A stretch of DNA of 38,583 bases from Promethearchaeota archaeon (GTDB lineage: Archaea; Asgardarchaeota; Lokiarchaeia; Sigyniarchaeales; SOKP01), in NCBI GenBank assembly GCA_013375475.1, contig JABXKD010000034.1:1-38583 (forward strand). Direction: 5' to 3'. The position numbers and the translations under genes are program-made. This document shows, one piece after another, positions 1 through 38,583 of the stretch; positions within the stretch are counted from its first letter, which is position 1, and each line of letters begins with the position of its first letter. The notes beneath the pieces were generated by a model. That model ran no database searches. It was given only the letters and a program-made list of their open reading frames with translations, and was not told where the DNA came from.

Positions 1-190
1 CGATATTCTCTTCGTTAGCAACCTTAAGAATTTCAGAGATTTCATTGGCGTCCTTAGGTCTTATAACTATATCTGGAACTCCTTGTAATACCGGATCTAC
101 AACTCTCGAATAAGCATGTCTTACATATATACTGTTTGAGATGTATTTTTTTGAGACTATATTTTCAAGTTTTTGATATAATTCTGTCAA
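1..190 (-). CDS. FAD-binding oxidoreductase (GlcD/FAD_binding_4 family), N-terminal fragment running off the window
   Basis: Not in the ORF track. Manual translation from TTG at 190 gives MTELYQKLENIVSKKYISNSIYVRHAYSRVVDPVLQGVPDIVIRPKDANEISEILKVANEENI. The PDIVIRP...EI..IL motif matches the GlcD-type N-terminus and the paralog at 5345. Confidence 0.8.
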   Translation of the reverse strand, partial: MTELYQKLENIVSKKYISNSIYVRHAYSRVVDPVLQGVPDIVIRPKDANEISEILKVANEENI

Positions 191-275
191 GTCTTAAATC
201 CTTATTATTATAAAATAAAATAATATATATTAGATTTTTAATCTAATTTAATCTAATCTAAAAAAATATTAATTT

Positions 276-866
276 TTGAAGGATATGAATTTGGGAAAAA
301 AATATCTCACCATAGCAGTAGTAGTTATCCTTTTAATTATTCCAATTTTTTTTGGTGTTTACATTGATTTACTAATCGTAAATGAATTATCCTTAAGTGC
401 AGTGGTATTCCTGCTAGTTGGCTTTGCCGTTCTATTGGTAGTAGGAAAAATGATGGAAATTTTTGTGTATAGTAAAACGAGTAAAGAACTAATGAAACAA
501 CACGACGTTATTAAAGCTTTATTGAATGGAAATGATATAAAGGTGTTGTTAATTTTCTTCCCTTTAACCATGATAATGGAAGAATTCATTTTTCGCTATT
601 ATCTCATAGGTGTATTTTTGTACCAGTTAAATGTAGGTATTTTATTAGCTACTATAATTTCGAGCGTGATATTTTCACTATATCACCTACATATATGGTT
701 TAGATTTAAAGATTTAAAAATATTGATAACTTATCTTATAACTTCGTTTCTACTGGGAATCTATAACGCGCATATTCTTTTAACGCTTGGAATATTTGCA
801 TGTGTAATAGTTCATATCATTTTGGTCTTTATCTTGTATTACAGTCTTTACAAAAAACTTTCTTAA
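276..866 (+). CDS. CPBP-family (Rce1/Abi, CAAX protease-like) intramembrane protease
   Basis: Multiple TM segments, EEFIFR and FSLYH motifs. The last motif (VHIILV) lacks the usual HxxxN Asn. Start may be ATG at 285. Confidence 0.8.
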   Translation: MKDMNLGKKYLTIAVVVILLIIPIFFGVYIDLLIVNELSLSAVVFLLVGFAVLLVVGKMMEIFVYSKTSKELMKQHDVIKALLNGNDIKVLLIFFPLTMIMEEFIFRYYLIGVFLYQLNVGILLATIISSVIFSLYHLHIWFRFKDLKILITYLITSFLLGIYNAHILLTLGIFACVIVHIILVFILYYSLYKKLS

Positions 867-918
867 TGTTCTCTGATTATAGTTCTTATAATTAGAATAA
901 TTATTTTAAGTTAAAATT

Positions 919-1806
919 ATGAAATTATACTTTCGAGATTTAACTGTTAAGGATATTCCGGCGATTTTGGACATCAGTAAAGATATATGGGAAGGTGACG
1001 ATTACATTCCTGATGTTATTGAGAGATGGTTAAATGAAAAAGATAACTTGGCTTACGGCACTTTTCCTGACAAGGAAATGAAGGATTTAATTGGATTTGG
1101 AAGAGTAAAGATGTTTTCTAATGGTGTAGCTTGGCTAGAGGGCGGTCGAGTAAAGGTGTCTCACCAAAAAAAAGGAATTGGGCGCGTTCAGTTGAAATAC
1201 GCTATTGATTACGCAATTAAAGTTGGTGCTAGAGTCGCTCAATATGACACATCCTCAAGAAATTTTGGCTCTCTATCCTTAGCGAAAGTTCATGGGTTTA
1301 AGGAAAAAAAGAGGACGGAAGTTTTAGAAAGCGATATCAATGATATTTTTCTAAAAGAATATGATCTCTCTAATATCCGGAAAATTTCTAACGAAGAAGC
1401 GAAAAAGATTTATAAAACAATGAATATAGGTCCGGGGGACGAACTCAATATTGGTTGGTCGTATATACCTTTATCCAATTTAGAAGATAAAAGCTCACTG
1501 TGGGTAACGAATTCAGATGCAATTTTACAGAAAATTGATATTACGAGTCGAACTTTACCTGAAAAACCCCAAGAAAATGAAGTATGGATAGTAGTATATG
1601 GTGATCCTGCAGCTTCATCTCAATTAATATCTTATACGGTTGACCACGAGCTTAATAAAGAAGAAATTAATATAGTTGTAGTATATTGCCAAGCTGAAGC
1701 GTTAACACATATAAAAGAAATGGGGTTTAAAGATCCTTCCTGGGAAGAGGAACCCGTCGCGGTCGTTCTTGTTGAGAAAAACCTTAGAATAGAGAATTTA
1801 GAATAA
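919..1806 (+). CDS. GNAT-family N-acetyltransferase (NAT16-like N-terminal domain)
   Basis: DYIPDV..W and WLEGGRV...QKKGIG acetyl-CoA-binding motif A. Confidence 0.8.
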   Translation: MKLYFRDLTVKDIPAILDISKDIWEGDDYIPDVIERWLNEKDNLAYGTFPDKEMKDLIGFGRVKMFSNGVAWLEGGRVKVSHQKKGIGRVQLKYAIDYAIKVGARVAQYDTSSRNFGSLSLAKVHGFKEKKRTEVLESDINDIFLKEYDLSNIRKISNEEAKKIYKTMNIGPGDELNIGWSYIPLSNLEDKSSLWVTNSDAILQKIDITSRTLPEKPQENEVWIVVYGDPAASSQLISYTVDHELNKEEINIVVVYCQAEALTHIKEMGFKDPSWEEEPVAVVLVEKNLRIENLE

Positions 1807-1847
1807 AAAAAAAACATTGAATTATTTAGTTATATGTTTAAAATATC

Positions 1848-2159
1848 CTAGCCCTTTACTTTCTTACCCAATTGAACAACTAAAGGGATTAATTCTTTGG
1901 TATCCATTGCGGGTTCAATTTTAAAGAATTTAAATATTCCTGGTTTCGCAATTCTCCAAGCGCTAACATTGTTCATTAAAGCTTCAACGCTATCTGCCTC
2001 TGAAACAGATATACCCCAATATCCTGGGGCGATATACCATGCAAGTGTCTCAACTCCTTCAGCCGGGTATAATTTTCTTTTCATAAGGTCCACTCCGAGT
2101 TCTGCTAATTCAGTAGGATCAAATTCGGGATTAAGTTCAAAATATGATATAAATCTCAT
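1848..2159 (-). CDS. DUF3303-like small alpha/beta protein
   Basis: 103 aa; pattern (GVETLAWY...WGISVSEADSVEAL...IEPAMD) resembles DUF3303/GYD-like dimeric barrels. Confidence 0.6.
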   Translation of the reverse strand: MRFISYFELNPEFDPTELAELGVDLMKRKLYPAEGVETLAWYIAPGYWGISVSEADSVEALMNNVSAWRIAKPGIFKFFKIEPAMDTKELIPLVVQLGKKVKG

Positions 2160-2311
2160 GATTTTCTCATTTTATTTGTAATTTAATTAGATTTCATAGA
2201 TAGTTTCGAAATTACATCAATTCAATGCTAATGTAATCAACTATTTAAGTTTTACAAAGATGTAAAAAATTATTTAGTAAAAAGATAGAATAAAAAGAAA
2301 AAAAATTAGTA

Positions 2312-2839
2312 TTAGTAAGCTTCAGCTTTAGTAGATTTGTATCCTTTTCCACAAAAAACGCAATAAGTAATTCCATTTTGTTTTAGTTGCTCAAGCATTC
2401 TTTCCGTGTATTGACTTCCACATTCACTGCAATACACTGCATCTGGTAGAACTATTTGAATTTCTTTACGCGATGGTGCGATAATTTCCCTTTCCTCATA
2501 AGATTGTTGGGGTGGTTCTGGCTGCTCGCAACATTTTTTATCAGAAGGGACTTTAATAGGTTTAGGCTTTCCTGAAATCGCATAGTAAAGCTCTTCAAAA
2601 AGCTTGTATATTCCCACAAAGATTCCTTTTACAAGTAAGAAAGTCCCCTTTAATATATAGTAAATTAAATATGCAGTGCCTTTTAAGACATAATACACAA
2701 TAATTACTGCGAGAACTAAGACAGCTAAAGCCCCAATAATAAATAGAACTTGAGCATAAATGGGTATACTTAAAAACCAATTCATAAATTCTTCCCAATA
2801 TTGTAGTGCTTGTTCACCAATTTGTTCCCAATTAACCAT
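2312..2839 (-). CDS. Membrane protein with C-terminal zinc ribbon
   Basis: N-terminal TM and amphipathic helices, Pro/Gln linker, CSECG...CVFCG. Confidence 0.75.
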   Translation of the reverse strand: MVNWEQIGEQALQYWEEFMNWFLSIPIYAQVLFIIGALAVLVLAVIIVYYVLKGTAYLIYYILKGTFLLVKGIFVGIYKLFEELYYAISGKPKPIKVPSDKKCCEQPEPPQQSYEEREIIAPSRKEIQIVLPDAVYCSECGSQYTERMLEQLKQNGITYCVFCGKGYKSTKAEAY

Positions 2840-2998
2840 TAATAATCACTTCTTTGATTGTAATTTTATATGTTATTTTATTAATTAAAAGGAGTTTAAA
2901 GTTGATTATAAAAAAATTGGAGTCCAGTTTTTAGGTTTAATCAAAAAAAGAATTAAATTGAAAGAAATTAATAACCGTTAACTTTCAGTACTTCTAAT

Positions 2999-4390
2999 CT
3001 AAATTTTATTTGATACAGCAAAATCGTGCATAAATTTAAACGCCTTTATTGCGTGGCTTATTTGAGTCATTATTGGGATTTTATATTTATCCGAATGTTT
3101 TAAGAAGTATTCAACAATCCAACGGGAACCAAAAACGCAAGTTATAATAGGTTTATTCAGCTTAGTTGATAGATTTCTCATTTCCCTCAATTGTGGTGTT
3201 ATAGGTAGAGAAAATGCTTTTATGGGCATTTGGGGGACAGCAAAAATGTATAATAAAGCGTCAACACACTCGTCGTTTAGTATTGCCTTTAAAGAATGAC
3301 TAAAAGTAGTAAACAAAGAAGGTCCTAGGTCGACAGGATTCTTCAAAGAAGTCCAATTGGGTGAAACAGATTTCATTTTTTGTATAGTAAGTTCATTCAA
3401 AACTGCAAGATTTAGGCCTAGTCTTTCAATTTCGTCGCACGCGATTATCCCCAAACTTCCAGAAGATGTAATTATTGCAATGTTCTTTCCTTTAGGTAAG
3501 GGTTGAGTGGCAAATACTTGAGCGATATTAAACATCTCGTAAAAATTATTTACACGATAAATGCCTGAATACTGTTTGAAAATTGTATCGTAGATTTTAT
3601 CGTTTCCAGCGATAGAACCCGTGTGACTCAATACCGCTTTAGAACCAATTTCGCTACGACCATTTTTTAGAATTAAAACGGGCTTTGTCAACTTTCTTAA
3701 TATTTCTACTAACTTTGGTCCTCGTTTAACGCCTTCTAAATAAACAGTTATAACATTTGTATTCGCATCTTTCTCAAGATATTCCAATATATCAATCTCA
3801 TCAACATCTACTTTATTTCCAAGAGTAATTGTTTTCGAAAAGCCAATTTTCTGACTTGCTGACCATTCAATAAATATATTTCCTAACACACCTGACTGCG
3901 CAATAACAGAAATAGTTCCTCCGTCTATAGATTGAGTAAAATCTGTTTCTGCGGTTGTAAATTTGTTGTTGAAATTAGTAATGCCTACACAATTTGGCCC
4001 AATTATTCTTACATTCGAATTTTTAGCAATTTTCTCTATCTCTTCTTGAATTTTTACAAGTTCTTTGATGCCGGTCTCAGCAAATCCCGCAGTTTCTATG
4101 ATGATTCCTTTAACTCCTTTTTTTACAGAATCTTTTACTGTTTGAAGAACAAATTCATTCCTTACTATTATAATTACCAATTCGATATCATCGGGTATAT
4201 CATTAATATTTTTGAACACTTTATGACCAAAAATAAAATCTTTATTTATATTTACAGGATATGTTTTAAAATTCGAACTCAGTAAATATTTTGTCATATT
4301 ATAACCAAATTTGAAAGTGTCTGAAGCACCTATAATTGCAATAGATTTCGGATTAAAGAAAACATCCATATCAGTTATCTGATCACTCAT
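2999..4390 (-). CDS. acdA: ADP-forming acyl-CoA synthetase (acetate--CoA ligase) alpha subunit
   Basis: FNPKSIAIIGAS CoA-binding start, GPNCVG, QSG, LGNKVDV, catalytic His in SHTGS, NPVDL. Confidence 0.9.
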   Translation of the reverse strand: MSDQITDMDVFFNPKSIAIIGASDTFKFGYNMTKYLLSSNFKTYPVNINKDFIFGHKVFKNINDIPDDIELVIIIVRNEFVLQTVKDSVKKGVKGIIIETAGFAETGIKELVKIQEEIEKIAKNSNVRIIGPNCVGITNFNNKFTTAETDFTQSIDGGTISVIAQSGVLGNIFIEWSASQKIGFSKTITLGNKVDVDEIDILEYLEKDANTNVITVYLEGVKRGPKLVEILRKLTKPVLILKNGRSEIGSKAVLSHTGSIAGNDKIYDTIFKQYSGIYRVNNFYEMFNIAQVFATQPLPKGKNIAIITSSGSLGIIACDEIERLGLNLAVLNELTIQKMKSVSPNWTSLKNPVDLGPSLFTTFSHSLKAILNDECVDALLYIFAVPQMPIKAFSLPITPQLREMRNLSTKLNKPIITCVFGSRWIVEYFLKHSDKYKIPIMTQISHAIKAFKFMHDFAVSNKI

Positions 4391-4557
4391 AATATATTTT
4401 CTCCCTTTGAAAAGAGTACATAAAAGGATATTATTTATTTAACTTAAAACTTAGTTTTGAAGGATGAAACGATATTATTTTCGAAATTAGAGGTATTTAT
4501 ATTCCAAGATGTAGATAAAGGATAAGACGAAAAAATACATTAGGTTTTAAAATTCTA

Positions 4558-5097
4558 ATGGAAGCAATAACAGTTAATAGGTATATTGAGGTCATATGTC
4601 CCGTTTGTAAGTCAAAAAAAGTAATTCAAGTTCCCAAATCAGTGGTAAATCAAGCATCCCAATTAACTACTATCTCGGTTCCTCAAGATAAAATATGTCA
4701 ACATCACTTTCAATTATTCCTAGACAAAAATTTCTCAATTCGGGGGTATCAGAAAGTAGATTTTCAATTAGATCCAGAAGATAAAAAAAAGGAAAAGAGA
4801 CTTAAACCTAGTTATAAGGATCACTTTGTTGATAGCTTAGATCTTTACCAAACTAATAAGTCAGAAAACAATAGTTCAAAAAAAGTTCCAGAGAAACCGA
4901 ATTTTAGAAAGAGTAGAAGCAATTTCGAAGAAAATTTTAATAAAAAGAATAATATGAATTTGGAAGAGATTTATGAAGAATTTTGGGAATTTATTGATGA
5001 TAACAATGAGATTTTTCGGAAGTTTATTATTAACGATAAAAAAAGGAGAACACTTTTGAGAATGAGAGATTTTTCTTCACTACCCAATAATGGTTAA
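4558..5097 (+). CDS. Hypothetical protein with N-terminal Cys/His zinc-binding domain
   Basis: CPVC...ICQHHF..FLDKNFSIRGYQ, low-complexity linker, C-terminal LEEIYEEFWEFI helix. Confidence 0.65.
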   Translation: MEAITVNRYIEVICPVCKSKKVIQVPKSVVNQASQLTTISVPQDKICQHHFQLFLDKNFSIRGYQKVDFQLDPEDKKKEKRLKPSYKDHFVDSLDLYQTNKSENNSSKKVPEKPNFRKSRSNFEENFNKKNNMNLEEIYEEFWEFIDDNNEIFRKFIINDKKRRTLLRMRDFSSLPNNG

Positions 5098-5344
5098 TTC
5101 GAAAATATTTTTTAATTACTTATCAAATCTTCTAGTTTAAGGCTATATTTTAAGACATTTATTTCAGTTTGGAATATATAACTTCATAGCATTCATCCAT
5201 AAAATTATAAGCAAAAAACATCTATTTCATGAAATATTGTAATAACAAATTTAAAATTAAGCAATTAATTTTCGAAAGTATAAATAAAGAATATTTAATC
5301 TAAATTCTAAATTATAAAAATTAAAGACAATAAGGTATTAAAAT

Positions 5345-6832
5345 ATGAGCTATAAATTAGCAAATGATAAAGATTTAGAAGCAATGATTGGTATTGTAGG
5401 CAAGGAGTACGCCACCAATAACAAGGCAATTACAGCGTCATATCTTTCCAAATCTGTAATGGGATTAGAATCACAAATTCCAGATATCGTCGTACGTCCT
5501 AAATACATAGAAGAGATTCGTAAAATACTACTTTACTGCTCTGCAGAAAAAATCGCTGTCTCACCTATTTCAGCCGGATTATCTGGCGGTTTTGCGTGTC
5601 CAACTATTAAGCCTGCTGGAGTTATGCTTGATTTAGGTAGAATGGATAGAATTATCGAAGTTGATACAGAAAATCGATACGTTGTAGTCGAACCGGGAGT
5701 CACGATTGGAAAGCTTTGGGCTTATATGCACAAAAATTATCCAGAGTGGGCTCCTCCCGTACCAGACGGTGCTCCACCAGCCTCTACCGTAATGGGAGAT
5801 GCTATCGATCGAGGATTTTCCCTCTACACTAGCTCCGTTGGTCCACAAGGTGATAACTTTATGTGCGGTGAGATAGTGTTTCCAAACGGAGATATTGTGC
5901 GAACAGGTTCGTGGGCATTACCTTTTGCGAAACCATTCTATAAATATGGACTAGGTCCAGATATCTGGTCCTTTTTAATGGGTTCACAAGGTACTCTTGG
6001 CGTAATGACTAAAGTCGCAGTCAAAATATATCCACATCCAAAATTTAAAACTGTAGTTGTATGGGGTATGTCCAATCCTGAAGATATGCAGAACCTAACA
6101 TTAGAAATTGGAAAGCAGGAATTTGGAATTGCTCACAACACCGTTATGGTTCAAGGAGGGAATTATCCTTTAGTAATGGCACGTTGGCCAAAGGATAAAG
6201 TTCCTCACGATTACGAATTCTATGAAGAGTTAGGAATTAGTAAATGGTGGATGAATTGGGAGTGCTGGGCACAAACTCAAGAGGAGTTAGATTATGTAGT
6301 TAATAGAATCAATAAAATGGCTGAAGATTTCAAGAAAAATAGAGCTAAAGACCCTGATAGTATAAAACCTCAGGAACTACATCCCAAACAAATCGCAAGC
6401 AGATTGAAGAAACCCAATAAAATTGCGGTCCCTTATGCTTTTTGGGAGGCTGGATTTTTATTCATTACTTTCTATACCCCCTGGAATGAATGTGCCCATT
6501 TTGCGAAAATGTATACGGCTGCAATGAAGAAATACGGTTTTCCAGAAGTTATGTGGATTGCTAGTATTGAGCGTTGTAGGCAAGCAATTTGCATGCCAAT
6601 TATTTGTTTCGATAGCACAAAACAATCAGATTTTGAAAAAGTTCAAGAGATGAATAGAGAAACAACGGAGTACGCACTTAAGCAAGGGTGGTTGAATTAT
6701 CGTCCAGATCCATACATCCACGCACCTCTCACTTATTCTCAAGCAGGAATGTATTGGAAATATTTGAGAACGATGAAAAAGATTTTTGATCCTAATATGA
6801 TAATGCATCCTGGGAGGCTTGCTCTTCCATAA
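5345..6832 (+). CDS. FAD-binding oxidoreductase (VAO/PCMH superfamily, GlcD/D-2-hydroxyacid dehydrogenase-like)
   Basis: PDIVVRP, VVVEPGVT, GSQGTLGVMTK, C-terminal FDPNMIMHPG. Confidence 0.9.
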   Translation: MSYKLANDKDLEAMIGIVGKEYATNNKAITASYLSKSVMGLESQIPDIVVRPKYIEEIRKILLYCSAEKIAVSPISAGLSGGFACPTIKPAGVMLDLGRMDRIIEVDTENRYVVVEPGVTIGKLWAYMHKNYPEWAPPVPDGAPPASTVMGDAIDRGFSLYTSSVGPQGDNFMCGEIVFPNGDIVRTGSWALPFAKPFYKYGLGPDIWSFLMGSQGTLGVMTKVAVKIYPHPKFKTVVVWGMSNPEDMQNLTLEIGKQEFGIAHNTVMVQGGNYPLVMARWPKDKVPHDYEFYEELGISKWWMNWECWAQTQEELDYVVNRINKMAEDFKKNRAKDPDSIKPQELHPKQIASRLKKPNKIAVPYAFWEAGFLFITFYTPWNECAHFAKMYTAAMKKYGFPEVMWIASIERCRQAICMPIICFDSTKQSDFEKVQEMNRETTEYALKQGWLNYRPDPYIHAPLTYSQAGMYWKYLRTMKKIFDPNMIMHPGRLALP

Positions 6833-6840
6833 CTGAGTAA

Positions 6841-6846
6841 GGAGGT
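6841..6846 (+). promoter_or_regulatory. Shine-Dalgarno site for the Fe-S protein gene
   Basis: GGAGGT 8 nt upstream of ATG 6855 in a 22-nt intergenic gap. Confidence 0.7.
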
Positions 6847-6854
6847 AAAAAAAA

Positions 6855-8216
6855 ATGGCTAAAACTGGAATGGAAAGATTAAAAGAATTGGAGAAGGAAA
6901 TATATAAGTGTATCCACTGTAAAGCGTGTAGGTTTGCTTATTCGGGAGAGCCTAGTAGAGAGGGAATAGGAGAATTCGCTGGAAAACAAGGTACAGTTCT
7001 TTACGAAGGAATGCTTGACGCGTGTCCTGCGGGAATAGAATACGGTTGGGAAGCGTTTTGGAATGCAGGAAAAATGTGGATTGCTCGTTCAATTTTAAGC
7101 GGAGATTTAGAATTTTCAGAAGAAGTAAGAGATGTCATTATGCCTTGCATTACGTGTGGGCAATGTTCTTCCCAATGTGAGAACAAAATACCCACAGTAG
7201 ACATAATTGAATCTTTACGAGCTGCTTGCGTTGAAGCTGGCATCCCTATGATCGAGAAACATCAATTAGTTGATAAGTTGGTCAAACAATTGAACAATCC
7301 TTACGGAGGAAAAGCAGAAGAGCGATTAAAGTGGGCAGAAGACGCTGGTTTAGGGAAGTATATCAACAATAAAAACGCGAAAATTGGATATTACGTTGGC
7401 TGTACTGCTAGTTATCGACAAGTCGAAGTTGCTATCGCTACAGCAAAAATTTTCGAACAGTTAGGAGTAGATTTCACATTAATCGAAGACGAAGTATGCT
7501 GCGGTAGCCCTTTCTTTAGAGTTGGCGCTGTTAACACTGGTCAAGAGCTAATGAACAAAAATCTAGAAAGTTTTAAGAATATGGAAGAAGTTTTATTTTC
7601 TTGCGCCGGTTGTTATAGAACTTTTACGATTGATTACCCAAAATGGATGACTAACGGAGAAAAACTTCCATTTAAGACAATGCACGCATTTGAGTACGTC
7701 TCTAATCTGATCAAGGAAGGAAAAATTAAATTCAAACCGAACAAAGAACTCAAAGGAAAAGTAGTCACCTATCACGATCCTTGTCACACGGGAAGACATT
7801 TTGCTCATGAGATGGAGCAATCTATGATCAAGGACTCGAAGAATTTAATGATGGACATGCGCAAAATCAATAAGATGATCGAAGATTGGTTCGATATTCC
7901 ACGAGTTATTCTGCGTAAACTTGAAGAAGATGTCGGAATTAAATTTATCGAGATGTATCGAATAAAAAATCATTCAATGTGTTGTGGTGCGGGTGGAGGA
8001 GTAAGAGCAGGATACCCTGATTTCTCATTACGGACTGCAAGTCTGAGATGTGATGAAGCAAATGCCGTAGGTGCAGATATTTTAACAACTGAATGCCCAT
8101 TTTGCTGGAGGAATCTAACTGATGCGAATGATCTCTACAATCATGGTATGCAGGTAATGGGACTTCTCGAAATGATAGCGACCTATAAATTATTAGATAC
8201 TACAAATTTAAAATAA
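6855..8216 (+). CDS. (Fe-S)-binding CCG-domain protein (HdrD/GlcF-like)
   Basis: CIHCKAC...CP and CITCGQC...C ferredoxin motifs, two CCG motifs, YHDPCH, ECPFC. Confidence 0.9.
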   Translation: MAKTGMERLKELEKEIYKCIHCKACRFAYSGEPSREGIGEFAGKQGTVLYEGMLDACPAGIEYGWEAFWNAGKMWIARSILSGDLEFSEEVRDVIMPCITCGQCSSQCENKIPTVDIIESLRAACVEAGIPMIEKHQLVDKLVKQLNNPYGGKAEERLKWAEDAGLGKYINNKNAKIGYYVGCTASYRQVEVAIATAKIFEQLGVDFTLIEDEVCCGSPFFRVGAVNTGQELMNKNLESFKNMEEVLFSCAGCYRTFTIDYPKWMTNGEKLPFKTMHAFEYVSNLIKEGKIKFKPNKELKGKVVTYHDPCHTGRHFAHEMEQSMIKDSKNLMMDMRKINKMIEDWFDIPRVILRKLEEDVGIKFIEMYRIKNHSMCCGAGGGVRAGYPDFSLRTASLRCDEANAVGADILTTECPFCWRNLTDANDLYNHGMQVMGLLEMIATYKLLDTTNLK

Positions 8217-8219
8217 GCG

Positions 8220-8250
8220 AGGAGTATAACTCCTTTTTTTATCTTTTTTT
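8220..8250 (+). terminator. Hairpin plus U-tract terminator after the oxidoreductase operon
   Basis: AGGAGT-ATA-ACTCCT stem (8220-8234) followed by T-runs, just after the stop, between convergent genes. Confidence 0.55.
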
Positions 8251-8290
8251 GATTTTTATTATTTTTCTATTATTTTAATAACTACTAAAA

Positions 8291-9496
8291 TCAGTAGTTA
8301 GAAAGCATTTCTAAAAACGCTTCCATTCGCGTCATAATTTGTCCTGGTGCGAAATTTCTTTCATCTACACAATCTACATCTAAATGGATCAGGGGAATTC
8401 CTATTTTTTGAAGAGCATCCTTAAATAATACTCTTGCACCTGCAGATTGACGACATCCCCAATGGGCAGGATTTATCGCACCATCAATTTTGTAGTCTTG
8501 TGCTAATCGCGTAATTACTTCGAGTCGTCTATCAGCCGGACCAACTAAGGGGTGAGTCATTATTCGATTAGCAAGGCTCCTTAAAGGCTCATTTTCATCC
8601 ATAGGTTCCCACCAAATGTGATTAAGTTCGTCAATTACAATTTTTGCGCCATAATTTTCTTCTAAAATTCTCAAAATATCAGTTTTAAACTGAATTCTAT
8701 TTTGGATCCACATTAATCGGTATTTTTCTTCTAGTAAACCACTAATGGTGTTATCGACTCGAGATTTGAATTCGTCTCTGTATAATTTTACGACTTCAAC
8801 GCCTTCTTCTGTTCCTAATAGCATTAAAATCATTATGAAATTTTTTAAGTCGTTTGAGTTTGCAGGGCTTGGGACATTCATACATAGATTGTTTAATTCT
8901 ATTAAGTAGTTTCTTGCTTCATTGTTGTATTTGATTGACTTTTTAAGCATATCGTAATCTAAATTACGACCAGTTTCGTTATCGATGTATTCAATCATCT
9001 GTTCGAACTGGTTTGTTAAATAATCAACAGATTTTGGAGTTACCTCAATTGGAATGTTTAAAATAAAGACTTCCTTATTAAAGATTTCTCCAATGCGTTT
9101 TAACGCTTTAACACCCCCATTACAGGGAATGCTTGCCCCAATGAGCACATCTGGTTCTGGTAGGAGTCCATCCATAGCAGCGCCTATTATTGTTCTATGG
9201 TAAGAGCAGCTATCTGTGGAAAAACCTTTACTCTCAGAAATGTCAAGATATTTGCTTGACATTCCTGTACTCGCGAGCATCGCTCCAAAAAATTCAACAA
9301 ACATACCAGAAACGCCCATAGAACTGAGAATTTCGTAAGGAACGAAAACAGTTGTCCAACCAATTGACCAATTATCGTCAAATATCCGCGATCCAATTCG
9401 TGCTACTTCATAAACAAATTTTCTACGCGCAGTAGTCTTTGCTTCAAGTTTAGCTTTTAGGCTTGCTTCTAGTTGTGTAAAGTATTTCTCTAACAT
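8291..9496 (-). CDS. 2-hydroxyacyl-CoA dehydratase family subunit (HgdA/FldB/BcrB-like)
   Basis: DSCSYH, PCNG and WGCRQ cluster ligands; TRMEAFLE C-terminus. Confidence 0.88.
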   Translation of the reverse strand: MLEKYFTQLEASLKAKLEAKTTARRKFVYEVARIGSRIFDDNWSIGWTTVFVPYEILSSMGVSGMFVEFFGAMLASTGMSSKYLDISESKGFSTDSCSYHRTIIGAAMDGLLPEPDVLIGASIPCNGGVKALKRIGEIFNKEVFILNIPIEVTPKSVDYLTNQFEQMIEYIDNETGRNLDYDMLKKSIKYNNEARNYLIELNNLCMNVPSPANSNDLKNFIMILMLLGTEEGVEVVKLYRDEFKSRVDNTISGLLEEKYRLMWIQNRIQFKTDILRILEENYGAKIVIDELNHIWWEPMDENEPLRSLANRIMTHPLVGPADRRLEVITRLAQDYKIDGAINPAHWGCRQSAGARVLFKDALQKIGIPLIHLDVDCVDERNFAPGQIMTRMEAFLEMLSNY

Positions 9497-9529
9497 GTTA
9501 ATGGTTACTATTTTAATCCACCTTTTTTT

Positions 9530-10588
9530 TTAACTTTTAATAATTTCAGAAAAAGCTTCTATTCTTGTTCTAATTTGATTAATGTTCCCTAAACCCCCAT
9601 CGCTTTCAATAAATAACACATTTAAGTCCTTTTCATTCAACAAAGTTTTCAAAGTGGGGACATCATATAAACAAGTATCACAAAATTTTAATGAATGGTA
9701 AATAACTCCATCGACATCGAATTTTTTTGCTATATTATAAATTTTTTGTACTCTCTCCTTTATTTGCATCATTCGAGCACATGGAGTTCTATTTAAATAA
9801 GCTTCACTTAAGGATGCCATTAGATCGTGAGAATCTTTTATAACTAGATCGAAAAATTTGCTGCCAGTGCAGAGATCTTCGTAAACCACATTCAATCCAA
9901 TCTCTTCTAAAAACGAGATAAAGTCGATTTCGTGTAAAGGACTTCCGGATAAAAGTATTCGAGGGTTGCTATTTGTAGCCCCTTTTGTAGTTTGCAATTT
10001 TTTACTTTCTAAAATACCCTGGGTTTTATCGTTCCAGATTTTTGGTTCAGTTTTGAAGAAATCTGAAGTAAGCTCCATTAAATCTGTTCCTGATATCGAG
10101 GGCGGATTTTCTATTCTTAAAGAATTTAATTGGTTGTATATTAAACGAGATTCTTTAAAAACTTTAATAGCATTCTTTATGTCACTATCATTGATAGTGA
10201 TTGATGCGTGTTTTTCCAACGCAGTTTTAAGCTTATTAAACTCCTCCCTAAGATAGTTCGCTCCTATCGATAACTCTCCCATAGGAATGTCTAAAATATA
10301 TATAAATTTCGTAGGAACGTACCTTTTCCAAACATCGTGAAGGCGTCGCATGGCATCGCAAGAATTTACGAAGACTAATCCCTCAAGAAAGTCGTAGCCT
10401 CCATTAATCGCTACATCAATAGTAGATTTTACAAATTGACAAAAGTTTGGATGAATATACGAATCTGCGTTTTGAGGAGGTTCAGAATGACCAATGATGC
10501 GATAAGGAAGGAATCCCGCAGCATAAATTAGCTCTAAAGGGGTATAACTACACATCCACCCAATATATTTCTTATCCGTTGTTATAAT
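9530..10588 (-). CDS. 2-hydroxyacyl-CoA dehydratase family subunit (HgdB/FldC/BcrC-like); probable ATT start
   Basis: CSYTPLELI.AAG, FCQFVK, NSCDAMRR, KFCD, TRIEAF. Conserved KKYIGW lies upstream of the track ATG (10555). AAGGAG SD sits 9 nt before ATT at 10588. Family call is secure; the start is uncertain. Confidence 0.85.
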   Translation of the reverse strand: MITTDKKYIGWMCSYTPLELIYAAGFLPYRIIGHSEPPQNADSYIHPNFCQFVKSTIDVAINGGYDFLEGLVFVNSCDAMRRLHDVWKRYVPTKFIYILDIPMGELSIGANYLREEFNKLKTALEKHASITINDSDIKNAIKVFKESRLIYNQLNSLRIENPPSISGTDLMELTSDFFKTEPKIWNDKTQGILESKKLQTTKGATNSNPRILLSGSPLHEIDFISFLEEIGLNVVYEDLCTGSKFFDLVIKDSHDLMASLSEAYLNRTPCARMMQIKERVQKIYNIAKKFDVDGVIYHSLKFCDTCLYDVPTLKTLLNEKDLNVLFIESDGGLGNINQIRTRIEAFSEIIKS

Positions 10589-10837
10589 ATCTTCAAACTC
10601 CTTGAATCCTATCTTGAGAAATATATAAAATCATTATCTGAAATGTATCTGAAATTTTAAATTTTCATTTCTATTATGAAAATCATGATTTTTTTCTAAG
10701 TATTTTTAAAAAAATACCGAATTTTTATAAACACTATAAATTCTTCTATCGGTTTTAATCGCTAAAAAGAAATCAATAGTAAAAAAATATATTCTAAAAT
10801 TTTTATTATATTAGAAAAGAAGTTTGGGATTTTTTAG

Positions 10838-13800
10838 TTGACAAACGTAGAAAACAAGACGGCATATCCATACATTACGGAATTTAAAAAAGAGCCATTT
10901 AGATCTTTTGTTCTGACAAAAAGAAAGGATATTGGAAACTTTTATTTAAGTAGTTACGAGAGAGTTTTGGAGGTATATCAACTCTATAATGAGGGCTTAC
11001 TTAATGAAGCTTCTTTAAATTTGGAAAACATTTATTGGTTTCTTTTGCTTAGGAAATATATCAAACAAAAAACAGATGTCTTCCGTGAAGAATTTTTAAA
11101 TTTCATAAAAAAATGCGAAGTTGAGATTATCGAAAAAGATCAATTAGGTTTTAAATCATCTCCACACTCTTCAAAATCACCCGATATTTGGGTTTTATAC
11201 TACGCGTTAGCTAGCTTAGAGCTGCTGGGTATTTTAAACGAGTATCTTTCCTCTAAGGGACAGGATGTATTAGTTCGACAAATAAAAAATTTCATTTATG
11301 CGCATAAGAGAAATAATGGATTTTTGCACTGCCTTGATAAAAGTTGTGAGGAATGTAATAATGGTCCTGTAGCAAAAACTTTTTATTATGTAACAGAAAG
11401 TCTTCTACTTCTCGGTATCGATGTAAGAGTATTCAAGGAGCAGTTTCGTTCGTATTTAAAAGAGAGGAAAAAGGATTCCTCGATATTGTTCAAGCTTTTA
11501 AGCCTTAAATTCTTTGATTTAGATTCAGATGTAAGGGATAAAGAAATACAATATTTCTATCAATTTCAAAAAGAGAGCGGTGGTTTTAGTTTTATATTCG
11601 AAGATGAAGATGTTGATACAACCTTTTGGGTTGTCAATATTCTCCACATTTATTCTTGGTTAATTGATTATAATCCTGCGAGGATTTATTCTTTTATCAC
11701 AAAAAAACTGGATGATATTTTTAGAGAAACTTCAAGCTGGAATCTAATAATTCTAAGAGAAGTAACTCAATTAGTGGTATTACTCTCTATAATTTGGAAC
11801 CGATTTATTGAAGAAATCGAGAGAGTCGTATTTAAGCATTTAGAAGCGAATAATTTCATCGACTTAAACCAAATTAAAAATACATTTGGATTAAAACATG
11901 GTTTAGAGGAAATAGTATTGTATATCAATTTAAATTACACATTTACTTTAAAAAAAGTTGATAATACATTAGAATTCAACCAATATATTCAAAATTTAAG
12001 TCAAGGTAAAAGAGCTATTATTGAAGAAATTTATGAACAATTAAATGATAATAGCGTAATATCGCTCTCTGATATTTTCAAGAAATATAGAGGTTCAAAT
12101 GGAGAACAAATTTTAAGATTAAGAGAAGACATTTTTCCAATAATTCAAGATTTGATAAGTAATCATTTTTTTGAAGGGGAAATTAGAGCTAAAAAAGCGT
12201 TTTTATTTAAAACTAAATATTATTTTTGTTTGGATTACCTATTCAAAAAGATTCTTATCGTTGATAATGAAATTAATACAGAAAGGTTATACGAAGAAAA
12301 ATCAAAGTTAAAGGAAATTAGGAACGATATTTACAACATGACATTAAAACTAAAAAATACTATTCCACAAATTAGAGAAGAGATTGAATCGTATCTTTTA
12401 ATAGACGAAATTGATTTTGCTAAAGAAAGGTTAAAATTTGTGTTGCGAAATTCATTAATGGAAGCTGATTTCTTAAACGAAAATATCGAATCCTCATTTA
12501 ATCAAGAATTAATCTACATTAACCTACAAGCAACCCTTGGCGCTGAAATATCTCAGTGGAATAAATCATATTCTCTACTACAAAACGGATTGAAGGAATT
12601 AAATAATTATCTCCAAGAAAGAATCCAAGAAAAGGAAAGCTTAAAAAAATACAGTATTGTATTAGATGAACTGGATTCTAAGATTTACGATATTCAAGAT
12701 CAAATTAACCGTGAAGTAGATTCTTTTAAGAATTACTTAGTAGAATTAATGGATAAGGGTTATAACGAGGAAAAGTTTGATCTTATTATTCAAGCGTTTA
12801 ATAGAATATCTCAAAGTGTTAGTAAATATGATAAGGCTATTTACAAAATATCACACCAAATTACAACAAAAGAGAAGAAAATAGCTAAAAACCACAAGAA
12901 AATAATCTATAAATGGATTGATTTCAAAGAAAAATTTGATTCCACATTTGCTGAATATACTAATGGATTTCAATTTTTTAACGAACTAAACAATAACATC
13001 GGAAATGTCAAAGATATTGTACAGAGTGGAATATTAACAATAAAAGACAATGCGAAAAACCAAGTAACTAATAATCAGTATCAAGACGCTTTTAATACCA
13101 TCAAAATGGAATCTGAAATTTTGCTAAAAAAGGAAAATGAGGAAATTCATAAATTAAAGCAATTAGTAAAGAAAAATACTAGTTTTAAGCAAAAACTTTT
13201 TCCTCTTTATAAGTACCTCGATGAGAAACTAGATAGCTTAGAAGAGAACATCATTGAACTTATAGCTGACCAAGTTCAAATTCTGAAAGAAAAAGTTATT
13301 GAAGAGAGAAAACGAGCCAAAGTTGAAGATTTTGACAATTTTGTTTCGAATACAATCCAATTTTTCAAAGATAAATTGGAAAAATACAAATTCAGTGTCG
13401 ATCAAAATAGAGTAAACAAAATTCCGGATGTTATCGGTGGTTTTGACACAATAGTTTTAGAATTTAATGATTATAACAAACAATTTTCTAAAAAAATTAG
13501 TAATCTAAACGGAACTGTCGTTAATCCTGACGAAAATTCAATTAAAATAATTCAATGGGAGAAATTTGATGAATTTTTAACCAAAGAGGTAAATAATCTA
13601 AAGGATGAATATGTAAACAAAATCATTTCTAACGAAATTTATCTTATGAGTGAGGAAGAAAATACAGATAAAATTGACATTAAGAAACTTGCTGATAAAT
13701 TAAAACTTAAGTGTAAAACAATAATTCCAAGAATCAAAGATTTAATAGAAGTTTCAAAATTACAGGGAGAATTACTTGAAGATAAAAAAGAGCTTATTGT

Positions 13801-15250
13801 TCATACTGAAGCATATCATAAGAACAAAGAATTAAAAAATTTCACGGAAAATAGAATTTTAAAACAAACTCAAGAAAGAATAGGGCATTTATTAGCACTT
13901 TACGATTCTTGTATAAAAAATAAAACATTAGGAGTTAACTCATTAGAAATTCAGAATAGAATTAAAGATTTGAGCGACTTTAAGGAATCTATTAATAATA
14001 AATTTAATTCGAAGATTAAAGAATTAAATGTGGACGAAAAAAGAATAGAGATAATGGAGTTAATCAATAATATCAACGCAATTATTAACAACAACGAATT
14101 AGCAATAGAAAAAATAGAAGAAAATTTAGCTTTGTTTAAGGATTTAGAATCTTTCATAGGGAACGAGTATAGTGCTTTAAAAATAGATATAGAACACTTG
14201 TTTGTTAAGGCTGCCGAAGATATTGAGAAAATCGAGCTTCACGGGAAAATGAAAGAAATCCTCGATAGTAAAAAAGAGAAAGTCGATCTAAAGTTAAAGC
14301 AGGCGGATGTTAAAATCGAGGAGAAGTTGAAAAATGTAATTACTAAAACTTATGAATCAAAAAAATTTGAAGCCGAAGCAAGAGAGTATTATTTCGAGAA
14401 GAAAAACGAAATCAAAAAATTAGTGCAAGAAAAAGTAGTCACTATTGAAGAGACCATTAATTCATTAAAACTTGAAACTGATCGTGGAAAATTACTAGCT
14501 ATGATTAACAAAAATACAATTCATCTAAGTCAATTATTAGGTACTCTTCAAGCGCGAGTTGAGGACTATATTGAAACAGAGCAATTTAAAAGAGCGTATC
14601 TACAAGTAAATAAAAAAAATAAATATATCGAGCAAGAAATTAGAAATTCAAATAGAAGAATTAAAGATATATTTAAGGCATTTAATAGAAATTCTAATGA
14701 TTTTGAAACTAAAAATAAACATATTATCAACGATTTTGACCGTTTTATCAAAGAGTTCAGCGATTTATTGCAGGAAAAAATTAAAAGCTTAGAAGAATTA
14801 ATAGTTAAATCGTACGTAGAAATGGCAATAAAAGCTGTAGCAAACGAATTTCTAACTCTGAGCTTTTTACAAAACGAATTAAAAATGAAAAAGCCACTGA
14901 TTCAGACGCATCTTATCTCTCTTATTAGTGCTGGTAAGTTAACTGGTAAATATGATCCTCAGATCGGGTTATATTACGAAAATTTGGAGGTATTAAAATC
15001 ACTTGATGAGAATGAATTAGAAGTAATTAAAAAAATGAATTTTCGAGTGTACCTGTTTATGAGACGTTTGAAAAACCTCGCAAACCAATACGGGTCAGTA
15101 ATCGCTTTCTTTGCCTCAATTATTACAATCTCTTATTACTTATTTAGAATTAGTGGAGAAAATCCATTAACAATTATGATTCCAATCGTTCTAACATTAG
15201 TGGTACTTGCATACCTTCTTTTCAAGAAGAAAAAAGATGATAAAATTTGA
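10838..15250 (+). CDS. Large multidomain protein: prenyltransferase-beta-like repeats, PCI-like winged helices, coiled coils, C-terminal double TM anchor
   Basis: GF...PDIWVLYYALASLELLG and QKESGGF...DVDTTFW repeats; I..LA.KL......I..LI...KL.G motifs; heptad-rich middle; two hydrophobic helices followed by KKKK. ORF certain, domain calls inferred. Confidence 0.65.
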   Translation: MTNVENKTAYPYITEFKKEPFRSFVLTKRKDIGNFYLSSYERVLEVYQLYNEGLLNEASLNLENIYWFLLLRKYIKQKTDVFREEFLNFIKKCEVEIIEKDQLGFKSSPHSSKSPDIWVLYYALASLELLGILNEYLSSKGQDVLVRQIKNFIYAHKRNNGFLHCLDKSCEECNNGPVAKTFYYVTESLLLLGIDVRVFKEQFRSYLKERKKDSSILFKLLSLKFFDLDSDVRDKEIQYFYQFQKESGGFSFIFEDEDVDTTFWVVNILHIYSWLIDYNPARIYSFITKKLDDIFRETSSWNLIILREVTQLVVLLSIIWNRFIEEIERVVFKHLEANNFIDLNQIKNTFGLKHGLEEIVLYINLNYTFTLKKVDNTLEFNQYIQNLSQGKRAIIEEIYEQLNDNSVISLSDIFKKYRGSNGEQILRLREDIFPIIQDLISNHFFEGEIRAKKAFLFKTKYYFCLDYLFKKILIVDNEINTERLYEEKSKLKEIRNDIYNMTLKLKNTIPQIREEIESYLLIDEIDFAKERLKFVLRNSLMEADFLNENIESSFNQELIYINLQATLGAEISQWNKSYSLLQNGLKELNNYLQERIQEKESLKKYSIVLDELDSKIYDIQDQINREVDSFKNYLVELMDKGYNEEKFDLIIQAFNRISQSVSKYDKAIYKISHQITTKEKKIAKNHKKIIYKWIDFKEKFDSTFAEYTNGFQFFNELNNNIGNVKDIVQSGILTIKDNAKNQVTNNQYQDAFNTIKMESEILLKKENEEIHKLKQLVKKNTSFKQKLFPLYKYLDEKLDSLEENIIELIADQVQILKEKVIEERKRAKVEDFDNFVSNTIQFFKDKLEKYKFSVDQNRVNKIPDVIGGFDTIVLEFNDYNKQFSKKISNLNGTVVNPDENSIKIIQWEKFDEFLTKEVNNLKDEYVNKIISNEIYLMSEEENTDKIDIKKLADKLKLKCKTIIPRIKDLIEVSKLQGELLEDKKELIVHTEAYHKNKELKNFTENRILKQTQERIGHLLALYDSCIKNKTLGVNSLEIQNRIKDLSDFKESINNKFNSKIKELNVDEKRIEIMELINNINAIINNNELAIEKIEENLALFKDLESFIGNEYSALKIDIEHLFVKAAEDIEKIELHGKMKEILDSKKEKVDLKLKQADVKIEEKLKNVITKTYESKKFEAEAREYYFEKKNEIKKLVQEKVVTIEETINSLKLETDRGKLLAMINKNTIHLSQLLGTLQARVEDYIETEQFKRAYLQVNKKNKYIEQEIRNSNRRIKDIFKAFNRNSNDFETKNKHIINDFDRFIKEFSDLLQEKIKSLEELIVKSYVEMAIKAVANEFLTLSFLQNELKMKKPLIQTHLISLISAGKLTGKYDPQIGLYYENLEVLKSLDENELEVIKKMNFRVYLFMRRLKNLANQYGSVIAFFASIITISYYLFRISGENPLTIMIPIVLTLVVLAYLLFKKKKDDKI

Positions 15251-15270
15251 TTATAAATTAATATATTAAC

Positions 15271-17433
15271 TCAGTCGTAACCCATTACAAAGTGTACTTC
15301 GTCTGCAACCTTCTTTAAATAACCTAAACGGCAAGCTTGGTTAAAATGGGTATAATATTTCTTTTCAATTATCTCTTCTTCTTCAGCAAATTCTTTAAAT
15401 TCTGAAAGAGGCATTTTTCCATTTTCGCTATAAGTTTCAGCAATTTTAATTAACGTTTTTACATTTTTATTTAAATACATTTTTCTTTCTGTCATTTTCT
15501 TATTTTTCTCTTTTTGATTACCTTTTAATTTTAATATAGACCTTTTTAGATTCGCTTCGTCCAATCTTAAAACATCAGAATAAAAAGTTACTCCTGAATC
15601 TTTGAACAATTGGAACTCTTTACTCTGGACAAAATTATCCAGTTCAGAGATTATTTCCTCAATAGAACGATCTGCAAGCAATTCCTTTTCTCTCTCACGC
15701 CTTTCATGGTAGTTTTTAATTAAATCCAATTCTGAAACTACCGTTTGTTCTTTTTTAAAACAAATCTCTTCTCGATCTGCAATTTTACAAAGATCTAATT
15801 CCTTAGTATGGGACAAAACCCAATGCATAGCAGATTCTTTTCTATCGGCAGCTTTATAAAAGGGAACATCAATAGTTTCTCGAGCTACGAGTAAATAACA
15901 TCGACCTGGACTGTGTCTTCCTGTTCTTCCGCGTCTTTGAATTAATCTTATCTCAGAAGGTACAGGTTCGTAGAAGATTATTGCGTCAACATTGGGAATG
16001 TCAAGCCCTTCTTCTGCAACACTTGTAGCAATTAGAACATCTATTGCGCCTTCTTTAAATTGTGTTATTATTTCTATTTGGTGATCTTGTGAAAATCCTA
16101 AATCGTTAATTTTGCTAGCCTGACCTATGAATTTTTCTACATTTAATTGAGTTCCAAAGTGATCTTTAAATTTATCCTTCAATAATTCTGCCATTTCTCG
16201 GTATTGAGTAAAAACAATAATTTTAGTGCTTAAATGGTTTTCTAATTCTTCTGATACAATAGAAAATAACTTTTCAATTTTAGGATGAGCGTAATCATCG
16301 ATTTTATTCTGAAGGAAATTATTCTTGATAAATTTAAAGTGCTCTGAGTTAACAATTCTTTTAGCAGAAAGTATTTCTTGGCCAGATTTATACTCTAATT
16401 TTTCTAAAAATGTTAGAAATAGGGTTACGTTCTGAGATTCTAATAAATCTTTTCCGTGAAGCAAAGAGATAAAGCTAGAACAAAATGAGTATATCGATTG
16501 GATATTTAACGACCCTTCATTTACGACATCAATAATCCGAGGTGATTGAAAATAAAGTGCGCTTTGATACTCTTCTTCAGATAACTCTGGTAAATAACCA
16601 TTTTCATATTTTAGAGAGAGAGTTAGATCTCGCGAAATTCCCAAGAAATCCGATTTAGAATAATATCGCTTGCTCGGAGGAATTAATTTTTTCTCAATAA
16701 AATATTGAATTAGTTTCTCAAATAAAGTATACCAAATGGCACTTAACTCAATTACTTTAATGGGTAAATCGACAAACTCTAAATAAGTATCAATATCGTA
16801 TATATATTGTTGTACGTCTTTATCTTCGTAGGTTTTGAACAAAACATTCTCGATGTATAAATTGTTACATAATTGCTGGATGCGAAGATAACTTTTTCCA
16901 GGTGAAGCGGTTAATCCTAAAATGAGAGGATCTTGGCAAGTGTTAATATATTCTGAAGATATAAAACAATACGCATAATTTCCCCTTGTTCTGTGCGCTT
17001 CGTCGAATATTATTAGGGAAACACGCTTTAAATCGTATCTACCTCTTTCAATATCGTTTTTAATAACTTGAGGCGTAGAGACGATTATTTTGGAGTTTTT
17101 AAAGTGAAATATTCTTTTCTCAGGAGATACTTTACCCGTAAAGGAAATAATTGAATCGGAGTTGATATTTAAAAATTCCTCACAGGACGCTTTATGCTGA
17201 GAAACTAAAGGGCGGGTCGGGGCAAGAATAATAATCTTGGATTCTGGATATTTTTCCAAAGTTTTACCTATGAGTAAAACCCCTATAATTGTTTTTCCTA
17301 AGCCAGTTGGTAAAACTATTAAAGAATTTATTCCTTTACATTTGTTAATAATATTTTTTTGGTATTGTCGATAAAATACTCTGTTCTTTTTCAAAAAAGG
17401 TTCGTTAAAATATCCAGAAACTTCACTAACCAT
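15271..17433 (-). CDS. hef: Hef/FANCM/Mph1-family SF2 helicase
   Basis: LPTGLGKT, DEAH, GLTASPG, FTQYR, ATSVAEEGLDIP, QRRGRTGR. Confidence 0.92.
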   Translation of the reverse strand: MVSEVSGYFNEPFLKKNRVFYRQYQKNIINKCKGINSLIVLPTGLGKTIIGVLLIGKTLEKYPESKIIILAPTRPLVSQHKASCEEFLNINSDSIISFTGKVSPEKRIFHFKNSKIIVSTPQVIKNDIERGRYDLKRVSLIIFDEAHRTRGNYAYCFISSEYINTCQDPLILGLTASPGKSYLRIQQLCNNLYIENVLFKTYEDKDVQQYIYDIDTYLEFVDLPIKVIELSAIWYTLFEKLIQYFIEKKLIPPSKRYYSKSDFLGISRDLTLSLKYENGYLPELSEEEYQSALYFQSPRIIDVVNEGSLNIQSIYSFCSSFISLLHGKDLLESQNVTLFLTFLEKLEYKSGQEILSAKRIVNSEHFKFIKNNFLQNKIDDYAHPKIEKLFSIVSEELENHLSTKIIVFTQYREMAELLKDKFKDHFGTQLNVEKFIGQASKINDLGFSQDHQIEIITQFKEGAIDVLIATSVAEEGLDIPNVDAIIFYEPVPSEIRLIQRRGRTGRHSPGRCYLLVARETIDVPFYKAADRKESAMHWVLSHTKELDLCKIADREEICFKKEQTVVSELDLIKNYHERREREKELLADRSIEEIISELDNFVQSKEFQLFKDSGVTFYSDVLRLDEANLKRSILKLKGNQKEKNKKMTERKMYLNKNVKTLIKIAETYSENGKMPLSEFKEFAEEEEIIEKKYYTHFNQACRLGYLKKVADEVHFVMGYD

Positions 17434-17773
17434 GTTACAAAATAATTGAAGTGGTTTGTTTTTAATTCAGAGGGGGCTAAGATTTTTGTAATCTTGAACT
17501 TACTGTATTATCTAAGGATTCAATGTTATGATTCATAATAAATTGGTTTTTATTGTTATTTCCCTTTTAATATATAATTTGATGAGAAGTAAGAGCTATA
17601 TTGATCAAACAAAGACTATGTAGATTCAACAAGTTTAAATATTATAATGACTTAAAACCATTAACTAACTGAATTTCAGCTTAACCTCCTCTTCCAAGTT
17701 AGTTTGTATCAAGTATGGTTCGTTTTAAATACGGTTAAGCTGGTTCATTGGGAAAAAAAAAAAGTGATTAATT

Positions 17774-19357
17774 ATGAAGATCTTGTATATAAATCCCGCT
17801 CGTTTACAATCGGGGATGGATGCTATTATTACGGGTGCTCCCTTAAGTTTAATTACGATAGCTGCTATGGTCCCCGAACACGACGCTAAATTATTTGATT
17901 TTAAAGTTGATAAATATCGCGAGAATAAATTTCGTAGCGAGTTAAATCGATACGATACAGTAGCGATCACAAGCATGACTCCACAAATATATTCCGCCTT
18001 AGAAATTGCTAAAATGGCTAAGGAGCACGGTTGTAACACGATTATCGGTGGGTACCATCCTACTTTGGTACCAGAATTTGTAGCCGACCACGATTATGTT
18101 GATTTTACCGTAAGAGGTGAAGGAGAACATACTTTTAAAGAAATTATTGATTACCTCGATGGAAATAAAAATAAAATTTCTATTAAGGAAATTGATGGAA
18201 TTTCTTTTAAAAATAAAGAAGGTAAAATTATCCATAATTCTGAAAGAGCTTTAGAACCCAACTTAGATAATTTTCCAATGCCACGACGGGATTTGTTGAA
18301 GGGAAAGCTTTACACATACTTGGGTACCACCACTCGCCAAGTAGAGACTTCAAGAGGTTGTCCGCACAATTGTAAGTTTTGTTGTATTATAAAAATGTGG
18401 AGAAATTCAAGCGGAGGTTCTACGTACAGAACTAAATCAATTTCGAGAATAATGAGAGAGGTGTACGATGTTGATTGGAAAAACGATTTTATTTTTTTCT
18501 GTGAAGATAACTTCACAATTAACGTGAAAAGAACAAATAAGATATTGGATACTCTAATTAAATCAGGAGTAAACTCCAAAATGCGTTTTTCTTGCCAATC
18601 AAGAGTGGATACGTTATTTCATAACCCAGAATTAATTAATAAATTGTATAAAGCCAATTTTAGGCAAGTCTTCCTTGGAATTGAATCCGTTCATCAGCAG
18701 AGTTTAGATGCGATGAATAAGAGGAACACTACGCCTGCAATGGTCAAAACCGTCGTAAAAAGTTTGCGGGATAAAGGAATATCCATCTTCGGTGGGGTTA
18801 TAATCGGTTTTCCCGGCGAAACCAAACGAATGGTTAGGCAGAATATTCAAAATACGATAGACCTAGATTTAGACTGTGTCCAGTTCACACCCATTACTGC
18901 TTTTCCGGGAACGCCTTTTTACGATGAGATGAAGGAAAAGGGTAGAATAACCGCAAATAATTATAAATTTTACGATTTGTTTCATCCAATGATGAGAACT
19001 GAAGAGTTAACCTCAAAAGATTTTCTTCAATTAGTCGCCGAGGCTTACGCCGCTTTTTATCTGAAAGGATGGCTATTAAGAAGGGCAAAAGAATATCTCA
19101 ACCCATTTGGTAAATTTAATTGGATGCTGGGAAGCTTAGGAAGGTTAATTAAACAGGGAATATTGGGCGGGCTAGGAATGCTCTATTCTCAAGGTATCAC
19201 AACTAAAGTAATTTCAGAGGAATTAAAGAATAAGGTTGAGTTGATGAAAGATATTGACATTTCCTATGCAAAAATGAAGTCAATCGGATCACAAAAAGAT
19301 AAGAAAATCAAGACTTTTTCGCAAGAGAAATTAGAAATTGTAAGCGAACAAACTTAA
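17774..19357 (+). CDS. Cobalamin-binding (class B) radical SAM protein
   Basis: N-terminal B12-binding domain (GGYHPT, VRGEGE), SRGCPHNCKFC, GIES, IIGFPGET, PGTPFY. Confidence 0.92.
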   Translation: MKILYINPARLQSGMDAIITGAPLSLITIAAMVPEHDAKLFDFKVDKYRENKFRSELNRYDTVAITSMTPQIYSALEIAKMAKEHGCNTIIGGYHPTLVPEFVADHDYVDFTVRGEGEHTFKEIIDYLDGNKNKISIKEIDGISFKNKEGKIIHNSERALEPNLDNFPMPRRDLLKGKLYTYLGTTTRQVETSRGCPHNCKFCCIIKMWRNSSGGSTYRTKSISRIMREVYDVDWKNDFIFFCEDNFTINVKRTNKILDTLIKSGVNSKMRFSCQSRVDTLFHNPELINKLYKANFRQVFLGIESVHQQSLDAMNKRNTTPAMVKTVVKSLRDKGISIFGGVIIGFPGETKRMVRQNIQNTIDLDLDCVQFTPITAFPGTPFYDEMKEKGRITANNYKFYDLFHPMMRTEELTSKDFLQLVAEAYAAFYLKGWLLRRAKEYLNPFGKFNWMLGSLGRLIKQGILGGLGMLYSQGITTKVISEELKNKVELMKDIDISYAKMKSIGSQKDKKIKTFSQEKLEIVSEQT

Positions 19358-19453
19358 TCTTTCAGTTTTCTATCAGAACGGTTCTTTTTAATTATTTTAA
19401 TTTATTCCAAATCTTTTTTTTAAACTATTTATTACTTCAAATGATTAGTTCCT

Positions 19454-20467
19454 ATGGATGAAGTATTCCCATGTATTTTTTTGATTAAACAAAAAGGCTC
19501 TTTCGGACAAATAAAACCAACAGAGAACATATACATCTTAGCAGGTCATGATGGAATTATATACGACGCCGGCTATGGCAATAGAAAGATGGTAAAAATC
19601 TTTATTAAAGAGTTAAACGAAATTAAGAAGTTCTATGAAGAAAATAATGGTGTATTCAAATTAACACGAATTTTAGTGTCACACGGACACCCCGATCACT
19701 TTTCAGGATTAAAAAGAATACGGAAAGCTCTCGGTGTTAAAATTGTTTTGACGGAGAAAACGGCTGAAATCATAAGGAATAAGAACAATTTTGGGAAATC
19801 ATTTAACGCAGATAATTATAAAGATCATTTTATTGTAAAAAAAGGGTTGGGGTATAGAATAAGGAGCTTCGTGCAGCATTTATTTTCCGATCTAGTTTAT
19901 AAGCAAATCTATGGTCTTTCATTTATTACAGATCCAGATGAAATTATAGCAGAAAATACACAGATTTCAATAAATAACGAGAATTGGCAGATTATCAACT
20001 CACCTGGACATGCAGTAGACCACATCTCCTTGTACAACGAAGAAAAAGGTGTCTTACTTTCTGGAGATAATATTTTAAATTCGATGACTACATGGTTAGG
20101 GCCTCCAAATTGTAATATAGAAGACTATATTAACTCTATTAATACAATTAGAAAATTAATTAACCTTAAAATTATATTACCCGCTCATGGATCCGTTATT
20201 GCTCATCCAATAAAGCGTCTAAATGAGATTTTAGAGCATAGAAAAAAAAGAACACAACAAGTTTTAGATATTATTCAAAATAGCTCTAAAAACGGGATAA
20301 GCCCAGATGAAATTATACGGAGATTATATCCCGCAGGAAAAAGAATGCAATTCGAGATTGTCCGTGGATGGGTAAGTTTAACAATAAGAATGCTGGAAAT
20401 TAAAAATTTAGTTAAGAGAAATGAAGAAAAAAAAAAGATAAAATTTTATCCAGTAAATTCTTTTTAA
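19454..20467 (+). CDS. MBL-fold metallo-hydrolase (LACTB2-like, probable C-terminal winged helix)
   Basis: SHGHPDHFSG, PGHA, SGD, PAHG. Confidence 0.9.
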   Translation: MDEVFPCIFLIKQKGSFGQIKPTENIYILAGHDGIIYDAGYGNRKMVKIFIKELNEIKKFYEENNGVFKLTRILVSHGHPDHFSGLKRIRKALGVKIVLTEKTAEIIRNKNNFGKSFNADNYKDHFIVKKGLGYRIRSFVQHLFSDLVYKQIYGLSFITDPDEIIAENTQISINNENWQIINSPGHAVDHISLYNEEKGVLLSGDNILNSMTTWLGPPNCNIEDYINSINTIRKLINLKIILPAHGSVIAHPIKRLNEILEHRKKRTQQVLDIIQNSSKNGISPDEIIRRLYPAGKRMQFEIVRGWVSLTIRMLEIKNLVKRNEEKKKIKFYPVNSF

Positions 20468-20490
20468 TTTCAATTAAAAAATCAAAACAT

Positions 20491-21885
20491 GTGATTAATC
20501 TGAAAATTGCTTTTATAGGCGCGGGCTCTATAGCTTTCGGCGAGAATGTGCTCACTGATTTAATGACATTCCCTTCAGTTCAAAAAGATACCATAATTTG
20601 TCTTGAGGATCTTGATGAACACCGCGTAAATTTAATGTTTAAGCTAATGAGTAAATATAAGGAGACGCAACCTAAGAAATTGGAAGGTGTCTCTTTCGAA
20701 AAAACAACGGATTTGAAAAAAGCGATATCTGATGCGAAATATGTCATTAGTGCGATTCACGTAGGAGGTTTAGACGCGTATCAAGTAGATGTAGAAGTTC
20801 CTTTCAAGTATAGGGTTTCCCAATGTGTAGGAGATACTTTGGGTCCGGGAGGTATTTTCCGATTTTTGCGTAATGCTCCTGTATTAAAACAAATAGTTGA
20901 ATTAATAAATCAAGTAGGGTTTAATGCTGGAGCTAAAGAAGGAGGTCCCATTTTTCTTAACTACACAAATCCCATGGCAATGAATACATGGTACTGTAAT
21001 AGCATTAATCCCGATTCTACTGTTGGGCTCTGTCACGGAGTTCAAGGAACGAGTGGAATGTTAATGAATTGGATTGGAGCTAAATCAGAAAATTTTAGCT
21101 ATTTGTGTGCTGGAATTAACCATATGGCTTGGTTTCTCGAACTGTGGTATCGGGATTCAAATTCATCAAATGTTCCGTGGAAAAACGCTTACCCGCTTCT
21201 ATACGATGCATATAATAACAATCCCAACCTTATTGGCGGAGAATCTCTTAGATGGGACATGATGGAAGCAACGGGGTATTTTATGACTGAATCTACGGGG
21301 CACCTTAGCGAATATCTTCCTTATTATCGTAAAAGAAATGATTTATTAGAAAAATATAGTGGAGCAAAAACGGGATTCGATAGTTTACTACAAGCAGAAG
21401 ATTATCGTATTCAGATTAAAAATCTAGGACGGATGGAACGTCGATTTGAGCGAAGATTATCAAATATGAAGCTAACCCCAAAAAAAATACCTTCTCTTGA
21501 ATTCGTTTCTCACATAATCAATGCTATGGAAACTGACATTCCGTTTAGATTTAATGGTAATGTTATGAACAAAAATGGATCTTTAATTACTAATTTACCG
21601 AAAGAATGTTGCGTTGAAGTCCCTGCGTTCGCAGATTATCAAGGTTTACATCCCCAAGGTGGAATTGTACTACCTACAATTTGTCAAGCATTGTGCAATT
21701 CGAATGTAATGGTCCAGAAAGCAGCAGTAGAAGGACAACTAAATCTAGATAAAGAAAAAATATATCATGCAGTTTTGTTAGATCCTAATACAGCTAGCGT
21801 TTGCTCTCCTAAAGAAGTTCGAAATATGGTAGATGAGATGTTCGAAGCGGAAAAACGATGGTTACCTCAGTTTAAGGGACTATAA
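20491..21885 (+). CDS. melA: Glycoside hydrolase family 4, alpha-galactosidase (MelA-like)
   Basis: IGAGS NAD-binding start, GDTLGPGG, NYTNP, GLCHG, GINHMAW. Confidence 0.88.
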   Translation: MINLKIAFIGAGSIAFGENVLTDLMTFPSVQKDTIICLEDLDEHRVNLMFKLMSKYKETQPKKLEGVSFEKTTDLKKAISDAKYVISAIHVGGLDAYQVDVEVPFKYRVSQCVGDTLGPGGIFRFLRNAPVLKQIVELINQVGFNAGAKEGGPIFLNYTNPMAMNTWYCNSINPDSTVGLCHGVQGTSGMLMNWIGAKSENFSYLCAGINHMAWFLELWYRDSNSSNVPWKNAYPLLYDAYNNNPNLIGGESLRWDMMEATGYFMTESTGHLSEYLPYYRKRNDLLEKYSGAKTGFDSLLQAEDYRIQIKNLGRMERRFERRLSNMKLTPKKIPSLEFVSHIINAMETDIPFRFNGNVMNKNGSLITNLPKECCVEVPAFADYQGLHPQGGIVLPTICQALCNSNVMVQKAAVEGQLNLDKEKIYHAVLLDPNTASVCSPKEVRNMVDEMFEAEKRWLPQFKGL

Positions 21886-22123
21886 CTATTTCTTAAGAAT
21901 CGTATAAAAAGAATTATTTCCTTCAACAAATAAATTATAATAAATATTAAGATTTAAATTTAAAATTGTAAAGCAAATTTTTATATTATTACAAGCTCAT
22001 TTCTTAAATGGGTTGATTTAACACCATATATCTTTTTTTCTGGAGTAAATCTTTCGAATTGAAAGATTTATTTCAGTTTTTCTTTAAATCTGTGACATAA
22101 TTACATTTTTATGTTTAAATTTT

Positions 22124-22143
22124 AAAAAAAAAAAAAAAAAAAA
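22124..22143 (-). terminator. U20 tract, probable terminator of the histone gene
   Basis: 20 consecutive A on the + strand about 40 nt downstream of the histone stop; homopolymer length may be imprecise. Confidence 0.5.
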
Positions 22144-22182
22144 GAATGTGTTTTTAATTTAGGAACTACTTCAAAAATCTTT

Positions 22183-22392
22183 TTAGAAGTATTTAATTGC
22201 GAGTAGAATATCGTCGCGAGTTACCTTTTTCCTCTTCCCGTGTTTAGTGAGTGTAAGCGCAGATTTTGTGATTTTTACTGCGGAAGAGCTCATCCAATCA
22301 ACTAATTCGTCTACTGCGTCTCGAGCAACGATAATTGCACCGTTGTGTTTCATGAGTCGCCTAATTGGGGACCAGGAAATATATTCAGCCAT
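22183..22392 (-). CDS. Archaeal histone (HMf-like histone fold)
   Basis: 69 aa; PIRRLMK...V..DAV...HGKRKKV...DI; GGAGGA SD at 22400-22405. Confidence 0.93.
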   Translation of the reverse strand: MAEYISWSPIRRLMKHNGAIIVARDAVDELVDWMSSSAVKITKSALTLTKHGKRKKVTRDDILLAIKYF

Positions 22393-22478
22393 TTTTTATT
22401 CCTCCACTTATAGTTTATTTATTTTATTGAAATTAATTATAATTTAAGAGTTGGTTATATATGATATCATCTTCTACT

Positions 22479-22486
22479 TATTTAAA
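22479..22486 (-). promoter_or_regulatory. Candidate TATA box for the histone gene
   Basis: TTTAAATA on the minus strand with A-rich BRE-like bases upstream; AT-rich background lowers specificity. Confidence 0.35.
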
Positions 22487-22818
22487 GATTTTGATTCAAG
22501 CTTAATGTTCGAAAGAATTAAAAGAAAAAAATTTCACGACAAAAATCAAATCATACTAATCGATTCATTTCGTGCAACATAGATTTCTTTTGCCAATTCT
22601 CTAATTCCGTTAAGATTTGACCATTTAAAACATTTTAAGTTTAGATTCTCTAACGATTTTAAGTGATCAGTAAAAAGTTTAAAAGAAATTAAAAAAATAT
22701 TCAAAATGTGAAGCGCTGATATATGAAGTTTTTGGTCATATGAAACTTAAAAAATATAAATTTATTTCAAATAGAAACTGTTAAAAAGAAGAAATGATTG
22801 AATTATTAGCTATTTTTA

Positions 22819-23841
22819 CTAATTCCAGATGACTTGTTCATAGTTACACCTATTACATTCTATCGTTTTTCCTCTTACAGGAAAGTTAGGCAAAGTATTA
22901 CCACAATACTTACATTCTAATGAGTAAACTTGATCTTCTGAAGAAATATGACCGAGTTGTATCATTTCGTTTGTAAAGATGTTAACAAAGTTTGTTAGGA
23001 CAGAAATTATTAATTGAGGATTTGACGAGGCTGCTAACCACTCTATCTTACCAGCTACAATCTGCCCTATTACTAAGATATCATTTCCGGACACAAGATC
23101 TGTGCCACAGAACCAGCTAATTTTATTACTTTGATTTTTATGAATTAATTGGAAATTATTATCTTGGATAGATTTAACGATCTGATCAAAAAAATAATTC
23201 TCGTCAAAAATTCCGTCTATACCAATCCCAATACTTTTATTTGCTTTTTTTATCCATGGTTTTTCCAAAAATCTTTTGATTTCTGATTGAGGTATTATTT
23301 TTCTTTCAATGCTAAACGGATCTAATTCAATATTAATAGAATCAGTATCTATTGCCCTAATGAAGTCTGCATTGTTAACGAAAGTAATGAAAGATCTTAC
23401 CTTACCTTTTTTTTCTAAACTTAACGGACAGAGGTATAAGTTAATTTGTTTTTGGGAATTACCGTTTAAAAGTTCAAATTCCATTTTAACTTGGTTCTCT
23501 CCGATAACTTCACCATTACTCTCGTCCTCAGATTGAAGAGATTCTATGGTCAAAGTTGGGGGAGTGCTTCTACAGAGTTCGAAAAATTCGGGAATTATTA
23601 TTCTAATTTTAACTTCTGTTATCGGAGCAGTACTTTCGTTCATAATAAGCAAAGAATAAAGATAATTCCCGCCAAAAGGTACTAACTTATAGACTAAATG
23701 TATCTTATCTTCTTGATCGACATACTGTTGAGGTTCCGCTTCGGAATCTTTAGACTCTTTAGCGGATAGCTCTCTAAATAAGATTAGATCTTGCGTACCC
23801 TCCGCTTCCTCTGAGTATTCTGAGAACTTTTTCTTAGCCAT
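22819..23841 (-). CDS. Hypothetical protein: Ig-like beta-sandwich, alpha/beta platform-like domain and C-terminal zinc ribbon
   Basis: Alternating beta-strand pattern (YSLLIMNES.APITEVKIRI.IP), mixed alpha/beta second half, CKYCG...CNRC. Confidence 0.6.
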   Translation of the reverse strand: MAKKKFSEYSEEAEGTQDLILFRELSAKESKDSEAEPQQYVDQEDKIHLVYKLVPFGGNYLYSLLIMNESTAPITEVKIRIIIPEFFELCRSTPPTLTIESLQSEDESNGEVIGENQVKMEFELLNGNSQKQINLYLCPLSLEKKGKVRSFITFVNNADFIRAIDTDSINIELDPFSIERKIIPQSEIKRFLEKPWIKKANKSIGIGIDGIFDENYFFDQIVKSIQDNNFQLIHKNQSNKISWFCGTDLVSGNDILVIGQIVAGKIEWLAASSNPQLIISVLTNFVNIFTNEMIQLGHISSEDQVYSLECKYCGNTLPNFPVRGKTIECNRCNYEQVIWN

Positions 23842-23940
23842 GAATATTATTCGCCGATTAATCGATAAATTGATTAATATCGATTATATAGGAGAAATAA
23901 AACTATGTTAATATATAATTTTTTTTGAACTAATGTTTTT

Positions 23941-24663
23941 ATGAATGGTTTCCTAAGATCAATTAATACTATGAAAGAACTGAGTGAATTAGAACCATTA
24001 TTCGAAAGTCGTACTATAAAACCGACATTTGAATATGTTCATGTTTTATTATCATTATTCATATTTGGAGAGAATTCAGAAGGTATTGGGAGATATCGCC
24101 TTAAAGAAGAATTGCAAATTGGTTCGGGGACAGCAAAATCTTTATTTAAAAAATTAAAGGATGTTATTAAATTCATCATGGTTCCAAGCGAAGGAAAGGG
24201 AAGTAATACTGAGATTCAAAGAAGAGGCCATGTATTAACCGAAAAAGGTTATAAATTTTTAACAAAAATTAAAAAAAAAATTCCATTATTAGAGAAAGCA
24301 AACTTGAAATTTTTAAAAGAAATCATAATCGATCTAGAGAATGGTAATCCATATTTTTGTTTAGTTAAGAACGCTGCAAAAAATATTAAAGATGGAATTG
24401 AACAAAGAGATGCCGCAATAAAGATTAATGGTTCCGGAGCGACATGTCTTATCTATAATGGGAAAGAAATATATTTTCCAACAAAAGTAAATAACCTAAA
24501 TGAAAGAGAGAAAGTCAATCAAGATACTTTCGATTATTTTAAAACTCAGATTGATAACGCAAATGTGAAATTCGAACCTAACGATGTAATTATTATTGGT
24601 TCTGGAGATAATCCACAAAAATCACGATTGGCTACCTTAAACGCGGCTTTAACTTTATTATGA
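23941..24663 (+). CDS. DUF4443 domain protein with N-terminal winged HTH
   Basis: IGRYRLKEELQIGSGTAKSL HTH, GHVLTEKG, GIEQRDAAIK..GSGATCL. Start may be ATG at 23971. Confidence 0.8.
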   Translation: MNGFLRSINTMKELSELEPLFESRTIKPTFEYVHVLLSLFIFGENSEGIGRYRLKEELQIGSGTAKSLFKKLKDVIKFIMVPSEGKGSNTEIQRRGHVLTEKGYKFLTKIKKKIPLLEKANLKFLKEIIIDLENGNPYFCLVKNAAKNIKDGIEQRDAAIKINGSGATCLIYNGKEIYFPTKVNNLNEREKVNQDTFDYFKTQIDNANVKFEPNDVIIIGSGDNPQKSRLATLNAALTLL

Positions 24664-25163
24664 TTTTAGGAATTAGAGACAAAATGAGATTTGAAAATGA
24701 TATAGTTTTTGTAATAAGCGAGGATTTAATAAGTAATTTTGATAAATGTATTGAGAAAGTCCACCCAAACGAAGCTTGTGGTTTCATTTTTGGTAATATT
24801 CAAGAAATTAATGATAATGGTAATTTTAAATATAGATATTATAGTAAAATTTTTCAGTGCATCGAATCTAGTATGTCAGGTCCTGCGTCGTTTCTAATGA
24901 ATAATGATAAAGAAATATTAGAGTCTAATATCATATCTAAAAAAAAAGGTCAAAAACTATTAGCTATTTTTCACTCGCATCCTATGGGGGCACATCCAAG
25001 CAGTATTGATAAAAAATATATGAAATACTATCACAATTGTGGAATAAAGAAGTTTACACATTTAGTTTGGATCATAATTGATTCTAAAAATAAGCATATT
25101 AATGGATTTATTTACTTGGACAACAAAATAACTCAGATAAGCATAGAAGTAAGTAAAGATTAA
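24660..25163 (+). CDS. JAMM/MPN+ metalloprotease (Mov34/M67 family)
   Basis: PNEACG...FHSHP....PSSID complete JAMM motif; ATGA overlap with the upstream gene. Confidence 0.9.
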   Translation: MILGIRDKMRFENDIVFVISEDLISNFDKCIEKVHPNEACGFIFGNIQEINDNGNFKYRYYSKIFQCIESSMSGPASFLMNNDKEILESNIISKKKGQKLLAIFHSHPMGAHPSSIDKKYMKYYHNCGIKKFTHLVWIIIDSKNKHINGFIYLDNKITQISIEVSKD

Positions 25164-25236
25164 ATTTATTTTGCATAAATCTATTTTAAAGTGAGTAAGA
25201 TTAAGCCCAAAATTTTGCTCTATCTCGTTATGATAT

Positions 25237-25890
25237 TTATTGAACTTGATTATAACCCGACTTGTCAATGGTACAAATTTGAAGAGCAAATCCTGAAGCC
25301 GCGTCTCTTTCTCTAGAACTTGATATTGCTGTTTTTATTAAGTTGATTCCGGCAGATTTTGTCATATTTGGTTTCCAATCTGCTTCTAAAACACCAATAG
25401 AGAACGGAGAACCTGAACCAAAAGATATAAAATTCTCTTCTTCGTATAAAGTTCCAAGCAAATCAACCCCATAAAGGATTCCATCTTTCTTTTTAAGGGA
25501 ATATCCCCCAATAATCATCATGCAGAGAAAGTACGACCGTCCACTAAATAGGATATTTCTTGTCAAACTTGCGATATATTGAGGATCTGGTACCTTTTCC
25601 TGTTCTATTTGCTTCAAATTCGAGAGTGCTGTAAGTTGATTAACAACATATTGACAATCTGCCACCCCCCCAGAGATTGTAGCGCATGTATAGTCGTTAA
25701 TTTTGAATAGTTTTTGAGCGGTTTTAGTGGCGACAGTGTAACCCGCGGTAGCTTGGGATTCTGTACCAATTACGACAGCATCCTTGACAATTATACCTAC
25801 TGTAGTTGTACTTGATTTAATTATTCTATTTACAGTATCTTCGTCTAAGTTCAGCTTATTGGGATTATTTTCCATCATTCTCTTCAACAA
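25237..25890 (-). CDS. psmB: 20S proteasome beta subunit
   Basis: Propeptide then TTTVGI, Lys33-equivalent (QKL), SGGVAD, GSGS, RDAASG. Confidence 0.93.
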   Translation of the reverse strand: MLKRMMENNPNKLNLDEDTVNRIIKSSTTTVGIIVKDAVVIGTESQATAGYTVATKTAQKLFKINDYTCATISGGVADCQYVVNQLTALSNLKQIEQEKVPDPQYIASLTRNILFSGRSYFLCMMIIGGYSLKKKDGILYGVDLLGTLYEEENFISFGSGSPFSIGVLEADWKPNMTKSAGINLIKTAISSSRERDAASGFALQICTIDKSGYNQVQ

Positions 25891-26067
25891 CCAATAATTA
25901 TTCTACAATATTTATTCGATAATTTAATAATTATACTTAATAAATTAATGTTACCTATTTCTATTTTTCTTTTAGAAATTATAAACTTCGATTCTAAACA
26001 CAAAAATTTTAAAGAAATAGTATATTATCGTTTATATCATAGTCGACCCGATAAGTGTCTATTAATC

Positions 26068-26451
26068 ATGGCAAGAAGTCAAGCAAGGAGTAAAAGAAAA
26101 TACACGGGAAAAAAGTACAAACATTTCCATAAAAAAAGAAAAAGAGAATTGGAGAGACCTTCAATTGAGACTAAAGTAGGTGTTGAAAAGAAAAAGACAC
26201 AGAGAACTTTAGGAGGTAATTCTAAACTTAAGCTATTCTCCTCAACATTCATAAATGTTACAGACCTTACTACAAATAAGACTTCCAAGGTTAAAATTTT
26301 AAAATTCGAAAGCAATGCAGCTTCTAAAGATTTAAATAGGCGTCATATTCTTACAAAGGGTGCTATTGTTGAAACCGAATTGGGAAGAGCAAGAATCTCA
26401 AGTCGTCCAGGACAACACGGAATTCTAAATGGAATTCTAATAAGTGAATAA
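26068..26451 (+). CDS. rps8e: 30S ribosomal protein S8e
   Basis: MARSQARSKRKYTG...RKRELER, TKGAIVETELG, SRPGQHG. Start corrected to ATG 26068. Confidence 0.95.
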   Translation: MARSQARSKRKYTGKKYKHFHKKRKRELERPSIETKVGVEKKKTQRTLGGNSKLKLFSSTFINVTDLTTNKTSKVKILKFESNAASKDLNRRHILTKGAIVETELGRARISSRPGQHGILNGILISE

Positions 26452-26522
26452 TATTTATTTTCTTTATACACCCTGTTTAGAAACCTAATTTAAATATTCT
26501 TAGTTTTCTATTTAATTAGCTT

Positions 26523-27024
26523 TTAATCATTAGCTATTTTTTTTTGATAGTAGTAAAGCCCATCGAGTAGTTTATTTGGAGGATACTTTTTTAAATCTTC
26601 AATTCGAAGCCACCTGAGATTATTTTCCCATTCCTTCTTATCTCCAATTATAAGGTCTCTTGGATTAATATCATAATCTTCGTTGATTGTTTCAGAAGTC
26701 AGAAAAGTAACAGAAACATTATTCCATCCTAATAAAATCGCATACAAATAAGTATTAGGTTGAAAGTGGAATGGTGCCTCTTCATAAATTTCTCGCATAA
26801 ACGCTTCTTTTGGTTCTTTTCTTAAATCATCTAACTCAGGAGAACTTCTCTAAGAATAGAAGGTTTCCATCATAATCAGCATTGTTTTCTCGTAAGTGAT
26901 GTATCCAGTTACTTTTTCTTTTTAAATCTAGTTTGGGTGGCAAAATATATTCAGTAAAAAGTTTTTTACCCCATTTAATTCTTTCTAAGGGTAAACTTCC
27001 TTCCCAAACAACTTCTAAGTTCAT
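26523..27024 (-). pseudogene. Nudix-hydrolase-like gene split across two frames
   Basis: 62-aa ORF (27024-26836) ends in TCC TGA. The +1 frame continues ELDDLRKEPKEAFMREIYEE (Nudix box RExxEE) to 26523 but lacks the PGG start of the box. Confidence 0.6.
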
Positions 27025-27044
27025 ATATACCTTAAAACAACTGA

Positions 27045-27413
27045 TTATAATATTTTGATGTTTTTAATGTTTGCTTTCTTTCCTTCGATAATTTCCGTGT
27101 TTTTACTTTGGCAATGCTTGCATTGAAACAACTGTAATCCAGTTAAATGTGCTTCTTCGGTTAAAGTTACTGTCGAAGTTTTATTACATTCTCTACATTT
27201 TATTTTTCCCGGAGTTTTTTCTATTATTAGCTCCGCACCCTCAGCCATTGAACCGCTTGTAGCCATTTCAAAAGACTTCTTAAGAAGTTCCGGAACAATT
27301 AGAGTCAATTCGCCAATTTCGAGATAAACTTCAGTTATCTTTGTAGCTTTATTTTTTATAGCTGTTGCTTCGGCAACTTTGAATATATTGTAAGCAAATG
27401 AAAATTCGTGCAT
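27045..27413 (-). CDS. hypA: Hydrogenase maturation nickel metallochaperone HypA
   Basis: MHE N-terminus, IGEL, two CxxC motifs, IIEGK. Confidence 0.93.
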   Translation of the reverse strand: MHEFSFAYNIFKVAEATAIKNKATKITEVYLEIGELTLIVPELLKKSFEMATSGSMAEGAELIIEKTPGKIKCRECNKTSTVTLTEEAHLTGLQLFQCKHCQSKNTEIIEGKKANIKNIKIL

Positions 27414-27428
27414 GAAATTTGGTTAATT

Positions 27429-27719
27429 CTATGATTGTTTTTTTTTAATTTCTTTAGCAACTTCTAATAGAACCTTAGCTTTTTTCTTTCCTTGCGTATC
27501 AATTGATACTCTACCAGGATCGTCCCACCACGTTCTAGGATATTTGTAACCTTTTTCGTGGTGAGCAGTATACCCCAATCTCTTAGCAGCGTTTAAGATA
27601 TCGCCAGTAGTGACTTTGTCTATCGCATACTTTTTTGGGACACGCCTTCCATTTGATCTACTCCTCTTTGCATCAAAATATTGAGGCCAAAAAATAATGA
27701 ATGGTTTTCTGGAGCGCAT
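27429..27719 (-). CDS. srp19: Signal recognition particle protein SRP19
   Basis: IFWPQYFD..RSRS.GRRVPK, YPR.WW..PGRV. Confidence 0.95.
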   Translation of the reverse strand: MRSRKPFIIFWPQYFDAKRSRSNGRRVPKKYAIDKVTTGDILNAAKRLGYTAHHEKGYKYPRTWWDDPGRVSIDTQGKKKAKVLLEVAKEIKKKQS

Positions 27720-27905
27720 CTTTCAATCTAGGGTTGATTTAATTTAAGAAAATTATAAGAATAAAAAACCTCTAAAGAATTTAAAAATTATTGGTTTTTA
27801 TTATAAGATAATTAAAAATAAATAGAATTTATGATTTTAATTTATAAAAATCTAAATTGGCCCTTTTTTTTTTGTAATGCATAGGTTATGCATCCAATTT
27901 TAAAA

Positions 27906-28009
27906 GGGAGGGTGGTCTAGCTTGGTATGATACCGTAAAACGGTAAGTTTTACAGCTTAAGACTTGGCTGGGGGCCAAGTGGCCGGGGGTTCGAATCCCT
28001 CCCCTCCCA
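27906..28009 (+). tRNA. tRNA-Pro(GGG) with a 30-nt intron at non-canonical position 25/26 (27932-27961)
   Basis: Acceptor GGGAGGG/CCCTCCC, anticodon arm CTTGG-CTGGGGG-CCAAG, T arm GGGGG-TTCGAAT-CCCTC. Removing the intron gives a 74-nt cloverleaf; a BHB-like motif flanks the intron. Confidence 0.9.
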
Positions 28010-28158
28010 TCTTTAAATCTTAAAAATTGTGATTTTAGTTTATTACCTCAATTTTTAATATTAAAAATATTAATAGTTTAGTGTAAATAGGCTATAAATT
28101 TTTAAGGAGAAATAGTCTATTTTTAATTTAAAAATAAATTGAAATTAAGTGAGAAAAA

Positions 28159-28458
28159 ATGAGTGAAGTTCAAGAAACAGACCTATTAATGCGAATTATG
28201 GCAATTGCTGGTGGAATTATAACGTTAATCGAAGCAGTTTTAAAAGTTATGAGTGTTGAAATTGTAAGCTGGGGATGGGGATGGATAGGAGGTGCGGTTG
28301 CGTTTGGTTTAGCTATTTTAGCGATATTATTGGGGATTCGACCGATTCATTACACTCCAGTATTCCTGGGCATATTAGGCGTGGGAATCTTAATTTTCGG
28401 AGTATTAATTGGAGGTATCGTGGTCATTGTAGCTACTATTCTTGGAGCAATTACCTAA
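28159..28458 (+). CDS. Small hydrophobic multi-pass membrane protein
   Basis: 99 aa, nearly all hydrophobic/Gly-rich helices. Confidence 0.75.
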   Translation: MSEVQETDLLMRIMAIAGGIITLIEAVLKVMSVEIVSWGWGWIGGAVAFGLAILAILLGIRPIHYTPVFLGILGVGILIFGVLIGGIVVIVATILGAIT

Positions 28459-28539
28459 ATTTTTTTCTTTTTTATAATTACAGATCTATGTGAATACAAT
28501 TCCTATAAATCTATTATTTTTTTCTTAAAATTTTAACTT

Positions 28540-29412
28540 TCAGGTAGATTTTGCTAGAGCTAGAATAATTCCCCCAATTATTTCTGACGAGTCACCCACA
28601 CGAGAAGTATCTATTATATTATAACCGATATCCATGTAAATTGCCCCATACGCTTTACCACCGCCTAAATGAACCAAAGTGCGATAAATTAAATTTCCGG
28701 ATATCCCATTAGGAGCTAAAATTAAATTGGATTTGTTTTCTATTGCTTTTTCAATCAATATCTCTACATGCTCTATTTCTAAATCAGGTTTTTCTAACTT
28801 AAACCAATCTACTAATTCTTTAGCTTCCGTTATAGTTTTATCTATATCCGCATTTCTCCCAATATCTCCTAGCCTACCCCCACTTAAAACACTAATCTTA
28901 GGCTCAATGTTTAAAACAGTTAATTCTTTTAGTGCTTTCTTAATAAATACTTTCTTGCTGCTTAAATTGGTACACTCGTCAATTCCAACGGGTCCAAAAA
29001 AAAATTGGTGACCTAATTTTGTTTCTAATAAAGCTAAACGGTTTATTTCTGATATTTTTAGGGTTAAGTTAAGATTTTTCAAGAATTTACTTGATTTTAA
29101 GCTGCCTCTAACAGCACAAGATATGAGATTACGGCTTAAATAATGGAGTATCTCAGATGCCGGATCATCTGAATCAATTAAATTGATAAATTTCTTATTT
29201 TCTTTATATATAGGAAGCGTAGCGATTTTCTCTATTTGATGTCTATTTCCAAATAAAAAAAAGGAGGAATTGTTAAATTTTAATACTTTTAAAGTAGCAT
29301 TTAATATTTTGATGTTGTGTGTAGCCGAATCTCCTAATCCAATCCCAATTTTAGATAATGCACCTTCAGATTTCTTCTTAAAAGTGTCTAAAATTGTCAT
29401 AGAATTTCCCAA
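28540..29412 (-). CDS. mtxX: MtxX / methanogenesis marker protein 4 (phosphotransacetylase-like fold)
   Basis: VRGSL, RLALLE, PVGIDE, SGGRLGD.GR, GISGNLIYRTL..LG.G.AYGA, DTSR. Start may be ATG 29400. Confidence 0.85.
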   Translation of the reverse strand: MGNSMTILDTFKKKSEGALSKIGIGLGDSATHNIKILNATLKVLKFNNSSFFLFGNRHQIEKIATLPIYKENKKFINLIDSDDPASEILHYLSRNLISCAVRGSLKSSKFLKNLNLTLKISEINRLALLETKLGHQFFFGPVGIDECTNLSSKKVFIKKALKELTVLNIEPKISVLSGGRLGDIGRNADIDKTITEAKELVDWFKLEKPDLEIEHVEILIEKAIENKSNLILAPNGISGNLIYRTLVHLGGGKAYGAIYMDIGYNIIDTSRVGDSSEIIGGIILALAKST

Positions 29413-29418
29413 TTATAT

Positions 29419-30498
29419 TTAAAAAATATTAAAAACTAAAAACACTAGGATAATCGTAAGGGCATTATATACGCCATGAGTAATCATAACCGCTATTAAA
29501 TTTTCTTTTCTCCAATAATATAGTAAACCAAGTAAAAGGGAGATCGCGAAATAGGGAAAAAAGTTGAGGAGCAAGGAAATTACGAATACTGTCAATGATT
29601 CTGGAAGTAAGAATACTCCTATTAAATGAATTGATGAAAATATCAATGCCGTAAGTATAATTCCCCAGGTTTTGCCTAAATTACGGATTAAACCCTTTTG
29701 TAAAAACCCACGGAATAAAACTTCCTCAGATGTACCGATAATCACTATCATAATGATAACTAAAAAGACAAGACTAAGAATATCTGAAGATAGTATTAAT
29801 GCATCTACTTCACCAGGAGATCCACCTAGTTCCGAGACAATAGATACACCAAAAATTGCGGATAACAGAACTTCCATTACAAATGAAACGAAAAGAACTA
29901 ATAGTACTCCTACAACTGCAAATCCTAATCCAAGTAGAATCTCTTTTAAAAGCTGGATTTTATTATAACCCTTTGTAGTAAAACCTAATATGATTAATCG
30001 GTTACTGATATTTGGTCTTTCTAGATGTTTACCAACATACAGAAGTGGAACAATGAATAAAACTAATTCTATAAAAGAACTAAATATAATGAAATAGGGA
30101 TTAGCGACTGCATTAGATGCTTCTTCTATACTACCTGATAAAAATATAAATATGAATACGACCCCCAAAGAAATTATTTCCATAGCAGAAAATGCTGCAG
30201 CTGTTATCCCTATAGAAGCGCCGGCACCCCATAATTGTTTATCTTTTAAATTGAGGAGATCATCTTGATTAAGTCTTTTTTTTAGCAGTCTAGGTGCTCC
30301 ATAACTATAAAGTTGCTTGGAACTTTGACTCTTACGAGGCGGCATTCTCATATGGATGTTAATATATTGAAGATCGACGCCACATTTAATGCAATATTGA
30401 ATATTTTCAATTTGAGGTATTTTTGTTCCACAAATTGGACAAAAATCCCATTTCAGCTTACTTCGACTCAGTTCGCTAGAATTTTCTTTCTCATTCAT
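29419..30498 (-). CDS. CPBP-family intramembrane protease with N-terminal zinc ribbon
   Basis: CPICG...CIKCG, many TMs, EEVLFRG, FSSIH, HGVYN. Confidence 0.9.
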   Translation of the reverse strand: MNEKENSSELSRSKLKWDFCPICGTKIPQIENIQYCIKCGVDLQYINIHMRMPPRKSQSSKQLYSYGAPRLLKKRLNQDDLLNLKDKQLWGAGASIGITAAAFSAMEIISLGVVFIFIFLSGSIEEASNAVANPYFIIFSSFIELVLFIVPLLYVGKHLERPNISNRLIILGFTTKGYNKIQLLKEILLGLGFAVVGVLLVLFVSFVMEVLLSAIFGVSIVSELGGSPGEVDALILSSDILSLVFLVIIMIVIIGTSEEVLFRGFLQKGLIRNLGKTWGIILTALIFSSIHLIGVFLLPESLTVFVISLLLNFFPYFAISLLLGLLYYWRKENLIAVMITHGVYNALTIILVFLVFNIF

Positions 30499-30593
30499 TC
30501 TTATTTTAGATTAAGATTGATTGTGTTATTTGCTTTAGTTTTATTATTGTTTTTGATTTAAAAGTATACCGTGTAAAAAATTTATTTGTCTAT

Positions 30594-32354
30594 TTAATGA
30601 GTGAAATAGCATATTAATGCATTATCTACCCATTTTATTGGATTTACAAATCCAAATCGTTCGAATTGAATAGGCTTATTTAAAGGGATTTTAGCTAGGT
30701 TTACTTCACCCCTACCTTGTGATATCGTTCCATCTGGTTTTATTATTGAAATGTGAACATTATTTTCTTTGAAAACCCATTGAATGATCGAAAAATCCCT
30801 ATTTAATTTAAAGCTGTTAAAGTTAGATTTTATTAAATTCTCGTTCAAGTCTACAGCAGTTATTTGAATGTTTATCAAGTCTTTTAATCGAATTATTTGC
30901 CCGATCCTTAACTGATTCGCATCTTTACGAGCAATCAGGGTGTTTAATTTGCCATCTTTTGCTGTAACTTTAATTTTCCTTTTTCCCTTTGTTGGATTTG
31001 ACGGTAACAGTAAGGGTTCTGCAGTATATTCTGAGAATGGTACATTCTCAATCTCAATATTGATTGGGTCTTCTACATAGAAGTATCTACTTGAAATACT
31101 ATCTATAATATCTTTATTTTTTGAATATAACCATGACTCGTCAAAAACTATTCCTGTTGTTGACATTCCTAACTCCAAAAGGGCTTCTTTTAGCGCTTCA
31201 GCTTTAATCCCTCTTTTCTCTAACGATTGTAGGCTCCAAGTCCTTGGATCGTCCCAACCTTCGTAAATACCTTTCGTAATATTGTTTCTAGACTGTGTTT
31301 TGCTTAGCTTCATATTTGGAAACTTTATTCTGCCATAATGTAAAAATTCACTCTTTTTCCATTTAAAATGATCCCAGATGAATGCTTCAATTACATCCTC
31401 TTTTACCAAATCTATGCCCCTTAGAATGTGCGTTGCGCCTATTAAATGATCGTCAATTGCCCATGAAAATTCTAACATTGGCCAAGCAAAATACTTATTT
31501 CCTACGCGGGGATGATCCGCTTCAGAAATTCTCATCATAATTTGATCTCTTAAAGCAGGATCTTTTTGATCCATTCCAGTTTTTAATCTTACTACAGCTT
31601 CCGTTTCACGATATTTACCCGCTTTCATATTATCCCATTCTTTAAGATTTGTAGCAATAGATTGATTTCTGTGAGGACAATTCTTCTTTTGTTTTTTATA
31701 ACTATCCCGAAACTCAAGTGCACTACAGAAACATGCATAAGCCATGTCATCCTGAATGAGTTTCTCGCAATATTCGTAATATATTTCTAACCTATCACTC
31801 TTATAATAGACTTTGGAATAATCAACATTTAACCATTTTAATCCATCTTCTATTAATTTATAAGCCTCGGGAATTACGTACTTCGCTTTTGGACTATTTC
31901 TCATAGATTTTGGACTCCCGATCGTGTCATCGAAAAATAAGATTAACTCCCCCTTATATTTGTTTACATATTCACTATTTAGGATCACCATTCTCGCGTT
32001 TCCAATATGTAAGGCTCCACTAGGATATGGTGCTAAGCGCATGATAATCTTTTCGTAATTTTCAGTGTTGAGCAAGCGGGGTAATTCTTTTTCTTCTTTG
32101 GCGGAAGTCTTTTTCTCGAGTGCAGTGGGATCTAATTCTAGTAATTTTTCTCGCTGCTCTTGTTCTGTTAGTTTAGAAATTTCTACAGCAATCTCATCAA
32201 GCAAGGGCTTAATTTCGTTTATTCGGGTTCTTAGTTCTGATTCTTGACTCATTAATTTTCCCATAATAGCCTTCAAATTCGGTTTCCCTCCAAATTTCAC
32301 GGCGTTTGTTAGACCAAATAACAAAATTAGCCTTTTAATTTCAACGATATCCAT
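30594..32354 (-). CDS. gltX: Glutamate--tRNA ligase (archaeal type)
   Basis: RLAPYPSG.LHIGN (HIGH), LSKT (KMSKS-like), WDDPR, QFERFGF. Start corrected to ATG 32354 (MDIVEIK). Confidence 0.95.
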   Translation of the reverse strand: MDIVEIKRLILLFGLTNAVKFGGKPNLKAIMGKLMSQESELRTRINEIKPLLDEIAVEISKLTEQEQREKLLELDPTALEKKTSAKEEKELPRLLNTENYEKIIMRLAPYPSGALHIGNARMVILNSEYVNKYKGELILFFDDTIGSPKSMRNSPKAKYVIPEAYKLIEDGLKWLNVDYSKVYYKSDRLEIYYEYCEKLIQDDMAYACFCSALEFRDSYKKQKKNCPHRNQSIATNLKEWDNMKAGKYRETEAVVRLKTGMDQKDPALRDQIMMRISEADHPRVGNKYFAWPMLEFSWAIDDHLIGATHILRGIDLVKEDVIEAFIWDHFKWKKSEFLHYGRIKFPNMKLSKTQSRNNITKGIYEGWDDPRTWSLQSLEKRGIKAEALKEALLELGMSTTGIVFDESWLYSKNKDIIDSISSRYFYVEDPINIEIENVPFSEYTAEPLLLPSNPTKGKRKIKVTAKDGKLNTLIARKDANQLRIGQIIRLKDLINIQITAVDLNENLIKSNFNSFKLNRDFSIIQWVFKENNVHISIIKPDGTISQGRGEVNLAKIPLNKPIQFERFGFVNPIKWVDNALICYFTH

Positions 32355-32520
32355 TTCTAGAATCTCACTTACAAGATAGTTAATTTTTATTCTAATTTCG
32401 AAAGCTATTTGAATATTAATAATAAACCTTTTCAAAAAAAATAAATCATTATTAAGGTGAATAAAGGCTAATAAATATATTAGAGTAAGCATTAAAAATA
32501 AGAATTTTTGGTGTTCAGGT

Positions 32521-32805
32521 ATTTTCTATAGAGGTTATATCTTAATCAGGTTAAAAGTCATCGGAACTGAATGGGAAGTTGTCGAAAGGTTAACAGGACT
32601 AAAATCAAATAATCTCGATGAAAATTGGAAAGTTACTTATGTAACCCCTGTTTATGGGGGTTGGGATTTAGTTGCAGAATGCACATTTACTAAACTGCAG
32701 GAATTAGATAAAATAGTGACCTTTATTCGTGTAGACAAAGATTTATCTAGCTGGATTGAAGAAACTACTACTCTGGTGTCTAGTAAACCGGACTATCCTA
32801 GATAA
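32521..32805 (+). CDS. Stand-alone Lrp/AsnC ligand-binding (RAM) domain protein, probable ATT start
   Basis: Absent from the ORF track. Frame reads (M)FYRGYILIRLKVIGTEWEVVERL...VTPVYGGWDLVAEC...IEETTTLVS...*, with GGTG 7 nt upstream of ATT. Confidence 0.78.
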   Translation: MFYRGYILIRLKVIGTEWEVVERLTGLKSNNLDENWKVTYVTPVYGGWDLVAECTFTKLQELDKIVTFIRVDKDLSSWIEETTTLVSSKPDYPR

Positions 32806-32905
32806 CCTGTATGCTTCAGAGTTAGCGTTTTTTAACCATTAAAATTCTTAATAGAGAAATAAAGTATTTTAACTATTAATCACGATTATTTATTAATAAA
32901 AAAAT

Positions 32906-33008
32906 AGCCCAGTGGTCTAGTGGATAGGATACTTGCTTGCGGAGCAAGGGATCGGGGGTTCAAACCTCTTGAAATATCTTCAAGGGAGAACAAGTCCCCC
33001 CTGGGCTA
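32906..33008 (+). tRNA. tRNA-Arg(GCG) with a 30-nt intron in the T loop at 58/59 (32964-32993)
   Basis: Acceptor AGCCCAG/CTGGGCT, A20 in the D loop, anticodon arm CTTGC-TTGCGGA-GCAAG, T stem GGGGG/CCCCC. BHB has a GTTC/GAAC central helix and AAA, AAG bulges. Confidence 0.9.
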
Positions 33009-33014
33009 CTTCTT

Positions 33015-33791
33015 CTAACTTATGTAATTTAAAACTTCATTTATAGATTTTATTTTTATTACATTAGGTATAGTGATTTCCCGTTCGTAAGGAAATTCAT
33101 ACTCTCTTTCCTTTAGAACAATTTGCATACCGACTCTATTAGCACCAACAGCGTCCGCAGCTTCATCCCCTACCATAATACAATCTTTAGCCTCATGCTT
33201 TTCTAAACCCATCTTCTTTAATGTATATAGAAAAATATCGGGATTAGGCTTTCTTTTACCAAATTTAGCGGAAGTAACTATCACATCAAAATAATGTTGT
33301 AAATTGTTGCTTTCGAGTAAATTTTTTATAGTTTTATGGTTTGGGTGATTAGAGATAAGCCCTATTTTTAAGGCTTCAATTCTGGATAGAGCTTCTAATG
33401 TATTTTTAGTTTCATTATAAGGTTTCCATTCTTCTTCCTCGCAAGAATGATAGATTTCAGCAAGATCTTCATATAACTCGGTCTTGATATTCTCAATCTT
33501 AAGGGAACCATCTTTTATGAGATCATCCAGAACGGTCTCGAAAACCTGTGATGTAGGATACTCTTCTTTTGTTTTTCTTTGTATTTTAAAAGCATGGCTT
33601 CTTTTTCTGTTAAAAATTTTAATGAATTGGTCAATAACTACGTCAGTTTCCTTAAAGATATTCTCTTTCTTCAGTGTTTCTATAGTTTTCGATAACCCGC
33701 GTTTGAAACAATCCATATATTTTTCAACGGATGGATTCTCAAAAGAAAATAATGTAAAACCAAAATCGAATATTATACCCTTTACTTTCAT
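33015..33791 (-). CDS. HAD-superfamily hydrolase (subfamily IA)
   Basis: IIFDFGFTL, ISN, RKPNPDIF, MVGD...D..GA...GM. Confidence 0.9.
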   Translation of the reverse strand: MKVKGIIFDFGFTLFSFENPSVEKYMDCFKRGLSKTIETLKKENIFKETDVVIDQFIKIFNRKRSHAFKIQRKTKEEYPTSQVFETVLDDLIKDGSLKIENIKTELYEDLAEIYHSCEEEEWKPYNETKNTLEALSRIEALKIGLISNHPNHKTIKNLLESNNLQHYFDVIVTSAKFGKRKPNPDIFLYTLKKMGLEKHEAKDCIMVGDEAADAVGANRVGMQIVLKEREYEFPYEREITIPNVIKIKSINEVLNYIS

Positions 33792-33922
33792 TCTAAATAT
33801 ATTAATTGTATGAATTAATATTAAGCTATCTCTCTACACATTTAAAACGAAATTTAATCTACTATATTAATAAATTAATAGATATTTAAAATTGGGAATT
33901 AAATTAATATAATTCATAGAAC

Positions 33923-34453
33923 ATGTCAATTGAAAAATGGCTCGATGATGAGGCTACGATAGAAGAGAGAAAGAAGAGGGATGAAATTTATCAATCATTA
34001 TCGAAAGAAGAAAAAATTGATTTAAAACAGCAAAAAGTTCAAGATTTGGTACAAAAAGTTAAACAAAAGAAGATAATCAGCGATGAACGCAGAGATCTTT
34101 TAAGCAAAGTTATAGATTTTAAAGATTGGCTTGATAATCGAACGTACATAAAAGGAGATATAGAAAGGATAGAAACTTGGATTGAAAATTTATATCTTAT
34201 TCTTCGCGAGAGCTTAGAAAACCAAAACAGCCATAATAGTGAAGATGGTATGAAAGCTATCATTCAAGATTATAAATCTATACCAATCAATTTGTTAGAT
34301 GAAAGGACGCGCATTGCTTTAAACAAAAAACTCAAAGGTATGAAAAAAACAAATTCCGATAACTATTACTTAAGAAAGTTAAAATCTACAGTAAGAGAAA
34401 AATTAAAAGAAGCGGAATATTATGAAATTTTAAGAGCCATACTAGAGAGTTGA
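33923..34453 (+). CDS. Hypothetical helical protein
   Basis: 176-aa charged helical ORF; its stop overlaps the next gene start (TTGA). Confidence 0.65.
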   Translation: MSIEKWLDDEATIEERKKRDEIYQSLSKEEKIDLKQQKVQDLVQKVKQKKIISDERRDLLSKVIDFKDWLDNRTYIKGDIERIETWIENLYLILRESLENQNSHNSEDGMKAIIQDYKSIPINLLDERTRIALNKKLKGMKKTNSDNYYLRKLKSTVREKLKEAEYYEILRAILES

Positions 34454-35550
34454 TTTTAAGTTTGAAATTAATTTGTCCAATTGCAGGTGTAGGACAACGA
34501 CTTCAGCCATTCACTTATTCAAAACCCAAAGCATTTTTAAAATTAGCTGGGAAAAGATTAATTGACCACATCCTTGAAAAGTTAAAAAGAACTTTTCCTA
34601 AAGGAACGGATATAACCTTTATTGTAGGATATAAAAAAAGACAGATTTCAGAATATATAAAGAATCATTACTCGGATTACTTCAGCTTAAAATTTATTGA
34701 GCAGAAACCGCTAGGTTTTTTAGCCGATACGCCCTTTTTCAGCGGTCTTGGAGATGCTATATTATTAGCGAGAGATTTCGTTAAGGATGACGATTGCTTT
34801 ATTTTTCTAAGTGATAGGCTTCCAATGGAAGATTATTCTTCTGTTTTACTCACATATCACCAAGGGAATTGCGATGCGGTTATTAATATTAAAAAGGTAG
34901 ATAACCCTCAATTTTACGGTGTTACCGTTGTAGATGAAGATATGAATTTAAATAAAATCGTTGAAAAACCGCAAGAATTTATTTCTAATTTTGCTGTTTC
35001 TGGTGCTTATCTTTTTGGAAAGGCTTCAGTTACTCGATTGTTTGAGCTTTTAGAAGAACAAAGTAAAGTAGAAATAACTAACGGTAATGAGCATCAATTA
35101 ACACCAATTATACAGCGTTTAATAAACGAGGGCGTCTCTTTTAAAGGGAATGTGATGCAGAGTGAAGTATTAGATTTCGGAAGACCCGAAACACTACTTG
35201 ATGGTAATCGCTATTTATTATCTGAAGCAAAGTTAAAGGATCCCTTATTTGAAAATTTGTTTCAAAAGGGAAATATAATAGACTCAAAATTAATTCCTCC
35301 AGTTTTTATTGGAAGTAATGTGAAAATCAAGAATTCTATAATTGGCCCTAATGTATCAATTGGTGACGATTCAGTTTTAGAAAAATGTATTCTCTCTGAA
35401 TCTGTGATAGGAGATGGAGTATTTTTGAGAAAAATAATTTCTTCTAACAGTATTATTGGTGACTACTCCATTTTAGAAGATTTAATTAAGAAAAATATCA
35501 CTATTGGTGACTCTTCTTATATTACAACATCAAAGATGAAATCTTTTTAA
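34450..35550 (+). CDS. Sugar-phosphate nucleotidyltransferase (long-form glucose-1-phosphate thymidylyltransferase-like) with C-terminal LbH domain
   Basis: AGVGQRLQPFT..KPK, GLGDA, VEKP, DFGRPE, IGPNVSIG hexapeptide repeats. Start may be TTG 34462. Confidence 0.88.
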   Translation: MILSLKLICPIAGVGQRLQPFTYSKPKAFLKLAGKRLIDHILEKLKRTFPKGTDITFIVGYKKRQISEYIKNHYSDYFSLKFIEQKPLGFLADTPFFSGLGDAILLARDFVKDDDCFIFLSDRLPMEDYSSVLLTYHQGNCDAVINIKKVDNPQFYGVTVVDEDMNLNKIVEKPQEFISNFAVSGAYLFGKASVTRLFELLEEQSKVEITNGNEHQLTPIIQRLINEGVSFKGNVMQSEVLDFGRPETLLDGNRYLLSEAKLKDPLFENLFQKGNIIDSKLIPPVFIGSNVKIKNSIIGPNVSIGDDSVLEKCILSESVIGDGVFLRKIISSNSIIGDYSILEDLIKKNITIGDSSYITTSKMKSF

Positions 35551-35570
35551 TAAAAATAAAAAAAAAGGCA

Positions 35571-36992
35571 TTAGTTAAATATTGGGCGCTTATCTTGCCA
35601 AGGAGCAATTTCTTCAAAAGCATTTGAAACTTGGAAGATTAATAATTCTTCGAATCTATTACCAATAATTTGCATTCCAATAGGTAACCCATCATTGGAC
35701 CAGCCACAGGGAATAGAAGCTGCAGGATGTCCAGTTAAATTGAAAGGAAATGTAAATGCTGTAAATCCTGTTGGTGGAACGCTAATTCCATTAATTACGG
35801 ATGGGCCATCAGTTCCCTTATCGAATGCTGGTACTGCCATTGTTGGTGTAATTAATAAGTCGTATTTTTTAAAATATCTACAAACTTCTTCATAAAGCTT
35901 CTTTTTTATATCCATAGCTTTGAAATAATCTAAAACACCGTAATTTGAACCAGCTTCAACGAATTTTACTAGTGTAGGTGACATAAGATCTTTCCATTTC
36001 TTATAGTGTCTTTTAAGATCATAGGCAAACCAGGAAGTGAAGATAATATTAAATGCATATTCAGGTTTTTTCAACTTTATTTTAACTTCTTCAACACTAT
36101 AACCAAATTCTTCAAATTTATAAACCGAATCTAGTATTTTCTCTTTAATAATCGGTTCTAGAGCTTTAACAAAACCTAAATTAAAGGAGTAACCAATTTT
36201 TAATTTTCTTGGTTTATTCTCAATATTTTCTAAATAACTGATATTTTGATCTGGTAATGAATGTTTATCTGCATGTTGAGATCCCTTTATTACATCTAAC
36301 ATTAAAGCCGCATCTTTAACATATCTTACAATTGGACCATATTGATCAAGTCCAATCTCACTTAATAAGCCAATTGTTGGATATAATGGAACCCTTCCAA
36401 TAGTTGATTTAATTCCAAAAACTCCACAAAGAGAACTAGGATTCCTTATTGATCCTCCTGCGTCAGCTCCCAGAGCTAAAGGTCCAAGCCCACTGGCCAC
36501 TGCAGCTGCTGCACCACCGCTAGATCCTCCTGTAGATTTTTCTATATTCCAAGGATTTACAGATTCTCCAAAAATTAAATTCCTTGTAAAACCATGGTGT
36601 CCAAATTCTGGCATATTAGTTTTTCCTAAAATAACACATCCTGCTTTCTTCAACCTACTTACACAGAGATCATCTTCTTCAGGAATGTAATTCTCATAGA
36701 TCTTTGACCCAAAAGTAGTTCTTATTCCTTTAATTGGCATTTCATCTTTAATTGAAGTGGGGATACCCTGTAGAGATCCTAATTTCTCACCTTTTTTAAC
36801 AGCTTCATCTGCCTTTTTAGCTGTTTCTCTAGCCCACTCAAAAGTAGGTGTACAAAATGCATTTATTACCGGATTAATCTTTTTAATTCGTTCAATTATT
36901 GTTTCAGTAATTTCAACTGAAGATAATTCCTGAGTTTTGATTTTTTCTCGCATTTCAAGAGCCGACATAAAGCAAATATCTTCTTTATTCAT
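35571..36992 (-). CDS. Amidase-signature family amidase
   Basis: SIKD, GKTNMPEF, GGSSGG, D.GGSIR.P, GLPIGMQ. Confidence 0.92.
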   Translation of the reverse strand: MNKEDICFMSALEMREKIKTQELSSVEITETIIERIKKINPVINAFCTPTFEWARETAKKADEAVKKGEKLGSLQGIPTSIKDEMPIKGIRTTFGSKIYENYIPEEDDLCVSRLKKAGCVILGKTNMPEFGHHGFTRNLIFGESVNPWNIEKSTGGSSGGAAAAVASGLGPLALGADAGGSIRNPSSLCGVFGIKSTIGRVPLYPTIGLLSEIGLDQYGPIVRYVKDAALMLDVIKGSQHADKHSLPDQNISYLENIENKPRKLKIGYSFNLGFVKALEPIIKEKILDSVYKFEEFGYSVEEVKIKLKKPEYAFNIIFTSWFAYDLKRHYKKWKDLMSPTLVKFVEAGSNYGVLDYFKAMDIKKKLYEEVCRYFKKYDLLITPTMAVPAFDKGTDGPSVINGISVPPTGFTAFTFPFNLTGHPAASIPCGWSNDGLPIGMQIIGNRFEELLIFQVSNAFEEIAPWQDKRPIFN

Positions 36993-37201
36993 AGTTTTTT
37001 ACCTCAGTAGAATTAATTTTAATATATTATTGATTATTTGAAGTATCTAATATAAATTAATATCTTCGTTTAGTTAAAACAGATGTAAAAATCCAAAATC
37101 AAATTTTTAAGTTTAAAAAAATTATTAACTTACAGTTTATTATAATTGATATTCTATGGTATAATTATTCATAGTATTAGAAAAGAATTTTTGATGATAA
37201 A

Positions 37202-37888
37202 TTGAAAAACAAACTTAAACTCCTCTGCGTCATCGGTCTGTTCTATTTTTGTATATTTACTTCTTGTGTTAACCTGAATGCTAAAGCACAAGAAGACGAA
37301 TATAGTGTAGGTTTCAACGAAGGAACTGAATTAATTTGGGAGGTAGCTGAATTAGATTTAATGAAATTTAAAGAAACCTTTGGATTTGAACCTAATTTTG
37401 AAATAGGAGATCAAAACAGAATGATTATAAGGGAAATTGATAGTGCCGCTGGAGTTTGGACAATCGAAATAGAATTTTGGGATTATAAAACCGATTGGGG
37501 TTTGAGTGGAAGAACAGTTACTCTATTTATGGGAAAAGATCCGAGTCAATACGATGACTATCTATTTAGCCTTTATCCCGTTGAACAATATTTGGATGAA
37601 GCGATATCACATTTACCTACTGACTACTATAGACTTGGACTTTCGGTATATAAACAGGGAAAAAGCAGCACAGGGTTGGATTACCTATGGGAAAAGGAAT
37701 ATGATTCTAGAGGGATTCTGATAACTGAGACTGTATACGACGAATTCGACCAAATTATCATAAGATTAGAAGGGACTTTTCGATTTATACCCTTTGGTAT
37801 GTATTTTATCGGTTTTACAATATTGGCGATTATTGCTATAATAGGTGTTTCTATAAGAAAGAATAAACTCAGAATTAAGAGTGTATAA
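37202..37888 (+). CDS. Secreted protein with C-terminal membrane anchor
   Basis: N-terminal signal peptide (K-rich, hydrophobic, AKA|Q), acidic beta-rich body, IPFG followed by a TM and basic tail. Confidence 0.75.
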   Translation: MKNKLKLLCVIGLFYFCIFTSCVNLNAKAQEDEYSVGFNEGTELIWEVAELDLMKFKETFGFEPNFEIGDQNRMIIREIDSAAGVWTIEIEFWDYKTDWGLSGRTVTLFMGKDPSQYDDYLFSLYPVEQYLDEAISHLPTDYYRLGLSVYKQGKSSTGLDYLWEKEYDSRGILITETVYDEFDQIIIRLEGTFRFIPFGMYFIGFTILAIIAIIGVSIRKNKLRIKSV

Positions 37889-37926
37889 TCGCCAACATAC
37901 TAATTTTAAGGTTTTATTATATAAAA

Positions 37927-38343
37927 TTAAAATTTAAAATCTTTTTGCCATTGTTTATACCCAATTTGCCAAAGTTTTAGTCTTGGTTTATTCACTTTAC
38001 TATCCACTTCAATTCCAGGTTGAGGATGTTCCATTACATTACGATACCGCTCGTAATATTCTTTAGCAGTTGAAACCCCTTCAATTATGCTTAATATGGC
38101 TTTTTCTGTAAAATAAAGTATTAAATCTGGTTTAATTTCAGGTTTATTTTTTGACATCTCTAGTGAAATTTCATTCTTTTTAAATAAGTAGAAGTTTAAT
38201 TTGATATGGGTGTCATCAGTGGAATGCTCAGTGATAACATACTCCCAGCAAGCATTTTTATGCAAATGTCTCATTAAATCTAAATTTTTAGGAAAAAACC
38301 CTTTTAATTTTGTGTATAACTCTTCAGTTTCTATCATAGGCAA
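37927..38343 (-). CDS. Hypothetical protein, weak SCP2-like resemblance
   Basis: 138 aa, 3 nt downstream of the ALDH stop; KPDLILYFTE segment recalls SCP2 domains. Confidence 0.55.
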   Translation of the reverse strand: MPMIETEELYTKLKGFFPKNLDLMRHLHKNACWEYVITEHSTDDTHIKLNFYLFKKNEISLEMSKNKPEIKPDLILYFTEKAILSIIEGVSTAKEYYERYRNVMEHPQPGIEVDSKVNKPRLKLWQIGYKQWQKDFKF

Positions 38344-38346
38344 AAG

Positions 38347-38583
38347 TTATTTTATCTTATCTAAATTCAACGGAGTGCCATCATAAATATACTTTCCATA
38401 AACTAATTCTTGGGGGTAATATTTGCAACCTGCGGGATAAGCAGAATCTTTAATTCCTCCTAAGGAAACGGTAATATCAACAAGCATTGGCCTAGCGTTA
38501 ATATAAATGTTTGCTGCTTCTAATTGGTTTTTGAAAACCTCAATTTTATCCAAATTAGAAGAGTAAACCACTGCCCTCATACC
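38347..38583 (-). CDS. Aldehyde dehydrogenase family protein, C-terminal fragment (gene enters from beyond the window)
   Basis: GMRAVVYS...IYIN...LGGIKDS corresponds to the ALDH C-terminal (Y)GLxAxVxS / FGGxKxSG motifs; the frame is open to the window edge. Confidence 0.75.
   Translation of the reverse strand, partial: GMRAVVYSSNLDKIEVFKNQLEAANIYINARPMLVDITVSLGGIKDSAYPAGCKYYPQELVYGKYIYDGTPLNLDKIK

Follow-up and report, generated by a model that had tools for sequence, protein, structure and literature searches.

Eukaryotic protein prenyltransferases are soluble heterodimers whose beta subunits (RabGGTase/GGTase-II, GGTase-I and FTase; PF00432) form an alpha/alpha barrel with GGF-type turns and helices that start PD-x-x-S/T-x-x-A-L. 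PCI subunits of the proteasome lid, COP9 signalosome and eIF3 (RPN6/PSMD11 among them; PF01399) are helical repeats ending in a winged helix. The eukaryotic UFM1 ligase is ER-anchored and acts on membrane-bound targets such as ribosomes, and in its scaffold, DDRGK1/UFL1, a long helix is followed by PCI-like winged helices; within eukaryotic complexes, winged helices of the PCI and DDRGK1 kinds dock partners. Spectrin, alpha-actinin, plectin and nesprin contain tandem three-helix bundles linked by continuous helices. Nesprins, which are tail-anchored, and EzrA, anchored by an N-terminal helix, are both membrane-bound rods, and golgins are dimeric coiled coils that catch vesicles through short motifs.

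Likenesses to all of these meet in one protein encoded in a 38,583-nucleotide window, the whole stretch of DNA analyzed here, from a Lokiarchaeia genome. From N to C terminus its order is alpha/alpha barrel, WH-A, WH-B, rod 1, WH2, rod 2, WH3 (in a PCI-like module), membrane hairpin and KKKK tail, with the following features:

10838..15250, + strand: entire gene from its TTG start, 1470 aa plus stop, full length kept among homologues
10856..10909, + strand: N-terminal peptide, residues 7-24, KTAYPYITEFKKEPFRSF, highly conserved in 114 full-length sequences and mostly unstructured in the model
10955..11725, + strand: predicted 12-helix alpha/alpha barrel resembling prenyltransferase beta subunits, residues 40-296 (Pfam, AlphaFold2, Foldseek, VIA, profile)
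11327..11356, + strand: candidate zinc knuckle H-C-x4-C-x2-C, residues 164-173, on the loop that follows the second GF turn
11744..11962, + strand: long helix and winged-helix-like unit WH-A, residues 303-375 (DSSP of model A)
11963..12262, + strand: predicted winged helix WH-B, residues 376-475, DDRGK1/PCI type (model A, profile A5)
12278..13660, + strand: rod 1, residues 481-941, about four predicted spectrin-like three-helix bundles (model B helix pattern, VIA, conservation)
12299-12637, + strand: most conserved block of the protein, residues 488-600, in rod 1 (114 full-length sequences)
13661..13807, + strand: predicted winged helix WH2, residues 942-990, DDRGK1/PCI type, between the rods (model B, VIA, profile A6, Pfam)
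13808..14836, + strand: rod 2, residues 991-1333, about three predicted spectrin-like three-helix bundles (model B helix pattern)
14837..14980, + strand: predicted winged helix WH3, residues 1334-1381, which with the preceding helices makes a PCI-like module (Pfam PCI, VIA, profile A7)
14987..15088, + strand: basic juxtamembrane stretch of short helices following the PCI-like module, residues 1384-1417 (model B)
15092..15223, + strand: predicted two-TM-helix hairpin, residues ~1419-1438 and ~1443-1462 (Kyte-Doolittle peaks, model B helices)
15224..15247, + strand: predicted cytoplasmic tail KKKKDDKI (sequence; the homologue consensus retains the K-rich end)

The reading frame (10838..15250, +) is uninterrupted over 1470 aa, no antisense ORF of at least 80 aa lies within it, and the TTG start matches homologue N-termini (consensus MTxVExKxAYPYIT). 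With its full length conserved, the protein is real, as originally predicted. Residues 1-20 have a pLDDT of 35-57 in model A, and PYITxFKK is so well conserved that it could be used for pattern searches. Short metatranscriptome contigs, possibly DNA carry-over, give no more than a hint of expression; they come from two runs in two studies and align to 13007-13316 and 13903-14302, each with 1-6 differences. AlphaFold2 models were obtained for the N-terminal part (model A; pLDDT 90.5, pTM 0.87) and for the rods, WH2, WH3 and C terminus (model B; pLDDT 81.9, pTM 0.38), the latter pTM leaving the arrangement of the rods uncertain.

The family is apparently present in nearly all Lokiarchaeia and nowhere else. 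Its profile matched at E<=1e-8 in 132 of 137 Lokiarchaeia genomes at least 80% complete, and 194 genomes from elsewhere in the phylum yielded no full-length homologue. The genome of the window carries a single copy, and members hold a length of 1417-1511 aa down to ~16-25% identity. The protein's function has no published description, and sources label the family 'hypothetical'. As to the original prediction of an uncharacterised Asgard architecture, the architecture is undescribed, is not widespread beyond Asgard archaea and is in fact restricted to Lokiarchaeia. It is a class-specific assembly of eukaryote-like modules and, because the family is confined to one class, unlikely to be the direct ancestor of a eukaryotic protein.

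We detected no signal peptide (Kyte-Doolittle means over 19 residues peak at 0.78 within residues 1-60), and both the Kyte-Doolittle profile and model B recover the two C-terminal hydrophobic helices and lysine tail of the original prediction, consistent with the cytoplasmic bulk it proposed. Basic residues flank the hairpin on both sides, the net charge of residues 1401-1470 is +7, and all 132 homologues of 1400-1520 aa have a hydrophobic segment within their last 90 residues. Purely by analogy, golgins and other long tethers share a long cytoplasmic helical rod, a C-terminal membrane anchor and a distal binding element, whereas here the rod is made of bundles and the head would be a folded barrel. 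To our knowledge, it is not established that these archaea have internal membranes.

We propose, with moderate confidence, that the protein is a cytoplasmic, membrane-anchored rod carrying docking modules and a binding head without catalytic activity. It would serve Lokiarchaeia as a single-copy structural protein of housekeeping type, standing on the cell membrane via its C-terminal hairpin, with the PCI-like module, three bundles, WH2, four bundles, two winged helices and the distal barrel following outward. The rod may act as a spacer or scaffold that fixes a distance, since its length is far better conserved than its sequence. We infer that the winged helices and the first bundle of rod 1, whose surface is better conserved than any other in the protein, dock protein partners, and that the barrel may be a non-catalytic head for a hydrophobic ligand or peptide.

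The long helical tracts of the original prediction are real, but they do not appear to be plain coiled coils. In model B, helices of ~30 and ~65-74 residues alternate between the winged helices, and model and VIA comparisons suggest about seven spectrin-like three-helix bundles. The best VIA match was to alpha-spectrin repeats (1u4q_A; Z 13.8, rmsd 8.6, 302 aligned), helical repeats with Z below ~13 being liable to share only their arrangement; beta-spectrin, plectin, Kar9, nesprin-2G and alpha-actinin also matched (Z 9-13.8 overall). A specialised form of our preferred reading would make this anchored rod a membrane-cytoskeleton linker, likened to spectrin, nesprin and alpha-actinin and with EzrA of Bacillus as an analogue, that binds lokiactin or tubulin/FtsZ-type filaments via its head or first bundle. 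Such a role would suit the rod matches, the membrane anchor and conservation throughout the class, a lineage in which actin-filled protrusions are described from cultured members (PMC9834061). However, the three-helix bundle is a simple fold, winged helices interrupt the rod, the Pfam spectrin model gave no match at E<=1, Pfam recognised no calponin-homology, actin-, tubulin- or FtsZ-binding domain, and cytoskeletal genes have no genomic link in the window. We consider a cytoskeletal linker unlikely.

At the other end of the protein, the repeats on which the prediction of a prenyltransferase-like barrel was built, the GF type (LGFKSSPHSSKSPDIWVLYYALASLELLG, residues 103-131) and QKESGGF type (QKESGGFSFIFEDEDVDTTFWVV, residues 244-266), are present and above chance, with a PF00432 score of 34.2 bits (gathering cut-off, 26.5). 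Fold and profile searches agree with Pfam. Every Foldseek match at E<=1e-3, 32 in all, is to a prenyltransferase beta chain, led by 6o60_B (E 1.4e-5), the top five of the wide VIA search are beta subunits (Z 20.3-22.2; next, squalene cyclase at Z 16.6), and all six PDB matches of barrel profile A8 are beta subunits (best RabGGTase beta, E 2.3e-10). By profile and predicted fold, the closest relatives of the barrel are the beta subunits of eukaryotic protein prenyltransferases, with which it shares the GGF-type turns and the PD-x-x-S/T-x-x-A-L helix starts, and from which it differs in identity (at most ~20%) and in its fusion to ~1170 more residues and a membrane anchor. Other PF00432 barrels of this genome belong to proteins whose N terminus carries a hydrophobic, signal-like segment.

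Closeness to catalytic subunits in both profile and fold would be expected of a membrane-anchored, active but divergent prenyltransferase or isoprenoid enzyme, positioned relative to the membrane by the rod. The only near-invariant Asp, His and Cys residues of the barrel are D116, H164, C165 and C170, the last three at least 90% conserved in sets of 31 and 36 diverse sequences. The H-C-x4-C-x2-C loop, a putative metal-binding zinc knuckle, connects a GF turn to the helix that follows, by inferred register the place of D-x-C in canonical repeats, and with D116 it could form a relocated metal site of another kind and hence support catalysis. The motif is nevertheless missing from P0148, P0152 and P0154, 3 of the 31 diverse members, with architecture otherwise kept, and P0021 lacks its last Cys. 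With catalytic positions mapped by repeat-motif register, not residue-level superposition, the alignment of diverse members has no conserved Asp, Cys or His at the canonical D-x-C...H zinc-ligand positions, and the repeat position equivalent to D-x-C of RabGGTase beta (PDVCYSWW) is variable and never Cys. Nor is any Lys or Arg near-invariant in the barrel across the 31 and 36 sequences, leaving no conserved basic pocket for a diphosphate. These absences also weaken the originally predicted lipid-binding head. PPTA alpha-subunit repeats gave only sub-cut-off matches in this genome, where no clear alpha subunit was found; the barrels in its signal-like proteins indicate that the fold is used outside catalysis too; and archaeal Rab-like and Thor-Rab GTPases are reported, in PMC4915359 and PMC10933270 respectively, to lack C-terminal cysteines. 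An active transferase seems to us decidedly unlikely.

The three segments proposed as PCI-like winged helices (residues 405-451, 943-988 and 1338-1381) correspond in the AlphaFold2 models to WH-B, WH2 and WH3, and a fourth winged-helix-like unit, WH-A (~303-375), which the original prediction did not list, lies between the barrel and WH-B. With these matches added to those of the barrel, Pfam, the models, and fold and profile searches uphold its structural reading in nearly every detail. The elements are H303-338, E340-342, H343-350, H356-366 and E371-375 for WH-A (DSSP, model A); H389-402, E407-409, H410-420, H428-441, E445-453 and E459-468 for WH-B (model A); E945-947, H948-954, H959-971, E977-980 and E985-988 for WH2 (model B); and E1338-1340, H1341-1348, H1352-1364, E1371-1373 and E1378-1380 for WH3 (model B).

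Profiles and predicted folds of these units point consistently toward DDRGK1/UFL1 and the PCI subunits of the proteasome lid, CSN and eIF3. Profile A6 (WH2) found PSMD11/RPN6 (E 1e-3), DDRGK1 (1.1e-3), CSN1/2 and eIF3e/c, and profile A7 (WH3) found RPN6 (E 0.085, ~100 residues aligned). The last helices of rod 2 align jointly with WH3 to PCI subunits in VIA, residues 1228-1384 superposing on proteasome lid subunit 9e8o_X (Z 8.4, rmsd 3.5, 109 aligned). Pfam PCI scores for the window's own protein are below the cut-off of 22 (16.9 bits whole, 20.4 for the WH3 segment); among family members the model matched 3 of 37 WH-B segments, 16 of 35 WH2 segments and, at E<=0.01, 21 of 35 WH3 segments. Unlike PCI subunits, this chain has several winged helices separated by long rods and is membrane-anchored, and we know of no MPN partner or multi-subunit complex for it.

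A DDRGK1-UFL1 chimera (8b9x_A) is the best PDB match for both WH-B (profile A5, E 1e-4) and WH2 (profile A6, 6.7e-5), and WH2 superposes closely on 8c0d_E, from a UFL1/DDRGK1 entry (Z 9.6, rmsd 1.7, 61 aligned, 20% identity). Pfam DDRGK matched 6 of 35 WH2 segments, and E3_UFM1_ligase matched one or two members, weakly so in residues 298-480 of this protein (16.9 bits, cut-off 23.2), spanning WH-A and WH-B. By analogy, the anchored array might bring an enzyme of ubiquitin-like conjugation to targets bound at the membrane, for instance ribosomes. Ufm1 homologues are reported from nine Asgard clades in PMC12962969, but in the window's genome (100% complete by markers) neither Pfam Ufm1 nor UFC1, both of which DDRGK1 requires along with UFL1, was matched, the UFC1 search being weak in that control genomes gave no match either. 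DDRGK1 is moreover small (314 aa) and anchored N-terminally, in contrast to a 1470-aa protein with a C-terminal anchor; the UFL1 N-terminal helix and C-terminal domain are absent here, UFL1/DDRGK1 has nothing equivalent to the barrel or the spectrin-like rods, and the winged-helix match is of a generic PCI type common to RPN6, CSN and eIF3. We give a scaffold ligase little credence.

A tether holding the chromosome, a plasmid or an RNP at the membrane is very improbable: winged helices frequently bind nucleic acid, WH2 aligns to the DNA-binding regulators RbkR (5trd_B, Z 8.4) and a CRP/FNR family protein (Z 8.0), and the convergent neighbour, a Hef-like helicase, is kept in 59 of 76 related loci, but protein-docking PCI/DDRGK1 winged helices give the strongest and most consistent matches, WH2 (net +2) and WH3 (net -1) are not notably basic, and the helicase is kept in only 3 of 8 deeper-family loci.

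The other flanking gene in the window is divergent, and across deeper families no neighbour is conserved, which together argue that the gene is not an operon component. The original prediction had also suggested a link to the JAMM and proteasome genes, for which ~10 kb proximity in the window is the sole basis; of the 76 related loci, 18 have the former and 12 the latter at no more than 10 kb.

The gene encoding the giant protein (window 10838-15250, (+)) is a single open frame, 1470 codons long and starting with TTG, with no antisense ORF of at least 80 aa, and it stands alone, as its upstream neighbor is divergent and its downstream neighbor, 20 bases off, is convergent. The surrounding DNA is archaeal, with a G+C content of ~31% across the window, and encodes ribosomal protein S8e, a proteasome beta subunit, HypA and a Glu/Gln-tRNA synthetase. 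A word-indexed search returned 206 relatives, the best 120 of which are 47-96% identical and nearly all 1460-1504 aa long; where a source gives a name it is 'hypothetical protein', with the exception of three 'prenyltransferase/squalene oxidase repeat-containing protein' entries and one 'conserved membrane protein of unknown function', and 13 of the 120 carry a precomputed PCI match alongside PF00432. RNA cover of the gene consists of four short contigs alone, drawn from two metatranscriptome runs in two studies; they align at 13007-13316 and 13903-14302, each with 1-6 differences, and hint weakly at transcription. A contig of DNA run X2 links 12843 to 13759, skipping 915 bases, with a shorter side of 21 letters and 15 foreign letters between the two parts, and is probably an assembly or strain artifact rather than a deletion variant. 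The gene is real and well conserved.

We searched the phylum's 332 genomes of at least 80% completeness with a profile built from 31 diverse members, counting matches at E<=1e-8, and obtained matches in 132 of the 137 genomes of the window's class, Lokiarchaeia, versus 1 of 194 elsewhere. Counts by family within the class were 116/117 (f1), 10/11 (f3), 2/3 (f5), 2/2 (f6), 2/2 (f7) and 0/2 (f4). The sole outside genome, G307, contributes only local matches to the winged-helix segments, within unrelated proteins of 459 and 293 aa. A single-sequence search agrees with the profile, with matches in 152 of 400 genomes. The window's own genome has one copy, and full-length frames of ~1440-1511 aa are kept down to ~18-26% identity. 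When residues 1-500 were compared with 1.84 billion representative proteins (phmmer), just 49 matched at E<=1e-3, 18 of them 1417-1499 aa long and the others shorter. The shorter ones look like fragments, since they mostly align from their own first residues, and the head would therefore be confined to the giant-protein architecture as far as phmmer can see. The ESM Atlas gave nothing beyond the cluster of the protein itself (192 members, 'hypothetical protein'), an NCBIfam search gave only noise, and the whole protein has no match at E<=1 among PDB chain sequences. In open-licence PMC and bioRxiv texts, whose supplements could list the family among orthologous clusters or eukaryotic signature proteins, we found neither a description of this architecture nor a paper that brings together Asgard, prenyltransferase and 'PCI domain', and spectrin did not occur in the papers listed by one of the searches; a 2026 structural-clustering preprint makes no mention of prenyl, geranylgeranyl, PCI, spectrin, UFL1 or toroid. 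The family is thus far undescribed and restricted to Lokiarchaeia.

Hydropathy and two AlphaFold2 models, A (residues 1-485, 48 aligned sequences; pLDDT 90.5, pTM 0.87) and B (residues 470-1470, 41 sequences; pLDDT 81.9, pTM 0.38), give the protein the following parts, with the winged helices taken from both models:

Residues 7-24 (window 10856-10909, (+)): N-terminal peptide KTAYPYITEFKKEPFRSF, one of the family's best-conserved stretches
Residues 40-296: barrel of 12 helices, followed by a long helix (303-338)
Residues 303-375 and 376-475: winged helices WH-A and WH-B, the two winged-helix units of model A
Residues 942-990: winged helix WH2, after rod 1
Residues 1334-1381: winged helix WH3, after rod 2
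Residues ~1418-1439 and ~1442-1465: membrane hairpin, followed by the KKKK tail

Near-universal single-copy presence in the class, a strict length despite drifting rod sequences, and the placing of a membrane hairpin and a folded head at opposite ends all fit a spacer and scaffold, one that would hold docked partners at set distances from the membrane, and we consider this reading somewhat probable. The rods would set the distances at which partners dock. The winged helices are of the protein-docking PCI/DDRGK1 type, and the head is a prenyltransferase beta homolog without conserved residues at the inferred catalytic positions. The N-terminal peptide looks like a short linear docking motif, and despite its strong conservation residues 1-20 are modeled with low confidence.

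Between the winged helices model B is all-helical, with helices of ~30 residues alternating with helices of 62-74 residues, a pattern that in the model corresponds to tandem three-helix bundles linked by continuous helices, ~4 before WH2 and ~3 before WH3. Conservation along the protein is highest in the first bundle (488-600). A fold search independent of Foldseek (VIA) found spectrin repeats as matches of residues ~485-829 (1u4q_A, Z 13.8, rmsd 8.6 over 302 residues; 3edv_B, Z 13.7), with plectin, Kar9, nesprin-2G and alpha-actinin among the other matches. Such matches would suit a cytoskeleton linker. As helical repeats can attain such Z scores through arrangement alone, and the Pfam spectrin repeat model (PF00435) has no match in the protein at E<=1, we term the modeled rods spectrin-like rather than spectrin repeats. 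We regard a cytoskeleton linker as rather unlikely.

The only hydropathy peaks, besides the buried helix 301-321, are the two of the C-terminal hairpin, and the first 60 residues reach a maximum of just 0.78. All 132 homologs of 1400-1520 aa have a hydrophobic C-terminal segment. Basic residues border the hairpin at both ends (residues 1401-1470 have a net charge of +7), so by the positive-inside rule the bulk of the protein and its KKKK tail should face the cytoplasm. The original prediction of a barrel, winged helices, coiled coils and a C-terminal membrane anchor is confirmed: the anchor is where it was placed, and the three proposed winged-helix segments are WH-B, WH2 and WH3 of the models. 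It is refined in that the helical tracts are modeled as three-helix bundles and that WH-A is additional.

The prenyltransferase-like barrel expected at the N-terminus is borne out by Pfam, profile and fold comparisons, which agree on an alpha/alpha barrel of prenyltransferase-type repeats. PF00432 scores 34.2 bits against a cut-off of 26.5. Foldseek gave 32 matches at E<=1e-3, every one a protein prenyltransferase beta chain, led by RabGGTase beta (E 1.4e-5, 20% identity), with terpene cyclases and thioester domains ranking later. VIA, covering 48,161 chains for the barrel, likewise placed GGTase-I and FTase beta subunits first (Z 20.3-22.2, 263-274 residues, rmsd 3.2-3.8), ahead of squalene cyclase (Z 16.6) and class II terpene cyclases (~15); glycosidases and thioester domains came out at ~13-14. 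A barrel-only profile (A8) matched six distinct PDB sequences at E<=1, each of them a beta subunit (RabGGTase beta, E 2.3e-10; GGTase-I beta, E 2.4e-5). Two other PF00432 proteins are encoded in the same genome:

L078:1111-2220, (+): 369-aa ORF
L079:1-2214, (-): 982-aa frame

Both have an N-terminal hydrophobic, signal-like segment. The 369-aa protein, which is less similar to the barrel (hhalign E 2e-4) and has hydrophobic segments at both ends, finishes in a membrane helix and an RRRR tail. Unlike the cytoplasmic giant protein, these are probably surface proteins.

Is the barrel an enzyme? In rat RabGGTase beta, D238, C240 and H290 (Asp-x-Cys, His) are the catalytic zinc ligands; RabGGTase beta carries them in the motifs PDVCYSWW and DPFHT. 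The near-invariant residues of the barrel are W67, G104, F105, D116, S119, A123, H164, C165, C170, Q244, G248, G249, F263 and W264; Asp, His and Cys among them are limited to D116, H164, C165 and C170, with none at the inferred D-x-C...H positions. The D-x-C position preceding F263-W264, as placed by repeat register rather than by residue-level superposition, varies across 31 sequences and is Cys in none of them, and the alignment leans against the presence of the catalytic zinc ligands. An H-C-x4-C-x2-C loop (164-173) is kept in most members and absent in 3 of 31; a different metal site in the barrel would be conceivable. Conserved basic residues bind the isoprenoid diphosphate in protein prenyltransferase beta subunits. 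Lys and Arg are both missing from the columns of the barrel that are near-invariant in alignments A1 and A8; this compares alignment columns rather than structurally equivalent positions. Protein prenyltransferase beta subunits work as heterodimers with a PPTA-repeat alpha subunit; the window's own genome has only sub-cut-off PPTA matches (PF01239; two, at 25 and 21.8 bits against a cut-off of 29.5), as do two control archaea. For all the similarity of fold, canonical prenyl transfer by the barrel appears unlikely from its residues, and we doubt strongly that it is an active transferase.

Published work bears on the same question. Substrates of protein prenyltransferases carry C-terminal CaaX or CC/CXC cysteines. 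PMC4915359 describes archaeal beta-subunit-like proteins, and archaeal Rab-like proteins without prenylated cysteines. In PMC10933270, Thor-Rab GTPases are without C-terminal cysteines and the authors' BLAST database searches gave no RabGGTase subunit homologs. There is an outside chance that the barrel is a working isoprenoid-recognizing or -transferring module, the closest prokaryotic relative of RabGGTase/GGTase beta, carried on a membrane-anchored platform whose winged helices are of DDRGK1/UFL1 and PCI type. If so, this would contradict PMC4917890, whose Table 1 marks Lokiarchaeum as lacking prenyltransferases and CAAX domains. Lokiarchaeia would then possess a membrane-proximal machine that lipidates proteins, or captures lipidated or Ubl-modified ones, a prokaryotic analog of ER-anchored modification scaffolds. 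The window also contains two Rce1-like genes (type II CAAX prenyl endopeptidase, PF02517):

276-866, (+): Rce1-like gene
29419-30498, (-): Rce1-like gene

This family is widespread in prokaryotes, and the two genes are therefore probably unrelated to the barrel.

The winged helices were compared as segment profiles cut from 35-37 diverse loci. The best match of WH-B (profile A5) is a DDRGK1-UFL1 chimera (8b9x_A, E 1e-4), and WH2 (A6) matches the same chimera (6.7e-5), PSMD11/RPN6 (1e-3) and DDRGK1 (1.1e-3), then other PCI proteins, cullin-2, CSN1/2 and eIF3e/c. WH3 with its preceding helices matches RPN6 (E 0.085 over ~100 residues) and also eIF3e and RPN7, profile matches to PCI subunits that appear weak but consistent. 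By member, Pfam PCI is found in WH3 of 21/35 and WH2 of 16/35 (both at E<=0.01) and in WH-A/B of 3/37, DDRGK in WH2 of 6/35, and E3_UFM1_ligase in WH-A/B of 2/37, including the window's own protein (16.9 bits); on this protein PCI (PF01399) scores 16.9 bits over the whole and 20.4 bits over the segment, against a cut-off of 22. By fold, WH2 superposes on 8c0d_E, a UFL1/DDRGK1 entry, with Z 9.6 (rmsd 1.7, 61 residues), and residues 1228-1384 on PCI subunits of the lid and CSN with Z 8.0-8.4 (109-124 residues). With the 1001-residue model B, Foldseek found nothing at E<=1e-3, and its weak rows were mostly PCI subunits. We looked at an internal duplication and do not consider it demonstrated, as the profile-profile scores are weak both among the four winged-helix segments (WH-B/WH2 E 0.0036, WH2/WH3 E 0.0057, probabilities <10%) and between rods 1 and 2 (E 0.031).

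Winged helices of DDRGK1/UFL1 type (PF09756, PF09743) are thus found, on segments that also match generic PCI winged helices. A UFL1/DDRGK1-like ligase scaffold would account for the former. In the window's own genome, 100% complete by markers, Ufm1 (PF03671) and UFC1 (PF08694) gave no match at E<=0.001; the UFC1 model, run without a positive control, matched no genome at all and so cannot show that UFC1 is absent. PMC12962969 reports Ufm1 homologs from nine Asgard clades, found with structural modeling. We hold a ligase scaffold of this kind to be very unlikely. That the protein tethers nucleic acid is hard to credit; its winged helices would, in the scaffold reading that we prefer, dock proteins. 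The two unrelated proteins of G307, a genome of another Asgard class, match the WH-A/B and WH2 profile segments:

L108:1459-2838, (-): 459-aa protein, with HEAT-like repeats N-terminally (read by eye) and the winged-helix match C-terminally
L109:769-1650, (+): 293-aa protein, with hydrophobic segments and the winged-helix match at its C-terminus

It seems that several Asgard architectures reuse PCI/DDRGK-type winged helices.

Lokiarchaeia serve reasoning on the origins of eukaryotic cell organization, and to our knowledge the only cultured Asgard archaea belong to this class. Almost every member keeps the giant protein as one copy of fixed length anchored in the membrane, and all of its modules have their best-known relatives in eukaryotes: the RabGGTase-beta barrel, the DDRGK1/UFL1 and PCI winged helices, and the spectrin-like bundles. 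It is a testable candidate for a membrane-associated organizer, whether as spacer, docking platform or link to the cytoskeleton, and its barrel bears on whether protein-prenylation-like chemistry or prenyl recognition predates eukaryotes. As the family is confined to one class, it more likely exemplifies how Asgard lineages recombine modules than direct ancestry to a eukaryotic machine.

The genomic neighborhood includes the following genes:

5345-8216: GlcD/GlcF-like pair
8291-10555, (-): pair of 2-hydroxyglutaryl-CoA dehydratase D-component (HGD-D) genes, directly upstream of the giant-protein gene
15271-17433, (-): Hef-like DEAD/ResIII helicase, 720 aa, the convergent neighbor 20 bases away
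24660-25163: Prok-JAB (JAMM) gene, ~10 kb from the giant-protein gene, overlapping by 4 bases its upstream neighbor, which is DUF4443/PH0730-like

The Hef-like helicase adjoins the homolog in 59 of 76 related loci, versus 3 of 8 loci of deeper families, and probably reflects inherited gene order rather than a functional link. GlcD- and GlcF-like genes lie upstream of the homolog in 41/76 and 48/76 related loci, and the HGD-D pair, adjoining it in just 2/76, looks like a lineage-specific insertion. No neighbor is common to all eight deeper-family loci. At 23941-25890 the DUF4443/PH0730-like gene and the JAB gene are followed on the other strand by the proteasome beta subunit gene, which is also ~10 kb from the giant-protein gene; these genes could form a small ubiquitin-like-modifier/proteasome cluster unconnected with the giant protein.

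Some deep-branching genomes (families f5 and f7, and genus g11 of f1) encode a second, shorter paralog, with frames of ~1190-1340 aa:

L089:1414-5370: shorter paralog
L090:1651-5361: shorter paralog
L091, L092 and P0163: shorter paralogs

P0163 and the paralogs at L089 and L090 have the PF00432 barrel as in the giant protein together with sub-cut-off PCI matches. As the C-terminal membrane segment is absent in all five paralogs checked, the shorter form looks, judged by sequence, like a soluble version of the scaffold. The barrel of P0163 carries a zinc-ribbon-like insertion.
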